Positions 1 to 64,000 of a stretch of 64,000 nucleotides of DNA are shown here, in pieces (position 1 is the first letter of the stretch; every line of letters begins with the position of its first letter). Location: the NCBI GenBank assembly GCA_044226015.1, contig JBGAHS010000011.1, positions 160,001 to 224,000 on the forward strand. The letters are read 5' to 3'. The notes under the pieces were generated by a model, which had not been told where the DNA came from, searched no databases, and was given only the letters and a program-made list of their open reading frames with translations. Position numbers and translations under genes: made by a program. This DNA comes from Candidatus Obscuribacteraceae bacterium. Lineage in GTDB: Bacteria > Cyanobacteriota > Vampirovibrionia > Obscuribacterales > Obscuribacteraceae.

Positions 1-3000
1 CGTCACAGAGAGCGCGCCGCTTGTCGATTGGGCGTTTGCCACAAGGGTCAAATCCTTGCTTGAGGTCAACATCAACAGAGCACCTGACGAAAGACGACCG
101 AGCAAGGTCATCGTGTTGCCCGCTGTGACCTTCAAATTAGTCTTCGCGTTTAACAGCCCTGGCGCGGTCGAGTCAACGGTACCGCTATTTGCGACTGTGA
201 CAGCACCAGCTGCGCTCTGAACTGAAGCATTGATTGTAAGTGCATTGCTCGCCGATGTTGATGTTGATTTGATAGTGATATCTTTGCTGGCAGTCACGGC
301 TAAGCTAACATTGATAGCACCAGGTGTATTCACTGTGATCGTGCCTGCCGAAGAATTGACACCAGCAAGATCAAACAGCTGAGGCGTCACGCTCTTGCCT
401 ACATAGCCAGTCAAAGTGATATTGCCTTTAGCAGAGGCGGTTACATTTGCCTGCGTGCCTACGTCAACTTTGGAAAGCGTCACAGTTCCAGCAGAGCTAC
501 TGCCACTGATGGCAGCCGACTGTAGTATGCCTGATGCATTTACCCCAGTAGCTCCAATTAAATTTATGATGTTGGTTTTGCCGAAAGCGCCCAAATTCGC
601 TGAGACAGTAACTGACCCAGTCTTTGTTTTGGCGGTGAATGATGAAACGTTAGGCAGAACCTGAGACATCACCACATTGCCACCGGCGTTGTTTAACACG
701 ACCGTCCCTTCTGTTACTCCAGACTTTCCAGCAGAAACAGAAATCGTGCCTTGAACACCGTTGACCGCTGTTTTCGAATTGACTGTGAAAGGCGTCTTGC
801 TGTTGGAATTCAGCTCAAGATAGCCACCGTTGCCGCCATCTATACCGTCCAGATTCAGAGCACCCTTGATCTGCAGATTGCCACCAGCAGCGAGTGTTAG
901 GCTTCCTCCCTTTCCACTTGACACTGGTGAGACATTAGCGGACGAGGGAATAACAGTGAGAGCACCACCTGTAGTGACAATAATTGTTCCACCATCACCA
1001 CCTCCCTTGCCTGCAGTGGCACTCAGGTCGAAGTTGCCTGTAGGACCAATTGATTGCGCTAGAGTAGTCGTCTGTACAATAGAAATCAGACCACCAGCGC
1101 CTGTGTCGCTGCTTCCACCGCCACCACCTGGCGCGGATAGTTTAAGTGTCGCAGAAGAACCTAAAACTTGTGAGCCAGATAGGTAGAGCTTTCCTCCAGC
1201 TCCAATGGAACTAGCCCCATAACTTAATGCTGATGGCTCTACAACTAATTTTCCACCAGTACTTATCTTTATGGTACCGCCGTCTCCTGTCAAGAGACTA
1301 AAGGACCTTGCGGATATAGACGATATCTGATCAAATTTGAAATCAGCTGATTGTCCTGATTTGATTTCTATGCTTCCGCCACTTCCGATGGCGTTACCCA
1401 CAGCGCTGTCGGCGGTCAAAGTGGTTAAGCCAGCAAAATTTATGGTAGCACCCTGCAATAGCATTGACCCGCCGGCACCGCTAACCGGCAAGGAGAGAGA
1501 GAATGCGGTGGAAGACACAGAGTAAGAGGTCTTGGTCAAATTCAAAGCTTTAGCAGAAACGACCTTCATGGTGCCACCATCTCCACTAGAGCTGCCACCA
1601 GTTACTTTTGCTCCCGCAAAGTCCAAATCTCCAGCTACATTTATGTTGACCTCGCCACCGTTTCCATTTTGAGCAGCAGATGCATTCAAAATGAGCCCGT
1701 CATTGGCAATTCTTGTGTTGCTGTTTCCATCGGTTAGAGTGATGAATATTTTGCCGCCATTGCCAGCCGCAGCAGCGGACTGAGCACTTGCACTCAAGGT
1801 AAAAGGCTGGCTTGAATTCTTACCCACCCAGGTCATCGTTCCCGTCTTTATATCTATAGAGCCACCATTACCATTACCAATGGCATCAACTTGCAGACCA
1901 GTCCCAGAGGAGAAGTCCACCGCCTTCGAAGAATAAAGGGCTATAGTTCCGCCACCCGCATTGGGACCAGTTCCTGTAACATTAATGCCAGACGGATCTA
2001 CACTCAATACAGAATTTGTGCCGCTTCGAACGTCGATGGTGACCGAACCTAACCCCGTGTCTCCGGTAGCACTGAGCAGCAAACTACCAGCACTGGGACC
2101 AACAGTGAGATCTTTTGCTGAGTTGATCACAATAGCGCCGGCGTTGTTAGCGCCATTAGCGGCCACTGAGAGGTAGCTAGCTGCGTTACCCAGTTCAAAT
2201 CCATTTGCCGCTGTCAGAGTGACGACTCCCGCATTATTTAATGCATCTTGCTTCGATGAAATAGCATTGTCAGTGACAGAAATCACATCAGCGGTGAGCG
2301 TAATATCTTTTGCCGCCAGCGAACTTCCAGTGACAGTTAGCTTACTCACTCCTGAGTTCAGGTCAATGGCAGCAGCCTTCACTGTCGTAGATAAAGTCAT
2401 CGGCACATCCGAACGCACCTGATAGGTGGCTCCAGCACCGCTTGAAACAACATTGCCATCAAGTACGGCATCTACAAGAGTTACGGAATTTGTCGAGATA
2501 TCACTTTTCGCCCAGACCGATCCAGACGATGCCTGGAGTGCAAGCTTGCCGCTCGTAAGAACAACTGGGTGACCGGAATCAGCTCCTATGTTCCCTCCGT
2601 TAATCGAAATGTCGATTTCATCAGCTTGAATTTTTCCGCCTGAAGTGACGAATGTATCGGAAGCAAAAATACCAATCTGCTTGGTGGTGTTGTCTCCAGC
2701 GCCAGCAGCGAGAGATATGCCTCCGGATGAGCTCAATACTATCGTCTGCGCAATAACTGGTGTGTCAGTTTTACGATTTAGCAGATTTTGATTTGGTGCA
2801 GCTAAGAAGAAATCACCACTGGCTTTATTGGTGTAGCCCTGTCCACCTACACTCGCATCAGCAAGCGTAATGTCACCACCAGCATGTGTGTCAATTAAAT
2901 AGGCACTTTTTGCCGAAGCAGTGATTGCACTGGCATCAAAAGTGAAGCGCGCAGCTTGAGTGCCTATGTCACCCGAAGTACTGATGACGAGATTCGCAGT

Positions 3001-6000
3001 TGAAACCACTGTTGGGAAATCAGAAACGAGCAGGTCGCCAACAGAAATCAAGGCAATTGAATTGCTTCCACTTACGGTCACCAGGTTATTGCTGGTACCA
3101 AGCTGGGTGGACGACTGCAGCAACACATCACTAGCAGACAGCGCTGCGGATACGATCAATTTGTCAGCACCAGCCAGTTTATCAGCAACAAAATGGAAGT
3201 CAGCAGCGGCAGAGTTATGGTCATAGCCGACACCATCAACAGAACTGTTTCGTAGCGTAATGCTTCCTTTATCCCAGGAGTTGACCAGGTAGACCGAGCC
3301 TTTATCAGCATTCGCAGAAATAAATGGTGCATAGACGTTCAGCGGTGAAAGCGCACTGCCAATACTAGACCCGGTGCTGATCAGAATTAAATGCTGTGGG
3401 AACGACGCGACACTATCAACCGCAGACACCGTTTTCTGCGTGATGGGACTAGCCGACATCAAAGCAATTGAGTCACCAGGGGTAACTGTTCCTTGTATGT
3501 TGATGCTGCCAAACACTGAAATGAATTCAACGTTTCTGGCGGAGATAGTAGCGTTCGAATTAACGAATAGTTCTTCACCCAGATCTTTAAGCCTCACAAG
3601 CCCGTTGGGTGCGCTTATGGCGGTACCGGTCTGGTCCAAAACGATCGATTTTCCAGTAAGGTTCAACTCACCGAATGCATCACCAACAAGAGTCAAAGAG
3701 CCCGGACCAATTTGCAGCGGAGCATTCGCCGCTGACAAAGTGATATTTCCGGACGGCATAGCGGGTCCGCCAGCAACTTGAATGTTGGATGGAGACAGAA
3801 GGTTGATTCCTCCGGTGCCGTTGTTTACGACGGTGACGCTGCCACCATTTCCATTCTTCGAAGTAGCGATTAGATTTCCATTAATTGAGTTAAGTCCTGT
3901 AGCGCCAATATCGAAAGATGTGGTGCTATTCGTTGTAATCGAAATGGAGCCAGCAGTTCCAAAATCGGTCGATACGTTTAAGTCACCAGTGATTGATATG
4001 TTCGGAGCATCAAAGATTAAGCTGGCACCATGGCCTTTCGAACTGGCGTCAGCACTTATTCCTGAAGTGTCTATAGTCAGATCTGATTTTGATGTAACCG
4101 ATATCTTACCTGCACTACCAAATGTGCCACCAGCCGAAGCAGAAAGAGAAAGCTGACCGTTACCTGAACCAATCTGATAATTTGCGCTATCGCTGTTAAT
4201 CAAGATTGTTCCAGCATCAGACGTTGAGCCTCCGGCCCACACGAGTACATTGCTCGATGAAGTGACTTGAATATTGCTAGCTGTTAATTGAATTATGCCA
4301 CCAGATGTATTTCCATTGCCGTTAGAGGTGATCGAGCTTCCATCGGCAAAAGTCAATATCCCATTGGCGCTGACAAAAATTCGCCCTGATGGTCCAAGCG
4401 CAGAAGTTGGCGTGTTGAACAGAGAATTATTTAGAGTAATGTCACCAGATGCCTCAATGAAGATATCGCCAGCGCCCTCAATTTTCCCAGTCGATATGCT
4501 ACCGGAATTGGTTTTGCTAATCGGAATTACAACTCCAGTAAAAGTCCCGTTATCAACAACAAGCCCGGCGCTGGCCAAATCTCCAGTCGCGAGCCGAACC
4601 ACGCCCGAGCCCGTTTTACCTAAGCTTCGTGTATTTATGTCCCCAGCGATAATGGCGTTTCCATTGCCACCAGCATAAACAGTGACATCACCCGACTTCT
4701 TAGCAGAGCTGCTTGCAAAGGAATTTACCGGCCCCAGAGAAATTGTCCCATTACTATAGTCACTAGCTGCAAAAGCCCAAACTGTTACTGCTCCACCCGT
4801 AGTGAATATCGTCGAGGAGTTTGAGCTTAGATCGATGTTTCCACCGGTACTCGAAGCGCCGGAAATGTTAATCTTCGAGATTGTTGAGCCTGGTGTCATG
4901 GACACACCAGCAGCCAACAATACACTAGCTCCATCAGTGCCAGACCCTATGGTTACAGGAGCGTTCGATGATATGTTGCCACCTGCAAGCAACGCAGATG
5001 ACGCCTCCGTAGTCACGCTTCCATCTAGCTTGATATTACCAGCGGTGGCAACTTGAACAGGTCCGCTAACATTGATGGTCCCCACGCGGACGAGCCCCGG
5101 ACGGAAGCTCAGTGGCATAAAGCTACCAGAGCCGGGCTGTACGGTTCCATCGATTACACTGATATTGCTTCCTTGTATAGTGGGTGTTGCGGAGTAAAGG
5201 TAGACAGTGCCACCCGGGGCTCCACTGTTGCTGCTCGAGTTAATGAGCCCTGAGAAAAGCCCGCTATTGCCGTTGACATCAGCTTTAGCCCCCGCTATGA
5301 CGCGAACATTACCATTCGCTTCTCCTGCAGTACCAGCAATACTTAGAGAACCGAAATTGACAGTACCTTTGCTGTCGTCATCTCCAGCATAAGCAATTAG
5401 AGTGACATCGCCACCGGGTAGAGCTGGAACAGCCGGTGAAGTGAATGCTCCCAAGGTCATCGTAAGGTTGCCGCCACTACTGCTTCCTTTGTTTGTGCCG
5501 GATCCGTTAGCGATGGTAACGAGAGTCACCGAATCAGGATCACTACCACTGTTTCCAGATGAAACCAGCGAGGAAGATAATTTGGCTCCTGCCACGACAA
5601 GTAGATCGCCGCCCGAAGTATCAATTGGAGCATTTATTGTAACGTCTCCAGACGCAAGAATAGCAAGGTCAGCTCCAGAAGTGGTGATGGGTGGACCAGA
5701 CAGCGTCACGTTTCCAGCAGTGTTGAAGTAAGTGGGGTCATGACTCACATTAATTTCGCCAAGCACCAGATTCGGTGTCGCAGCGCCTACGTGAGCATTG
5801 CACGCAGTAACGTTCACCACGCCAGTTACATCATCAACAGCAACATCAACGTTCCCTTTGCCAGAGAAAAAATTCAATTGCTTGGAGTCGAAGTTTCCAC
5901 CAGTTACAACAACGCTGCCATTTCCGACATAATCGTTGCTACGGAAATTGATATTCTCAGCGGCACGCAAGGTACCGTTTATGTTGTTAAGCAAAATCGA

Positions 6001-6696
6001 TTGCTCCGGCAAAGAAGCATTGATGTTGATGTTTCCAGTGCCAGAGCTGATTAGAGCTGCGTTATTGATAGTGGGGCTGAAGAGATTCACATTAGCACTC
6101 GCCGTTATACCCGCAGAGCCCGCAAGATTGCTGATGGAGTTAGCAGCGCTCATCGTAAGATTACCGGCGCTGCGGATAGCGCCAGCATTCACTATGTTGG
6201 AACTTGCACTAATGTTCAGATTCAAGTTATCTAGCGAAGCGATCATTCCGCCAGGATTGACCTTAACGTTTGCAGCAACGAGATTAGCTGCGCCAACGAG
6301 TGGATCCGTCGTTCTAAACAACAAGCGTCCAGATGCCGTAAGGTTTCCGAGTACGTTCAAATTAGCGTTGGCTGCGGTCACGAAATCAACGACAGTTACA
6401 CCGCGAGGAATGTTGAGATTGCCACTAATCGGCAACGTACCACTCAACTGGAACGACCTGGCTCCGGAGTTCAAGACCTGCCCGATTTGAGAACTCGTCA
6501 TCCCATCGGTTTTCAGCACGTTGTGCGAAGCAGGAAGCCGGCTTGCCTGAACTCCATGAAATGGAGCCAATGTTTGAGGCGCCCCCGGCACACTCTGTGC
6601 AGATGCAGCCAGAGACTGAGTCAGTAAGAGACCTAAGGCAATGCTCGATGTCTGCGCAGACTTCGTTGACTTGCTAACTTTGCGTCCTAACTGCAT
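1..6696 (-). CDS. Giant secreted beta-helix/filamentous-hemagglutinin-like exoprotein (>2232 aa, 3' end outside window)
   Basis: ATG at 6696 with GGAG RBS (6707-6710). Reads MQLGRKVSKSTKSAQTSSIALGLLLTQSLAASAQ (signal-peptide-like), then G/S/T/N/A/V-rich repeats (GNLNI, GNGG.I.I). The frame is open at both ends where I read it. Absence from the ORF track fits having no stop in the window. Many antisense shadow ORFs lie on +. Confidence 0.85.
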   Translation of the reverse strand, partial: MQLGRKVSKSTKSAQTSSIALGLLLTQSLAASAQSVPGAPQTLAPFHGVQASRLPASHNVLKTDGMTSSQIGQVLNSGARSFQLSGTLPISGNLNIPRGVTVVDFVTAANANLNVLGNLTASGRLLFRTTDPLVGAANLVAANVKVNPGGMIASLDNLNLNISASSNIVNAGAIRSAGNLTMSAANSISNLAGSAGITASANVNLFSPTINNAALISSGTGNININASLPEQSILLNNINGTLRAAENINFRSNDYVGNGSVVVTGGNFDSKQLNFFSGKGNVDVAVDDVTGVVNVTACNAHVGAATPNLVLGEINVSHDPTYFNTAGNVTLSGPPITTSGADLAILASGDVTINAPIDTSGGDLLVVAGAKLSSSLVSSGNSGSDPDSVTLVTIANGSGTNKGSSSGGNLTMTLGAFTSPAVPALPGGDVTLIAYAGDDDSKGTVNFGSLSIAGTAGEANGNVRVIAGAKADVNGNSGLFSGLINSSSNSGAPGGTVYLYSATPTIQGSNISVIDGTVQPGSGSFMPLSFRPGLVRVGTINVSGPVQVATAGNIKLDGSVTTEASSALLAGGNISSNAPVTIGSGTDGASVLLAAGVSMTPGSTISKINISGASSTGGNIDLSSNSSTIFTTGGAVTVWAFAASDYSNGTISLGPVNSFASSSAKKSGDVTVYAGGNGNAIIAGDINTRSLGKTGSGVVRLATGDLASAGLVVDNGTFTGVVIPISKTNSGSISTGKIEGAGDIFIEASGDITLNNSLFNTPTSALGPSGRIFVSANGILTFADGSSITSNGNGNTSGGIIQLTASNIQVTSSSNVLVWAGGSTSDAGTILINSDSANYQIGSGNGQLSLSASAGGTFGSAGKISVTSKSDLTIDTSGISADASSKGHGASLIFDAPNISITGDLNVSTDFGTAGSISITTNSTTSFDIGATGLNSINGNLIATSKNGNGGSVTVVNNGTGGINLLSPSNIQVAGGPAMPSGNITLSAANAPLQIGPGSLTLVGDAFGELNLTGKSIVLDQTGTAISAPNGLVRLKDLGEELFVNSNATISARNVEFISVFGSINIQGTVTPGDSIALMSASPITQKTVSAVDSVASFPQHLILISTGSSIGSALSPLNVYAPFISANADKGSVYLVNSWDKGSITLRNSSVDGVGYDHNSAAADFHFVADKLAGADKLIVSAALSASDVLLQSSTQLGTSNNLVTVSGSNSIALISVGDLLVSDFPTVVSTANLVISTSGDIGTQAARFTFDASAITASAKSAYLIDTHAGGDITLADASVGGQGYTNKASGDFFLAAPNQNLLNRKTDTPVIAQTIVLSSSGGISLAAGAGDNTTKQIGIFASDTFVTSGGKIQADEIDISINGGNIGADSGHPVVLTSGKLALQASSGSVWAKSDISTNSVTLVDAVLDGNVVSSGAGATYQVRSDVPMTLSTTVKAAAIDLNSGVSKLTVTGSSLAAKDITLTADVISVTDNAISSKQDALNNAGVVTLTAANGFELGNAASYLSVAANGANNAGAIVINSAKDLTVGPSAGSLLLSATGDTGLGSVTIDVRSGTNSVLSVDPSGINVTGTGPNAGGGTIALYSSKAVDFSSGTGLQVDAIGNGNGGSIDIKTGTMTWVGKNSSQPFTLSASAQSAAAAGNGGKIFITLTDGNSNTRIANDGLILNASAAQNGNGGEVNINVAGDLDFAGAKVTGGSSSGDGGTMKVVSAKALNLTKTSYSVSSTAFSLSLPVSGAGGSMLLQGATINFAGLTTLTADSAVGNAIGSGGSIEIKSGQSADFKFDQISSISARSFSLLTGDGGTIKISTGGKLVVEPSALSYGASSIGAGGKLYLSGSQVLGSSATLKLSAPGGGGGSSDTGAGGLISIVQTTTLAQSIGPTGNFDLSATAGKGGGDGGTIIVTTGGALTVIPSSANVSPVSSGKGGSLTLAAGGNLQIKGALNLDGIDGGNGGYLELNSNSKTPFTVNSKTAVNGVQGTISVSAGKSGVTEGTVVLNNAGGNVVMSQVLPNVSSFTAKTKTGSVTVSANLGAFGKTNIINLIGATGVNASGILQSAAISGSSSAGTVTLSKVDVGTQANVTASAKGNITLTGYVGKSVTPQLFDLAGVNSSAGTITVNTPGAINVSLAVTASKDITIKSTSTSASNALTINASVQSAAGAVTVANSGTVDSTAPGLLNAKTNLKVTAGNTMTLLGRLSSGALLMLTSSKDLTLVANAQSTSGALSVT

Positions 6697-6943
6697 AGCG
6701 ATCTGTCTCCAAAAAAGATTAGTCTGGCAATCTTATAACAAGGGCTACAAAAAGGGTGATTTGATTAGTAAAACGCGCAACTTTTTTACGACAGAAATCA
6801 CAAATCAAAGACACTGAACGTTTTGATTGTAAGAGCGAAGAGCTAATATGAAGGCCAGCTCAGCTTCGATGTTTGTCCAGCTAAAATCAGGACTGCATTA
6901 GGATGCAAAACGCGTTGCGGCTGCGGGTAAAAGTTTCAGATGC

Positions 6944-7741
6944 TTACAGCTCTGGTATCAACGAAACGCCACGTGCATTCACAAGGAACTCAGTCTTACT
7001 GCTTGCGGCCTTCGAAAGCTCGTTATCGCTCAAATTCTTGACTGCGAATTCCGCTTTAAACGCAGCAGCAAAGCCTTTAAGCATCGCAGATTCTATCTCT
7101 TCCATAGAAACTGTGCGAGCAATTAGTTCGAAAAGATTCGCGTGGCGTTCAATTTTAGCATCAGCTGGCGAAGCGCCCAACAAATCGGACATAAGGCTCT
7201 GCTCTAAATTCAACGGAATTGATCCATGCTGTAGAACTGATTCCCGTCGCCTCAACTGCGCACTGCCGGCAAGTTTTCTGCCTTTGAAATGCAAATCAGC
7301 ATTTGTTGTTGCAAGAAAACAATCAGCCATGTTTCTGTAGGCTGAGTTACTTGAGCCCAATTCTGTTCGAACACCAAGAATTTCGAAGGCATTCTGCAGC
7401 CCCGCGCAAATTTGCTTGTATGCGGCGCTAACACTTGACTCAAGGATTCCGCACTTTCCATGCCCCTTGTGTGTTGCAACGAATGAGTAGGTTATGTCGT
7501 TCATATGCAAAACGGCACGCCCACCTGTTGGCCGGCGCACGACATCAATTCCCCTGTCATTGACTCTTTGAACTATTTCCGGCGCTATCTTCTGATTCTG
7601 ACCAATAGTCATACAAGCAGGATGGAACCCATAGAGCCGCAAGGTCGGAGTAGAATCTTCAGCCGCCTCAAGCAATCCAAGATCGACAGCCATATTACTA
7701 GCGCCATCGTGAATTGAATAGGGAATGAAACGCCAGCTCAT
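6944..7741 (-). CDS. Lipoate-protein ligase A family / LipM-like octanoyltransferase
   Basis: NMAVD, PTLRLYG, VVRRPTGGRAVLH, GRKLAGSAQ and LQHGSI motifs. Start overlaps the pdp stop (TGATG). Confidence 0.88.
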   Translation of the reverse strand: MSWRFIPYSIHDGASNMAVDLGLLEAAEDSTPTLRLYGFHPACMTIGQNQKIAPEIVQRVNDRGIDVVRRPTGGRAVLHMNDITYSFVATHKGHGKCGILESSVSAAYKQICAGLQNAFEILGVRTELGSSNSAYRNMADCFLATTNADLHFKGRKLAGSAQLRRRESVLQHGSIPLNLEQSLMSDLLGASPADAKIERHANLFELIARTVSMEEIESAMLKGFAAAFKAEFAVKNLSDNELSKAASSKTEFLVNARGVSLIPEL

Positions 7742-9084
7742 CAGCTTTTTGCAGCAGCCAGCAATGATTCTTTGGATATTCTGGCTCTAATAACAGGTGG
7801 TGTTTCTACAGCTTTGTCACTGTATTTGATAGCTTGCAAGAACTTATCCTCTGCAAGTTTGATATGCTCATCACTATCACCATATATAGTGGCAACGACA
7901 TCGCCGCCATTCAATTTGCTACCAATCTTTCCATTTAATACTATGCCAACCGCAAGATTAATGGGGTCGCCCTTCTTCTCGCGACCAGCACCCATCAACT
8001 TGCAAGCCTCTGCCACGGTTTTACCGTTCAGCCCTGCAATCCATTTTTCTCCAGTGCCAGGAACCTTCACTTGATGCTTTAGTTTCGCCTGGGGCATCAA
8101 AGAGTAATCATCAAGCACGGCTGGGTTGCCGCCCTGATTCTTTATCAACTCTGACAATTTCGCAAGCGCCTTTCCAGATTTGATAATCTCCTCTAACTCT
8201 TTTCGAGCAGATTCTTCATTTGCAGACGTCCCGGCCTGCACCATCGCCATAGCACCAAGCCCTAAACAGAGTTCTCTGAAATCTTCAGGTCCCCCGCCTT
8301 TCAGCGTGTCGATAGCCTCGACGACTTCAAGTGTATGACCGACTGCGTGCCCAAGAGGCTGCTCCATATCAGTCACCACGGCAGTAACAGGGCGCTTCAA
8401 TCTGTGCCCTACTTCAACCATGGTCTTTGATAATTCGACTGCCTTTGCTTCAGTGTCCATAAAGGCGCCGCTTCCACACTTCACGTCAAGTATGATCAAA
8501 TTCGCGCCAGCAGCAATCTTCTTGCACATAACAGAAGCAGCAATGAGTGGTATAGACTCAACCGTTCCGGTCACATCTCTCAGTGCATACATCAAACCAT
8601 CAGCAGGAGCCAGGTCTTGAGTTTGCCCGCCAACAGCGGCTCCTATCGCTTTCACTTGCGAAATAAACTTGTCGTTTGAAAGATTGACATTGAACCCAGG
8701 AATAGCTTCAAGCTTATCGAGAGTTCCTCCAGTGTGACCCAAACCACGACCAGAAAGCTTTGCCATCGGAATCCCCGCAGCGGCAAGCATGGGCACAAAC
8801 ACAAGCGTCGTCTTGTCCCCGACGCCCCCGGTGCTATGCTTGTCCCCAACAACTGCTCCAATTTCGGAAAGATCCAACATATCCCCAGAACGAGCCATTG
8901 CGTCGGTCAAGAAGGCTGTCTCGTCCATGGTCATGCCTTGCCAACACACCGCCATAAGCCAGGCTGAAAGTTGATAGTCCCGATAGGTTTCGGGATTCGT
9001 GATACTTTTGATCAAGAAATCAATTTCTTCTTTGCTGTGCTCGCCGCCATAGCGTTTTTTGACAATGAGATCCACCATTCGCAT
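7741..9084 (-). CDS. pdp: Pyrimidine-nucleoside (thymidine) phosphorylase
   Basis: DKHSTGGVGDKT, SGRGLGHTGGTLDKLE, YALRDVTGTV and DVKCGSGAFM motifs. Confidence 0.95.
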   Translation of the reverse strand: MRMVDLIVKKRYGGEHSKEEIDFLIKSITNPETYRDYQLSAWLMAVCWQGMTMDETAFLTDAMARSGDMLDLSEIGAVVGDKHSTGGVGDKTTLVFVPMLAAAGIPMAKLSGRGLGHTGGTLDKLEAIPGFNVNLSNDKFISQVKAIGAAVGGQTQDLAPADGLMYALRDVTGTVESIPLIAASVMCKKIAAGANLIILDVKCGSGAFMDTEAKAVELSKTMVEVGHRLKRPVTAVVTDMEQPLGHAVGHTLEVVEAIDTLKGGGPEDFRELCLGLGAMAMVQAGTSANEESARKELEEIIKSGKALAKLSELIKNQGGNPAVLDDYSLMPQAKLKHQVKVPGTGEKWIAGLNGKTVAEACKLMGAGREKKGDPINLAVGIVLNGKIGSKLNGGDVVATIYGDSDEHIKLAEDKFLQAIKYSDKAVETPPVIRARISKESLLAAAKS

Positions 9085-9200
9085 GGTTCTGTTCCTCGAA
9101 GCTGAAAGTGATGATTTTACTTCAGTTTCGAAAAAAATTCGCTAGTTTCGCAGGTCCCACTTGACAAAAACTTCTGAGATATGATTTATAAATTAGTAAC

Positions 9201-9258
9201 GGAGTGAGGCTCTTAAACGCTTACCAAGAAGTCGTATAGCCTCCTCCCTTTTCTTTTT
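9201..9258 (+). terminator. Stem-loop plus U-tract; candidate small RNA or leader terminator upstream of mqnA
   Basis: GGAG-T-GAGGCT (9201-9211) pairs with AGCCTC-CTCC (9238-9247), followed by CTTTTCTTTTT. TTGACA lies at 9161-9166. Confidence 0.45.
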
Positions 9259-9368
9259 GTTGCTGGCAAAAATCAGCAGAATGCAAAAGCCCCAGCTCGG
9301 CTAGCTATACTATTAGATGTCTAGATAGACGTTTAGATGATCAGCAAGTTGATCTGGAGCCAAGTTCC

Positions 9369-10286
9369 ATGAGTTCACAAGCCTCGTCCGAGCTTCGGAC
9401 AAGAGCAGAGACAGATTCCAATTCAGGGGATAAGCCTGAGTTGGCAGAGAGTTCAGCCACCAGAACTCTGATGGGACAAATTTCGTTCATCAACACCATG
9501 CCAGTGACATTGCCGCTGCTTCAAAAGGCTGTTGATATTGGCTGCAAACTAGTATTCGACACTCCAGCAGCTCTAAACAAGAAGCTCAATGAAAACGAGC
9601 TGAATCTTGGTGCAATGAGTTCATTCTTCTATCTTGAACATGGAGGTTTCGAGCTTTTTGATCGCATTTCCATCTCCGGAACTGGTAAAGTCGGCAGCGT
9701 ACTGCTTTTTTCAAAGGACGAATTAGGGCATCTTTCTAACAAGAAAATACTTGTGCCAGATTCCTCTGCTACATCGATTAAGTTAATGCAAGTCTTGCTT
9801 AAGAGCGAATTTGGGCTAGACGTCGAGCTTATAGAGAACCCATGCCCAGATGAAACAGACGAATTCCTCAGAAAGGACACAGCAATCAGGGCGCAATTAG
9901 TCATTGGAGACAAAGCTCTAAAACTAGATGAACAATTGGGAAATAACAGCCCTTACCTCAGAATCGATCTGGCGCAGTGGTGGTATAAGCAATTCTCTCT
10001 TCCTTTTGTGTTTGGAGTCTGGGGCGCACGCAAAGAATGGGCAGTCGAAAACCAAGGACTCTTCGAAGAGATTGGAAACTCACTAAGAGCAGCTAGAGAT
10101 CTCGGGTTGACGTCGATGCTGAAAGAAGTAATTGATGAATCGTCGAAGCTTACCGGATTTAGCGAAAGCCGCCTCAAGTGCTATTACATTGACGAACTTG
10201 ATTATCGTCTCGATGACGAGCACAAGCAGGCTTTAGCGCTATTCGAAAAACTGTGCAGAGAAAATGGCTTCCTTGCACAAAAATAG
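9369..10286 (+). CDS. mqnA: Chorismate dehydratase (futalosine menaquinone pathway)
   Basis: GQISFINTMP, GKVGSVLLFS, SSATS, LVIGDKAL and DLAQWW...LPFVFGVW match MqnA motifs. Confidence 0.85.
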   Translation: MSSQASSELRTRAETDSNSGDKPELAESSATRTLMGQISFINTMPVTLPLLQKAVDIGCKLVFDTPAALNKKLNENELNLGAMSSFFYLEHGGFELFDRISISGTGKVGSVLLFSKDELGHLSNKKILVPDSSATSIKLMQVLLKSEFGLDVELIENPCPDETDEFLRKDTAIRAQLVIGDKALKLDEQLGNNSPYLRIDLAQWWYKQFSLPFVFGVWGARKEWAVENQGLFEEIGNSLRAARDLGLTSMLKEVIDESSKLTGFSESRLKCYYIDELDYRLDDEHKQALALFEKLCRENGFLAQK

Positions 10287-12516
10287 CCACCGAGCTTCAT
10301 GCTTAGTTATCGCCAGTCTGATTATCATTGGCGTGATACCACCCTCTTACGCAGTGCCAGCACCGGTTTCTGACTACACACCCGAGAAATTGCATTTCAC
10401 GACAGTCGGACGCAAGCATTACGATGCGCCAAATGAACAAGAACAAAGCAATGAAGCTGCAAACATAACACGAGCCAGTGCCGCTCTAAAGCGAAATCCT
10501 GTCCTCAAGAAAATACTCACAGAGGCTGAGATCGCCTTAAGTGCAAATGACCTTATTCGAGCAGAGAAGATCTTTGCAGAAGCTAACAAGCTTTTTCCCA
10601 GAGAAATCGCGCCAACTTTAGGGCAAGCCCGTATCAATTTCATTAAAGGGAATGTTGAAAAGTCAGTTGAAATAATCAAGCAATTGCTGAAGAAAAATCC
10701 GCTCTCAAGTGAAGCTTATTCTATGCTTGGAGACATTTACCTCGGTCAAGACAAGTTTACTGAAGCAAAGCAGGCGCTCAAAAACGCAATCAGCCTAGAG
10801 CAGGGTGACAGTGAAGCACTGCTTCGACTTGCCCAGATAGAACTTAGAGACAAGAATTTCGATACGACTGAGCAGTATTTGCGAAGAGCCCTTGCCGCAG
10901 ATCCGCATAGTATCAAAGCTCGAGTATTACTGGCACGCTTATTGTGGTATCAAAATAAACTCTCAGAGTCAGTGCTGGAATATAACAGCGCACTTGCACA
11001 AGACCCGGAAAATTCAGTATTACTGAGTGAGTTAGCCACAATTTACAGCCTCACCGGCAAAACCATAGATTGTATGGGCAAGCTAAATGATGCTTACAGA
11101 TACGACCCAGAATCGATCGAAATTGAGAAGCAATACATCACCGTTTATGGTGGCAGGCATGATTGGGGAAACGCGCTCGATGCGGCAAAAGCCTGGGTGC
11201 AACTGGAGAAAAATAGCGCAGAAGCTCACGGGGCACTAGCCTGGTCGCTTCTTCTAAATCAAGAGTTTGATGATGCTGCTATCGAAGCAGGAATTGCAAG
11301 CAAGCTGCTGCCTTCTAGCCCAGAAATTCGCAATCTCCAGGGAATTATCAAAATCGAGATGCGACAGGTCGACGATGCAATTGCGCAATTCAAGAAAGCA
11401 ATTGAATTAGAAAAGACCTACCTGCCGTCAAACCTGAACCTGGTCTCGGCTCTCCTGGTAAAGAAGCAGTTTCAAGATGCCTTGGACCACCTGAATCGGC
11501 TGGAATACATATTTCCCGACGACCCAAATGTTCTTGCACTTCATGCTTATGCAGCCTTAAAGTCAGATAAATTTGAGGAAGCGAAGAAGCTTTCAGATCA
11601 TGCGTTGAAACTATCCAACGATCTTCCTTTGGCCCTTATTACACAAGCAACATTGACTCGCAATGCAAACGATTTGCCTCAAGCAGAGAAACTTTTTCTA
11701 GAAATTAAAGCCCGCTGGTCAAATAGCCCGCTGGTTCTGATTGAATTGTGCAAAACATTTTTGCTCGAAGACAAAGGGGCTGAGGCAATCGATATGGCTC
11801 AGCAAGCTCTCCAATTGGCGCCCTCAAACTTAGATGCGAAAGCAGCTTTAGCGCTCGCTTTAATTCATCAGAAGAATTTTGATGGACCCATCTCATTGTT
11901 GAAAGAATGCATAGCCAGAAATCCGAAGGACCTGTCTCTTCGCATCGAATTAGCAAAAGCACAAATAGCGACTGGAGAAGCCGACTTCGCAGAAATGACA
12001 CTGGATAAAGCAAAAACGGTCTTCCCAGATAGTGCAGAACCGCTCTTAGGATTGGCCGAAGTTTCACTAAGATTGAACAATGTACGACAAGCAAGAGAAT
12101 ATCTTGAGGAAGCATTAACAAAAGATCCACATAATCACAAAGCGATTGTTGAGCTGGCTAGCTTAAAACTTGACGCTGGTAAAGCAGCAGACTGCCTTGC
12201 ACAGCTCACAGGGCTTAGCGATGATGAATTGGGTAATTCTGGACTCTTGCTAAAGGCGAGAGCCGAATTGGCGACCCAAGAGATTCAATTAGCGCGTACC
12301 GACTTCAACAAGGTCAAGAATCAAAACGCATTATCAACATTCGACCGCATTCAACTTGGGAACATACTGTGGCGCCTTGGAGAAATTGAGGAAGCAAAAC
12401 AATGCATTTCAATTATCGACATCGGTGAGATTGACAAAAATCCCAGAGCGAAGAGGGAACTAACAAAACTACAAAATGAGTTAAAGCAAGACAAAGTCAA
12501 GAACAAGAAAAGATAA
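10264..12516 (+). CDS. Exported multi-TPR protein
   Basis: N-terminal hydrophobic signal (…PPSYA), then many TPR-like repeats (A..LG..Y, ALAADP, ALQLAP). Confidence 0.85.
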   Translation: MASLHKNSHRASCLVIASLIIIGVIPPSYAVPAPVSDYTPEKLHFTTVGRKHYDAPNEQEQSNEAANITRASAALKRNPVLKKILTEAEIALSANDLIRAEKIFAEANKLFPREIAPTLGQARINFIKGNVEKSVEIIKQLLKKNPLSSEAYSMLGDIYLGQDKFTEAKQALKNAISLEQGDSEALLRLAQIELRDKNFDTTEQYLRRALAADPHSIKARVLLARLLWYQNKLSESVLEYNSALAQDPENSVLLSELATIYSLTGKTIDCMGKLNDAYRYDPESIEIEKQYITVYGGRHDWGNALDAAKAWVQLEKNSAEAHGALAWSLLLNQEFDDAAIEAGIASKLLPSSPEIRNLQGIIKIEMRQVDDAIAQFKKAIELEKTYLPSNLNLVSALLVKKQFQDALDHLNRLEYIFPDDPNVLALHAYAALKSDKFEEAKKLSDHALKLSNDLPLALITQATLTRNANDLPQAEKLFLEIKARWSNSPLVLIELCKTFLLEDKGAEAIDMAQQALQLAPSNLDAKAALALALIHQKNFDGPISLLKECIARNPKDLSLRIELAKAQIATGEADFAEMTLDKAKTVFPDSAEPLLGLAEVSLRLNNVRQAREYLEEALTKDPHNHKAIVELASLKLDAGKAADCLAQLTGLSDDELGNSGLLLKARAELATQEIQLARTDFNKVKNQNALSTFDRIQLGNILWRLGEIEEAKQCISIIDIGEIDKNPRAKRELTKLQNELKQDKVKNKKR

Positions 12517-12525
12517 TTTCGCGTT

Positions 12526-13830
12526 ATGCTCTATGGGTCAAAGGTATTGGAAAACGCAATGAGTAAATTTACCCGGCTGCATCTAAATCAAATTATCAGC
12601 CTTTTCATAACCGCCTTTTGCTCAAGTTCTGCAGCTTATGCTGAGGACGTAATCAAGTACGAGCCAAAAGCGCGTGATCCATTCCTTGAAAGAATGATTA
12701 GAGAAGTTGCCGCTCACAAACCAAGCGAAACTGAAATGGCAGAAATCGCAGACTATGTGAGCAAACATGAGACTGATTCAGATGGGCACCTCTTGCTAGC
12801 AGATGCTTACTTCAAACTTGGTATGGACGGTTTGTATGCAGAAGAGCTGGAAAAAGCCTGGAAGCTAAATCCCAAAGCCATGATGTATCTGATTGGAGCA
12901 TTAAAAGCCCGGGCGATCTCAGGAGACACAGAAAATTTCGACCGTCTGGTAGAAGATTGCTTCAAAACATATGCTCATAATGTAAACGACCTGAATACAC
13001 TTGCAACTCTTTTGCAAATGAACAAGCAAGATGCTCTTGCAATCAAATTCTACAAGCGAGCTATGCAATTGGACCCGAGCAACCTGCACATTCTAGAAGA
13101 TTATTGCTCGTCACTGATATCACTGAAGCAGTACTCCGAAGCAATAACGGCTGCACAAAAATTGCACAAGAACCCGCAGTTTGAAGATCACGCTGCACTT
13201 GTTGAAGGACTCGCATACTTCAATTTAAATCAGACAAAGAAAGCAATTCCTCTTCTAAAGAAGGCTTACCTGGCGCATCCTAATAGCCCTTTGCTAGCAC
13301 AGTCGTATTACGCAGCACTGATGACCGATGGACAGATAAAAGAAGCGGTAGTACCAGCTTTGATGGCATTGGCGTTTCAACCTTTACTTTCACCAGCAGA
13401 CCTGGACACCGTAAAATCCAATATTCGCCCGGTAATTCGCAAAGCTTCACCGAAAGATATTGAAGAAGGCATAGCTGCGGTTAAGAAGAACATGCAGCAA
13501 GGAAGGGCACTAGCATATTTCTATTTTTCCCTGGGCGATTTGCTCGACAAGGAAAACCGCGTTCGACAAGCAATTGAGTGCTACACCGAAGGTCTAGCGA
13601 TAGACAACACTTTCGGTAGAGCTTACATGAGGTTAGGAACTGACATGGCTTTGATGGGAGCCTCTCCCAGCATAACACGAGTATTCTTTGAGCAAGCGGC
13701 CCTGCGCGCACCCAGTGACCAGCAAGTACTGTCAAAGTACTTCAGAATGAAGGAGCGCTCAAAGGTCTACGATCAGGACATAGCAAATCAGCTCAAGGGA
13801 AGATTTAACCAACTCCGCTTCCAGAATTAA
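12526..13830 (+). CDS. Exported TPR protein (start may be ATG 12559)
   Basis: Signal peptide ending AAYA. TPR motifs YKRAMQLDP and YTEGLAID. Confidence 0.8.
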   Translation: MLYGSKVLENAMSKFTRLHLNQIISLFITAFCSSSAAYAEDVIKYEPKARDPFLERMIREVAAHKPSETEMAEIADYVSKHETDSDGHLLLADAYFKLGMDGLYAEELEKAWKLNPKAMMYLIGALKARAISGDTENFDRLVEDCFKTYAHNVNDLNTLATLLQMNKQDALAIKFYKRAMQLDPSNLHILEDYCSSLISLKQYSEAITAAQKLHKNPQFEDHAALVEGLAYFNLNQTKKAIPLLKKAYLAHPNSPLLAQSYYAALMTDGQIKEAVVPALMALAFQPLLSPADLDTVKSNIRPVIRKASPKDIEEGIAAVKKNMQQGRALAYFYFSLGDLLDKENRVRQAIECYTEGLAIDNTFGRAYMRLGTDMALMGASPSITRVFFEQAALRAPSDQQVLSKYFRMKERSKVYDQDIANQLKGRFNQLRFQN

Positions 13831-13843
13831 GAATTGAGGTAAC

Positions 13844-14380
13844 GTGAAACAAATTTTGCAAACGAAGCGCCTCATAATCAGAGAAGTCAATCCAGATGAT
13901 ATAGACTATCTGACCGAACTAATGAGCCATGAAAAAGCAATGCGTTACTTTCCAAAACTGTATTCGCGGAAGGAATGCTTGCAGATGATTGAAAAGATGA
14001 TGTTCAATTACAAGGTTCAAGGACATGGAGTCTGGCTACTCGAAGACAAAGAACTAAAGAAGCCTGTAGGAAGACTGGGATTAGTCATGCAGTCTGTTGA
14101 AAGAAAAGCAGAACCAGAAATAGGCTACATACTTCACCCAGACCATTGGCATAAAGGTTATGCCACCGAAGCTGGTGTTGCAGTGCGCAACTACGCATTT
14201 GATCAGCTGAACTACCCTCACGTAATTTCACTAATCAGACCCATTAATTTGCCATCACAAGCGGTGGCTACCCGGTTGGGGATGAAAATTTCACGCAAGG
14301 TGCATTTTTTCAACTATGAACATCTCGTGTTTAAGATTGACCGCGAAAAGTCCCTTGAACTAAAGATTCAAGGCAACTAA
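13844..14380 (+). CDS. GNAT N-acetyltransferase, RimJ/RimL family
   Basis: LQTKRLIIRE, EIGYILHPDHWHKGYATEA and N.PSQAVA.RLGM motifs. GTG start with GAGG RBS. Confidence 0.9.
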   Translation: MKQILQTKRLIIREVNPDDIDYLTELMSHEKAMRYFPKLYSRKECLQMIEKMMFNYKVQGHGVWLLEDKELKKPVGRLGLVMQSVERKAEPEIGYILHPDHWHKGYATEAGVAVRNYAFDQLNYPHVISLIRPINLPSQAVATRLGMKISRKVHFFNYEHLVFKIDREKSLELKIQGN

Positions 14381-14395
14381 ATCACACGAGTTTAG

Positions 14396-14830
14396 CTAAC
14401 TACCAACCAATTCTCTCGTCTTTTCAGAATCATCAGCTTCACTCTCAGACTCTGAATCGATAGCGGTTTCACCAGCTTTGGATGAGCAATTATATTTCTG
14501 CCCGCGGTTGGTTTCCATCAACTCATCTGCATGTTCTCTGGCCCAACGTTCAAACTGATCCAAAACTGGAATCAATGTCTGACCAAGAGAAGAAAGCTCA
14601 TATTCAACCCTCGGTGGCACTTCAGCGTACACAGTGCGCTTAACCAGCCCATCTTCTTCTAATGCTCGAAGTTGATGGGTCAGAACACGTTGAGTCACTC
14701 CCTGAAGTATCCGACGCAGTTCGTTAAAGCGCTTTTTCCCATCTCTCAGCTGATAAAGAATCAGTACCTTCCACTTGTCTGAAACCATGGCTATGGTGTG
14801 CATAATCGGGCAAACGATTTTATGGTTCAT
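14396..14830 (-). CDS. HxlR-family winged-helix regulator with N-terminal Cys (CP motif)
   Basis: VCPI...DKWKVLIL, RFNELRR, LT.QLR.LE.DGLV.R.VYAEVPPRVEY.LS motifs. Confidence 0.92.
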   Translation of the reverse strand: MNHKIVCPIMHTIAMVSDKWKVLILYQLRDGKKRFNELRRILQGVTQRVLTHQLRALEEDGLVKRTVYAEVPPRVEYELSSLGQTLIPVLDQFERWAREHADELMETNRGQKYNCSSKAGETAIDSESESEADDSEKTRELVGS

Positions 14831-14866
14831 ACTTTACGCCCTCCCTGAAATGCCTATTTTTACATT

Positions 14867-14920
14867 GGTTCTCATTTTGATACTACATCACTTTTCGCAT
14901 ACTACACAACATTATAGTGC
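14867..14920. promoter_or_regulatory. Candidate HxlR operator region between divergent hxlR and rhodanese genes
   Basis: Imperfect palindrome GGTTCTCA-TTT-TGATACT. Direct repeat ATACTACA at 14880 and 14899. Confidence 0.4.
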
Positions 14921-15009
14921 CTAGTTGCGATGAGATACTAGCTCATCGTAGGATCAATTCAGAAAAAACACAAGCCCAATAATCATTCAGAAATCAAAGG
15001 AGGTTTGAA

Positions 15010-15426
15010 ATGACTACAGAAACATTGAGTAAAGAATCCGCACTTGCAGTGGCATTTTTTGAAGCGAAGCTTGCTTTTGAGATCGGTCCCGTCGAACTAA
15101 AAATGGGCGCCGACAGAGGCGAAAAATATCAGATTATTGATCTTCGCACACCAGAGCATTTCGCGAAAGGACATGTTCCCGGCGCAATAAACATCAATAT
15201 CGAAGAGCTCGAGTCCTTCGCTAACAAGTTGAACAAAGATGTGACCTCGGTTGTTTATTGCTATGACAAACTCTGCTATCTATCAGCAAAAGCTGCTCTT
15301 TTGCTTGCAAAAAAAGGATACAAAGTTAGAGAGCTAGCAGGCGGCTATGATGGCTACGCTGAGAAAGGATTCCAAACCACGGCTAAGGCTGAGAACTCTT
15401 CGTGTGGAAGCGCCTGCAGCGCATAA
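15010..15426 (+). CDS. Rhodanese-like domain protein
   Basis: IIDLRTPEHFAKGHVPGAINI, VVYC active-site Cys and LAGG motifs. AAGGAGG RBS. Cys-rich tail CGSACSA. Confidence 0.9.
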   Translation: MTTETLSKESALAVAFFEAKLAFEIGPVELKMGADRGEKYQIIDLRTPEHFAKGHVPGAININIEELESFANKLNKDVTSVVYCYDKLCYLSAKAALLLAKKGYKVRELAGGYDGYAEKGFQTTAKAENSSCGSACSA

Positions 15427-15578
15427 ACACTGTAGACGAATCTGATCACATCAACTGCTGGCTTAGCTTAGGCAAAACGAGATTGATCAACGTTCAGTTA
15501 ATCGATTGATTTGCTGTGCGATAATTTTGAGGAAGTGCAAGATTTGCGCTTCCTCTTTGTTTATTGCAGGATAGCAGC

Positions 15579-16559
15579 ATGAGAATTTTGATTGTTGGCG
15601 GCAGCGTTTTCTTGGGAAGGCAGCTTGTCATAGCTGCTCGAAATGCTGGTCATGAACTAACGCTTTTTAACAGAGGAAACAACTCACTGCCCGAGCAAGA
15701 TGCCGTTGAAAAAATAAAAGGTAATAGAAATAATCTTGAACAATTGCAAGGAAGAAGCTGGGATGCAGTCATCGATACCTGCGGAATGAAAGCGGATGAA
15801 GTAGGTTACAGTGCTAAGCAATTGTTAGAATCCTGCAGTAAGTACGTCTTTATCTCAAGTGTTTCAGCCTATGCTGATCTCAGCAAAGAAGCCATAAATG
15901 AGGACGCAGACACAAAACTGACTCCGCGAGATCAGATACAAGACTATGGCTCGGAAAAAGCTTGGAGCGAGAAAGCAGTTCTTGAGCAATTTACTGAACA
16001 ACGCTCGCTCATCATTCGTCCAGGAGTGCTAGTAGGTCGATACGACCCCAAAGACAGGCTCACCTACTGGGTTAGAAGAATATCTCGCGGCGGGCAGGTT
16101 CTGGCCCCTGGTCGACCTGAACGAGAGGTTCAGTTCATAGACATTCGAGACACTGCAGAATGGATAGTTCGCTTGCTCGAAGCGCAGCTATGCGGAACCT
16201 TCAATCTGACAGGACCTTTCTATCCCTACACAATGGACGAACTTCTTCGAACCTGCATAAGAGAAACGAGCTCGAACGCCGAGTTAGCTTGGGCTTCAGA
16301 CGAGCAGCTAGCTGCTGCAAAAGTGGCAGCGTGGACTGAGCTTCCGCTCTGGTTGCCAGATAGCGACCAAGAACACTCAGGACTAATGAAGATAGACTGC
16401 CTCAAGGCGCAGAACACAGGCTTATCTTATCGTGCGGTTCATGAAACAATCGATGACACCTTTGATTGGGACAAAACACGTGAGCCGAATGAACCACTAA
16501 ACGCGGGACTATCGGCAGAAAGAGAGCAAGAGATTCTAAATTTGCTCTCCACTCTTTAG
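15579..16559 (+). CDS. NAD-dependent epimerase/dehydratase family protein (isoflavone-reductase-like)
   Basis: MRILIVGGSVFLG Rossmann motif, TLFNRG, YVFISSVSAY, YG.EK, IIRPG. Start moved to ATG 15579. Confidence 0.88.
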   Translation: MRILIVGGSVFLGRQLVIAARNAGHELTLFNRGNNSLPEQDAVEKIKGNRNNLEQLQGRSWDAVIDTCGMKADEVGYSAKQLLESCSKYVFISSVSAYADLSKEAINEDADTKLTPRDQIQDYGSEKAWSEKAVLEQFTEQRSLIIRPGVLVGRYDPKDRLTYWVRRISRGGQVLAPGRPEREVQFIDIRDTAEWIVRLLEAQLCGTFNLTGPFYPYTMDELLRTCIRETSSNAELAWASDEQLAAAKVAAWTELPLWLPDSDQEHSGLMKIDCLKAQNTGLSYRAVHETIDDTFDWDKTREPNEPLNAGLSAEREQEILNLLSTL

Positions 16560-16801
16560 AGACAGTTTTGGTCCAAACAATAAAGCAATTAGAAAGGTTT
16601 GTTTTATTCTAATAACGGGTCTCAAAGCAATCCCGAGCCGCTAGCATTCATGGGCAAGCCTTGAGGAGCCTGGCTCATAGCGTTTTCGGGGCTTTTTCGC
16701 TGTCGAGAGAGGGAGGGTGTCACAAGCCGCAACACCGTGGGGACAGACTTTAGAGATATGCTAGTATAAAAACTTGGATTAATCCTAAGAGGTTCTAAAT
16801 C

Positions 16802-17158
16802 ATGACAGAAGTCACTTCAGCACCAAAGACAGACACAATCGTTTCTTTGACCGAAGAAGCAGCAAGCGAAATCAAAAGACTCTTGGCTGATGAGCCAGAG
16901 AAGAAAGAAGGCTTGAGACTCGAAGTTCGCGGTGGCGGATGCTCAGGCTTCTCGTACGGATTCACATTCGATAATCATCAAGAAGGCGATATCGTAGTTG
17001 AACAGCACGACATCAAAGTAATGGTTGACCAAAAGAGCGCTATTTATTTGAAGGGAACAGTTCTTCATTATGAAGGCGGACTTGAAGGTCGCGGTTTCAC
17101 CATCAAGAACCCACAAGCGAAAGGTTCTTGTGGTTGCGGCAATTCTTTCTCGGTCTAG
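16802..17158 (+). CDS. iscA: A-type Fe-S cluster carrier (IscA/HesB/ErpA family)
   Basis: GGGCSGFSY and NPQAKGSCGCGNSF signatures. Confidence 0.93.
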   Translation: MTEVTSAPKTDTIVSLTEEAASEIKRLLADEPEKKEGLRLEVRGGGCSGFSYGFTFDNHQEGDIVVEQHDIKVMVDQKSAIYLKGTVLHYEGGLEGRGFTIKNPQAKGSCGCGNSFSV

Positions 17159-17183
17159 ACACGAGATAACCAGCGCTAATGAT

Positions 17184-17209
17184 GGGCGGTGCTTGCACCG
17201 CCCGTTTTT
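17184..17209 (+). terminator. Intrinsic terminator/attenuator between iscA and ygfZ-TPR
   Basis: GGGCGGTGC-TT-GCACCGCCC followed by GTTTTT. Confidence 0.75.
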
Positions 17210-17250
17210 CTAGGAATCAAAATAAAAGGACGGAACTAAGGCGAACTGAG

Positions 17251-18972
17251 ATGACTAAAGAGAGTTTGGAAATTGCCAATGTAAACGCTGCCAGAAAAAA
17301 TGGTGCGTATATGACACTACTCGATTTATCTATAATCGAAATAAAGGGTAAGGATGCAGCTTCGTTTTTGCATGGACGCAGCAGCAGCGATGTTAATTCT
17401 CTTGCGATTGGGCAAGGTCAGCTTTCTTCACTGCTTGACAGAAAAGGATACTTAATTGCATTCATCACTGTGCATCGAACCAGCGAAGATAGTTTCTGGA
17501 TTCTCAGCGACAAAGCGCAAAGTCAGACTCTCCTCACACAGTTTCAGACTTACCACTTTAGAGAGAAAATTGCCTACGAAGATATCTCGGAACGCTTTAG
17601 CCCGATCACCGTCATGGGACCATCAGTAGAAACAGTTCTCTCAAGTCGACTGAATCTGATGCTTCCACAGGAAGAATATGCAGTTTCACAAGGCAGTGTT
17701 TTCAACCTGGAATGTACTGTCATTCGTCGCTCTCTCAGTGGCGATAGCGGATTCATCATATTCCTTCCAAGTTCAGAGCCTGAATGTTTGAGGAAGGTCG
17801 AATCAGAATTAGAATCAGCAGGAATACACAAGACAAACGAAGACACGTTAAATGTCCTCAGAGTTGAGGCTGGAATTCCAAAATTCGGAACAGACATAGA
17901 CAGCGAGCATCTCTTGCCGGAGACAGGGTTCGAACAATATGCAGCAAGCTACAGCAAAGGCTGCTTCCAAGGGCAAGAAGTTCTCGCTCGAATTAAAACA
18001 TACGGAGCACCTAAGCGAGCACTAGTAGGGCTAATAATTGATGATGCCGCTGACTCCGTATTCGCCATAAATACGAATTTTCGGGTAGGCGGTGAAGATG
18101 AAGGAACAATAAAAAGCAATTGCTTCTCTCCTACCCTTAACAAACATATTGCGCTGGCCTTTATCGCACGCGACTATCGCGTCCCAGAGAAACATCTAAT
18201 AATTACAGTTGAAGGGAAGGACTACCCTGCCACAGTGAAGTTCCTTCCATTTTATTCAGCTCAAGCGAGCAAAGAGCGTGCGCATAAGCTGTACAAGATG
18301 GCGCTAAAAGAATTTGCAGAGGGGTCCGAAGAAAAAGCAATACAAATCTTGCGTGAAGTAATTGAACTCGACCCACTGCTAGCAGACGCATACGAATCTC
18401 TGGGAGTTATTCTTTCCAGGCACGAACAGTATGACGAAGCGATTGCACTAATGCATAAGTTGCAATCACTGATACCAGATTCGGTGATGGCACATACAAA
18501 CTTGTCCGTCTATTACATGCACCTCGGTGACAAAGAAAGAGCGGAGGAAGAGAAAGCGATCTCGATGAGCATCCGCATGTCACAGCTAGCGAAAGAACAT
18601 GCTAAAAAGAAGCAAGAGGAAGCCGATAAGAAAGCGAATTTAGAAGAACAAGAGCGAAGGCTGGACATGTTCAAACAAGTACTCGCAATTGATCCCGAGG
18701 ATTTTCTTGCCAACAATGGCATCGGAACAGTTTATGTAGAACTAGGCAAATTCAAAGATGCAGTTCCGTTCCTGACCAAAGCTATTAATGTTAAGCCTAC
18801 TCATACAGTGGCGTATATGGCTCTCGGCAAAGCATTTGTAGCTCTTGGAGATTTAGTGAATGCGCGCACTGTATACGAAACAGGCATTGAAATTGCCGCA
18901 AAACGCGGTGACATAACACCGATGAAAGAGATGCAGTCAGAACTCGCTAATTTGAATCAGCCTGCAAATTAA
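17251..18972 (+). CDS. ygfZ: YgfZ (GcvT-family folate-binding Fe-S maturation protein) fused to a C-terminal TPR domain
   Basis: I.G.DA..FL.G, LRVEAGIP and signature SYSKGCFQGQEVLAR. About 200 C-terminal residues are TPR-like. The track start 17179 runs through the terminator, so ATG 17251 is preferred. Confidence 0.88.
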   Translation: MTKESLEIANVNAARKNGAYMTLLDLSIIEIKGKDAASFLHGRSSSDVNSLAIGQGQLSSLLDRKGYLIAFITVHRTSEDSFWILSDKAQSQTLLTQFQTYHFREKIAYEDISERFSPITVMGPSVETVLSSRLNLMLPQEEYAVSQGSVFNLECTVIRRSLSGDSGFIIFLPSSEPECLRKVESELESAGIHKTNEDTLNVLRVEAGIPKFGTDIDSEHLLPETGFEQYAASYSKGCFQGQEVLARIKTYGAPKRALVGLIIDDAADSVFAINTNFRVGGEDEGTIKSNCFSPTLNKHIALAFIARDYRVPEKHLIITVEGKDYPATVKFLPFYSAQASKERAHKLYKMALKEFAEGSEEKAIQILREVIELDPLLADAYESLGVILSRHEQYDEAIALMHKLQSLIPDSVMAHTNLSVYYMHLGDKERAEEEKAISMSIRMSQLAKEHAKKKQEEADKKANLEEQERRLDMFKQVLAIDPEDFLANNGIGTVYVELGKFKDAVPFLTKAINVKPTHTVAYMALGKAFVALGDLVNARTVYETGIEIAAKRGDITPMKEMQSELANLNQPAN

Positions 18973-19014
18973 GGTGTTCTTCTAGCTAGTCAGTCGATAA
19001 GTGGCATAAAAGAC

Positions 19015-19026
19015 GGGTATATTTTC
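19015..19026 (+). promoter_or_regulatory. 12-bp motif GGGTATATTTTC (likely -10 element) shared with the paralogous kinase gene
   Basis: The identical 12-mer occurs on - at 22631-22642. Both copies are about 65 bp upstream of the kinase start codons. Confidence 0.55.
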
Positions 19027-19091
19027 GTAGTAGTGAATCTTATCTGACGGTTTCACCTGTCTTAACCTGAGAGGAGCCTGCGTCAATATCG

Positions 19092-21776
19092 ATGGCAAGC
19101 GATGGTGCCCCGGACATCGAAAATTTGGAAATTCTGGAGTTACTCGGGCAGGGTGGAATGTCCCGTGTTTTTAAAGCACGACAAATTGATTTAGACCGCA
19201 TCGTGGCTGTAAAAGTTTTGAACAAAGTTGCAGATGCCCAGGCAATGCAACGATTCAAAAACGAAGCTAAAAACACGAGTTTACTGGAACATCCAAATAT
19301 AGTCAGAACCCTCTCCTTCGGTCTATCGAAGGATCAACAACCCTTCCTTCTTATGGAGTACCTGGAAGGAAAGTCGCTGGCTGAGCTAATCGAGCAACAA
19401 GGAAGCCTAGATTATCGGCGCTTTCGCAACATCTTCTTGCCAGTACTCTCCGCGCTTCAAACAGCGCACGAAAAAGAAATTGTTCACCGTGACATCAAGC
19501 CTGGCAACATAATGATCTGCAAAGATGCAAGTGGAAATGAGCAAGCAAAACTTGTGGATTTCGGAATATCCAAAACCTTTATGACTGACTCCCAACAAAA
19601 CCTGACAAAATCTGGTGCTATTCTTGGATCACCTACCTACATGAGCCCGGAACAGTGCCAGGGTCAACAGCTGGACAAGCGCTCAGATCTCTATTCACTT
19701 TCCTGTGTCATGTACGAATCGCTTGTGGGCGAGCCTCCATTTTCTGGAGAGTCTATGCTCGAAATTATGCAGAAACACGTCGGAGGAGCGCTTCCTGAAC
19801 CTAAAGATGTACGCTCCAAAATCGACATCAATAAAGATCTACTAAAAACAATTCTCTGGGGACTGGAAAAAATTCCAGATTCACGCCCTCAATCAGCCTC
19901 CAACTTTGCTGAGAAACTAGCCAATGCGCTAGAACGGGTCACGCTAGACAAGCTTCCAATTTTGAAGCAACCGCATAAAAAACCAGCAGTTATGCTGGCA
20001 GTCATCAGCATCGCTGTTGCGGCTGGCTCTTCGATGCTGATAGCAAATAATAACAAGATGAAGACTATTTCGGAGCACGGACAAACTGTCACTGTTCAAC
20101 TCGACAAAAGGAAAGAAAAAGACCTGCAGGCCAAGTTGGCGAAAGCGATAGAAACGAGAAAACCACTACCAGTTATTAACGCCCTGCGTGAGCTTGCCGA
20201 TTACTATGAAAAAACTGGATACTACATACTCGAAGCTCGAATACTCGAACAAGTTTCAGCCCACACTAAAGTGAATAATTGTGCAAACAACAATGACCTC
20301 ATCAATCTAGCTAATGCCTATTGCAAATCTGAGTCATTCGAGAATGTAATATTTTTGCTGAAATCCAGAATGCCTGGTTTCACTAACGAAACGGAATACC
20401 TCAGGGCGGGCAATCTGTTAGCCGCTGCTAGTGTTGCCCTCAAATCTGCTGACTCCAGGCAAATCCTTCTAGATCTTCAGTCGAAAGAAAAGGGGTTGCC
20501 AGCACTTAACAGAGAAAAAATTGAAACCGATGCCCTTTATGCCAGGTATCTAATTAATGCAGGAAAATTAGACGAGGCAGAGGCATGTCTTAAGAAATTA
20601 GCAGAAAAAAGAAAATCGTTGCAGGAGAGCAATGATACCACCGAGACAAAGGTAAATCTTAGTGACACCTTGCTTGAGCTGGCAGAACTTGAAATAAAAC
20701 GGCAAAAGCCTGAAGAAGCGAGTATTTTTCTCAAATCAAGCATTGCGCTAAACGGAAACAACACTGAGCACAAGAGGCTGCTTCAAAATTCCATCGAATC
20801 GCTGAACATTCTTCAATCCCTTTATTTGAAAGACGGAGAGCTGAAGCTTGCAAAAAACTGCGAAGAAGAGACGACAAAACTACTAGAGGAATCGGTCAAA
20901 GTAAACGGCAAAAAGACACGACTGTCTGAGTACTTGCGTTCATGCAACAAAGACATGCAGTTTAGAGGAGGTATCGGAGACATCGATACCTGGAGACTAA
21001 GAGTCAGGCAAATCGACTATCTAAGCTCTGACCTGGGAAAGAGATACGACGTACTTCAGTACTTGACGGCAATGACAAAATATCAACTGATGCTTATTCG
21101 GGGTCCGCTCAAGGAGAGGCTTGCTACCTTGCACGAGTGCTTAATTCATAGCTATGACCAAACAGGTAAACCGACATTTGAGACAGGATTCGTGTTTTAC
21201 AACTTAGGAATTTTCGAAGAGACCGACATGAAAAAGTCTATCGACTATTTGAAAAAAGCCGATCTTATTTTTCGCAATCCTCAAACAGTGAAGTTACCCA
21301 TAGATTACGATTTTGCCCAGGCAAGAAATACAATCAATGTAAAGCATGTTCAGATTGCTATTGGTGATAGTTATCAGAAGGCTAAAGACTTCGAACAGGC
21401 AGAAAAGTACTACATCCTTGCCATAGAGCTAGCGGGAAAAGAAGATCCGATACAGCTCACCGACGCAGCAACGAGATGCGCAAAATTGCTGGCAATCGAA
21501 GGAAGGAAAGATGCCGCAGCAGAAATAATCAAAAGTGTTTCCGAAAAAGTTGCAAACAATCCCAGTCCACGTGCTACAGAATTACTAAGTCACCACATTC
21601 TTGAAAAACTACAGTTGCTCGAAAGTGTTGGGCTAAATTCCGAGGCAAAAGAATTAGCATATGCTCTCAGAAATGCAGCAGAAGCACACAACCTCACCGA
21701 AGTTAAATCAAGGATGGATATGTACTTAGAGATCATCTCCAAGACTGATGAGAAACGGTCAAAACAGCCTCTTTGA
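19092..21776 (+). CDS. Hanks-type Ser/Thr kinase with TM segment and C-terminal TPR-like region
   Basis: LGQGGMSRVF, VAVK, HRDIKPGN, DFG and YMSPEQ motifs. Hydrophobic AVMLAVISIAVAAG segment, then helical repeats. Confidence 0.93.
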   Translation: MASDGAPDIENLEILELLGQGGMSRVFKARQIDLDRIVAVKVLNKVADAQAMQRFKNEAKNTSLLEHPNIVRTLSFGLSKDQQPFLLMEYLEGKSLAELIEQQGSLDYRRFRNIFLPVLSALQTAHEKEIVHRDIKPGNIMICKDASGNEQAKLVDFGISKTFMTDSQQNLTKSGAILGSPTYMSPEQCQGQQLDKRSDLYSLSCVMYESLVGEPPFSGESMLEIMQKHVGGALPEPKDVRSKIDINKDLLKTILWGLEKIPDSRPQSASNFAEKLANALERVTLDKLPILKQPHKKPAVMLAVISIAVAAGSSMLIANNNKMKTISEHGQTVTVQLDKRKEKDLQAKLAKAIETRKPLPVINALRELADYYEKTGYYILEARILEQVSAHTKVNNCANNNDLINLANAYCKSESFENVIFLLKSRMPGFTNETEYLRAGNLLAAASVALKSADSRQILLDLQSKEKGLPALNREKIETDALYARYLINAGKLDEAEACLKKLAEKRKSLQESNDTTETKVNLSDTLLELAELEIKRQKPEEASIFLKSSIALNGNNTEHKRLLQNSIESLNILQSLYLKDGELKLAKNCEEETTKLLEESVKVNGKKTRLSEYLRSCNKDMQFRGGIGDIDTWRLRVRQIDYLSSDLGKRYDVLQYLTAMTKYQLMLIRGPLKERLATLHECLIHSYDQTGKPTFETGFVFYNLGIFEETDMKKSIDYLKKADLIFRNPQTVKLPIDYDFAQARNTINVKHVQIAIGDSYQKAKDFEQAEKYYILAIELAGKEDPIQLTDAATRCAKLLAIEGRKDAAAEIIKSVSEKVANNPSPRATELLSHHILEKLQLLESVGLNSEAKELAYALRNAAEAHNLTEVKSRMDMYLEIISKTDEKRSKQPL

Positions 21777-21790
21777 AAAGTCAGGCGATC

Positions 21791-22567
21791 TTATTGTGCA
21801 GCGTTCGAGGATTCAAGTTCACGCAAGCGAAGGCGCACACGTAAGTTGAATTCATTCAATTTGTACCTTGAGCATACAGATTCAAAGGACTTTGCCACAG
21901 CAATGGCTTCATTACTGCAATTACAGCGAGCTAGTGAATGCGTAATCGCAATCAAAGTTCCACCAGTTCGAACTGCATTTTCTTCTGTTAAGAGACTAAT
22001 TTCCTTCAGAAATTCCTGCAAGAGCCTGTCAACATCCACTTCTCTGTTCTCGCTTTTCAAAAAGATAATTAGCTTGGCATATGCGTTGATTTTCAAACTC
22101 AGGTCGGAACCACCTAATTCAAGTGCCCTTCTATAGGACTTCTCTGCCAACTCTTTTTTTCCAGCAGCCATATAAGCCGAACCCAGATTGCTGGCAGTCT
22201 GTAGCGCTGACAATACCGGCAAAAAAATATTTCGAAATCGCCGATAATCGAGGCTGCCTTGCTGTTTGATTATCTGTGCGAGCGATTTTCCTTCCAGGTA
22301 TTCAAGTAAAAGATAGGGTTGCTGATTTTTTGCGACTCCAAACGATATTGTCTTTACGATATTTGGATGATCCAAAAGACTCGTACTAACAGCTTCGTTC
22401 TTAAATCTCTGGATGGCATCTGTGTTAGCTATATTGGTTAAAACTTTCACTGCCACAATACGATCCAGGTCTGTCTGCCGCGCTCTATAAACTCGCGACA
22501 TTCCACCCTGGCCTATCAACTCCAGAATCTCTACATTTTCGATTTCGGGAGACCCATCAACCGGCAC
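21791..22567 (-). pseudogene. Internally deleted paralog of the adjacent kinase (N-lobe fused in frame to the last TPRs); pseudogene or pseudokinase
   Basis: Closely matches the 19092 kinase up to QQGSLDYRRFRNIFLPVLSALQTA, then jumps to SNLGSAY...AEKSYRRALEL. No HRD, DFG or TM segment. GTG 22567 aligns with the paralog start. Confidence 0.75.
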
Positions 22568-22719
22568 ACAACCCCCACCGACATTTCCAACCGAGAACAA
22601 AAGTTCAAACGGATTCTTAGTGTCAATAAAGAAAATATACCCCTACCAGTTGATTCAAAGCATAAAGTCGGAAATGTTCTCAGTCCCTTTTTTTGCGACT
22701 GTACGCAAAGCAGCTGCTA

Positions 22720-24120
22720 TTACTCACTTTCCTTTGGCTTGGTCACAACTAGATGATTCTCTTTAAGATCATCAGAAACATCGAGAGCAACAGTCTCCTT
22801 TCCGCTTAATCCGCTTGAGATTTCAACGTCATGCCCATAATCTCTTCCTAAAAGGACTTTGTTGTAGTGCAAATGATTGGCAGCGTCGACTATTGCCACG
22901 TACGTGCCGTCATTTCTGACCACGATGGCGTTACTCGGAACTATAATTGGCACTTCACTACGCCCAGTCATCAGCTCAACCTGCGCATACATGCCGGGAA
23001 GAAGTTTTCCATCCTTGTTTGGAATGTGCACCTCTGTCAGCAAGGTGCGAGACTGGGCATCTAATCCACCAGCTACTCTTTTCACGGTAGCCTTCACCAC
23101 CTGTGATGGCATTTCTGCAACAATAATATTAGCGCTGTCGCCTGCGTGAATTGATTGAAAATAGCTTTGTGGAACATTGACGAACACGCGCAATACATCA
23201 GTTCTTGCCATTTTTAGTAGCTCAGTATTCTGTCCAGTACTTCCAGCTGTAACAAGAGCACCAGCATCAACGTTTCTAGCTGTTATCACTCCGGCGGAAG
23301 GGGCGAGCACTCGCTGAAATGCAGCCAACTGCTGGTATTGCTCTACTGCAGCTTTCTTAGAATCAACTGCAGACCTTGCCACGGCAACTCTCTCATTGGC
23401 AGCAGCAACCTGAGACTCGGCAGTTCTTATGGATGCCTCTGCCGCCTCCAAACTGGCTTTATCGGCATCAACATTGTGTTGAGCCAGATCACGCTGTTCA
23501 AGACTCACTGCACCTTGCTGAGCCAACATCGCATATCTCTGAACCTGAGCCGTCGAATAGGTCAGGTCTGCGTCTATTTTTTTCGTACTGGCTCGTATAT
23601 TATCTACAGCCGCTTTAGACTGCTTATAATCAGCCTGTGCAGCTTTTAGCGCCGACTCCGATTGAGCGAGGTCAGCTCTAGATTGCTGTAGTTGTTTATC
23701 AATCTCTGGTGTTGCTATAACCATCAATAGTTGATTAACGGCAACTCGATCGCCGATATCAACCAAACGTTCTTTCAAATAACCACTGGTTCTTGCATAG
23801 ATTGGAATTTCTTGAATAGCTTCAATGTTGGCCGGTAGTATAAGTTTTTGCCTGGCATCGGCTTTCTTAGCGGGCACCACAGTCACGATCGGATGACTCT
23901 CTTGCTTACTAACAGCTTCTTGAGTTTTATTCAAATCTTGTTCGCGAGCAAGCCTGGGCAAAACACCTGCAATAACAATCAATGAAAGACCCAAAACAAC
24001 ACACGCAATAAAGACAGCTAGAGCAAAGGGAAACTCCCTCTTGGGCTCTTGCAATTGCCCCATCTCTGAAATAACGTAGCGTTCTGTCTTTTTCACCTTT
24101 CTTACTCTTTCATTGTTCAA
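22720..24120 (-). CDS. RND efflux periplasmic adaptor (MFP) subunit (start could be ATG 24063)
   Basis: N-terminal TM, IYARTSGYL...VDIGDRV, coiled-coil hairpin, APSAGVITARNVDAG and LLPGMYA. Confidence 0.92.
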   Translation of the reverse strand: MNNERVRKVKKTERYVISEMGQLQEPKREFPFALAVFIACVVLGLSLIVIAGVLPRLAREQDLNKTQEAVSKQESHPIVTVVPAKKADARQKLILPANIEAIQEIPIYARTSGYLKERLVDIGDRVAVNQLLMVIATPEIDKQLQQSRADLAQSESALKAAQADYKQSKAAVDNIRASTKKIDADLTYSTAQVQRYAMLAQQGAVSLEQRDLAQHNVDADKASLEAAEASIRTAESQVAAANERVAVARSAVDSKKAAVEQYQQLAAFQRVLAPSAGVITARNVDAGALVTAGSTGQNTELLKMARTDVLRVFVNVPQSYFQSIHAGDSANIIVAEMPSQVVKATVKRVAGGLDAQSRTLLTEVHIPNKDGKLLPGMYAQVELMTGRSEVPIIVPSNAIVVRNDGTYVAIVDAANHLHYNKVLLGRDYGHDVEISSGLSGKETVALDVSDDLKENHLVVTKPKESE

Positions 24121-24137
24121 CTAGACGGACTTTCTTG

Positions 24138-27100
24138 CTATTTTTTGGACATCTCAACGACAGATGGCTCATCGAGCTGACTTACTGGTTTCCACTTAAC
24201 TTTGTTTCGAATCAAAACAAACACACAAGGCACAAAAAGAAGTGTAGCGGTAGTTGCAACCAACAACCCACCTATCAAAGCCCTACCTAACGGGGCATTC
24301 TGACTGCCACCTTCTCCTAGCCCTAACGCCATTGGAAACATTCCAATAATCATTGCAGCAGCCGTCATAATGACTGGACGAAATCGAGTGTAGCCGGCCC
24401 TGAGAGCTGCCTCAAAAGGCTCAAGCCCCTCAGCGAGCTGTTCGTTAGCAAATGTAATCAGCAAGATGCTATTGGCGGAGGCGACCCCAATACTCATTAT
24501 TGCACCCATCAGAGCAGGAACACTAAATGTTGTTTGAGTAGCGAAAAGGGCAAGAACAATGCCAGCGAATGCGCCTGGAATTGCCATCAAAATGATAAGT
24601 GGATCGATCCAACTTTGAAAGTTCACAACCAGCAGCAAATAAACCAAAACCAACGCAAAACAGGTTCCCGTAAATAAACCTGTAAAAGCGTTATTCATTG
24701 ACTCAGATTGACCTCGAACGAAAATTTGCGTTCCTCTGGGCAACTTCGTAGCAGCCACAATTTTTCCGATGTCTTTGGCAACACTACCGAGGTCTCTGTT
24801 TTGAACATTGACAAAGATGTCGAAGACAGGAGCAATCTTGAAGTGACTAACAATTGCCGCACTGCTATTGCGCTTAAGTCCAGCCATATTAACCAGCATT
24901 TGAGGCTTTGCTTTGTGGTCTTGGGTGGTCAAAACTGTCGACATAATGTCATCGACCGAATTGATTCTGTACGTGGGCATTTGTACTGCCAACGCATAAC
25001 TCACACCATTCTTGGGATTGACCCAGAAATTCGGAGCAACCTGCTGGCTTGATGCCAGCATAATTAGCAACGAGTTCGCGATATCTCTTTGAGTGAATCC
25101 CAACTGGCTCGCCTTGCTTCGGTCCACATTTATCTGGAGCTGGGGTGCATCAACAACCTGATGCAAGGTGACATCTACAGCACCTTTTACCTCAGTAATC
25201 TTGCGCTTCAAATCCTCTGCAATGCTGTAATTCTTCTTTTTGTCTCGCCCTGTAACTTGAATATCAATGGGAGCCGGTAAGCCAGCATTCAAAATCTGAC
25301 TCACAATATCCGCAGGTTGGAAGAAGAATCGCACATCAGGGAAGTCTTTGCTAAGCATTTCGCGAATCTGGCGACGATATTCAAATGAAGATTTTTTTCT
25401 CGATTCTTTAAAGGAAATGAGAATCTCACCGTCGAAATTGCTCATCGTGATGTTATCGCCATAAGCCAGATTGATACCGCTAGTAGGAATACCGATGTTA
25501 TCAACAACAGACTCAATTTCGCCAGCTGGAATTAACCGACGAATAGCGCCTTCAACTCTTCCAAATAAACGCTCAGTCTCCTCAATTCGAGTACCTGTTC
25601 TTGCCTCCAAATGAAGACGAAGCTGCCCCCCATCTACCTCTGGAAAGAAGTCTTGACCCACAAAAGGTGCAAGACAAAAGGCAGCAGCATAAAAAATAAG
25701 AAAGACAAAAATGCAAAGAACTTTTCTCTGCAGCAAATACCCTAGCATTTCACCATACTGATCACGTAAAAATTCGAAACCTCGATTCACATAATGGTAT
25801 AAGAATGAGAATGGTCCTGTAGGCACCTTCATCGCCGTAGCTGAAACGGCACCACTGTGCTCTTTATGCATGTCCATCTCAGCACCCATGAGATAACGAG
25901 CCATCACGGGCACAAGCGTTCGAGATAACAAATAAGACATCATCATCGCGAAAATAACAGAAAGCCCAAGCGGCACAAAGAGAGACTTAGCAGGTTCCGA
26001 CAACATAAACACCGGAACAAACACTATACAGATTGATGTTGTTGAAACGAATGCTGGTACAGCTATCTGCTCAGCTCCATCTAGAATCGCCTGGACGATT
26101 GGTTTACCCATAGCAAAATTACGATGAATATTCTCAACTTCTACTGTTGCATCATCCACCAACATACCGACTGCAAGAGCCAGACCACCAAGCGTCATAG
26201 TGTTAAGAGTCTGATTGCAAGCCCAGAGACCAACAACAGCTGCCAGAATTGACAGTGGAATTGAGGTCGCAACAATAAGTGTGCTTCGCCAACTTCCTAG
26301 AAGCAAAAGTATAAGCAATGCAGTTAGCGCTGCAGCGGTCACAGCCTCTTTGATGACACCATCAATTGCATTTTTTACAAATTTGGACTGATCAGACAGC
26401 ATATGAACTTTGAGCTCTGGAGGCAGTGTTGCCATCACCTTTGGTAACGCCTGCTTGATTCTATCCACCACAGCAATCGTGGATGCTCCACCTTGTCTAA
26501 GAACGTTCAACAAAATCGAGCGGCGTCCATCCTGGTGCACTATATTTGTTTGAACTGCATAACCATCATGAACGTTGGCTACGTCACGCACATAAACAGT
26601 AGCGCCATTAACCTGTTTCACAGGAAGATTGTTGAACGCTTCAATGACGGAAGGACTGCTATTCAGCTGCACAGCGTACTCAGTGTCTCCAATCTTGGCT
26701 GTTCCAGTGGGGATAATCAGATTCTGTGAGTTGATCGCCTGGCTAATATCGTAGGGAGAAAGATTGTTTGCTTGAAGTGCGGTTGGAATCAGATCCACCA
26801 TCACTTGTCGCGCCTTACCTCCGTAGGGCAAGGGTATGGAGCACCCTTCGACACCAGAAAGTTGGGTTCGAATAAAATTCATGCCAAAGTCATACATTTC
26901 AGACTCAGAGAAGACTTTACTTCCGAGACCAAGCTGGACAATCGGAACGTCAGAAGCATTGAAGGATGTAATCAAAGGCGGTGTCACACCAGCCGGAAAA
27001 GCTTTCAATAGAGTCTGACATATACCGGTGATACTTGCGACACATCGCCCCATATCAGCGCCCTGGTGCAAGTAAATTTTAATTACCGAGAGACCATTTA

Positions 27101-27356
27101 GAGAACTTGACTCCATGTGGTCAATATCACTGGTAACTGTTGTTATCGCTCGCTCACAAATAGTGGTCATTCGGCTTTCCATTTCTTCGGCAGGAAGCCC
27201 CGAATATCCCCAGATAACGCTAACAACAGGAATATTTATAAATGGAAAAATGTCGGTTGCCATTCTCGACGCACCAACGAAACCGAGTATCGCAATGAGA
27301 ATAGACATCACGACAAACGTGTATGGTCGCCTGAGCGCTAATTTTACAATCCACAT
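24138..27356 (-). CDS. RND efflux permease (AcrB/NolG-like)
   Basis: MWIVKLALRRPYTF, GMLVDDATVEVENI, RFRPVIMTA and PLGRALIGGL. ATG 27356 is preferred because the track start 27407 lies in the -10 box. Confidence 0.94.
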   Translation of the reverse strand: MWIVKLALRRPYTFVVMSILIAILGFVGASRMATDIFPFINIPVVSVIWGYSGLPAEEMESRMTTICERAITTVTSDIDHMESSSLNGLSVIKIYLHQGADMGRCVASITGICQTLLKAFPAGVTPPLITSFNASDVPIVQLGLGSKVFSESEMYDFGMNFIRTQLSGVEGCSIPLPYGGKARQVMVDLIPTALQANNLSPYDISQAINSQNLIIPTGTAKIGDTEYAVQLNSSPSVIEAFNNLPVKQVNGATVYVRDVANVHDGYAVQTNIVHQDGRRSILLNVLRQGGASTIAVVDRIKQALPKVMATLPPELKVHMLSDQSKFVKNAIDGVIKEAVTAAALTALLILLLLGSWRSTLIVATSIPLSILAAVVGLWACNQTLNTMTLGGLALAVGMLVDDATVEVENIHRNFAMGKPIVQAILDGAEQIAVPAFVSTTSICIVFVPVFMLSEPAKSLFVPLGLSVIFAMMMSYLLSRTLVPVMARYLMGAEMDMHKEHSGAVSATAMKVPTGPFSFLYHYVNRGFEFLRDQYGEMLGYLLQRKVLCIFVFLIFYAAAFCLAPFVGQDFFPEVDGGQLRLHLEARTGTRIEETERLFGRVEGAIRRLIPAGEIESVVDNIGIPTSGINLAYGDNITMSNFDGEILISFKESRKKSSFEYRRQIREMLSKDFPDVRFFFQPADIVSQILNAGLPAPIDIQVTGRDKKKNYSIAEDLKRKITEVKGAVDVTLHQVVDAPQLQINVDRSKASQLGFTQRDIANSLLIMLASSQQVAPNFWVNPKNGVSYALAVQMPTYRINSVDDIMSTVLTTQDHKAKPQMLVNMAGLKRNSSAAIVSHFKIAPVFDIFVNVQNRDLGSVAKDIGKIVAATKLPRGTQIFVRGQSESMNNAFTGLFTGTCFALVLVYLLLVVNFQSWIDPLIILMAIPGAFAGIVLALFATQTTFSVPALMGAIMSIGVASANSILLITFANEQLAEGLEPFEAALRAGYTRFRPVIMTAAAMIIGMFPMALGLGEGGSQNAPLGRALIGGLLVATTATLLFVPCVFVLIRNKVKWKPVSQLDEPSVVEMSKK

Positions 27357-27405
27357 AAGCCTAAATACTTCAGGGCCAGGGACGGCTAAACTATCCGACG
27401 CACCC

Positions 27406-27442
27406 ATTATAGTTTATAAGAATGTTTCTTACAAACTATAAT
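27406..27442. promoter_or_regulatory. 37-bp palindromic operator overlapping the RND promoter (TTGTAA-17-TATAAT on -)
   Basis: ATTATAGTTTATAAGAA-TGT-TTCTTACAAACTATAAT: 17-bp arms with one mismatch. On -, the -35 is at 27434-27429 and the -10 at 27411-27406. Confidence 0.8.
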
Positions 27443-27528
27443 TTGAAAAACCTTGCCCATTCAGACTTTTATTGGCACAGTTTTCGTTGTATGCTAAGAT
27501 AGCAAGTGTTATTTTCGGGGTAGCTGAT

Positions 27529-28461
27529 TTGCAGACTGTTCTACCAATAGCAAAGGAATACGAGCCGTTTCTCACCAGGCGGTCAATTGGCTATCGATTG
27601 AAAAAGCTATCTGCAATTTTGAGCAGAGAAATAAATTTGGAGCTTGAGCCATTTGATCTGACAAGAAATCACTGGACCATTCTGGGTTGCCTCTGGCAAC
27701 AAAATGGGGTTTCTGTCAGCGAAATCTCGCAACAAGCGCAGCAGATAGGTGGAACCATAACCGGCGTTCTTGACAGAATGGAAAAGAGAAAGCTATTGAA
27801 GCGCAAGCGAGACAGAAAAGACAAACGAATCTGGCGAGTACATCTCAGCGATGAGGGAGTTGCTCTTCTAGATGTACTGCCACCAGTGGTGAAACGACTG
27901 TGGGATAGAGGTCTGACTGGTTTCACAGAGGAGGAGAGAGTTAGATTCTCAAACCTGATCGATCTCGGCATAAGAAATCTCTGCCCGGACTATTTTGCTC
28001 ACTTGCCTGAACGACAGTTCAATCTTCCCTATCAATCCTATTTGCCACCGAACTCTCTCGGCTACAGGATCAAACTTTTAGCCTTGGCTATGGGCCGAAT
28101 ATTCACAGACAAAATCGCGGAGAACAATGTCACAGTCAGTCACTGGATTGTTCTCTGCAGACTCTGGCAATCGGATGGAGTTTCTGTTTCAGAAGTAGGC
28201 GGCTACATTGAGCAGATCGGCGGCACTGTTTCTGGTGTGCTCGAGCGCATGGAAGACCGTGGTCTTATCGAAAGGAAGCAAAACCCAAACGACAAGCGCT
28301 GCTGGAAAGTTTTTCTCAGCAACGCTGGTGCAGAATTAGCAAATGTTTTGCCACCTAAAGCTAAGGCAGTTCTTGATCAAATGCTTTTTCAAATGAGCGC
28401 AGATGACCTGGAGTTCTTTAGCTCTTCGATTGATCGTTTGATTGCAAACTTCAGCGACTAA
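27529..28461 (+). CDS. Tandem two-domain MarR-family regulator
   Basis: Two copies of S.GYR.K.L...HW..L..LWQ..GVSVSE...QIGGT..GVL.RME.R.L..RK....DKR.W.V.LS..G. A promoter-like TTGGCA-17-TAAGAT (27472-27500) and a GGGG RBS favour TTG 27529. Confidence 0.88.
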   Translation: MQTVLPIAKEYEPFLTRRSIGYRLKKLSAILSREINLELEPFDLTRNHWTILGCLWQQNGVSVSEISQQAQQIGGTITGVLDRMEKRKLLKRKRDRKDKRIWRVHLSDEGVALLDVLPPVVKRLWDRGLTGFTEEERVRFSNLIDLGIRNLCPDYFAHLPERQFNLPYQSYLPPNSLGYRIKLLALAMGRIFTDKIAENNVTVSHWIVLCRLWQSDGVSVSEVGGYIEQIGGTVSGVLERMEDRGLIERKQNPNDKRCWKVFLSNAGAELANVLPPKAKAVLDQMLFQMSADDLEFFSSSIDRLIANFSD

Positions 28462-29155
28462 TATCGACTCGAATAGCAACTTTTCGAATAACGTCGCGTA
28501 TAGTTTGTGCTTCATCAATGTCACGCTGATGTAATTGAGAAAGCTCTTTTTCTCGAGCTGTCATGGAATTCTCCACAGCCTTACGAGCATCGTTTACATC
28601 ATCAAACAATTTGCTCAACCTTGGATGATTTTGCAAACCATCATGCACTCGAGCTGTTCGATCTTCAGCCGTCTCACCGGGCTTCCACTGCAACAAGGTC
28701 AGCACTCTTTCATACTCTTTGCTGGGCAGATTTCTTGCTTTATCAAAGAGCTTGTTTGTCTTATTGGAATAATCCTCATCCAGAGCGGACCTTCCTGGAA
28801 CTTTTTCAGCTTCTTTCTCCATTTCAGACTGCCGCCCGGCAGCGTCTTCTTCCAAACTCACTCTCAATTTTTGCGATGCTGGACCAAACTTCAAAACAGC
28901 GGCTTCCTTATCGGCGGCTGCAGCAAATTCTCCAACCAATTTCTGAAACTCCACCATTTGCGGTGAAGCGTCGTCATGTTTTCCCTTCGAAAAATCGGTC
29001 AACTCTTTATCTAGCCTGGCCGCGACATCATCTTTAGATGCAGCCTCCTGAGACTTCTCGACTGCCACAGTCCGTTCATTAGCCTCTTCGAGAAAGGCTG
29101 TTCTCGCAACTGATTCCTTAACTTCTGATGCCCGCGTGAAAACAAAGTCTTCCAT
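28451..29155 (-). CDS. Hypothetical helical, charged protein
   Basis: Open frame with GGGGAG RBS before ATG 29155. No recognised motif. Confidence 0.65.
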   Translation of the reverse strand: MEDFVFTRASEVKESVARTAFLEEANERTVAVEKSQEAASKDDVAARLDKELTDFSKGKHDDASPQMVEFQKLVGEFAAAADKEAAVLKFGPASQKLRVSLEEDAAGRQSEMEKEAEKVPGRSALDEDYSNKTNKLFDKARNLPSKEYERVLTLLQWKPGETAEDRTARVHDGLQNHPRLSKLFDDVNDARKAVENSMTAREKELSQLHQRDIDEAQTIRDVIRKVAIRVDISR

Positions 29156-29406
29156 GTTAAAGACTCCCCAAAAAGCAGTGTTAGCCCCAAGCATTCCAAT
29201 ATCACCATAATCAGCAAAAAGCCTCCGACCAATGTGGTAAACACCACACAGAAATTAATACGGCCTTATCTTCTTGAATCAATGTTTCTTGTTGCAGCGC
29301 AGCTCTCGATTTACTGCTTAATAAACAGGTCTTCATCTAAGCTCGGAGATAAAGTTAGCTACCAACTTCAATATAATTCAGAACAAGACAAATGCAGGTG
29401 CGGTAA

Positions 29407-30636
29407 ATGCCAAACAAAAAGCTGGAAGATCCAACTAATCCAATAAGCGATGAATTCATGTGCGACCCGTATCCCTCATACGATGAGCTACGAAGCAATG
29501 CACCTATTTTTTGGAGTGAAAAGGGCAAGTATTGGATCGTCACCAGTTACGATATTGCAAATCAAATCACGAAAGATTTGCGCTTCGGTAAGCGCCTTGA
29601 GCGATGGAACCATCTGAATCCACTTGCAAAAGTACTACCGGGTCCTGCAAAACTTATTCGCTCTCGCAAGAATTGGATGCTAAATGCCAATCCACCAGAG
29701 CACACACACTTACGCTCACTGGTTAATAAGGCATTTACTCCAAAAATGATCGAACAGATGCGCGCTCACATCCAACAGATAGCAGACAGGCTGATAGATG
29801 GTGTTTTGCCCGCAGGGAAAATGGAGTTCATAGGCCAGTTTGCGTTTCCAATTCCTATCACGGTTATTGCAGAAATGTTAGGCATTCCATCTGCAGACCA
29901 TTCAAAATTTAGAGAACTGTCGAACACTTTAACGCAAACTCTCGAACCTGGTTATTCAATGGAAGTCTTAAACCAGGCAGTAAAAGCGCATGATGAGCTC
30001 ACATCCTATCTTGAACCCGTAGTTGACGAGCGCCGGAAGAGCCCAGGAACTGATCTAATATCAGCACTCTTACTCGCCGAGGAAAACGGCGAGACACTCT
30101 CCGCAGAAGATATAATCGGCAACGTAATACTGATGCTGGTGGCAGGTCATGAGACCACGGTGAATCTCATTGGCAATGGCATGTTGGCTCTTCTAAAGCA
30201 CAGCGATCAGATGGAGCTTTTAAAAGGGAAGCCAGAACTCATTGAATCAGCTGTAGAAGAATGCCTTCGCTACGATTCGCCTGTGCAGACAGTCAAGCGA
30301 ATCGTAGAAGACAACATGGAATATCACGGACAAAAAATGAAAAAAGGTGACATGGTCATACTGTTTCTTGGTGCCTGCAATCGTGACCCCGATGCATTCA
30401 GTGATGCAAACAGATTTGACATCACCCGCACACCTAACAAACATCTATCTTTCTCTGCAGGAATTCACCATTGCCTCGGAGCATTCCTTGCTAGAGTCGA
30501 AGGACAGATAGCTCTAAGCACTATACTCAAACGTATTCCCGACATCAGAATGGCGGAGCAAAAACTTGAATATAAACACCCGTACAACCTGCGCGGCGTA
30601 AAAGAACTGCATCTAGTTTATAGCCCTCAAAACTAA
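29407..30636 (+). CDS. Cytochrome P450 (CYP107/BioI-like clan)
   Basis: I-helix AGHETT, EECLR (ExxR), NRDP and heme loop FSAGIHHCLG. Confidence 0.95.
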   Translation: MPNKKLEDPTNPISDEFMCDPYPSYDELRSNAPIFWSEKGKYWIVTSYDIANQITKDLRFGKRLERWNHLNPLAKVLPGPAKLIRSRKNWMLNANPPEHTHLRSLVNKAFTPKMIEQMRAHIQQIADRLIDGVLPAGKMEFIGQFAFPIPITVIAEMLGIPSADHSKFRELSNTLTQTLEPGYSMEVLNQAVKAHDELTSYLEPVVDERRKSPGTDLISALLLAEENGETLSAEDIIGNVILMLVAGHETTVNLIGNGMLALLKHSDQMELLKGKPELIESAVEECLRYDSPVQTVKRIVEDNMEYHGQKMKKGDMVILFLGACNRDPDAFSDANRFDITRTPNKHLSFSAGIHHCLGAFLARVEGQIALSTILKRIPDIRMAEQKLEYKHPYNLRGVKELHLVYSPQN

Positions 30637-30676
30637 ACATGCAGACCGCAACTAAGTATCAGCTTTCTGGACGAGG

Positions 30677-32761
30677 CTAGTCCATTTCCCCAACATAGCC
30701 AACATCAAAGCCGCCAAGTAGAATGCTTAGTTCTCCTACCTTTGTTTGTCTGCGGAAGCGAAACTCCACGGCCAGTCCATTCTGAGTGTACGTAACGCGC
30801 GGGGCACCGCCGGCGGGACCATCCTTATAATCGTTAAAAGGAGGAGCTGGCATCGTTGTTGTAGCGAAATCATCTTGTCGACTGACAGTAGGAGGCACGC
30901 CGGTTCCACCACCGCCAACTGCTTTGCCTTTGCCTTTTCCTTGACCGCCGATTTCCATTTCATCCACATAATCATAGACAAAGCGGTGAGGGCGCCAGTA
31001 CGTCTCTGCCATGTAGTCTTGAGATCTTGGCACTTTTGCTATCAGTCCTTGAACACGTTTAAGCATTGCCTGCTCGCTCTTTCGAGAACACAATGGTGAA
31101 TTTTTCCCCAGAGTGTTAGAAGCTACCGTACTGCACTCCATCGTGTCGCCATCGTGCATACCGCCAGCCTCGTATCCACGAACACGAACCAGATCGCGCT
31201 CGTAAAAATCAAATTTATTGGTTCCCTCAAAATCAATTTTCTTAAGATTGAACGAACCAGATTTACCCTTATCGGGTAGATTCATCTCAATCCCCGTAAT
31301 CTTCCAGGACTTCGTTTTCGAATCCAATTCTTCGCCATCAGCCAGCTCTGCATACAACTGCTTCTCACCAACCACAGTATAGGGATAAGGCTTTATCGAT
31401 TTCGTGCGATATAGAATTGAGCCATCTTTTGAAAAGCTGTAGATGTGAAGGATGCCAGCCGGTATATCACCAATCGTGACAGGCGCCAGTGTCATTGGGT
31501 CTGGAGCCTTCCACAATACTGTCGGAGATGGTGGGGCTTCAAACTGGGCTGGGGAACTGCCTCCGCTGGAAGACTTTAACATATTCAAAACAGAACTTAT
31601 ATTGATTCGCGAACCTGCATTGCGAATCCAATCATAGATTCCCAATCGTATAGCCTCCGCAGCCACTGGCGGATCAGAAGTCCAAGTTGGAAGAGGATTC
31701 CATTTTGGGCTATCAATGCTTGCAAGCGGGAGGTCAACCGGAAAGTCGCCACCATCAGCGGAAAGTATGTCACACTTCTTTTTCTTCAATTCGTCCCACT
31801 CTAACAAATCCGCTGGACAATTGATTTCATCGATGGAGCCGTCGGGAAAGCTAATAGTTAGAGCACCACCCATCGGATGCACAACATCGTTGCCGGGAGA
31901 AGCACAGGAAGAAAAATGCTGCACATAGGACTTACCCTGGTCATAGACTTTCTGATCAGCATCAATTCGAATCACCGAATGCATCTGGAAAGGAAGCCCG
32001 GTAACAGTTTTAGTAAACTTGCTTGCGTCGCACAAAGAAACTCGTTTTCCCGTCGAACAAAACACGAAGTCCTCAGAACCATATTCAATGTTCGAGTCTG
32101 AGACATAAGATCCGCCAAGTGAATCACCTGGGTTTATACCAGCTTCACTGCTCGGGTTGGGAATCGCAACTTGCGTAGCAATTCCATTTTCTAGCGAACC
32201 ATACTGCAGTGTCATGGTAGGTGGCACATATTCCGTTGACTGAGCAACGTTTTTCAAATAAATTGCATGCGCATCATCATAAGTCTTGACGTCGTTTCCA
32301 TAAATGTCTTTGGCAGATCCACCAGCAACGAGCGTCTTTTCAATCTCATCATCTAGCCTTTTCTTGGCGGCCAGAACATTATCTCTGTCTTGCAATGCCA
32401 TCGCTTTCATGAATTTGTCATTGAGCTTGCAAGCTATGATGTAGTTCAAACGCGCCGTCGCCATCAACTCATTTATGCTGCGCACTTCGCAGTAGTAATT
32501 ATCCTTAGCCAGAGTCGTCTTGCAATTCTTCATCGGCGCAAAATCGCACAATGAAACGAAACCAAATTCTGGAGTGTCGACAACAATTCGGCTGATGTCT
32601 TGAGCTGCAGCCAGCGCAGCTGCTTCGGCGGCTGTCTTCTGACCCATATGCCCTCGGGTCAAATTAAGATAGGACAGACCAAAAATGATCACGCCCACTA
32701 TTATTAGTGCGCTGACCGCGACAAGGGCAAGCATACTTCCAGATCTGGTTCTTCTGTTCAT
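30677..32761 (-). CDS. Large protein with TadG/TadE-like pseudopilin N-terminus
   Basis: MNRRTRSG|SMLALV, then a TM helix and QKTAAEAAALAAAQD (Tad-domain pattern). Remainder unrecognised. Confidence 0.7.
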   Translation of the reverse strand: MNRRTRSGSMLALVAVSALIIVGVIIFGLSYLNLTRGHMGQKTAAEAAALAAAQDISRIVVDTPEFGFVSLCDFAPMKNCKTTLAKDNYYCEVRSINELMATARLNYIIACKLNDKFMKAMALQDRDNVLAAKKRLDDEIEKTLVAGGSAKDIYGNDVKTYDDAHAIYLKNVAQSTEYVPPTMTLQYGSLENGIATQVAIPNPSSEAGINPGDSLGGSYVSDSNIEYGSEDFVFCSTGKRVSLCDASKFTKTVTGLPFQMHSVIRIDADQKVYDQGKSYVQHFSSCASPGNDVVHPMGGALTISFPDGSIDEINCPADLLEWDELKKKKCDILSADGGDFPVDLPLASIDSPKWNPLPTWTSDPPVAAEAIRLGIYDWIRNAGSRINISSVLNMLKSSSGGSSPAQFEAPPSPTVLWKAPDPMTLAPVTIGDIPAGILHIYSFSKDGSILYRTKSIKPYPYTVVGEKQLYAELADGEELDSKTKSWKITGIEMNLPDKGKSGSFNLKKIDFEGTNKFDFYERDLVRVRGYEAGGMHDGDTMECSTVASNTLGKNSPLCSRKSEQAMLKRVQGLIAKVPRSQDYMAETYWRPHRFVYDYVDEMEIGGQGKGKGKAVGGGGTGVPPTVSRQDDFATTTMPAPPFNDYKDGPAGGAPRVTYTQNGLAVEFRFRRQTKVGELSILLGGFDVGYVGEMD

Positions 32762-32942
32762 GAATCCCAACGTCGTAACGAAGCCTACAAATCCAAGCTA
32801 CCGCGTAGCCGATCGACTGTCAATTCAGGCGTGGACGCTTCTGCGCCCAGTAATTGGGTAAGCCTCTTCACAGTTGCAGTTTTTGGGATTTTTAGCCAAA
32901 AATGGAGTTTTAACAAATCGAAGCCTTATCGTTGTCAAAGAC

Positions 32943-33851
32943 CTAATGACTCCCGCCCGCCAAAATTTTGACGCTATGGAAGATGGCCGGAATAATTGCG
33001 TCCATACATTCTTCAACGGCTCTACTTGCACCGGGTAAAGTAACTATGAGCGTTTTCCCCCTGATTCCCGCGATACCACGCGAAAGCATCGCCATCGGCA
33101 TGCGCTCTTGTCCATAAACACGCATAGCTTCTGAGATTCCGGGAACCTCCATGTCGATTATGCGCCGCACGACTTCTGGCGTTCTATCACGAGGTCCCAA
33201 TCCTGTGCCGCCAGTACTTATTAGCAAATCAAAGCGTCCGCGGTCAACCATTTCCTTTATTGTCTTCTCAATCTCAATTTCGTCATCGGGAACAACTTTA
33301 TACTGTCCAACAGTCACATGTTCTTTTTCCAATCGTTCAACAATCAATTTGCCTGAAGCATCCTGCTTCTTTCCATCTGATACTGAATCTGATACCACCA
33401 AAACCGCAGCCTTAATTGCTTTGTTGCGATCAACAGAATAATCAGACTTGCCACCACGTTTCTCCAGGAGACGAACACCAGTTATTTCCATGGTTTCATC
33501 AAACACTTTAAGCATGTCGTAAATTGTCAGTGCAGCTACAGAGGCGGCAGTAAGCGCTTCCATCTCAACACCGGTTTTATAGATTGCTTTTACCTGAACT
33601 CGTATCTCAATTTCGCTGTCTTTCAAGTCAAAGTCAACTTGAACGTAATCAACAGGAATCGGATGGCAGTAGGGAATGATTTGATGGGTATTTTTTGCAG
33701 CTTGAATCGCAGCTACCTTAGCAACCGGTAGGGGGTCGCCCTTTGGCACTTCGTTATTTCGAATCTTTGCTATAAGCCCCGAACTTGCTTTCAAAGTGGC
33801 TGCAGCCCAGGCTTTGCGAAGCGTTTTGGTCTTCTGGCTTACATCTTTCAA
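32943..33851 (-). CDS. moaC: Bifunctional molybdenum cofactor biosynthesis protein MoaC/MoaB(MogA)
   Basis: KGD, IP.CHP, TGVEMEALT, IYDMLK and EK.GGKS, followed by VSDS, TGGTGLGPRD.TPE and LSRG.AG. TTG start with GAGGTG RBS. Confidence 0.93.
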   Translation of the reverse strand: MKDVSQKTKTLRKAWAAATLKASSGLIAKIRNNEVPKGDPLPVAKVAAIQAAKNTHQIIPYCHPIPVDYVQVDFDLKDSEIEIRVQVKAIYKTGVEMEALTAASVAALTIYDMLKVFDETMEITGVRLLEKRGGKSDYSVDRNKAIKAAVLVVSDSVSDGKKQDASGKLIVERLEKEHVTVGQYKVVPDDEIEIEKTIKEMVDRGRFDLLISTGGTGLGPRDRTPEVVRRIIDMEVPGISEAMRVYGQERMPMAMLSRGIAGIRGKTLIVTLPGASRAVEECMDAIIPAIFHSVKILAGGSH

Positions 33852-33944
33852 GGTTCACCTCACCGTGCAGACTTTACTCAATGCAGAAGCTTCCTTCTGC
33901 TAGACTTTTCTGGTCATGCCCCGTAGATTTCAAGCACTCGTCCA

Positions 33945-34712
33945 ATGAAGAGTCCATGGCTGAATATAATAGCGCTGTTGGTGCTGGTCTTTCAGTATCT
34001 ACCGATTATCGTTCTTATTGTTTTCAGCTTCGATCAATCAAAACTTGCAATCGCCTGGACAGGCTTTACGCTTGACTGGTACAAAGCTCTTAAGGACGAA
34101 ACTACTCTTATAAGCGCTTTTCGAAACAGTTTGCTTGTAGCTTCCGTCAGTGTAAGTTTTGCAGCTGTGATGGGAACCATGGCTGCCATTGGACTGGCAC
34201 GTTTGCGTTTTGCTGGAGAAGGCGTTTACCGTGCCCTTGTGATGCTACCGATTATTATTCCTGAAATTGCTATGGCAGTTGCGGCACTAACCTTGTTCAT
34301 CGCTATGAAATTAAGCTTGAGCCTGGCAACAATTATCGTTTCACACATCGTTTTTTGCGTGGCTTACGTAACGCTTACAGTCATGGGAAGGCTGGAAGGC
34401 ATGGACCCGAAACTTGAGGAAGCCGCACAAGATCTCGGCGCACCACCACTGGTGGCTTTTTTCAAAATAACACTGCCCTTGCTAATGCCAGGCATTGTAG
34501 CCGGCTGCCTGCTCGCCTTCGTGCTTTCTCTCGACGACTTTATCATCACTCAGTTTACAGCCGGAGTAGGCGACACAACATTGCCTTTGTGGATATACGG
34601 GTCCGTTAAATTTGGAGTGAAACCAACAATTAATGCGCTGAGTACGCTCATGATTTTAGTCACAGTCGGTACTTCGCTTACAGCAGAGGCGATTCGGCGG
34701 AAAAATGTCTAG
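33945..34712 (+). CDS. potC: ABC permease, spermidine/putrescine PotC-like
   Basis: YLPI...FSF, GFTLDWY, EAA motif LEEAAQDLGA, F.LSLDDF and P.INALST. Confidence 0.88.
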   Translation: MKSPWLNIIALLVLVFQYLPIIVLIVFSFDQSKLAIAWTGFTLDWYKALKDETTLISAFRNSLLVASVSVSFAAVMGTMAAIGLARLRFAGEGVYRALVMLPIIIPEIAMAVAALTLFIAMKLSLSLATIIVSHIVFCVAYVTLTVMGRLEGMDPKLEEAAQDLGAPPLVAFFKITLPLLMPGIVAGCLLAFVLSLDDFIITQFTAGVGDTTLPLWIYGSVKFGVKPTINALSTLMILVTVGTSLTAEAIRRKNV

Positions 34713-34766
34713 TTCTTAATTTACCTGTTGGCATGTATACTGAATTAAGCCGGAGGATAGATTAAC

Positions 34767-35258
34767 TTGCTCAATCGCAAACACTTAGCGGCAGCCTTCG
34801 CGAGCCTGTGCCTGATGCAGACAGCATCATTTGCAGGAAACCTCACTGCTCCAAAAATGGACGAGGCAGTGAAATCGTACAAGGATAGGCAATACGCTCA
34901 ATCTCTGGCTCAATTTCGGCAGCTTCACAATTCCGGAACCTGCAATGAGCTGATTCACTACTACATGGCTCTTTGTTATCAGGGAATGAATCAGATTTCG
35001 TCAGCTCGCACCGAATACGCTACGGTCATGAAAGGGCGCTCAACAGCTCTTCGGCAAAACGCTCAGTATGCGTTGAGTCAGATAGATCGCTGGAACCGAC
35101 ACAGATCGTACAGCGGGAATGGTCCAAGCAACTGGCAACAAATGCCTTTGATGGCATCAAATCGTAAGGGTGGCATTAGCACGACGAGCTCTGGTCCGGG
35201 CGGTCCCATCAAAGAAATCATAATAGACATGCCTGCACCCAGCGGTGGCGGTTGCTGA
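34767..35258 (+). CDS. Small exported protein with one TPR-like hairpin and a low-complexity tail
   Basis: GGAGGA RBS with TTG start. Signal peptide ending ASFA. HYYMALCYQ...AR.EY motif. Confidence 0.72.
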   Translation: MLNRKHLAAAFASLCLMQTASFAGNLTAPKMDEAVKSYKDRQYAQSLAQFRQLHNSGTCNELIHYYMALCYQGMNQISSARTEYATVMKGRSTALRQNAQYALSQIDRWNRHRSYSGNGPSNWQQMPLMASNRKGGISTTSSGPGGPIKEIIIDMPAPSGGGC

Positions 35259-35350
35259 CATTAACCCCAAAGTGATAGGTCATCACTTAACTAACAAGAC
35301 ACTGCAAGCCTCAATGAAAACCACGCACGACTTTGTTCCGCATGATTCAA

Positions 35351-36082
35351 TCATTTGAAGCGAACAGAATTTCTACGTGATAATTGCATAGAACGGTCTC
35401 TTAAGAGAGTCAGGTATGCGGACAACTCCGGCGCGGTCGCCTGGTTTTCAGGGAATCTTTTTGAAATAAACTCGTTTTCCGCTTGATGAAATCGAGCCCA
35501 ATGTCTTTCAGAAGGTTTCATCGCAGATTTAAATCTGTCTGGAGCAAGAGCTCGCTGAGACGCGAACTCTGCCTTCCAATCTTCAATTCCCTCAGAAATG
35601 CATACACTTTTTTCGGCATCATTAGCAGACTTCTGCAAACAAGCACCGACCTTTCTATCAATTGGATTAGTCAGTGCAGTATCTGGCAAACTTTTTTCTT
35701 TGATTGAATTTAGCTCACGCGCCCTTGTCTCAACGAGATCAAGTTTGTCAGCTAAAACATCAACCTGAGGATGGGTATCGGCTGGCGCGTTTTTATACTG
35801 CCTATCAATCAGGTGATACTCAGCATCTCGAAACTTTTCCCACTCTCTCTCGGACTTACGAAGGGCTCGCTTAGCGTCTCTATCGCCAGCGAGTTCCTCT
35901 AATAGTGAATTGTATGTCTTGTTCAACTCTTTGTCCCAAGACGCAATTCCGTTGCTCAGACATTCTTTCATACCAGCAGGACCAGTAGAGTTTGTCAGGC
36001 AAGCATTGATATCGTGATCAAGCTTCGCAAATTCTTCAGTCCCAGATATCACCTTATTTACTGGTGAATCATAAGTATCCAT
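35351..36082 (-). CDS. Tandem LprI/DUF1311 (lysozyme-inhibitor-like) domain protein
   Basis: C...M.EC......WDKELNKTY..L and LR.SER.W.KFRDAE. A second degenerate copy has SERHWARF.QAE. GGAG RBS. Confidence 0.75.
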   Translation of the reverse strand: MDTYDSPVNKVISGTEEFAKLDHDINACLTNSTGPAGMKECLSNGIASWDKELNKTYNSLLEELAGDRDAKRALRKSEREWEKFRDAEYHLIDRQYKNAPADTHPQVDVLADKLDLVETRARELNSIKEKSLPDTALTNPIDRKVGACLQKSANDAEKSVCISEGIEDWKAEFASQRALAPDRFKSAMKPSERHWARFHQAENEFISKRFPENQATAPELSAYLTLLRDRSMQLSRRNSVRFK

Positions 36083-36312
36083 GGCAATTCTCCGGCTGTC
36101 GCGCTGATAACAACGGTGAGCACAAACGAGTTGTGCGCAAACGATTCCGAGTTCTACCCATGCCTTGACACAAAGATTAGACGAAAGGGGTCAGCTATTG
36201 AATGGGAGAACCACGGCTGGAGTCGGCAAGAGCCATTAAAATGCTCAAATCTTAGTCAGCAAATGAATTGGACTGGATAGATTCGCTAAGTCATATTGAA
36301 ATGAGATAAATC

Positions 36313-37524
36313 ATGAATTTCTCGCTTGAAAAATCAGATTCAAACCCACTCCAGCTGAAAGGCACACAGGGTGAGCGTCAGCTGAATCTTTTAGACTTAC
36401 GCACTAGCAGCTCAGAGCGAGAGCAGCAAGTAAAAATGCGAGCGATTGGAGAAAGCAAGAAAGGTAGCGATGCACAGATTTCGCTGCCAGAGCTCAGTGC
36501 AGAAAAAAACACGAGAAATAACGAGACTTCTAGTAAAGTAAGTGAGTCAAAAGCAGAATCATTGCCACCAAATAAGCCACTAGAACTTAAGAACGAAAAG
36601 GCCGTAGAGCAAGAAGCAAGAGAGCAAGAAGCTCGCCTATATCCAGAGCTTTCTTTTAGCAAGAGAGCTGCAGATGTGCTTGCAGCAGCCGCAGGAACTG
36701 CCAGAGAAAAATGGGATCAGGCTAATGCTCTTTTCCATGTAGCAGAGATTCAAGTTGAGAAATATATTGATCTCCAGGGTGGCATCCAAAAGATGTTCCA
36801 CAAGGTGTCTCAACTTGCAGATGAAATTTATAACGTCATGGACAATTTCGTTAAAGGCAATAGGGGCATGAAAATACCAGATAGCCCTGAAAAACCTATA
36901 CAAGAAGATAGTTTACGCCAGCAGCTGAAAAGCCTGAATAAAGACGAAAGACTCGCGGCAATGCGCGGCGAGAAGGGTTCAGCCCTCAGGGAAGGTATAT
37001 TCAAAATTTGCGACGACGAGGAAAAAGATGCCTTCAATGAAATCGATATTGCACTAAACAAAGTGCAATTGCACTCGTCAATTAAACTGCAACATGCACT
37101 GGCAGCCAATAAGTATGCTGCCGAAAATAACGATATCAGTGCCAAGATACTCTCTGAAAACATTTTGAAGTCTATCGCTGCCTTAGACCCCGACACTTAC
37201 AAAAACAGTCCCGAAATCCATGGGCTCATTCTGCAATCAGAGCGAGGTGAACGAATGGATTTGAGTGAAGGCAAGGCTCTTTCAACAGCTTTGACCGCAG
37301 AGGCTCAAAAAGTCATTCAAATGACTCTGGAAGGACCTGATGCAGCCTTCGATGGTGACGGCAGAAAACAAGGCGCTGAGCAAGCAGCTAAATTTCTGGC
37401 TGCCGCGCTGGCTACGAACAAATCAGTCTGCCAAAACGTCTGGAGCAGCTGGGATTATGCAAAAAAATACAATTCCATTTTTTCAGTAGCCGAGTCACTT
37501 GTTTCTCAAACGCCGCAAAAATAA
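36313..37524 (+). CDS. Hypothetical helical protein
   Basis: 403-aa open frame with coding-like composition. No recognised motif. Confidence 0.7.
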   Translation: MNFSLEKSDSNPLQLKGTQGERQLNLLDLRTSSSEREQQVKMRAIGESKKGSDAQISLPELSAEKNTRNNETSSKVSESKAESLPPNKPLELKNEKAVEQEAREQEARLYPELSFSKRAADVLAAAAGTAREKWDQANALFHVAEIQVEKYIDLQGGIQKMFHKVSQLADEIYNVMDNFVKGNRGMKIPDSPEKPIQEDSLRQQLKSLNKDERLAAMRGEKGSALREGIFKICDDEEKDAFNEIDIALNKVQLHSSIKLQHALAANKYAAENNDISAKILSENILKSIAALDPDTYKNSPEIHGLILQSERGERMDLSEGKALSTALTAEAQKVIQMTLEGPDAAFDGDGRKQGAEQAAKFLAAALATNKSVCQNVWSSWDYAKKYNSIFSVAESLVSQTPQK

Positions 37525-37569
37525 GCAGTGACTACTATACAACGAATCTCAATCAAGAAAAAGAGCCCG

Positions 37570-38352
37570 CTATTTAGCCGTGCTAAGCTCAGAACCATTG
37601 CCAATGCTATTGCTACTGCGACCACGCATGCTATCTAACTCAGCCATCATCAACGCTCGAACATGATCCCGCATCTGTTTCACATTTGCAAAATCAGCAG
37701 CATTGACTGCTGGCAGTACTTTTACATGAATCTTGCCTCTAAAATTCAAAAGCATAGACCCTTTTGGCAAAATCCCAGCAGTACCGTCAATGACAATAGG
37801 AACGAGCGGAACCTGGCAATCTTTAGCTATCTTGAAAGGACCATCACGAAATTCGAGAAGTTCACCGTCCTCTGATCTGGTGCCTTCAGGAAAGATCATT
37901 ATGGAAGCACCCTGATGCAGCCAATTCTTGCATGTATTCATCATGTCTTTAACGCTTTTCAAATCGCCACGAACAATTTTCACGTACTGATTCAGATTCA
38001 TGTTCCAACCGATAAAAGGAATCTTGAAGACAGATTCCTTTGAGACCCACTTGTATGGCTTATTGAGACCATACAGCACCATTATGTCCCAGAGTGATTG
38101 ATGGTTCGCAGCTAAAACGTAGGTTTTGCCATCTTCGATATTTTCGAGCCCTTCAAAAGTGCAGCTCCAGAAGGGATTAATCCTGATATAGTGGTGCCCC
38201 CACCAGCACGAATACAAGTGCACCAGTTTTCGATTTGGATCATTCCAGGAAAAGAGCACGGTCAGCAGAACAGAAATCCAAACCAGAAAGGCCGAGCTAA
38301 CAAAGAAATATGCGATATAGAGTGGTGAAAGAATCCGTTGCAGCATATTCAA
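37570..38352 (-). CDS. plsC: 1-acyl-sn-glycerol-3-phosphate acyltransferase family
   Basis: NHQSLWD and FPEGTRS motifs. Confidence 0.88.
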   Translation of the reverse strand: MNMLQRILSPLYIAYFFVSSAFLVWISVLLTVLFSWNDPNRKLVHLYSCWWGHHYIRINPFWSCTFEGLENIEDGKTYVLAANHQSLWDIMVLYGLNKPYKWVSKESVFKIPFIGWNMNLNQYVKIVRGDLKSVKDMMNTCKNWLHQGASIMIFPEGTRSEDGELLEFRDGPFKIAKDCQVPLVPIVIDGTAGILPKGSMLLNFRGKIHVKVLPAVNAADFANVKQMRDHVRALMMAELDSMRGRSSNSIGNGSELSTAK

Positions 38353-38411
38353 CTCACAAGATACCGTCTCAGCCTAGTTTAACAGTATGAGAACATTGCA
38401 GCAAGAATTAT

Positions 38412-38451
38412 AAAAGAAGAGGACGCTCATGGTTTGCATGGCGTCCTCTTC
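38412..38451 (-). terminator. Intrinsic terminator after ileS
   Basis: GAAGAGGACGC..CATG/CATG..GCGTCCTCTTC hairpin followed by TTTT on -. Confidence 0.75.
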
Positions 38452-38469
38452 ATTAAGTTTATGGACTAA

Positions 38470-41307
38470 CTATTTTTTGTCTGCCGCCAGTGCTTCCGCG
38501 CAATAGTCACAGTATTCAGGATAGCTAGTATCCGCGCCTACTTTCTCGGAGAACTTCCAGCAGCGTCCGCATTTCACTCCATTTGCAGGAAGAACTACTA
38601 CACGCACACCTTCCTCAGATATGTCGGCAAGATATCCATTACCAGAGGCAAAGTCTTTTCCGTTTTCCAAGATTTCTGCCTGGGAGGTGATGAAGAACCC
38701 TGTCAAATTATCCTGAAGCGTTGACAACTTATCGACAAGCTCAGGGCTATCGACCTTCAGCTTCACCTGAGCTTGCAACGAGCTACCGATTTTGCCGGCA
38801 CCACGGGCGGTTTCAAGCGCTTTATTGACGACATAACGCACGCCAATTAAATCTTCCCAGAATGCGTCAAGCTCAGGCTTGTGATATTCCTTTTTGGCGT
38901 CAGGAAACTCTAGCAATAAAACACTGTCGGACTCTTCCTTCAGCGCAGCCGGAGTATGGGCAAAAATGTCCTCCGCCAGATGTGGTGTAACCGGAGCCAG
39001 CATGCAAGTGAGAGCCTTGAGCACTTCATAGAGTACAGTTTGAACGGCTCTTCGCTTAACAGATTTCTTCGACGCAGTGTAAAGAGTGTCTTTCACCACA
39101 TCAAAATAGAGTGCAGAAAGATCCACATTGCAGAAGTTATTCAAAACTTGATAGTACTTGAAGAACTCATAGCGATCAAAATCCTTCTGCAGGTTGACCA
39201 ATACTTCTTGCAAGCGATGCAAGATGTATTTATCTAGTGGTCCCAGTTCCTCGTAGCTCACGCAGTCTTTGGGATCAAATTCATGCAGATTGCCCAGCAA
39301 AAAGCGAACTGTATTTCTCAGCTTCTTATACACTTCAGCAAGCTGAGCCAACATATTTTTTCCGATAGGTATGTCATCGGTGTAATTAACAGATGCAACC
39401 CACAATCGAAGAACATCAACACCATACTGCTTGATCACGTCTTCGGGATCAACAACATTGCCAACAGATTTGGACATTTTGCGACCGCTTTCATCCACAA
39501 CGAAGCCATGGGTCAAAACGGTCTTGTATGGAGCACGATTGTGCACCGCTACGCTGGTCAGCAGAGAACTTTGGAACCACCCCCGGTGCTGGTCGCTGCC
39601 TTCCAGGTACATCTCACATGGAGTTCCACGAAGTTCTGGACGAACATCAAGAACGGCAGAATGTGTGGTTCCGGAATCAAACCAGACATCCATGATATCC
39701 ATTTCTTTGGTGAATTCAGTGCCACCATCAGGACATTTGTAGTCTTTTCCAAGGAAATAGGAAGGTTCATGCTCCCACCAGGCATCAGACCCTTCTTTTT
39801 CAAAAACATCTGCGACGCGGTTGATCACGTCTTCCAGTAGCAATGGCTTTCCGGTCTTCGTAGAATAGAAGACTGGAATTGGAACGCCCCAAGATCTTTG
39901 ACGGCTGATACACCAGTCAGAACGGTTTTCCACCATGTTATAGATGCGATTACGACCGCTAGGAGGCAACCACTCTACGGTATCGATTGCAGCAAGCGCC
40001 TGTTTTCTAAAACCATCAACAGAGGCAAACCATTGCTCAGTTGCTCTGAAGATCAGTGGCTTCTTACAGCGCCAACAATGAGGATAGCTGTGCGTAGTTT
40101 TTGAGTGATTTAGCAGCTTGCCAATCTCGGTGAGATGCTCGATTATCGGTTGATTAGCTTTATCGTAGCGTAATCCAGCAAACTGCCCACCTTCGTCGGT
40201 GAAAACACCACGACCATCAACTGGAGACACAACACCAATTTTGTACTTATTGCCGAGCAGGAAGTCCTCAGGACCGTGTCCTGGTGCTGTATGAACGCAA
40301 CCAGTACCGGTGTCAGCAGTAACGTGATCGCCCAACATGACTAAACTGGTTCTATCGATAAATGGATGAGTACATTCAATGAGATCCATGTTACGTCCAC
40401 GAACGCAGGCAAGTTCCTCGGCCTCAGATTCTTCAATTTTCGCTGCTGATAGCACTTCGCCCTTCAAAGACTCGCACATCACGAGCACACCATGTTCTTT
40501 TGTTTTCATGAACAAATAATTGAAATCAGGGTGAATCGCGACACCAAGATTCGCAGGAAGAGTCCATGGGGTCGTCGTCCAGATAACAAAACTGATCTCT
40601 TTCTCTGCCTGAACGGCTTCCGGCAATTTCTTCTTTTCGGAATCTTTCACTGCAAATTTGACAAACACCGCATCGGAAGTGTGGTCAGCATACTCAACCT
40701 CCGCCTCAGCAAGTGCTGTTTCGCAATTTGGACACCACGAGACAGGCTTCAGCCCCTTATATAGATAACCAGCAGCAGCCATCTTACCAAACACGCGAAT
40801 CTGCGCCGCTTCAAACTCGGGCGCCAATGTGATGTATGGGTGCTCCCAATCGCCCCAGACACCCAGCCGCTTGAAGTTAGCTTCCTGTCCTTTGAGATTG
40901 TTCAAAGCGAAATCTTTGCAGCGCTTGCGCAGCTCAATCACTGAGATTGAATGCCTGCCACCTTTAACATCTTTCAAGGCAGCATTTTCGATAGGCAAAC
41001 CGTGGCTGTCATAGCCGGGCACATAAGGAGAATAAAATCCGCGCATCGCCTTGTATTTAGTGACGATGTCTTTCAATATCTTATTTAGCGCAGTGCCGAT
41101 GTGAATTTTGCTAGCGCTCAAGTATGGAGGTCCATCGTGTAGTACGAATTTTGGGTTCGCTTCGCGCTTTTTCAAGTTTTTGAAGTAGACATCTTTGTCG
41201 AGCCACATCTTCTGAATTTCCGGCTCTCTCACAGTACTATTCGCCTTCATCGGGAATGAAGTCTGAGGCAGATTGACGGGTGGTTTCTCGCTTTTTTCAC
41301 TACTCAT
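38470..41307 (-). CDS. ileS: Isoleucine--tRNA ligase (type 1, C-terminal Zn finger)
   Basis: LHDGPPY, HIGT (HIGH variant), WTTTPWTLP, GTGCVHTAPGHG, DWCISRQR, EGSDQHRGWF, KMSKS and KCGRCW..CDYC. Confidence 0.97.
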   Translation of the reverse strand: MSSEKSEKPPVNLPQTSFPMKANSTVREPEIQKMWLDKDVYFKNLKKREANPKFVLHDGPPYLSASKIHIGTALNKILKDIVTKYKAMRGFYSPYVPGYDSHGLPIENAALKDVKGGRHSISVIELRKRCKDFALNNLKGQEANFKRLGVWGDWEHPYITLAPEFEAAQIRVFGKMAAAGYLYKGLKPVSWCPNCETALAEAEVEYADHTSDAVFVKFAVKDSEKKKLPEAVQAEKEISFVIWTTTPWTLPANLGVAIHPDFNYLFMKTKEHGVLVMCESLKGEVLSAAKIEESEAEELACVRGRNMDLIECTHPFIDRTSLVMLGDHVTADTGTGCVHTAPGHGPEDFLLGNKYKIGVVSPVDGRGVFTDEGGQFAGLRYDKANQPIIEHLTEIGKLLNHSKTTHSYPHCWRCKKPLIFRATEQWFASVDGFRKQALAAIDTVEWLPPSGRNRIYNMVENRSDWCISRQRSWGVPIPVFYSTKTGKPLLLEDVINRVADVFEKEGSDAWWEHEPSYFLGKDYKCPDGGTEFTKEMDIMDVWFDSGTTHSAVLDVRPELRGTPCEMYLEGSDQHRGWFQSSLLTSVAVHNRAPYKTVLTHGFVVDESGRKMSKSVGNVVDPEDVIKQYGVDVLRLWVASVNYTDDIPIGKNMLAQLAEVYKKLRNTVRFLLGNLHEFDPKDCVSYEELGPLDKYILHRLQEVLVNLQKDFDRYEFFKYYQVLNNFCNVDLSALYFDVVKDTLYTASKKSVKRRAVQTVLYEVLKALTCMLAPVTPHLAEDIFAHTPAALKEESDSVLLLEFPDAKKEYHKPELDAFWEDLIGVRYVVNKALETARGAGKIGSSLQAQVKLKVDSPELVDKLSTLQDNLTGFFITSQAEILENGKDFASGNGYLADISEEGVRVVVLPANGVKCGRCWKFSEKVGADTSYPEYCDYCAEALAADKK

Positions 41308-41346
41308 TGTGGTTTACCTTTCCAAAACGCAAAAGCGCCTAATAAC

Positions 41347-41371
41347 AAAAAATCCAGCGGCTAGCGCTGGA
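41347..41371 (-). terminator. Attenuator terminator in the ileS leader
   Basis: On -: TCCAGCG-CTAGC-CGCTGGA-TTTTTT, ending about 40 nt before the ileS ATG. Confidence 0.85.
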
Positions 41372-41401
41372 GCGAATTAGTTGAATTCCTCTCCAGCAAG
41401 T

Positions 41402-41440
41402 TCAATTACTAATAATGGCTATCGAAACAACTAAACGCAC
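41402..41440 (-). CDS. ileS leader peptide MRLVVSIAIISN (12 aa)
   Basis: GGAGGA-ATC-GTG CGT TTA GTT GTT TCG ATA GCC ATT ATT AGT AAT TGA. Three Ile codons at positions 7, 9 and 10. Confidence 0.8.
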   Translation of the reverse strand: MRLVVSIAIISN

Positions 41441-41477
41441 GATTCCTCCAGAGCAAGGCTCTGATATGAAGAGATTC

Positions 41478-41505
41478 CTTATATTGAAACCCATGCCCTT
41501 GTCAA
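41478..41505 (-). promoter_or_regulatory. Sigma70-type promoter for the ileS leader
   Basis: TTGACA (41505-41500), 16-nt spacer, TATAAG (41483-41478). Confidence 0.7.
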
Positions 41506-41857
41506 TATCAACTTATTAGCCCTGCATTTTTACACTTCGCTACGCCCGAAACTTAAAGCTCTTCTTTCCAGCCAACGGTTTTGCGACTTCACTCCTAGAC
41601 TTTTTGTTGGCAAGCGTCGGTTGAAGCACCATATTTGGTAGCAAATAACGGAAGCTGAACAAGCATTGGTCAGTTCGCTGACTGTGACTCTATGCCGAAT
41701 AGAGAGATTCGCCCAAAGCTTTGACTCAAGACTAGTCTGAGCGATTGAACCCCATTGCAGAAAACTTAGACATAGTGCAAGTTTCTGAGCGGGCAAGAGG
41801 GTAAAATTATCGGACAGGTTCTCCTGTATCATTCGTTCACTGAAAGGAAGCAAGAAC

Positions 41858-42673
41858 ATGAGTCTAGACCAGGTCAAGAAAGTAGCTCACAACGCCGCAG
41901 AATCAGCCGGGGCAATTCTGACCAGCAAGTTGGGGAAACTAAGCGGAATAGACTACAAAGGTGCCTTCAATCTCGTTACCGAGGCGGACAAGCAGTCTGA
42001 AGCCGAGGTGATTAGAATCATCAGAGAATCATTTCCCGATCATCAAATACTGGGCGAGGAATCAGGCGCCCACCAAAGTTCATCGAAATGCAGATGGATA
42101 ATAGACCCGCTAGATGGAACAACGAACTTTGCGCATAGTTATCCCTTTTTTGCTGTCTCTATTGGCTTTGAGGAAGATGGCAAAATGCAATATGGATTGG
42201 TGTATAACCCCGTTTCAAAAGAGTTGTTTCAAGCGCAACGAGGCTGTGGAGCATTTGTGGGTGAAACAAAATTACAGGTTTCGAAAGTTAGCAAATTATC
42301 CGAAAGCCTATTAGCAACAGGATTTCCCCCAGACACAGAAACAGCAAAATTCCCTAATATGAAGGAATTTCATACGCTTACGAATCTATGCCATGGAGTT
42401 CGCCGAGATGGATCAGCAGCACTTGATCTGTGTTTTGTGGCAGCAGGCAGAAGTGATGGATTCTGGGAATTCAAGCTCAGCCCGTGGGATCTCGCGGCAG
42501 GTACACTGATAATTGAGGAAGCCGGCGGCAAAGTCAGTTCACCCTGCGGTGGTCCCTTCGTATTGGATTCTGGGCATGTCCTGGCGTCTAACGGTCTTAT
42601 TCATGAGGAAATGATTCAAGTCCTTAACTCATGCCACAAGGACCTCGGAAATTCTCTAAGCTGCAAGGTCTAA
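41858..42673 (+). CDS. suhB: Inositol monophosphatase family protein
   Basis: LVTEAD, GEE, WIIDPLDGTTNF, GSAALDLC.VA.G and WDLAAG.LI.EEAGG. Confidence 0.93.
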   Translation: MSLDQVKKVAHNAAESAGAILTSKLGKLSGIDYKGAFNLVTEADKQSEAEVIRIIRESFPDHQILGEESGAHQSSSKCRWIIDPLDGTTNFAHSYPFFAVSIGFEEDGKMQYGLVYNPVSKELFQAQRGCGAFVGETKLQVSKVSKLSESLLATGFPPDTETAKFPNMKEFHTLTNLCHGVRRDGSAALDLCFVAAGRSDGFWEFKLSPWDLAAGTLIIEEAGGKVSSPCGGPFVLDSGHVLASNGLIHEEMIQVLNSCHKDLGNSLSCKV

Positions 42674-42733
42674 CAAAGCATTTCCAGCAACTCTGATGTT
42701 TCCTGGAGTCCATCGTAGGGTAACAATATAGTG

Positions 42734-43621
42734 ATGAACCCAAATGATATCGTTGATCCATCTTCCGGCTACAAGCTCGAAAGTCTTGTGGCTGAAGGCA
42801 CGCGTGGACGCGTTTATCGCGCGACTGACAAAAATGGTCAGAAAGTCGCCATCAAGTTTCTGCTTGAATCGGAATTTCCCGACAATGAGGTTGCTGATAA
42901 ACATATAAGTCATGAAGCCCGCTGCCTTACTCTGGGCGCACATGATGGCATTGTAAAACTCATCGAAACTGGTAGCAGCCCAAACGGAAGACCCTATCTC
43001 GTCATGGAATTTATAGACGGGCAAACTCTGAAAAGCCTGATAAGCAGCGAGCAAGACCCTCAGACTATCATCAGTATTTTCACAAAACTAACTCATCCCA
43101 TTGAGAATCTACATAAGGTAGGATTGATTCACCTCGATTTGCGTCCTGACAAAATAATGCTGGTGCAAACTGGCAAAGAGTTGACTCCGAAATTAATCGG
43201 GTTTGGACGAACGGGGCTTTTACCCTGGGCAGGACGCGAAGAGATTGTCGAACCACCAGGCAAAAATGGCTTGTATAGCTTGCAATACATAAGCCCAGAA
43301 CAGGCTATGGAGAAGCGATGTCTTGCAACGAGTGATATTTATTCGCTGGCTTGTGTCATGTTTGAAGCTTTCACAGGACAAGCTCCATTCAAAGGCGAAA
43401 ATGAACTTCACATGATGGCGCAACATTTGGGCTCGCAAGCAGCCCCTCTGCTTAGCTCTATCAAAGGGGAAAAATACAAGAAGTACGATGATTTGTTAGC
43501 TCAAGCATTAGCAAAAGAAGCTCATCGCAGATTCGTCGATTGTGCCGAACTCCGCGAAAACCTTCAAGGTTTTATACCTGAAAAAAGCGGCGGCTGGATG
43601 AGCAAGTTCTTCAAGAAATAA
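42734..43621 (+). CDS. Ser/Thr kinase-fold protein, probable pseudokinase
   Basis: VAIK, YLVMEF, YISPEQ and SDIYSL are present. The catalytic loop reads HLDLRPDK and DFG is replaced by GFG. Confidence 0.82.
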   Translation: MNPNDIVDPSSGYKLESLVAEGTRGRVYRATDKNGQKVAIKFLLESEFPDNEVADKHISHEARCLTLGAHDGIVKLIETGSSPNGRPYLVMEFIDGQTLKSLISSEQDPQTIISIFTKLTHPIENLHKVGLIHLDLRPDKIMLVQTGKELTPKLIGFGRTGLLPWAGREEIVEPPGKNGLYSLQYISPEQAMEKRCLATSDIYSLACVMFEAFTGQAPFKGENELHMMAQHLGSQAAPLLSSIKGEKYKKYDDLLAQALAKEAHRRFVDCAELRENLQGFIPEKSGGWMSKFFKK

Positions 43622-43698
43622 CCTGCAGAGTTGCGGCGACTTAAGGGAACCTATCAATCGCGCCTGAGTCTTCTAGCTCAACTCTTTGGAGATAAGTC

Positions 43699-43857
43699 AT
43701 GAATAGAGAAGAAGTTGAACGCGCCCATGTCGCGCAGTTGGCTTTACTTTTTCGCAGTCACGGCGAGACGAAACAAGTTAGACAAGCCGATGCCGAACTG
43801 AAATCGGAAATAGATTCCTCATTTACAAAAATTGCGGCAATAAAAGTTGCGGCTTAG
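43699..43857 (+). CDS. Small hypothetical protein (52 aa), below the ORF-track cutoff
   Basis: GGAG RBS 7 nt before ATG. MNREEVERAHVAQLALLFRSHGETKQVRQADAELKSEIDSSFTKIAAIKVAA. Fills the intergenic gap. Confidence 0.6.
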   Translation: MNREEVERAHVAQLALLFRSHGETKQVRQADAELKSEIDSSFTKIAAIKVAA

Positions 43858-43877
43858 GAATTGCTATAGACTGAATG

Positions 43878-46121
43878 CTATCCCTCGATGGCTTTTTTGG
43901 GACCACCCAGATGGGTATGGAACTGATTTATGATTCTCGTCCAGAGTTGTTCCATCACTACAGGATCAGGAACCATGTGGGTAAGACCCGAGAGCGGCAA
44001 AATCGAGAAATCTTTTCCCGCTCGAAACAGAGCGTCAGCTAATTCAAGTGAATGCTTGAAAAAAACATTGTCATCCGATGTTCCGTGCACTAACAAAAGC
44101 GGGCGACGAAGATCATTTACGTAAGTTAGAAGTGATGATTCTTTGTATGATTCTGGATTCTTCTCTGGCAACCCCAGATACCGCTCGGTGTAGCAAGAGT
44201 CGTAATCAAACCAATCTACTACTGGAGCACCAGCAACTCCAACTTTGAATACGTCGGGACGCCGCAGAACTGCAAGGGCCGACATATAGCCTCCGAAGGA
44301 CCAACCGGTAATACCAATTCGCTCACCGTCCATCTCAGTGTATTTAGCACAAAGTTGTTTTACGCCATCAACTTGATCATCCAAAGGTACAGAACCGAAG
44401 TGATTGCAAATGGCACGCTCCCACTCGCGTCCACGCCCAGGAGTTCCGCGTCCGTCGATAGATACGATTATGAATCCTTGATCTGCAAGCCACTGGTCAA
44501 GCAAGAAATTGCGCTTATTAGCAGTTACCTTGATTTTGTGAGGCCCACCGTACACGTCAACTATGACTGGATATTTCAGCTGAGGATTGAAATCCTGTGG
44601 GCGAACTATATTTGCTCGGTACTTGTGCTCACCAGCAAGTTCTACAAACTCGACCTTTACCGTTCCGGGTGGATTTTCTGCCACCTCCGGTAGTGCTCCT
44701 AATACAGCCCCGGCAGAACTCATGACGTTGGCTTTAGGCATTGCATCTACCGGGTTTTCATCGTGAATGAAGATCTGGTGATTTTTTGCAAACGCTGCAG
44801 CATGAATGCCTCTACCACTGGTGACTTGAACAGGCGTTTTTTCGCCATTCAAAGAAGTCTTGAACAAATGCAATTCAGTTGGATCCTTACTTGAAAGGAA
44901 AAAGACTTCAGAACTATCGGAGTTAGCATCAACAAAAGCACTGAATCCGAAATCTGGCTTCACTAAAACATTTTCCAGTGAACCATTACGACTACGCAAT
45001 TCGAGCTGGGCAGCACCTTCTCGTTCAGTCACCCAAAGAAATGAATTGCCCTTATTCACCCAGCTTGGCATTCCTTTTTGAATGTTCAACCATTTATCGT
45101 CATGCTCTTTTAAGAGTTCAGTGGTTTTTCCAGAAGCAGGGTCAATCTCAAGCAACTTAAGATCCTTTTGATCTCTCGTTAGAACAAGCATGGAAGGCGG
45201 CGAATTCTCTGACCATGTCAGATTCGCTAAATAAGGATAGGATTTTGAGTCCCAATCAATCCATTTCGTCTCGCCCCCTTGTGCAGATATCACTCCCAGG
45301 CGAACACTAACATTAGGTTTTCCAGGACGAGGATAAAACGCCGGAGTTGGCTTCTGCTCCGGATGCTGAGGGTCCGCGAGGTACCAGACCTCGACACCAT
45401 CTGCATTAGACTCTTGGTATACAATCTGGCTTGAATCAGGTGACCACCAATAGCCCGTAAACCGATCCATCTCTTCCTGTGCCACAAACTCTGCCAAAGC
45501 ATGAGTCAATGAGGCACTACCGCCCGTGGTGACACGTTGGGATGTCCCCGATGCAAGGTCAATCCAATACAAGTCATTGTCTTGCACATAGGAAACTTTT
45601 TTGGAATCTGGAGAGAATTTGGGATCGAGCACATCTTTATCACCAGTGTTGAGCTGAGTGATTTTTCCAGAAGTTCTATTGACGACATAGAGTTTTCCAG
45701 AGAGCGAAACCAGAATCAATGCGCTGTCGTCAGACAACTGGAAATCAGTAAAACCGCCAACACTTATACGTTGTCTTTCTCGTCGCGCTTTCTCTTCTGC
45801 AGACAAGTGCTCTTCGGCACCCTTGAGCACCGCTTCTGGTGTCAGAAGTTCCTTTGTCGTTTTAGTGTCTACATCAAAAATGTATAAGGCTTGCTTTGCT
45901 ATTCTCGCCTGGGCTCGCAAAAATAAAACGGATTTTCCGTCAGGACTCGGCTTTGCCTTTACCGGTCGTCCTAACATGAAACCTCTTGTCTCCGCATAGC
46001 TGCGCAGATACTGTCCGTCTAAATTAGCCACAGCCGTACTATTCTCCAATGCAAATGTAGGCGCGTTGCTCGATAAGAACATCGCGACCAAGCCAAGAAC
46101 TTGCCAACTCAACCTTTTCAT
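43878..46121 (-). CDS. S9 family dipeptidyl peptidase IV
   Basis: Signal peptide, AQEEMDR, YGGP, GWSFGG (Ser), HGTSDDNV (Asp) and GLTH (His). Confidence 0.94.
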   Translation of the reverse strand: MKRLSWQVLGLVAMFLSSNAPTFALENSTAVANLDGQYLRSYAETRGFMLGRPVKAKPSPDGKSVLFLRAQARIAKQALYIFDVDTKTTKELLTPEAVLKGAEEHLSAEEKARRERQRISVGGFTDFQLSDDSALILVSLSGKLYVVNRTSGKITQLNTGDKDVLDPKFSPDSKKVSYVQDNDLYWIDLASGTSQRVTTGGSASLTHALAEFVAQEEMDRFTGYWWSPDSSQIVYQESNADGVEVWYLADPQHPEQKPTPAFYPRPGKPNVSVRLGVISAQGGETKWIDWDSKSYPYLANLTWSENSPPSMLVLTRDQKDLKLLEIDPASGKTTELLKEHDDKWLNIQKGMPSWVNKGNSFLWVTEREGAAQLELRSRNGSLENVLVKPDFGFSAFVDANSDSSEVFFLSSKDPTELHLFKTSLNGEKTPVQVTSGRGIHAAAFAKNHQIFIHDENPVDAMPKANVMSSAGAVLGALPEVAENPPGTVKVEFVELAGEHKYRANIVRPQDFNPQLKYPVIVDVYGGPHKIKVTANKRNFLLDQWLADQGFIIVSIDGRGTPGRGREWERAICNHFGSVPLDDQVDGVKQLCAKYTEMDGERIGITGWSFGGYMSALAVLRRPDVFKVGVAGAPVVDWFDYDSCYTERYLGLPEKNPESYKESSLLTYVNDLRRPLLLVHGTSDDNVFFKHSLELADALFRAGKDFSILPLSGLTHMVPDPVVMEQLWTRIINQFHTHLGGPKKAIEG

Positions 46122-46156
46122 GACCCGACATTATATCATTTCAAGCTTATCGGCAT

Positions 46157-46190
46157 AGGAAAAGACAAGCCTAAAGGCTTGTCTTTCCTT
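46157..46190 (-). terminator. Intrinsic terminator after the ABC1/UbiB kinase
   Basis: AAAGACAAGCC-TAAA-GGCTTGTCTTT hairpin. Confidence 0.65.
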
Positions 46191-46204
46191 ATAACTCAAT
46201 AGGT

Positions 46205-48286
46205 TTATTGCTTACTCGTTTTTCCATGCTGGTCGTAGATAGCAATGTGAATTGCAAGAGCAAAACCAGCAGAAGCAGCCAGGAGGAAGCATATCATCGC
46301 AATGCCAGGATATCCAAACAGTGTGAAAGATGTTGGCACTTTCATAAGATTAGACGCACCCATAATCAGTGCGGCAAGAATGAGTCCTAGCGTCACACGA
46401 TTTGCAATCTTCTGTGCAGAATCAACAAGGACCGCCTCGTCAATAGCATCGACCTTCATACGCAAACTGTTAGTCGCCACGAGATCCATAATTTTATGAA
46501 CAGTTCCCGGCATTTTTTCGATGAAGTCTTTGGCTTCTACCAGAGAGGTAAAAATGTGACCCACTGAGAGACTAGATTCCATGCGTTTGCGCATCAACAT
46601 AGGAGCATTTCGACGCATCGATTCATTAGGACTGAAGTTGGGATCTAACGTTGAGCCTACCTGGTCCAAATTCAACAGAGTTTTTCCTAGCATCGTGAGC
46701 TCTGCGGGAACCTTGATACCACAATCGCTTGAGATTTGAGTTATGCCAACAATAACCACACCAAGCTCCATGTCCGTTAGATTATTGAATATATGACCCT
46801 GCACAAGTGAAGTGACACGGCTTCTAAACTGCTGTTCGTCAAAATTATCTCTTTGTTCGCCAATATCAATTGCTATATTAGCTACGGCATCAGCTCGTTG
46901 CTCACTGATAGCTAATAACATCAAAAACAGCTTGCCTTGCATGTGCTGGGTTAGCCTTGCCACCATTCCGAGATCTATCAACGCAATCTTATTGTCATCG
47001 GTAAGAAGGACGTTTCCGGGATGTGGATCAGCGTGGAAGAATCCATCAATCAAGATCTGTTTGAGATACGCCTTAAATATTGACTCCGCAAGTGGCGCAC
47101 CATCAAGGTCTAATCGCTCTAGATTTGAAATAGCAGTGATCTTCTTACCTTTGATGAAATCCATCGTTAGCACTTTTGAGGTGCTGTAGTAAGAGATTGG
47201 GCAGGGAACCTTTATCAATTCGAATTCGTGCAGATTATCTCGAAGGCGCTCTAGATTGGCGGACTCTTTGCGGTAGTCTAATTCATCCATAATGGATTTC
47301 CGGAATTCTTCCAGAATGTCCATGAACTGATATTTCTTGCCAGTTTTCGTGTGCTTATCGTAGAACTCAGCAATATCGAAAAGCGCTTCGATGTCATTCA
47401 CAATAACTTCACGAATGCCTGGACGCTGCACTTTGACAGCAACCTCTCTACCATCCCTCAAAACCGCATGGTGTATTTGTCCAATCGAAGCGGCGGCAAT
47501 CGGTTCAGAATCAAAACTGAGAAACGCTTTGGACATTCTCACACCCAATTCGGACCCGACTATATGCTCAACATCCGAATAAGAGAATGGCTCACAATTG
47601 TCTTGCAATCTGGTGAGCGCCTGCATGTAGGCTGCTGGCAGAAAGTCAGCGCGTGTCGAGAGAAGTTGCCCCAATTTTATAAAGGTTGGACCTAGTTTTT
47701 CGAGGTCACGAGCAAAGTCTTCAGGCGTAGTATTCGCTTGTGCTGGAGCGAGCTTTCCTTCTTCCTCGGCTCGCTTAGCCAGGTCACTGAACGCTCCATC
47801 TTTATAGACAACGACTTCACCGTTATCATTAACAATCTCAAGACCATTTCCATTGCTTCCGCCAAACTTCTCTGCGGTTTCACTTACTTTTGCAGAAACA
47901 TCGTCCGCAACCTTTTTCATTTTTTCGATTACTTGCTCGGGCTGCGCACTGCCCTTTTTTTCCTCTTCTGTTTTCTTGGTGACATAACCATATCCACCTT
48001 GAGGAAGTCTTATGGGACGAGCCTCGCCTTCGGGCTTGGTTCCGACACATACTATTTTCTCATCTGCTGCTACACCATTTTCTGCAAAGACACTGGCGTC
48101 AACAGCCGCCTTTTTTGGACCAGCTAGCGGGTCTAATACGGAGATCGGAATTCTTTTCTCGTCATCGTTTTGCACAAGTCCTTCCAAACCGGCCGATTTA
48201 ACAAGTTCTGAATTACCGTATTTGAGCAAAAGCGCAGCTACATCTTTGTATCGCTTTAAGTGTTCTTTCTTGAGGGAGATGCCCAT
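46205..48286 (-). CDS. AarF/UbiB/ABC1 atypical kinase with C-terminal TM helices
   Basis: LGPTFIKLGQLLSTRAD, AAASIGQ, VAVKVQRPG, ELDY, FFHADPHPGN and IDLGMV. Confidence 0.94.
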   Translation of the reverse strand: MGISLKKEHLKRYKDVAALLLKYGNSELVKSAGLEGLVQNDDEKRIPISVLDPLAGPKKAAVDASVFAENGVAADEKIVCVGTKPEGEARPIRLPQGGYGYVTKKTEEEKKGSAQPEQVIEKMKKVADDVSAKVSETAEKFGGSNGNGLEIVNDNGEVVVYKDGAFSDLAKRAEEEGKLAPAQANTTPEDFARDLEKLGPTFIKLGQLLSTRADFLPAAYMQALTRLQDNCEPFSYSDVEHIVGSELGVRMSKAFLSFDSEPIAAASIGQIHHAVLRDGREVAVKVQRPGIREVIVNDIEALFDIAEFYDKHTKTGKKYQFMDILEEFRKSIMDELDYRKESANLERLRDNLHEFELIKVPCPISYYSTSKVLTMDFIKGKKITAISNLERLDLDGAPLAESIFKAYLKQILIDGFFHADPHPGNVLLTDDNKIALIDLGMVARLTQHMQGKLFLMLLAISEQRADAVANIAIDIGEQRDNFDEQQFRSRVTSLVQGHIFNNLTDMELGVVIVGITQISSDCGIKVPAELTMLGKTLLNLDQVGSTLDPNFSPNESMRRNAPMLMRKRMESSLSVGHIFTSLVEAKDFIEKMPGTVHKIMDLVATNSLRMKVDAIDEAVLVDSAQKIANRVTLGLILAALIMGASNLMKVPTSFTLFGYPGIAMICFLLAASAGFALAIHIAIYDQHGKTSKQ

Positions 48287-48412
48287 GATCGTCTTCTCTC
48301 TTCGCGTGAGTGGAAATGTTCTATGAGCGGGGGTAGACGGGAGAATTCGTTAGCTGTTCCCAAAGAGACAGTTTCGGGTTTAATGGTTGTCAAGAGTGGG
48401 TATGTTGACTTT

Positions 48413-48703
48413 ATGCCTACACTTCAAGCGACTATATCTTGTCCTCATTGCACCCGCGAATTAAGGCCTGGCGCCATTAAGTGTCAGAACTGTAAACGCG
48501 GGGTTTCAACGGTGCATTTCAAAAATTGCCGTTTTTGCGGTCAGACAATAAGCCGCGCAGCAATGAAATGCAGACATTGCTCGGCTAACCAATCCGAGCT
48601 TCCGGGTCCAGAAAAGCAAGATACCGATGAAGCAAGAGTCAATCGTACGCCGTCTCGGCCTCCGAACAAAACAACAGCGGTCAAATTGCAAAATCCAGAT
48701 TAG
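48413..48703 (+). CDS. Double zinc-ribbon protein
   Basis: Four CxxC motifs (CPHC, CQNC, CRFC, CRHC). Start uncertain; ATG 48413 chosen. Confidence 0.7.
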   Translation: MPTLQATISCPHCTRELRPGAIKCQNCKRGVSTVHFKNCRFCGQTISRAAMKCRHCSANQSELPGPEKQDTDEARVNRTPSRPPNKTTAVKLQNPD

Positions 48704-48730
48704 GGTCTTCATACTTCCAGATTGCGATCT

Positions 48731-48758
48731 AGAGCACTTCGGCAGAAGTGCTCTTTTT
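48731..48758 (+). terminator. Intrinsic terminator
   Basis: AGAGCACTTC-GGCA-GAAGTGCTCT-TTTT. Confidence 0.8.
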
Positions 48759-48938
48759 CTTTGTGTCTTTTACACGAATTTCACGGGACCATCTCTATGA
48801 TTGTTTTGCGAATCGTTTTTCAATTCAAAAAAAATTGCTGCAAACGGAGCGGGGCTTTGCACAAATGCATCAATGTTCGCTGTTGAATTGAAGGTTAAAA
48901 CGAAAGAAGCATGGCTTGGCGAGCGAGGACAATATCAA

Positions 48939-49352
48939 ATGGATAACAAGAACGGCGAACAAACCAGACAATGGTTTGTATCAGGTCTGCTTCTATTAGT
49001 TTTCGGCATAATTTTGTTTTGCTCAGACGCCTTTATCATTGGCATTCCGATGATGCTTATGGGAATTGTCATCGCAGCAATAGGATATGAGAAAACCTGG
49101 CAAACTGGCTATTCCTTGCGATTTCCCACTAGCAGCAGATCAAGCATAAGGAGCATAGATGGAACTATTGATTCAGGACGACACAAAAAAGTATCTGATG
49201 TAACCGTTAGTCCCTCCAAGACAACAAGCACTTCAATCAATCCCTCCGTAGCAGCCAATCCCTCAGCAGCGAATCCTTCCGCAGCGAATCCTTCCGCAGC
49301 GAATCCTTCCGCAGCGAATCCTTCAGCAGCAAAGCCTACGAGCCAAAACTAA
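48939..49352 (+). CDS. Small two-TM membrane protein with NPSAA-repeat tail
   Basis: GAGGA RBS before ATG 48939. Two hydrophobic segments and a repeat C-terminus. Confidence 0.7.
   Translation: MDNKNGEQTRQWFVSGLLLLVFGIILFCSDAFIIGIPMMLMGIVIAAIGYEKTWQTGYSLRFPTSSRSSIRSIDGTIDSGRHKKVSDVTVSPSKTTSTSINPSVAANPSAANPSAANPSAANPSAANPSAAKPTSQN
49239..49331 (+). repeat. 15-bp coding tandem repeat (AATCCTTCCGCAGCG): 5 units plus one 18-bp variant
   Basis: Three identical central units (49272-49316) flanked by diverged units. Confidence 0.92.
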
Positions 49353-49361
49353 TTCATAATG

Positions 49362-49393
49362 CAAAACACGGACCTGAGATGATCCGTGTTTTG
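49362..49393. terminator. Bidirectional terminator between convergent genes
   Basis: CAAAACACGGA...TCCGTGTTTTG. Confidence 0.7.
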
Positions 49394-49413
49394 TGCTTTA
49401 GCATTTCTCGAGT

Positions 49414-51363
49414 CTAGCGACGCTCTTTTATTTCGCTTTCTATTTCAGAAATAAATTGGTCGAGCGACACGGCTGGCATGTCACCTCCGCGTCGATGACG
49501 TGGTGTCACCATGCCGGTTTCAACTTCTTTATCACCGATTACGAGCATGTACGGTATTTGCTCAAGCTGCGCTTCGCGAATTTTGTACTTGATCGTTTCT
49601 GAACGATCATCACACTTAACTCGCAACAGTTTCGCACGCAATTGTGCGGCAACTTTTTGTGCATACTCATGGTGGCGGTCAGCAATCGGAAGAATAGCAA
49701 TTTGCTCAGGTGCCAACCAGGTTGGGAAAGCTCCTGCGTAGTGCTCAATGAGACCTCCACAGAACCGTTCCATAGAGCCCAGAACAGCTCTATGAACCAT
49801 GATTGCTTTATGCTTGTTGCCATCTTCACCTATGTAGGTAACATCGAATCTGTTTGGAAGATTCAAATCAACCTGCACGGTTGGACCCTGCCATTCACGT
49901 CCAATCGCATCGAAAAGCTTAAAGTCGATCTTCGGAGCGTAGAACGCGCCACCACCTTCTTCAACCTCGTACTCAAGATTGCGAGACTTGATGGCATTTT
50001 CCAGCGCTGTGGTTGCGAACTCCCACTCTTCATCACTACCAAGTGATTTCTCAGGACGAGTTGCTAGATAAGCCTTGAACGAATAACCAAATGTCTTCAT
50101 CAAGAAATCAATGAGGTCAATAATTCCTGCGACTTCTTCTTCCAACTGATCTGGTCGACAGAATATGTGCGAATCATCTTGTGTAAATCCGCGTACGCGC
50201 AACATGCCATGCAAAACGCCTGAACGTTCATATCGATAGACGGTACCAAGTTCGGCAAATCGCAAAGGCAGATCACGATAGCTATGCAAACGAGACTTAT
50301 AGATCATGATATGACCAGGACAATTCATCGGTTTAACCCGATAAGGCTCCTCATCAATAGTCATCGATGCATACATGTTCTCAGCATAGTTTTCTAAGTG
50401 TCCGCTGATTTCGTACAGTTTTTCGTGCGCAATATGCGGAGTGAACACGAATTGATATCCGCGCTTGCGATGCTCTTCGCGCCAGAAGTCTTCAATTTCT
50501 GCACGCACTGTTGCAAGATTTGGATGCCAGAAAACTAGACCTGGTCCAACTTCATCGTGCACTGTGAAAAGGTCCAATTGCTTAGACAAGCGACGATGGT
50601 CACGTCTTTCAGCTTCTTCCAACTTGTGCAAGTAAGCCTTTAGATCATCTTCTTTCCACCACGCAGTAGCGTAAATTCGTTGGAGACGCTCTTTGTTTTC
50701 GTCACCTCGCCAGTACGAGCCCGAAACCTTCATCAGCTTAAACGCTTTGATAAATCCGGTTGACGGTAAGTGTGGTCCGCGACAAAGATCATTCCATACA
50801 TTCTTGCCCTCTTTATCGAGCATCAAATATAGTGTCGGGTTGTGATCTCTGTGCTCTGTCAAAAGCTCAGCTTTGAACTTTTCACCTTGCGATTTGAAGT
50901 CACCGATCTGTTTATCAACATCGGGAATGCAATATCGCACTAATTTCTGATCTTCTTTGACGATCCTTTTCATTTCCGCTTCGATCTTATCGAGATCTTC
51001 ATTAGTTAGCGGATGGTCAGTAATTTCGAAGTCGTAATAGAAGCCATCTTGAATGGTAGGACCAATTGCAATCTTCGCTTCCGGGAAAATGCGTTGCACC
51101 GCCTGCGCCATTACGTGCGCAGTTGAATGACGAAGCAATTCCAACGCTTCGGGATCTTCAGCTGTAAGAATTTTGACCTGGTCACCACTTTCTAGCGGTG
51201 TCGAGAGATCGCGAATCTCACCATTAATCAAACCTCCAACGGCTTTACGAAACAGCCCTTGTGAGATTGATTTGGCAAGATCTCCACAGCTTGAGCCTTT
51301 GTCGAGACTCTTTTCACTGCCATCGGGCAGCTTAACCTGAACCATGGTTTCAACTTGAGACAT
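49414..51363 (-). CDS. thrS: Threonine--tRNA ligase
   Basis: TGS domain, RHSTAHVMAQA, DLCRGPH, RDHR, KPMNCP, RVRGFTQDD and AFYAPKID. AAAGGAG RBS favours ATG 51363. Confidence 0.97.
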   Translation of the reverse strand: MSQVETMVQVKLPDGSEKSLDKGSSCGDLAKSISQGLFRKAVGGLINGEIRDLSTPLESGDQVKILTAEDPEALELLRHSTAHVMAQAVQRIFPEAKIAIGPTIQDGFYYDFEITDHPLTNEDLDKIEAEMKRIVKEDQKLVRYCIPDVDKQIGDFKSQGEKFKAELLTEHRDHNPTLYLMLDKEGKNVWNDLCRGPHLPSTGFIKAFKLMKVSGSYWRGDENKERLQRIYATAWWKEDDLKAYLHKLEEAERRDHRRLSKQLDLFTVHDEVGPGLVFWHPNLATVRAEIEDFWREEHRKRGYQFVFTPHIAHEKLYEISGHLENYAENMYASMTIDEEPYRVKPMNCPGHIMIYKSRLHSYRDLPLRFAELGTVYRYERSGVLHGMLRVRGFTQDDSHIFCRPDQLEEEVAGIIDLIDFLMKTFGYSFKAYLATRPEKSLGSDEEWEFATTALENAIKSRNLEYEVEEGGGAFYAPKIDFKLFDAIGREWQGPTVQVDLNLPNRFDVTYIGEDGNKHKAIMVHRAVLGSMERFCGGLIEHYAGAFPTWLAPEQIAILPIADRHHEYAQKVAAQLRAKLLRVKCDDRSETIKYKIREAQLEQIPYMLVIGDKEVETGMVTPRHRRGGDMPAVSLDQFISEIESEIKERR

Positions 51364-51524
51364 AATCAACTCCTTTCTGCGGCATATACAAACTGCCGGC
51401 GAAGCCCAATCATATCAAAAAGCGCCCTCTTTGCAGCCTAAATTGTACTAGCCGCAACGTTTTCGTTGCATTCCAGACATTTTTACAGTGTGCACCCTGC
51501 CTGAAAATTTGATAGAAAAGGCAT

Positions 51525-51740
51525 TTAGCGTAACGGAACTATCTTGGCAATCGCGGTGCCGTCTTTCATAATCAAGATTTCCTCGCCGCCTTCCAGAGCT
51601 TCTAGCTGACCCGCAAGCTGAGTTCTGGCATCCTTTAATGTGGTTTTGCCCGAACATACCTGTTCCATTAATTTGGAAAGGAGATTTCTAATCTCTCTAA
51701 CACTTACTTTTCTGATTTGCTTAGGCGCCATTGCTTTCAT
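51525..51740 (-). CDS. Phd/YefM antitoxin-like small protein with duplicated N-terminal motif
   Basis: VSVREIRNLLSKLMEQVCSG followed by KTTLKDARTQLAGQLEALEGGEEILIMKDGTAIAKIVP. Abuts the upstream gene. Confidence 0.65.
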   Translation of the reverse strand: MKAMAPKQIRKVSVREIRNLLSKLMEQVCSGKTTLKDARTQLAGQLEALEGGEEILIMKDGTAIAKIVPLR

Positions 51741-52187
51741 CTAAAATTCCTTGCGCATTTGATTTATGAACTCGGCAAGATTCTCATCGGTGGTGAAGAA
51801 ACGAACACCCGCTGCATCCCATGTATAGAATCCGGTTTTTGCATTGCCTGCATCAATCCACGCTTCCACTTTGATTCCTGCGCGACGTGATCTCTCAAAA
51901 CTCAGTTCAAATGAAGGTTCACTGGGTTCAAAAATAACCTTCTGCTTTTGCCCTTTCAACAGACTCTCTAATTGAACCGCAAAATTCTCCAATTCATCTG
52001 TAGGTGTCCGGCAAATACTGCAGCTTTCGCCCTCAAGACTTCTAAACCGATGCTCGCCGCTCTGAAGTGTCAGAGAAAGTCGCTGCCAACATTCATCTTG
52101 CATCGATGTCTCAACAAGTTGCTTATCGCCCGGACGAATCTCCAAACAACTCGGACAATCTTTTTCCTCGGACTGCAAAACTGCCAT
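51741..52187 (-). CDS. Hypothetical protein, WapI-immunity-like pattern, two CxxC motifs
   Basis: W..L.L, DELENFAVQLESL, IFEPSEPSFELSF and F.T...L..FI.Q resemble WapI-family proteins (from memory). Starts 1 nt after the mnmE stop. Confidence 0.55.
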   Translation of the reverse strand: MAVLQSEEKDCPSCLEIRPGDKQLVETSMQDECWQRLSLTLQSGEHRFRSLEGESCSICRTPTDELENFAVQLESLLKGQKQKVIFEPSEPSFELSFERSRRAGIKVEAWIDAGNAKTGFYTWDAAGVRFFTTDENLAEFINQMRKEF

Positions 52188-52188
52188 T

Positions 52189-53634
52189 TCATTTACCTAT
52201 GCAAAACTTGGAGAAGACCTCGGATATTATCTCCTCGCTTACCGCATTTCCAGAGATCTCAGACAATGCATCGATAGCAATCTTAAGATCTGACGCGATG
52301 CAGTCCTGAGGCATTCCTGCCAGCACAGTATCCAATGAGCTATCCAAACACTCTACAGCCTTCGTACATAAAGCCGATTGCCGCATATTTAATGATGGTG
52401 CATCTCGATTGACAGCATCCTTATATACCCAGTCTTCAATTGCTGAACTGAGTTCCTTTATGTGCGTCCCTGACAATGCAGAAACGGCGATAGTAGCTAC
52501 GCACTCAGATGTCAGGTTATCGGGATGAAAGTTGAGATTATCTCGCTGCGCTAATAAATCAATCTTATTTCCAACTATAAGCATAGGTTTGCCAGCTGAA
52601 TATTTGACGATGTCTTCTTCAGGTTGTGACCAACCTTCAGCGAGATCAACTAGAAGCAAAATCATGTCAGCTTCATCAATTGCTTTTTTACTTCGCTCGA
52701 TTCCAATTCTCTCAACGCGGTCTTCCGTATGCCTAATTCCAGCTGTATCAATGAGGGTTACAGGAATTCCGTTGAGGTCCAATATCTCTTCAATGCTATC
52801 TCTAGTAGTCCCTGGTATATCAGTTACGATAGCTCGCTCGAATTTAAGCAGCTGATTCAGTAAGCTGGACTTGCCTGCATTTGGGCGTCCTACCAGTGCG
52901 AGCTTCAGACCTTCTCTGAGAAATTTTCCAGCACGCGCAGTGCGAGCTAAATCAAAAAGTTCCTCGCGCGCCTTCTTGACGACCCTCTCGATCTCGGGTT
53001 CAGGCGCATCTCCGATCTCCTCTGGAAAATCGATGCCAGCAACTATTCGTGTTTGAACTTCAATTAGTTCTGCCCGCACAGAATTAATATGTTTGCCGAG
53101 CCGCCCGGTGAGGGCAGATACGGCCATTCGTCCCTGACGAGCAGTTTTAGCCTGAATGATATCGAGAACAGACTCTGCTTGAGTCAGATCAATCTTGCCG
53201 TTCAGAAACGCCCTCTCGGTGAACTCTCCCCGTCGTGACAAACGAGCACCTTGCCGAATTAATAATGCAAGTATTTCATTGCAGATTAACGAACCACCGT
53301 GACACGAGATTTCAACAAGGTCTTCACCGGTGTAAGTATGTGGTCCGCGAAACAAAGTCACTACGACTTCATCAACTATGTCTTTAGTGGACGGATCATA
53401 TATATACCCATGCTTCGCGAAGTGGCTTTTCAGAAGCGGAACTTCGGGAATTAAATTTTCGGGGACAGAAAATGCTCTCTCCGAAAAAATTTTCTGCAAA
53501 ATTTTTTCGGCATCAAAACCAGACATGCGCACGACCGCAATCGCACTTGGACCGGGCGATGTAGAGATTGCAGCAATAGTTTCAGTTGAATCGATCATAG
53601 TAATTTCTTCGCTGATCATACAATTTTCTCGCAT
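52189..53634 (-). CDS. mnmE: tRNA modification GTPase MnmE (start may be ATG 53598)
   Basis: TIAAIST, YTGED.VEI.CHG, GEFTERAFLNGK, GRPNAGKSS, GTTRD, DTAG, NKID and terminal FCIGK. Confidence 0.96.
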   Translation of the reverse strand: MRENCMISEEITMIDSTETIAAISTSPGPSAIAVVRMSGFDAEKILQKIFSERAFSVPENLIPEVPLLKSHFAKHGYIYDPSTKDIVDEVVVTLFRGPHTYTGEDLVEISCHGGSLICNEILALLIRQGARLSRRGEFTERAFLNGKIDLTQAESVLDIIQAKTARQGRMAVSALTGRLGKHINSVRAELIEVQTRIVAGIDFPEEIGDAPEPEIERVVKKAREELFDLARTARAGKFLREGLKLALVGRPNAGKSSLLNQLLKFERAIVTDIPGTTRDSIEEILDLNGIPVTLIDTAGIRHTEDRVERIGIERSKKAIDEADMILLLVDLAEGWSQPEEDIVKYSAGKPMLIVGNKIDLLAQRDNLNFHPDNLTSECVATIAVSALSGTHIKELSSAIEDWVYKDAVNRDAPSLNMRQSALCTKAVECLDSSLDTVLAGMPQDCIASDLKIAIDALSEISGNAVSEEIISEVFSKFCIGK

Positions 53635-53753
53635 GATCCTACTTGAACAGCATCTACTTCGGTGTTAGTATTCGTCACGTTTCGTAGGGAACGATCACAA
53701 AACGAAAGTTTCATGCAAAACAAATTCATAGGTAAAGGTTAGGGGGTAGCTCG

Positions 53754-54167
53754 ATGAACAGAGCAGAGTTAATCAACGCTGTTGCAGATATTACCGGACA
53801 AACAAAGCAGCAAACCGGCAATGCAGTTAACGCAATCCTGCACACAATTACAGGTGCATTGTCCAAGGGCGACAGAGTTATGCTCGTCGGCTTCGGAACA
53901 TTTGAACGCAGAAACCGCAAGGCACGTTCCGGCGTCAATCCGCAAAATCCGCGCCAAAAGCTAACCATTGCAGCAGCAAAGGTTCCAGCTTTCCGTGCTG
54001 GACAAGAGCTGAAAGACATCGTCGATGGACGTTCTAAGTTGCCAGCTCCACCAAAGGCTGAAGGTGCTGCTAAACCAGCTAAGAAAGCTGCTGCTAAGCC
54101 AGTTAAGAAAGCTGCTGCTAAGCCAGTCAAGAAGGCTGCAAAGAAGCCAGCTAAGAAGAGAAAATAA
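53754..54167 (+). CDS. hup: HU DNA-binding protein with Lys/Ala/Pro-rich histone-H1-like tail
   Basis: MNRAELI, GFGTF, R.G.NP and VPAFRAG..LK, followed by (AAKP.KKA)x4. Confidence 0.93.
   Translation: MNRAELINAVADITGQTKQQTGNAVNAILHTITGALSKGDRVMLVGFGTFERRNRKARSGVNPQNPRQKLTIAAAKVPAFRAGQELKDIVDGRSKLPAPPKAEGAAKPAKKAAAKPVKKAAAKPVKKAAKKPAKKRK
54066..54161 (+). repeat. 24-bp coding tandem repeat x4 in the HU tail
   Basis: GCTGCTAA(A/G)CCAG..AAGAA(A/G)GCT units at 54066, 54090, 54114 and 54138. Confidence 0.85.
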
Positions 54168-54199
54168 TCTCGCTTAGTAAGCACAAGCGTTAAAGCTCA

Positions 54200-54237
54200 A
54201 AGAGAGAAGGAGCCCGGCTCCTTCTCTCTTATTTATT
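54200..54237 (+). terminator. Intrinsic terminator after hup
   Basis: AAGAGAGAAGGAGCC-C-GGCTCCTTCTCTCTT followed by ATTTATT. Confidence 0.8.
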
Positions 54238-54740
54238 GTCCTCTTAGAGGAAAGCAATACGATATCGAGTGCGAATATAATTTCTATATTGCACTTCGAA
54301 TTTGTGTATTATCGAAAATACGACAATTCGGCAAAACCCTTATGCGCAAAGGATTTACGATGTCGCACGATCAAATATACCAGTTAGACTATTTTTTGCA
54401 ATGCCATCATAAGTGGTGGCAACTCAGTTTATCGAATAGGCTTCCTGCAGCATGAGCCTCAATAACAGCGCTTGTTGTAAGCGCCAGGACTCCTCAGCAC
54501 CCAAGCAATCGTCCTAGCAACATACACACTCTTAACCGACTAAATTGTTATAGAACAACTGATCGAGATCAACGATCAGCATTTTAAATAATCGGCAAAC
54601 CTCTTTCTGAAACTGAGACTAAACCAGTTTGCAAATCAGTTATGCAAATTGGATCAGGATAGACTCGCTACATAAGGCGAAAAGCTGAAAAAAACAAAAC
54701 AGACAAAATCAGCAAACGAAACGCTTTCGATAACAGTAAA

Positions 54741-54971
54741 TCAAGCACTTACACACTGCCTTGCAAAAAACTCCAGGCGCTGTGCTTCCTCATCATTGTT
54801 TTGTTTCACCATGCAAACAATCAGTCTAGAAAAAACTTCTTGCATCTCAGAACGATCAGGACCGAAAGCGATAATCACAATCGCTTTTCGAAGATGCGAT
54901 TCAGCAAGCTGAAAATCACGGGACGCCATAGCAGTACATGCTAGTGAAACTAAACCTTGAACCTTAGTCAT
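54741..54971 (-). CDS. Small TPR-like hypothetical protein (start 54971 or 55025)
   Basis: DFQLAESHLRKAI...FGPD helix pair. AGGGGG RBS. Confidence 0.55.
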   Translation of the reverse strand: MTKVQGLVSLACTAMASRDFQLAESHLRKAIVIIAFGPDRSEMQEVFSRLIVCMVKQNNDEEAQRLEFFARQCVSA

Positions 54972-55043
54972 ATTTGTTGTCCCCCTAGTCAAAAAAAACT
55001 CGTACAAACAATTTCCTATTGCCATTTTGCCTTCCTAAAGGCT

Positions 55044-55541
55044 TCATGCGATTGCTGCCAGGCTGGGCAGAGCTCTGATTCCGCTTACAAACTTCTGGTT
55101 GAGATAAGCACAAACTCTTCCCTCAAGAGATTTGAGCTTTGGTTCATTGCCTGTGAACGTGTAAAGGTAATGCAATTTCAAGAGTACTGTTCCCAGCCCA
55201 TCGTAATTTACGAATGCCTTCTCGCTGTCGAATACGCAAAGTGCTTCTTCAAACAACTGTTCAGCCACCAAAAATTCCCCTTCGAGTTCATAGAGTTCTG
55301 CAAGCGAGAGCAATGTGCGCGCATTCTCTGAATACAAAGGTCCAAACAACTTATATTGAATATCGAGAATTCTCCAATAGGTGCTGCTGGCGGCATTTAT
55401 CATTTTCAGATTCTTGTAGAGTTCTGCAAGATTTTGTAATTCACAAATAACATTTGAATGATTTTTTCCCCAGCATTTCTCTGCTGCTTCCACCTTGTTT
55501 TTTGCTTGAGTCACAACGCTGTTAAAAACCAATTCTGTCAT
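55044..55541 (-). CDS. TPR protein (kinesin-light-chain-type repeats)
   Basis: WGKNH.NV...LQNLAELY and LFGP.....A.TL..LAELY..EG....AE.LFE.AL. GGAG RBS before ATG 55541. Confidence 0.78.
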   Translation of the reverse strand: MTELVFNSVVTQAKNKVEAAEKCWGKNHSNVICELQNLAELYKNLKMINAASSTYWRILDIQYKLFGPLYSENARTLLSLAELYELEGEFLVAEQLFEEALCVFDSEKAFVNYDGLGTVLLKLHYLYTFTGNEPKLKSLEGRVCAYLNQKFVSGIRALPSLAAIA

Positions 55542-55879
55542 GATATTTTCTCCGCGGCTTTCTGCATCCGTCACTTGATGGTTCTATTCAATCGTCTTTC
55601 GCACCGATCTGCCTCAATCAATTGATGGACGAAACAGTGTGATCTTCGGGTCACCCGATCTAACACGTTTGGTTGACACAAGAAATTGAAGGAGGAAACC
55701 TCCGCTACCTCACCCGATTGAGTGATTGACAGGCAAAAGGGGCGTTAACAAGCACCATTAGTTTTTTTAGTACGAAAACTAGAAGCTCAAAAGTGTTAAT
55801 TTGAAGCGGACCAGGATTTTGGACTACTTGTAGTCGATATTCTCGACACAATTATAGCCAAGCAATTTCCTCTCGATAC

Positions 55880-55921
55880 GATTGGCTTTAATTGATTGGC
55901 TCGGATTGATTGGCTCTGATT
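55880..55921. repeat. Three tandem 14-bp direct repeats GATTGGCTnnnATT
   Basis: GATTGGCTTTAATT, GATTGGCTCGGATT and GATTGGCTCTGATT. On -, TATAAT lies at 55856-55851. Confidence 0.8.
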
Positions 55922-55925
55922 GAAA

Positions 55926-56600
55926 CTAAACGAGATCAAGCTTCAGAGCTTTTACAGCAGCCTGAGTTCGATCTGATACTTCCAACTTTTCCATAATATG
56001 ACGCATATGGGTTTTGATAGTCTCTATTCCTACAACAAGACGTTGGGACATTTCTTGATTTGTCATTCCCTCGACCAGCAATCCGAGAACCTCAATCTCT
56101 CGAGCACTCAAATCGAGGCGCGGCTTTCTCAGGTTAATGTGCTTGTTATCATCAGCTTTGCCTGGAGGCACCAAATGCTGCAAGACCACATCTGCAATGC
56201 CAGGATCTAACCAGACAACGCCTTCTGAAACAGCGACAATGGCTCGCTCAAGCTGCTCAACTGAAATCGACTTGAGACAATAGCCCTCAGTGCCCGCAGC
56301 AAGAGCAGCAAAGACGTGCTCAGCGTTATCGTGTGAAGTAAACATGATAATTCGCGTAGAGGGCAGTTCTGCTTTGATGTGCTTAGCGGCATCAACCCCA
56401 TTCATTTGCGGTAGCCCAATATCCATTAGCACAACTTGAGGTCCTAACAATTTCGTCTGTTCGATAGCACTTAATCCATCGGCCGCTTCACCAACAACCT
56501 TGACCAATTTTGATTCTTTGAAGCTAAGCACCAGCCCAAGCCTTGTTATTTCCTGGTCTTCGACTAATAAAACACTGACTGGCTCTGAGATTGAAGGCAT
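55926..56600 (-). CDS. NarL/LuxR-family response regulator
   Basis: LLVED, VLMDIGLP.MNG, FTS, GY.LK and LSARE.EVL...G.TN.E....L....TIKTH. Confidence 0.93.
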   Translation of the reverse strand: MPSISEPVSVLLVEDQEITRLGLVLSFKESKLVKVVGEAADGLSAIEQTKLLGPQVVLMDIGLPQMNGVDAAKHIKAELPSTRIIMFTSHDNAEHVFAALAAGTEGYCLKSISVEQLERAIVAVSEGVVWLDPGIADVVLQHLVPPGKADDNKHINLRKPRLDLSAREIEVLGLLVEGMTNQEMSQRLVVGIETIKTHMRHIMEKLEVSDRTQAAVKALKLDLV

Positions 56601-56696
56601 ATTGTTCACCCGGATAGCGATAAATTCAAAGCCAAATTTCAACTGCATTATTCTATCTTACCGCTTCAACTAAATATGGAATAGCGGCTTTAGCAA

Positions 56697-57788
56697 TTAC
56701 TGTGAAAATGGAATAGAGACCACAAACTTAGTACCAGTTCCTTCAGCACTCAAGCATTCAATTTTGCCGAGGTGTGCCTCTGCAATCTGCCGGCAAAGAT
56801 AGAGCCCTAGACCGGTGCCTGAGTGGTAGCGCCGCCCTGTTCTTCCCTGAGCAAATCTATCAAAAAGAGTTTTTTGTTCTTCAGCTGATATTCCAGGACC
56901 ATTGTCTAAGACACTTAATACCAAAAGTTCCTCTACATGCTCCAGCTTGATGCGAACCTCACCGCCTGCAGCGCTAAACTTAAGGGCATTATCAACGAGA
57001 TTTTGAAGCAACCGAGAGATCGCATTATCATCAATAAAGGCAATGCAAGTATCCTCACATTCCAACCCGATCAAGACTTCGCGTGATTCCGCTAATGGTT
57101 GCATCTCTCTTATTTTCGCCCTTAAGACCCGAGCCACATCCACTTTCTTTCGGTAAATGATTTTTGGGTCGTGTTCAAAGCGATAAATTTCAATCAAGTT
57201 CTGAATCATCTTGAGTAGATTGACATTGGAATCTCTGAGAGTTCTCAGCACATCCTCAGCTTCCTTTGAAATTGAGCCAAGACTTTTATCATTCACCAGC
57301 AGATCCAATATTCGATTTGCTGCAATTAGAGGATTACGGAGATCATGCCCCAGCATAGCCACAAACTCCTCATATTGTTCGTAGAGCGCAAGTTTCTTGC
57401 GCTGTTCTTCGAATCTCTTTCGCTCCTTTGCATACCAAATTATTCGGGGCAGATTATGCTCGTTGATATCCTTCTTAAGAATGTAATCTTGCGCCCCGTT
57501 TTGCACGGCTTGAATCGCTGACTTTCGATGGTCCAAACCGGTCAAGATAACAACAGGCACTTTACTATTCGACCAATCCATTACCTCTTCAAAAGCCTCA
57601 AGTCCATCAGCGTCGGGAAGAGAGAGGTCCAGCAATATCACATCGAATTTATGCCTTAGGTTTCGCATCGACTCAAGGGTGGTTGCATGGGTAACGGAAA
57701 AACTCAGAGGGAGTAACTCCTTTGCAAACGTGGCGTCAGCGTCATTATCCTCAATTAACAGCACTGCTAGCTCATTATCTTCATCCAT
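56697..57788 (-). CDS. Hybrid REC-HisKA-HATPase histidine kinase
   Basis: LLIEDN, LLDLSLPD, GAQDYILK, HDLRNPL, NLVDNALKFS, DNGPGI and GTGLGL. Confidence 0.92.
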   Translation of the reverse strand: MDEDNELAVLLIEDNDADATFAKELLPLSFSVTHATTLESMRNLRHKFDVILLDLSLPDADGLEAFEEVMDWSNSKVPVVILTGLDHRKSAIQAVQNGAQDYILKKDINEHNLPRIIWYAKERKRFEEQRKKLALYEQYEEFVAMLGHDLRNPLIAANRILDLLVNDKSLGSISKEAEDVLRTLRDSNVNLLKMIQNLIEIYRFEHDPKIIYRKKVDVARVLRAKIREMQPLAESREVLIGLECEDTCIAFIDDNAISRLLQNLVDNALKFSAAGGEVRIKLEHVEELLVLSVLDNGPGISAEEQKTLFDRFAQGRTGRRYHSGTGLGLYLCRQIAEAHLGKIECLSAEGTGTKFVVSIPFSQ

Positions 57789-57789
57789 C

Positions 57790-58242
57790 TCACACTTCTC
57801 GCTTTGGCGGATATCTGACAGCAGCAAACCAGAAATTATCAAAAGTACGAATAATCTTACTGAACTGACCTAAATTCAAAGGCTTGGTGACATAGCAAGA
57901 GGCCTGAAGCTCATAGGTCCTCAAAATATCTTCATCAGCTTGTGATGTAGTTAAAATTACAACGGGAATCACTTTCAAATTCAAATCTTGCTTAATTTCA
58001 GCAAGCAATTCTTTGCCGTCCATTCTGGGCAAATTCAGGTCCAAAAGAATTAAGTCTGGACGCTCTTTCGTTGAAGAAGAGTATTCGCCTCTCTTTAGCA
58101 AATAATCTAGAGCTTCCTCTCCGTCGCGCACAACGTCGATATCAACAGCTACCTTCTCATCCATCAATGCTTCCAAGATGAGATCGGAATCCGCAGAATT
58201 GTCTTCCACAAGAAGTACTCTAAGCTTCTCTCCAAGGTTCAT
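57790..58242 (-). CDS. Single-domain response regulator, Rcp1-like
   Basis: LLVEDN, DGEEALDYL, PDLILLDLNLP.MDG.E.L..IK, IPVVILTTS....DI...Y and C-terminal FW. Confidence 0.92.
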   Translation of the reverse strand: MNLGEKLRVLLVEDNSADSDLILEALMDEKVAVDIDVVRDGEEALDYLLKRGEYSSSTKERPDLILLDLNLPRMDGKELLAEIKQDLNLKVIPVVILTTSQADEDILRTYELQASCYVTKPLNLGQFSKIIRTFDNFWFAAVRYPPKREV

Positions 58243-58350
58243 AACGCCTCAATGATGCCTTTACTGAAGAAACAGTTTAAATTGCGATGTTCATATGGTA
58301 CAGGAATAGTATCAATCTTCAATCCCTATTTTCTTTTATCAAATAAGCAA

Positions 58351-59841
58351 ATGACTGAATCAAAACAAAATTTGCAGGTCGACGAGAAAACGATTCTATC
58401 GCTCTTGAACGAAGCAGCGACGGGCATTTTCATGATCGACGAAGTCGGAAAAATAATCTACGCAAATCGACAAGTGGAAGTTTTATTTGGCTATCAGGAA
58501 AATGAAATGCCAGGTAAATCAAGCGAAATACTTGCTATCAAATTACACAAAACGAATACGGAATCACTCAGAGCACAAGTCCTTGAAGAGAATTTCTCAG
58601 GAGTGCTTAGCGGGAAAGCAAAAGATGGCACCACATTGCAATTTGAAGTAAAAGTAAAAGAGTTCGGCTTAAAAGAAAAATCGTTTTTCATTTACTCGAT
58701 CGTCGACAAGCAAGAACGGCAGGAAGACCAAAGAGCCAAAGCTCAACTTGCCGCCATCGTCGCTTCGTCTACGGCAGCAATATTGAGCAAAGACCTTAAT
58801 GGAAAAATACTGACATGGAATTATGGTGCCGAAAAGCTTTTAGGCTACTCCGCTAGCGAAATGATTGGTAAGCCAGTAGAGAGAACCATTCCTGCTGACA
58901 AAGTCGATGAAGAAAAGGAAATTAGAATCAGAGTACGCAGTGGAGAGATTATTCCATCGCTAGAGACAGTCAGAGTTCATAAGAATGGAAGCCTGATTCA
59001 AGTAGCGATATCCGCCTCACCCATAAAAGATGAAGGAAACCAGATCGTCGCTACATCTACCATCATTTTGGACCTTTCAGCCATCAGGACTGTTGAAAAG
59101 CAACTTGCAGAAAAAATTGCAGAACTGCAAAGGTCAAATGAAGACCTCCAACAATTTGCCTATGTTTGCTCACATGATTTACAGGAACCCCTGCGAGTAA
59201 TCTCTAACTATGTGCAACTCATATCTAGACGCTATGAAGGACAGCTAGACGAGAAAGGGCAGCATTTTCTTCAGTACATTGTTGATGGCGCAGTCAGAAT
59301 GCAGCAGATGGTTGAAGACCTTCTAGTTTATAGTCGCGCAGGAAATCAGCGCTCAGAATCTTTGATCAATCTGAACAAAGTGATAAAGAGAGTCCAAGCC
59401 AACCTCAAATTAGTAATCGAAGAAAACAATGTAGACTTTGAAATCGATGGGGAACTCCCTTCCATTGTAGGTAACGAAACCGAATTGATTCAGGTTTTCC
59501 AGAATCTATTTTCGAATGCAATAAAATTTCGCCACAAAGAGAGACCGCGAATCACAGTTCTTAGCAGGGACGACAAGGACCACTGGATTATCACAGTAAA
59601 AGATAATGGAATTGGATTCGATATAAAGTACGCCCAGAAAATATTCGTGATTTTCCAGAGACTGCATACTCGACAGGAATTTCCTGGTAGCGGAATAGGA
59701 CTTGCGATCTGCAAGAAGATAGTGGAACGGCAGGGAGGCACTATCTTCACAGAATCAAAAAAGGGTGAAGGGAGCAGTTTTCACATGAGTTTTCCGAAAG
59801 TAAAACAGCAAACAAACAATACTGCCTCAAATACCCAATAG
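58351..59841 (+). CDS. PAS-PAS histidine kinase with Cph1/bacteriophytochrome-type transmitter
   Basis: Two PAS domains, ELQRSN.DLQQFAY..SHDLQEPLR, NAIKF, DNGIG, IFQRLH and GSGIGLAICKKIV. No GAF/PHY domain. Confidence 0.92.
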   Translation: MTESKQNLQVDEKTILSLLNEAATGIFMIDEVGKIIYANRQVEVLFGYQENEMPGKSSEILAIKLHKTNTESLRAQVLEENFSGVLSGKAKDGTTLQFEVKVKEFGLKEKSFFIYSIVDKQERQEDQRAKAQLAAIVASSTAAILSKDLNGKILTWNYGAEKLLGYSASEMIGKPVERTIPADKVDEEKEIRIRVRSGEIIPSLETVRVHKNGSLIQVAISASPIKDEGNQIVATSTIILDLSAIRTVEKQLAEKIAELQRSNEDLQQFAYVCSHDLQEPLRVISNYVQLISRRYEGQLDEKGQHFLQYIVDGAVRMQQMVEDLLVYSRAGNQRSESLINLNKVIKRVQANLKLVIEENNVDFEIDGELPSIVGNETELIQVFQNLFSNAIKFRHKERPRITVLSRDDKDHWIITVKDNGIGFDIKYAQKIFVIFQRLHTRQEFPGSGIGLAICKKIVERQGGTIFTESKKGEGSSFHMSFPKVKQQTNNTASNTQ

Positions 59842-59891
59842 TATCCTTGCTTACGCTCTCGCTGAAGCCAGAAGCATAGCGCAGCAAGCTG

Positions 59892-60464
59892 CTATTTGGC
59901 TCTGGAAAAATACCATTTCGCATAGAGTAAGCTGAAGAGATTGTGCATAGCATGGGCAGTTACAGGTGCCCATAGATTACCAGTCACCTTGTACAAAGCC
60001 GCAAAAATAAACCCGGCACAACAAACAATGAGGACATACGTTTTCTTCTTCAACGCAGGGTCGTGAAGAAGACCAAACATCATGCTAGCAGCATAAGGTC
60101 CCCATTGAGACTGCATAGCACCACGAAAGAATACTTCCTCGGAGAAACCAGACAACAAAGCAAGCAAGAATATATCAGCAATATTTAGAAGCTTCACCAT
60201 TGGAGCAACAAATTCATCATTCATGTTTTTGAGTTCGCTAAAAACAGCAGGATAGCGCTGCGTGCAAACTCCAATAGCGATGGAGAAAGCCCCGGTGAAA
60301 AACGATACGACTATTCCTACGACAATGGCTGGAAGAGAGAATTGCATGCTTGACGCAAGCGGAATATGACTGAAATAAATCCACGAAGCTGCACCTAAAA
60401 TTAAAGCGCCTTCGATGTATATGAAAATTTTGAGAAGCGAATCTCTAGTCAGCCCTTCCATCAT
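59892..60464 (-). CDS. CPBP (CAAX/Abi) intramembrane metalloprotease
   Basis: EEVFFRG, FGLLH and HAMHN motifs. Confidence 0.9.
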   Translation of the reverse strand: MMEGLTRDSLLKIFIYIEGALILGAASWIYFSHIPLASSMQFSLPAIVVGIVVSFFTGAFSIAIGVCTQRYPAVFSELKNMNDEFVAPMVKLLNIADIFLLALLSGFSEEVFFRGAMQSQWGPYAASMMFGLLHDPALKKKTYVLIVCCAGFIFAALYKVTGNLWAPVTAHAMHNLFSLLYAKWYFSRAK

Positions 60465-61389
60465 CTAGCACCACATCTGGTTTCAGCACATATTCATTTG
60501 CAGTTTGCACGAATACTTTGCAAATAGCAACTAGCTTTTGCGAAAACATGACCATGCAATGGAATTCGCCTGATTCGGGGACATTCTTATGGTTTTGAAA
60601 TCTTGATGTATCAACAGTCAACGTCTGACCAAATCCAAGCCTCCTGAACTCATCCTCTTCCAACTCAATCGATGGCAAATCAATCTTGCTCTGCGGAGCA
60701 ATGAGCTTTTCTAAGTACACATCAGCCACAGCCAGAGCTTCAAGCTCAGTGCTTGAGTCCAACGCAAAGGCACCAGCTCGTTCGCGCTCAAGAGCTGACA
60801 AGCAAGCAAGAGATCCAAGCTGCTCACCCAGGTCACGCGCAATTGATCTTATGTACGTTCCACTTGAGCAATGAATGCGTAAATCGAGAACCGAGCCAAC
60901 GAAATCAAGAATTTCAATTGAATAGACTGTGACATGACGCAAAGGAATTTCAAGAGGAAGCTCTCCCTTGCGGGCCAGCTTGTACAGCCGTTCTCCATCA
61001 ACATGTACCGCTGAATACGCTGGAGGACGCTGACTTATATTTCCCTTGAAAGATGGCAACAGCTCTTTAATCTGAGACAGCGTCGGAACAAGTTCACTAG
61101 TTGCAACTACTTTCCCTTCAATATCGTCGGTGTCTGTTTGCTGCCCAAAGAGAATTGATGCCCGATAGACCTTATCGTCAGGAAGGAAGCGCAAGAGACG
61201 ACAGGACTTACCTATTGCTATAGGCAATACACCGCGTGCCATCGGGTCCAAAGTACCTGCGTGACCGACCTGTCTAATTCCTGTAATTCGACGCACTCGT
61301 CCTACAACGTCGTGAGCCGTCATACCTGAAGGCTTGTATACGTTCAAAAAACCGCTGTGGTTGGATGGATTCTTCTTAGATTTCGCCAC
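60445..61389 (-). CDS. truB: tRNA pseudouridine(55) synthase
   Basis: KP.GMT.HD, GHAGTLDP, PPAYSA, G.RLY.LAR and CSSGTYIRS. Confidence 0.95.
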   Translation of the reverse strand: MAKSKKNPSNHSGFLNVYKPSGMTAHDVVGRVRRITGIRQVGHAGTLDPMARGVLPIAIGKSCRLLRFLPDDKVYRASILFGQQTDTDDIEGKVVATSELVPTLSQIKELLPSFKGNISQRPPAYSAVHVDGERLYKLARKGELPLEIPLRHVTVYSIEILDFVGSVLDLRIHCSSGTYIRSIARDLGEQLGSLACLSALERERAGAFALDSSTELEALAVADVYLEKLIAPQSKIDLPSIELEEDEFRRLGFGQTLTVDTSRFQNHKNVPESGEFHCMVMFSQKLVAICKVFVQTANEYVLKPDVVLDDGRAD

Positions 61390-61729
61390 GAGAGATCTTG
61401 TTCAACAAAGCTGAAACTTGCGCGCCCCGTTCCAGCGAATTGTCGAGTTTGAAGGTAACATCTGGAGCGAATCTGAGCTGTAGTCTGCGGCAAATTTCAC
61501 CACGCATCTGTCCGGCATGATCATTCAACGCTTCAATAGTGCTCTTTTGTTGCTCTTCAGCACCATAAACAGAAATGAAGATTTTAGCCCTGCGACAATC
61601 GTTAGAGCATTCTACATCTGTAACTGATACCAAACCACCAATGCGTTCATCCTTAAGATCACGCATGATCATTTCGGAAACTTCTCTCTTGATTGATTGA
61701 GCAACTCTCAAATGACGGGGAGTAGACAT
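61376..61729 (-). CDS. rbfA: 30S ribosome-binding factor A
   Basis: RVAQ.IKRE, KDER, VTDV, LR..P...F..D.S.ERG. Located between infB and truB. Confidence 0.94.
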   Translation of the reverse strand: MSTPRHLRVAQSIKREVSEMIMRDLKDERIGGLVSVTDVECSNDCRRAKIFISVYGAEEQQKSTIEALNDHAGQMRGEICRRLQLRFAPDVTFKLDNSLERGAQVSALLNKISRGEI

Positions 61730-61761
61730 TTTATAGCCCCCTATATTCTATTGGTGTAAAA

Positions 61762-64000
61762 CTATCTTTCGCGCTTCTTTTCTTGAATAACGAAAGCATG
61801 AATCAAATCGCCAATTTGAACATCGGAGAACTTCTCACAGCTAATTCCGCATTCAAATCCTGTCGCGACTTCCTTGACGTCGTCCTTAAATCGCTTGAGC
61901 GTATCGATTTTGCCTTCGTATATTTGCTGTCCAGCGCGCTCGATTCTTGCGATCGAACCACGTTGAACCTTGCCATTGAGAATGTAGCAACCAGCAATCA
62001 TCTGATTCTTTCCAAACTTGAATACCTGACGAACTTCGGCAGTACCAAGTTGAACTTCCTCTCTGATCGGCTGCAAGAGACCTGTGATAGCACGTTCTAA
62101 GTCATCGATGATTTCATAGATGATGTTATAGGTGCGAATATCAACTCCAACATTTTCCGCGGCATTCTTGGCATTATTGTCCGGTTGAACATTGAAGCCA
62201 ATGATAATTGCATTTGAAGAAGTAGCCAGGTTAACGTCGTTTTCAGAAATATCGCCAGTTGCAAATCTGAGAAGACGAACTTGAACTTCTTTAGTGCTCA
62301 GCTTGCGCATCTGATCGCCAATCGCTTCTGCGGTACCCAACACATCGGCTTTAACGATGATGTTGAGGTCTTTGACTTCGCCTTGCTCAACGAGGTCATG
62401 CAGCGATTCGAGTGTAACTCTGTGCGAGCGCTTTTCGACTTCAGCCTGCTTACGTTGCTCAGCCATCTGCTTCGCGAGTTGAAGATCTTCATATACTTCA
62501 AACGAATCACCAGCGCGAGGAACTTCAGGCAAGCCCAAAACCTCTACCGGCATTGACGGTCCGGCAGCACGAACCTGTTGTCCGCGGTCGTCCAACAACG
62601 CTCTTACTCTTCCGAACACGCCACCGGCAACAATAATGTCGCCCATGCGCAGAGTTCCATTTTGAACGAGCGCTGTAGCAACAGCACCTTTACCGCGATG
62701 CAATTCTGCTTCCACGATAACGCCGGTTGCAGTCTTTTCCGGGTTTGCCTTCAAATCTTGCATGTCTGCGACAAGCAAAATCATTTCAAGCAATTCATCA
62801 AGCCCTGTGCGCTTTTTAGCGGAAACATTTACGGTAACGGTTTCTCCACCAAATCTGTCAGGAAGAATTCCGTGTTCCATCAACTGATTCAGAACTCTGT
62901 CGGGGTCTGAGCCAGCTTTATCTACTTTGTTAACAGCAACAATAATAGGAACGCCGGCAGCCTTAGCATGGTCGATTGCTTCGATCGTCTGAGGCATGAC
63001 ACCGTCATCTGCTGCTACTACAAGAATCGCAATATCTGTACAGCGGGCACCTCTGGCTCTCATCGCGGTGAAAGCTTCGTGACCAGGAGTATCAAGGAAG
63101 ACTACCTGTCTTAGTTGACCATCTTCGCCAGTGACTTCGACGTGATAAGCACCAATGTGCTGCGTGATACCACCAGCTTCAGAATCGGTAAGCAAGAACT
63201 TGGTTTGACGAATTGCGTCTAGCAAGCTCGTTTTACCGTGGTCAACGTGACCCATAATGGTGACAACTGGAGGACGTGGAACCAGGGCTGCGCGTTCGTC
63301 ATCGCTGAGATTTTCTTCAGCCTGACGCTTTTCAGCCTTCAGCTCTTCTTCTTTCATCTCTTCTTCGAGTTTGATGTCTTCAACGCTTTGAAGGTCATAA
63401 CCCATTTCGACTGCCAGTTCACGCGCCAGCTCAAGTTCAACAGTCTGGTTGATGGTACGCATAAAGCCCTTCATCATCAGACGCTTGATAATTTCACTTT
63501 CGCCAACCTGCATCTTGTCAGCAAGTTCTTTGACAGTAATTGCGTTTGTAAGCGCAATTTCTTTTGGAATTTCTATAGTTGCAGCCACAGGCTTGCTCTT
63601 CTCTTCTCTCTTTTCAGCATGTCTCTGACCACCAGCAGGTCTGTGCTTCGGTGGTCTTGGTGGAGTAGCTCTCAAAGAAGGAGCCGCGATACGGGATGGT
63701 GTAGGAATCGATGGGCTCATTGGGCGCATAGCCTGCAATTTCTTTGACCCCTTCGTGTCCTTATCTTGTTCATCCTTTTTTGTTTCAACTGATTTTTCCT
63801 CGACGACCGCAGCTGGAGGTGCCGCCGGTGGAACCGGCTCTGGCTCAACTGCTTTAACAGGCTCTGCTTCTGGTTCAGGAGCTTTCTCCTGAACGGGCGG
63901 AGCATCTACTTTTACTTCTACTGGTTCTGGAGCAGGCGCTTCAGGTTCAGCCTGTTTTTCCAGCACTGGTGCAGTGGCTTCTGCTGCTGGTTCTGGTTTA
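61762..64000 (-). CDS. infB: Translation initiation factor IF-2 (5' end outside window)
   Basis: RPPVVTIMGHVDHGKTSLLD, EAGGITQHIGAY, DTPGHEAF and GFECG. The frame stays open to the window edge. Confidence 0.97.
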   Translation of the reverse strand, partial: KPEPAAEATAPVLEKQAEPEAPAPEPVEVKVDAPPVQEKAPEPEAEPVKAVEPEPVPPAAPPAAVVEEKSVETKKDEQDKDTKGSKKLQAMRPMSPSIPTPSRIAAPSLRATPPRPPKHRPAGGQRHAEKREEKSKPVAATIEIPKEIALTNAITVKELADKMQVGESEIIKRLMMKGFMRTINQTVELELARELAVEMGYDLQSVEDIKLEEEMKEEELKAEKRQAEENLSDDERAALVPRPPVVTIMGHVDHGKTSLLDAIRQTKFLLTDSEAGGITQHIGAYHVEVTGEDGQLRQVVFLDTPGHEAFTAMRARGARCTDIAILVVAADDGVMPQTIEAIDHAKAAGVPIIVAVNKVDKAGSDPDRVLNQLMEHGILPDRFGGETVTVNVSAKKRTGLDELLEMILLVADMQDLKANPEKTATGVIVEAELHRGKGAVATALVQNGTLRMGDIIVAGGVFGRVRALLDDRGQQVRAAGPSMPVEVLGLPEVPRAGDSFEVYEDLQLAKQMAEQRKQAEVEKRSHRVTLESLHDLVEQGEVKDLNIIVKADVLGTAEAIGDQMRKLSTKEVQVRLLRFATGDISENDVNLATSSNAIIIGFNVQPDNNAKNAAENVGVDIRTYNIIYEIIDDLERAITGLLQPIREEVQLGTAEVRQVFKFGKNQMIAGCYILNGKVQRGSIARIERAGQQIYEGKIDTLKRFKDDVKEVATGFECGISCEKFSDVQIGDLIHAFVIQEKKRER

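Follow-up and report, generated by a model that had tools for sequence, protein, structure and literature searches.

An ileS leader with the features of a classical leader-peptide attenuator is conserved in most sampled Obscuribacterales

The leader of the isoleucyl-tRNA synthetase gene ileS is very probably a ribosome-mediated transcription attenuator of the classical leader-peptide type, as judged from its sequence and from folding models. The element is real, and it is conserved in most members of our sample of the order Obscuribacterales, uncultured bacteria related to the cyanobacteria but non-photosynthetic. Those features of a classical attenuator that can be tested from sequence are found in it, namely a short open reading frame (ORF), a predicted intrinsic terminator, a mutually exclusive predicted antiterminator and the spacing between them. 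It is neither a T-box nor an attenuator of the four-segment trp type. The attenuator would likely raise transcription of ileS when charged tRNA-Ile(GAU) is scarce.

The window (the whole 64,000-nucleotide stretch of DNA that was analysed) carries ileS on its minus strand at 41307-38470, identified by a match to TIGR00392 of 943 bits (cut-off 621). Its closest named IleS relatives come from Ca. Obscuribacterales MAGs of the Cyanobacteriota/Melainabacteria group. The leader is ~130 nt long. The promoter letters, the GGAGGA, the ORF, the box with its complement, the terminator and the U6 tract that were named in a preliminary description of this DNA are all found on the minus strand ahead of ileS, at the following positions.

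41478..41505, minus strand: candidate sigma-70 promoter TTGACA-16-TATAAG (TTGACA 41505-41500, TATAAG 41483-41478), from the sequence
41483..41511, minus strand: alternative promoter register TTGATA-17-TTCAAT, overlapping the other, from upstream sequences compared by eye
41449..41463, minus strand: small 5' hairpin of 6 bp abutting the leader Shine-Dalgarno, from the MFE fold
41444..41449, minus strand: Shine-Dalgarno-like GGAGGA, 3 nt 5' of the GTG, from the sequence
41402..41440, minus strand: leader ORF of 12 codons from GTG (41440) to TGA (41404-41402), MRLVVSIAIISN, from the sequence
41411..41422, minus strand: putative control codons, ATA (codon 7, not conserved) and tandem ATT ATT (codons 9-10, conserved), from family comparison
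41391..41398, minus strand: predicted antiterminator box (T)GCTGGAG, complementary to the terminator 5' arm 41372-41365, from folding and pair counts
41374..41388, minus strand: inner helix of the predicted antiterminator hairpin, 5 bp with a 5-nt loop, from folding
41353..41371, minus strand: predicted intrinsic terminator hairpin, 7 bp, -11.0 kcal/mol, from terminator scan, folding and alignment
41347..41352, minus strand: terminator U6 tract (T6), 40 nt 5' of the ileS start, from the sequence and terminator scan
38470..41307, minus strand: ileS, isoleucyl-tRNA synthetase of 945 aa, the putatively regulated gene, from the TIGR00392 match
41858..42673, plus strand: divergent inositol-monophosphatase-family (SuhB-like) gene, context only, from matches below curated cut-offs

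Because its upstream neighbour, the SuhB-like gene, is divergent, the leader has a promoter region to itself. The letters of the promoter proposed initially, TTGACA-16-TATAAG, are present; its assignment is less secure, as it is absent from the listing of the consensus promoter scan and homologues fit the overlapping register equally well. The alternative aligns by eye with TTGAY...TCTAAT in leaders of the same genus and with TTGAC...TATNCT family-wide. The predicted start site for both registers lies 5' of the leader ORF. Conservation of the small 5' hairpin was not seen. The distance from the Shine-Dalgarno-like sequence to the GTG is short at 3 nt, which is a caveat on initiation there; the leader of one relative (L006) has GGAGG 4 nt before its GTG. 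In three other relatives (L003, L019 and L137) the leader start codon falls ~7-10 nt past a -10-like hexamer, suggesting leaderless translation.

The segment GCTGGAG (41397-41391) begins 4 nt past the leader stop, and its complement CTCCAGC occupies 41372-41366. When Ile-tRNA is ample a translating ribosome would reach the stop codon, where it would cover the box; the terminator would then form and transcription end near 41347. On shortage of Ile-tRNA the ribosome would stall on the Ile codons, ~13-18 nt upstream of the box, and leave it free. The freed box would pair first with the terminator 5' arm, and RNA polymerase would then read into ileS. The additional IleRS would restore charging of tRNA-Ile, closing a negative feedback loop. 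An untranslated leader would also read through, and the ribosome at the stop would act as a repressor. Read-through of the untranslated leader is predicted from the lack of a conserved 1:2 helix. A trp-style 1:2 pause or protector hairpin was sought, and no consistent helix was found among the relatives. The ATTAG/CTAAT pairing put forward at the outset as a further, protecting helix can be drawn in the source leader, where it is worth only -1.2 kcal/mol; it has no consistent counterpart in relatives and is set aside.

The distribution of the element was determined across the order. From 107 genomes searched, 99 gave an ileS N-terminal match, and the upstream DNA was read for 98 (G113 was omitted). 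A terminator pattern was drawn from the upstream sequences without using codon information, and 71 leaders fit it. Of these, 68 have an ORF that stops 12-60 nt short of the hairpin and contains two or more Ile in its final six codons, with three or more in 48 leaders; the conserved Ile mini-ORFs that the preliminary description suggested seeking before ileS in relatives are thus found. The next-ranked residues, Leu (21) and Tyr (16), are other frames of the same ATT run. With one locus (L002), which had been anchored on an upstream hairpin, re-anchored by hand, the full element of Ile ORF, box and U-tailed terminator totals 69 of the 98 genomes and 23 of their 37 genera; it is missing in 29 genomes. 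A generic test that does not use the family pattern was positive in 63 of 94 loci of the order (three duplicates and one short locus were dropped). Among 107 loci outside the order it was positive in none (0/67 in other Vampirovibrionia, 0/20 in each of two samples from other classes of Cyanobacteriota).

A terminator-like hairpin on its own is at chance level, with 2 found and 2.0 expected in 2 kb. Just two of 254 long ORFs with an upstream terminator-like hairpin in the source genome have an Ile-run ORF before the hairpin, and these are ileS and a Ser/Thr kinase gene. At the latter (L185; G000:C11, ~491420-491560, minus strand) the Ile-rich short ORF and terminator are probably there by chance. 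In metagenome sequence the RNA pattern alone mostly finds chance matches: among the 80 listed loci (of at least 118 matches) 78 are unrelated, and the two that have an Ile-run ORF are the only two listed with ileS behind.

On a quick IleS tree of 191 columns the attenuator label requires 12 changes, of which the starred branches force only two, and so no order of gains and losses is drawn. Several loci carry altered forms. Genus g49 (L157, L161 and L167) keeps an ORF ending Ile-Ser-Asn-stop, with a degenerate hairpin that has no U tract. Genus g37 (L115, L123, L133, L142, L152, L158, L162 and L164) has ATATTATT-like runs in a different layout. One locus (L141) has an IIVV ORF and a longer gap, and another (L169) keeps the terminator, with the leader ORF absent. 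Decay or altered output is possible in these variants.

The two hairpins of the source leader were folded with the ribosome represented as an unpaired block. The antiterminator hairpin (box plus inner helix) has a calculated energy of -15.8 kcal/mol, the terminator -11.0 kcal/mol and the additional protector helix -1.2 kcal/mol. The probability of the terminator is 0.00-0.02 with the ribosome on the Ile codons and 0.99-1.00 with the ribosome on the stop, so the switch survives the footprint-constrained folding proposed for it. In the naked RNA at equilibrium the value is 0.64, which makes the untranslated state of the source leader ambiguous in this model. In most relatives the terminator is favoured at equilibrium even with the ribosome on the Ile codons (median probability 0.82-0.96), and only 24 of 62 leaders have an antiterminator more stable than the terminator. 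We infer from this dominance of the terminator in the stalled state that switching would require the antiterminator to form first.

Formation of the antiterminator during transcription is consistent with the folding of nascent RNA. When chains were folded up to the terminator 5' arm, 66 of 69 leaders showed that arm paired with upstream sequence (P>0.5); in 50 of the 69 the observed value was reached by at most 5% of shuffles of the spacer. A ribosome placed on the stop left the nascent arm free (P<0.2) in only 27 of 69 leaders; this is a loose measure, the low number arising because other pairings are counted.

An alignment was made of 46 of the 61 distinct leaders. In the terminator 91% of cells are paired (slid controls 30-48%), with 41 two-sided changes (reached in 0 of 500 shuffles). 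The antiterminator core is 84% paired (slid controls 26-52%), with 16 two-sided cells (1/500 shuffles). The two-sided changes in the core involve only four pairs, which is not above shuffles (86/500), and the core is mostly invariant, its invariant positions being fixed in part by the search pattern. Compensatory change, anticipated in both helices, is therefore strong in the terminator and weaker in the antiterminator core, where the support comes more from invariance than from covariation. The three strands share sequence, and the scope for change is probably limited by this. The inner helix is variable in sequence, and is paired in the predicted folds of most relatives. A U tract of 5-11 T within 12 nt after the stem core is present in 69/69 leaders.

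The spacing of the parts matches the size of a ribosome, taking the footprint to be 12-13 nt; a value of ~12 nt is given in the available part of PMC4833913. Counted from the first nucleotide of the final tandem Ile codon, the box starts 13 nt or more away in 56 of 62 leaders; counted from the first nucleotide of the stop, it starts no more than 13 nt away in 62/62. Leaders with fewer codons after the Ile run tend to have a longer gap (Spearman -0.53, p 0.011, with one leader for each of 22 genera, these being kin and not independent).

This placement of the box bears on whether the hairpin might instead be a relic, or belong to a tiny gene as an ordinary terminator that leaks, in which case no switch would operate and ileS would depend on steady read-through or on a promoter of its own. 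We consider that very unlikely. An ordinary terminator is compatible with the distance from stop to hairpin of 24-38 nt, which matches ordinary terminators of the source genome (peak 18-35 nt), with equilibrium folds in which, for many relatives, the terminator is preferred whatever the state, and with the absence of the element from 29 of the 98 genomes; however, the box is kept where the footprint requires it, and genus g35 preserves the pairing with a different box sequence in a shifted register. The peptide is not conserved apart from its Ile run, and the scan lists no promoter-like site in the 40 nt between terminator and ileS.

The reading frame of the attenuator ORF is conserved. An in-frame ATG or GTG lies 3-28 codons upstream of the tandem Ile pair in 62/62 distinct leaders, compared with 7/62 and 8/62 in the other two frames; the start codon was no selection criterion, while the in-frame stop was partly built into the selection. 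The ORFs range from 8 to 31 codons and their N-termini are unrelated, conservation being confined to the Ile codons and their placement. In 42 of 68 leaders the Ile run is followed by two codons. Over the last seven positions 212 Ile codons were counted, of which 150 are ATT, 47 ATC and 15 ATA. The tandem pair opens with AUU in 57 of 62 leaders, and T, C and A all occur at third positions. Usage of Ile codons in the source genome is ATT 47074, ATC 35762 and ATA 21489, and 4 of 37 in the ileS coding sequence are ATA.

Conservation of AUUAUU could in principle reflect a site recognized at the nucleotide level, either by a protein such as IleRS, in autoregulation of the kind known for ThrRS in E. 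coli, or by uncharged tRNA-Ile acting as in a T-box, with the ORF incidental. The frequency of AUU as first tandem codon exceeds expectation from genome usage, as such a site would predict, although the same bias would also fit decoding by tRNA-Ile(GAU) through wobble, or a requirement that the RNA stay unstructured. The box does contain UGG, as the T-box bulge does, yet in the predicted antiterminator this UGG is fully paired rather than bulged, and a tRNA end binding to it would favour termination, which is the wrong sign. The T-box family (RF00230) has no match in the window, the leader or the source genome, nor in the leader at relaxed threshold, while control genomes were matched in 5 of 14; Rfam as a whole gave nothing in the window at gathering threshold and one irrelevant match (E=6.8) in the leader at relaxed threshold. 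Taken with the starts in frame with Ile in every leader and the varying third positions, this leaves a nucleotide-level site with an even smaller chance of being correct.

The attenuator would sense tRNA-Ile(GAU), which, encoded by two genes, is the only Ile-labelled tRNA found in the source genome. The second tRNA-Ile(GAT) gene belongs to a cluster of ~17 tRNA genes on one contig (ARAGORN, 356333-358584); the genome also has a tRNA-Sec gene. AUA is the codon for only 1 of 124 positions of the tandem pair, and of 61 distinct leaders 11 contain an ATA anywhere in the last 10 codons. On these counts AUA does not serve as the control codon, and the sensing of lysidine-modified tRNA-Ile2 that had been raised for this leader is not a feature of the family. 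The least probable of the alternatives is that a translated, ribosome-gated leader mainly senses that tRNA through AUA, or senses general ribosome speed: the source leader has AUA at codon 7, the source genome encodes TilS and folding indicates that a stall at AUA would also leave the box free, but ATA among the last seven codons and in the tandem pair is not above its level in coding genes, and a speed sensor would not need Ile codons in 68/71 leaders. The core of the original reading, in which an Ile-codon ORF precedes a box that would pair with the terminator 5' arm and the ribosome at the stop or at the Ile codons would set the outcome, is thus supported by the comparative tests.

The classical leader attenuators of E. 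coli amino-acid operons include trpL, thrL, ilvL, leuL, hisL and pheL. The ileS leader shares with these a short ORF with tandem cognate codons, an antiterminator overlapping the terminator 5' arm, a U-tailed terminator and the cognate gene behind. It differs in that the target is a synthetase gene, in having Ile codons only, where thrL and ilvL are multivalent, and in belonging to Vampirovibrionia. Compared with E. coli trp, it has no conserved 1:2 helix and its untranslated state is predicted to read through. A leader-peptide attenuator of a synthetase gene is found in E. coli as pheM-pheST.

The mechanism of classical attenuation is summarized in PMC9413887, in the part available. Beyond pheST, classical attenuators have been predicted for trpS and leuS in Streptomyces (PMC1262725, available part), and His leaders before hisS paralogues in bacilli (PMC2965389, where ileS is not in the main text as far as available). 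The feedback logic acting on a synthetase gene would be the same in pheST, trpS, leuS, hisS and ileS; the amino acid and the phylum are different, and no sequence relationship is expected. The available parts of PMC1262725 and PMC2965389 do not include ileS among attenuator targets, and that of PMC10117765 does not mention it.

Control of ileS is better documented for T-boxes, which precede the gene in Firmicutes and Chloroflexi, with translational T-boxes in Actinobacteria (PMC1262725 and PMC2494555, available parts); in the portion of PMC2494555 available they occur in 0/13 cyanobacteria. The gene and the signal (uncharged tRNA-Ile) would be the same as in those systems, as would the terminator/antiterminator output of the Firmicutes. 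The leader described here differs from them in having no T-box match, in its length of ~130 nt, in being putatively translated and in using the ribosome as the presumed sensor.

A short ORF before ileS has been seen in Caulobacter crescentus. CCNA_03934, termed 'ileS leader CDS', is translated by the evidence of ribosome profiling, has 14 codons, is leaderless and ends 79 nt before ileS; within the text available it is annotated as hypothetical and used as a negative control, with no function assigned (PMC4117421). It resembles the present leader as a short ORF before ileS. Upstream of three Hyphomicrobiales ileS genes there are short ORFs with four, two and one Ile codons and a hairpin that has no U tract. 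These ORFs, in Sinorhizobium meliloti (L449:376-441, four Ile codons), Shinella and Methylobacterium (L451:371-433 and L450:355-420), have a common R-I-x-(G/S)-P-A core, which lies within a GC hairpin. With a different hairpin, no U tract and 1-4 Ile codons, the architecture is different from that of the Obscuribacterales element. They are perhaps a separate candidate ileS leader in Alphaproteobacteria and the counterpart of CCNA_03934. Our literature search, which had most subscription journals outside it, returned no paper on a leader-peptide attenuator of ileS and none on attenuation in Melainabacteria. As far as that search reached, what is new is ileS as the target and the lineage; the mechanism is old.

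Further candidate attenuators occur in the family, ahead of biosynthetic genes that match their codons. At 20 of 21 same-family loci DAHP synthase is preceded by a leader with aromatic codons (Phe, Tyr or Trp) and a terminator; 12 loci show a second leader and hairpin in tandem. At the DAHP synthase-chorismate mutase gene pair (L183; G000:C10, ~285850-286100, minus strand; and L234-L254) the first leader usually ends EVHL-x-stop, and in one locus (L248) three leader units may represent two copies. These tandem leaders are possibly more unusual than the ileS element. Trp leaders with a terminator precede trpE in 3 of 16 anchored loci, these being the source genome (L184/L216; G000:C7, ~767200-767330, minus strand) and two relatives of the same genus (L218 and L221). 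Among 16 regions upstream of ilvD (L200-L215), 12 have Leu-rich leaders before a gene of the LeuA/CimA family (below curated cut-off) and 12 have Ile/Leu/Val-rich leaders before ilvD, placing two putative attenuators in one branched-chain cluster. In the source genome, at 92% completeness, there was no match to ilvB or ilvD and none to LeuA over cut-off; a lone IlvC-family gene is present. Across the order ilvD was found in 45 of 107 genomes and IlvC falls into two score classes, which suggests patchy auxotrophy for branched-chain amino acids. A link between the ileS attenuator and isoleucine auxotrophy was considered and rejected. The attenuator is present in 29 of 42 genomes with ilvD and in 40 of 56 without, and is thus not associated with the presence of ilvD.

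No obvious leader was seen by eye upstream of thrS and three other synthetase-like genes of the source genome, and none was found in the genome scan; the genome also has pheS. The thrS gene (49414-51369, minus strand) is separated from ileS by 8 kb and runs in the same direction; neither a Thr-codon leader nor a terminator was seen upstream of it. Close by, an ORF on the plus strand (48801-49352) ends in tandem AANPS peptide repeats (49260-49352).

A search of the source genome for Rho gave nothing over cut-off. Terminator-like hairpins starting within 12 nt of a stop codon number only 15 of 165 in this genome. Few terminators close to stop codons are said, from the work of Johnson et al. in 2020, to mark coupled transcription and translation in an E. 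coli-like pattern. On balance we lean towards a broader reading, in which the Obscuribacteraceae, within the Cyanobacteria/Melainabacteria group, would have a full and undescribed leader-peptide attenuation network comprising ileS, trpE, the DAHP synthase tandem, the LeuA-family gene and ilvD, working with neither T-boxes nor Rho. The ileS member would be a family-specific, default-ON switch of two hairpins with the terminating ribosome as repressor, and one of several independent Ile-codon inventions at ileS in prokaryotes, none of them characterized in print.

The mechanism proposed for the ileS leader is a textbook one, on a gene better known for control by T-boxes. It would be a second way for RNA to adjust IleRS to the charging of its tRNA, T-boxes being the documented one. 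It would also place ribosome-coupled attenuation in a sister group of the cyanobacteria, for which no earlier report was found. The 69 natural variants of a single putative attenuator offer material on how spacing and hairpin strength set such a switch, and with one leader of 130 nt the coupling of transcription and translation in Obscuribacterales becomes testable.
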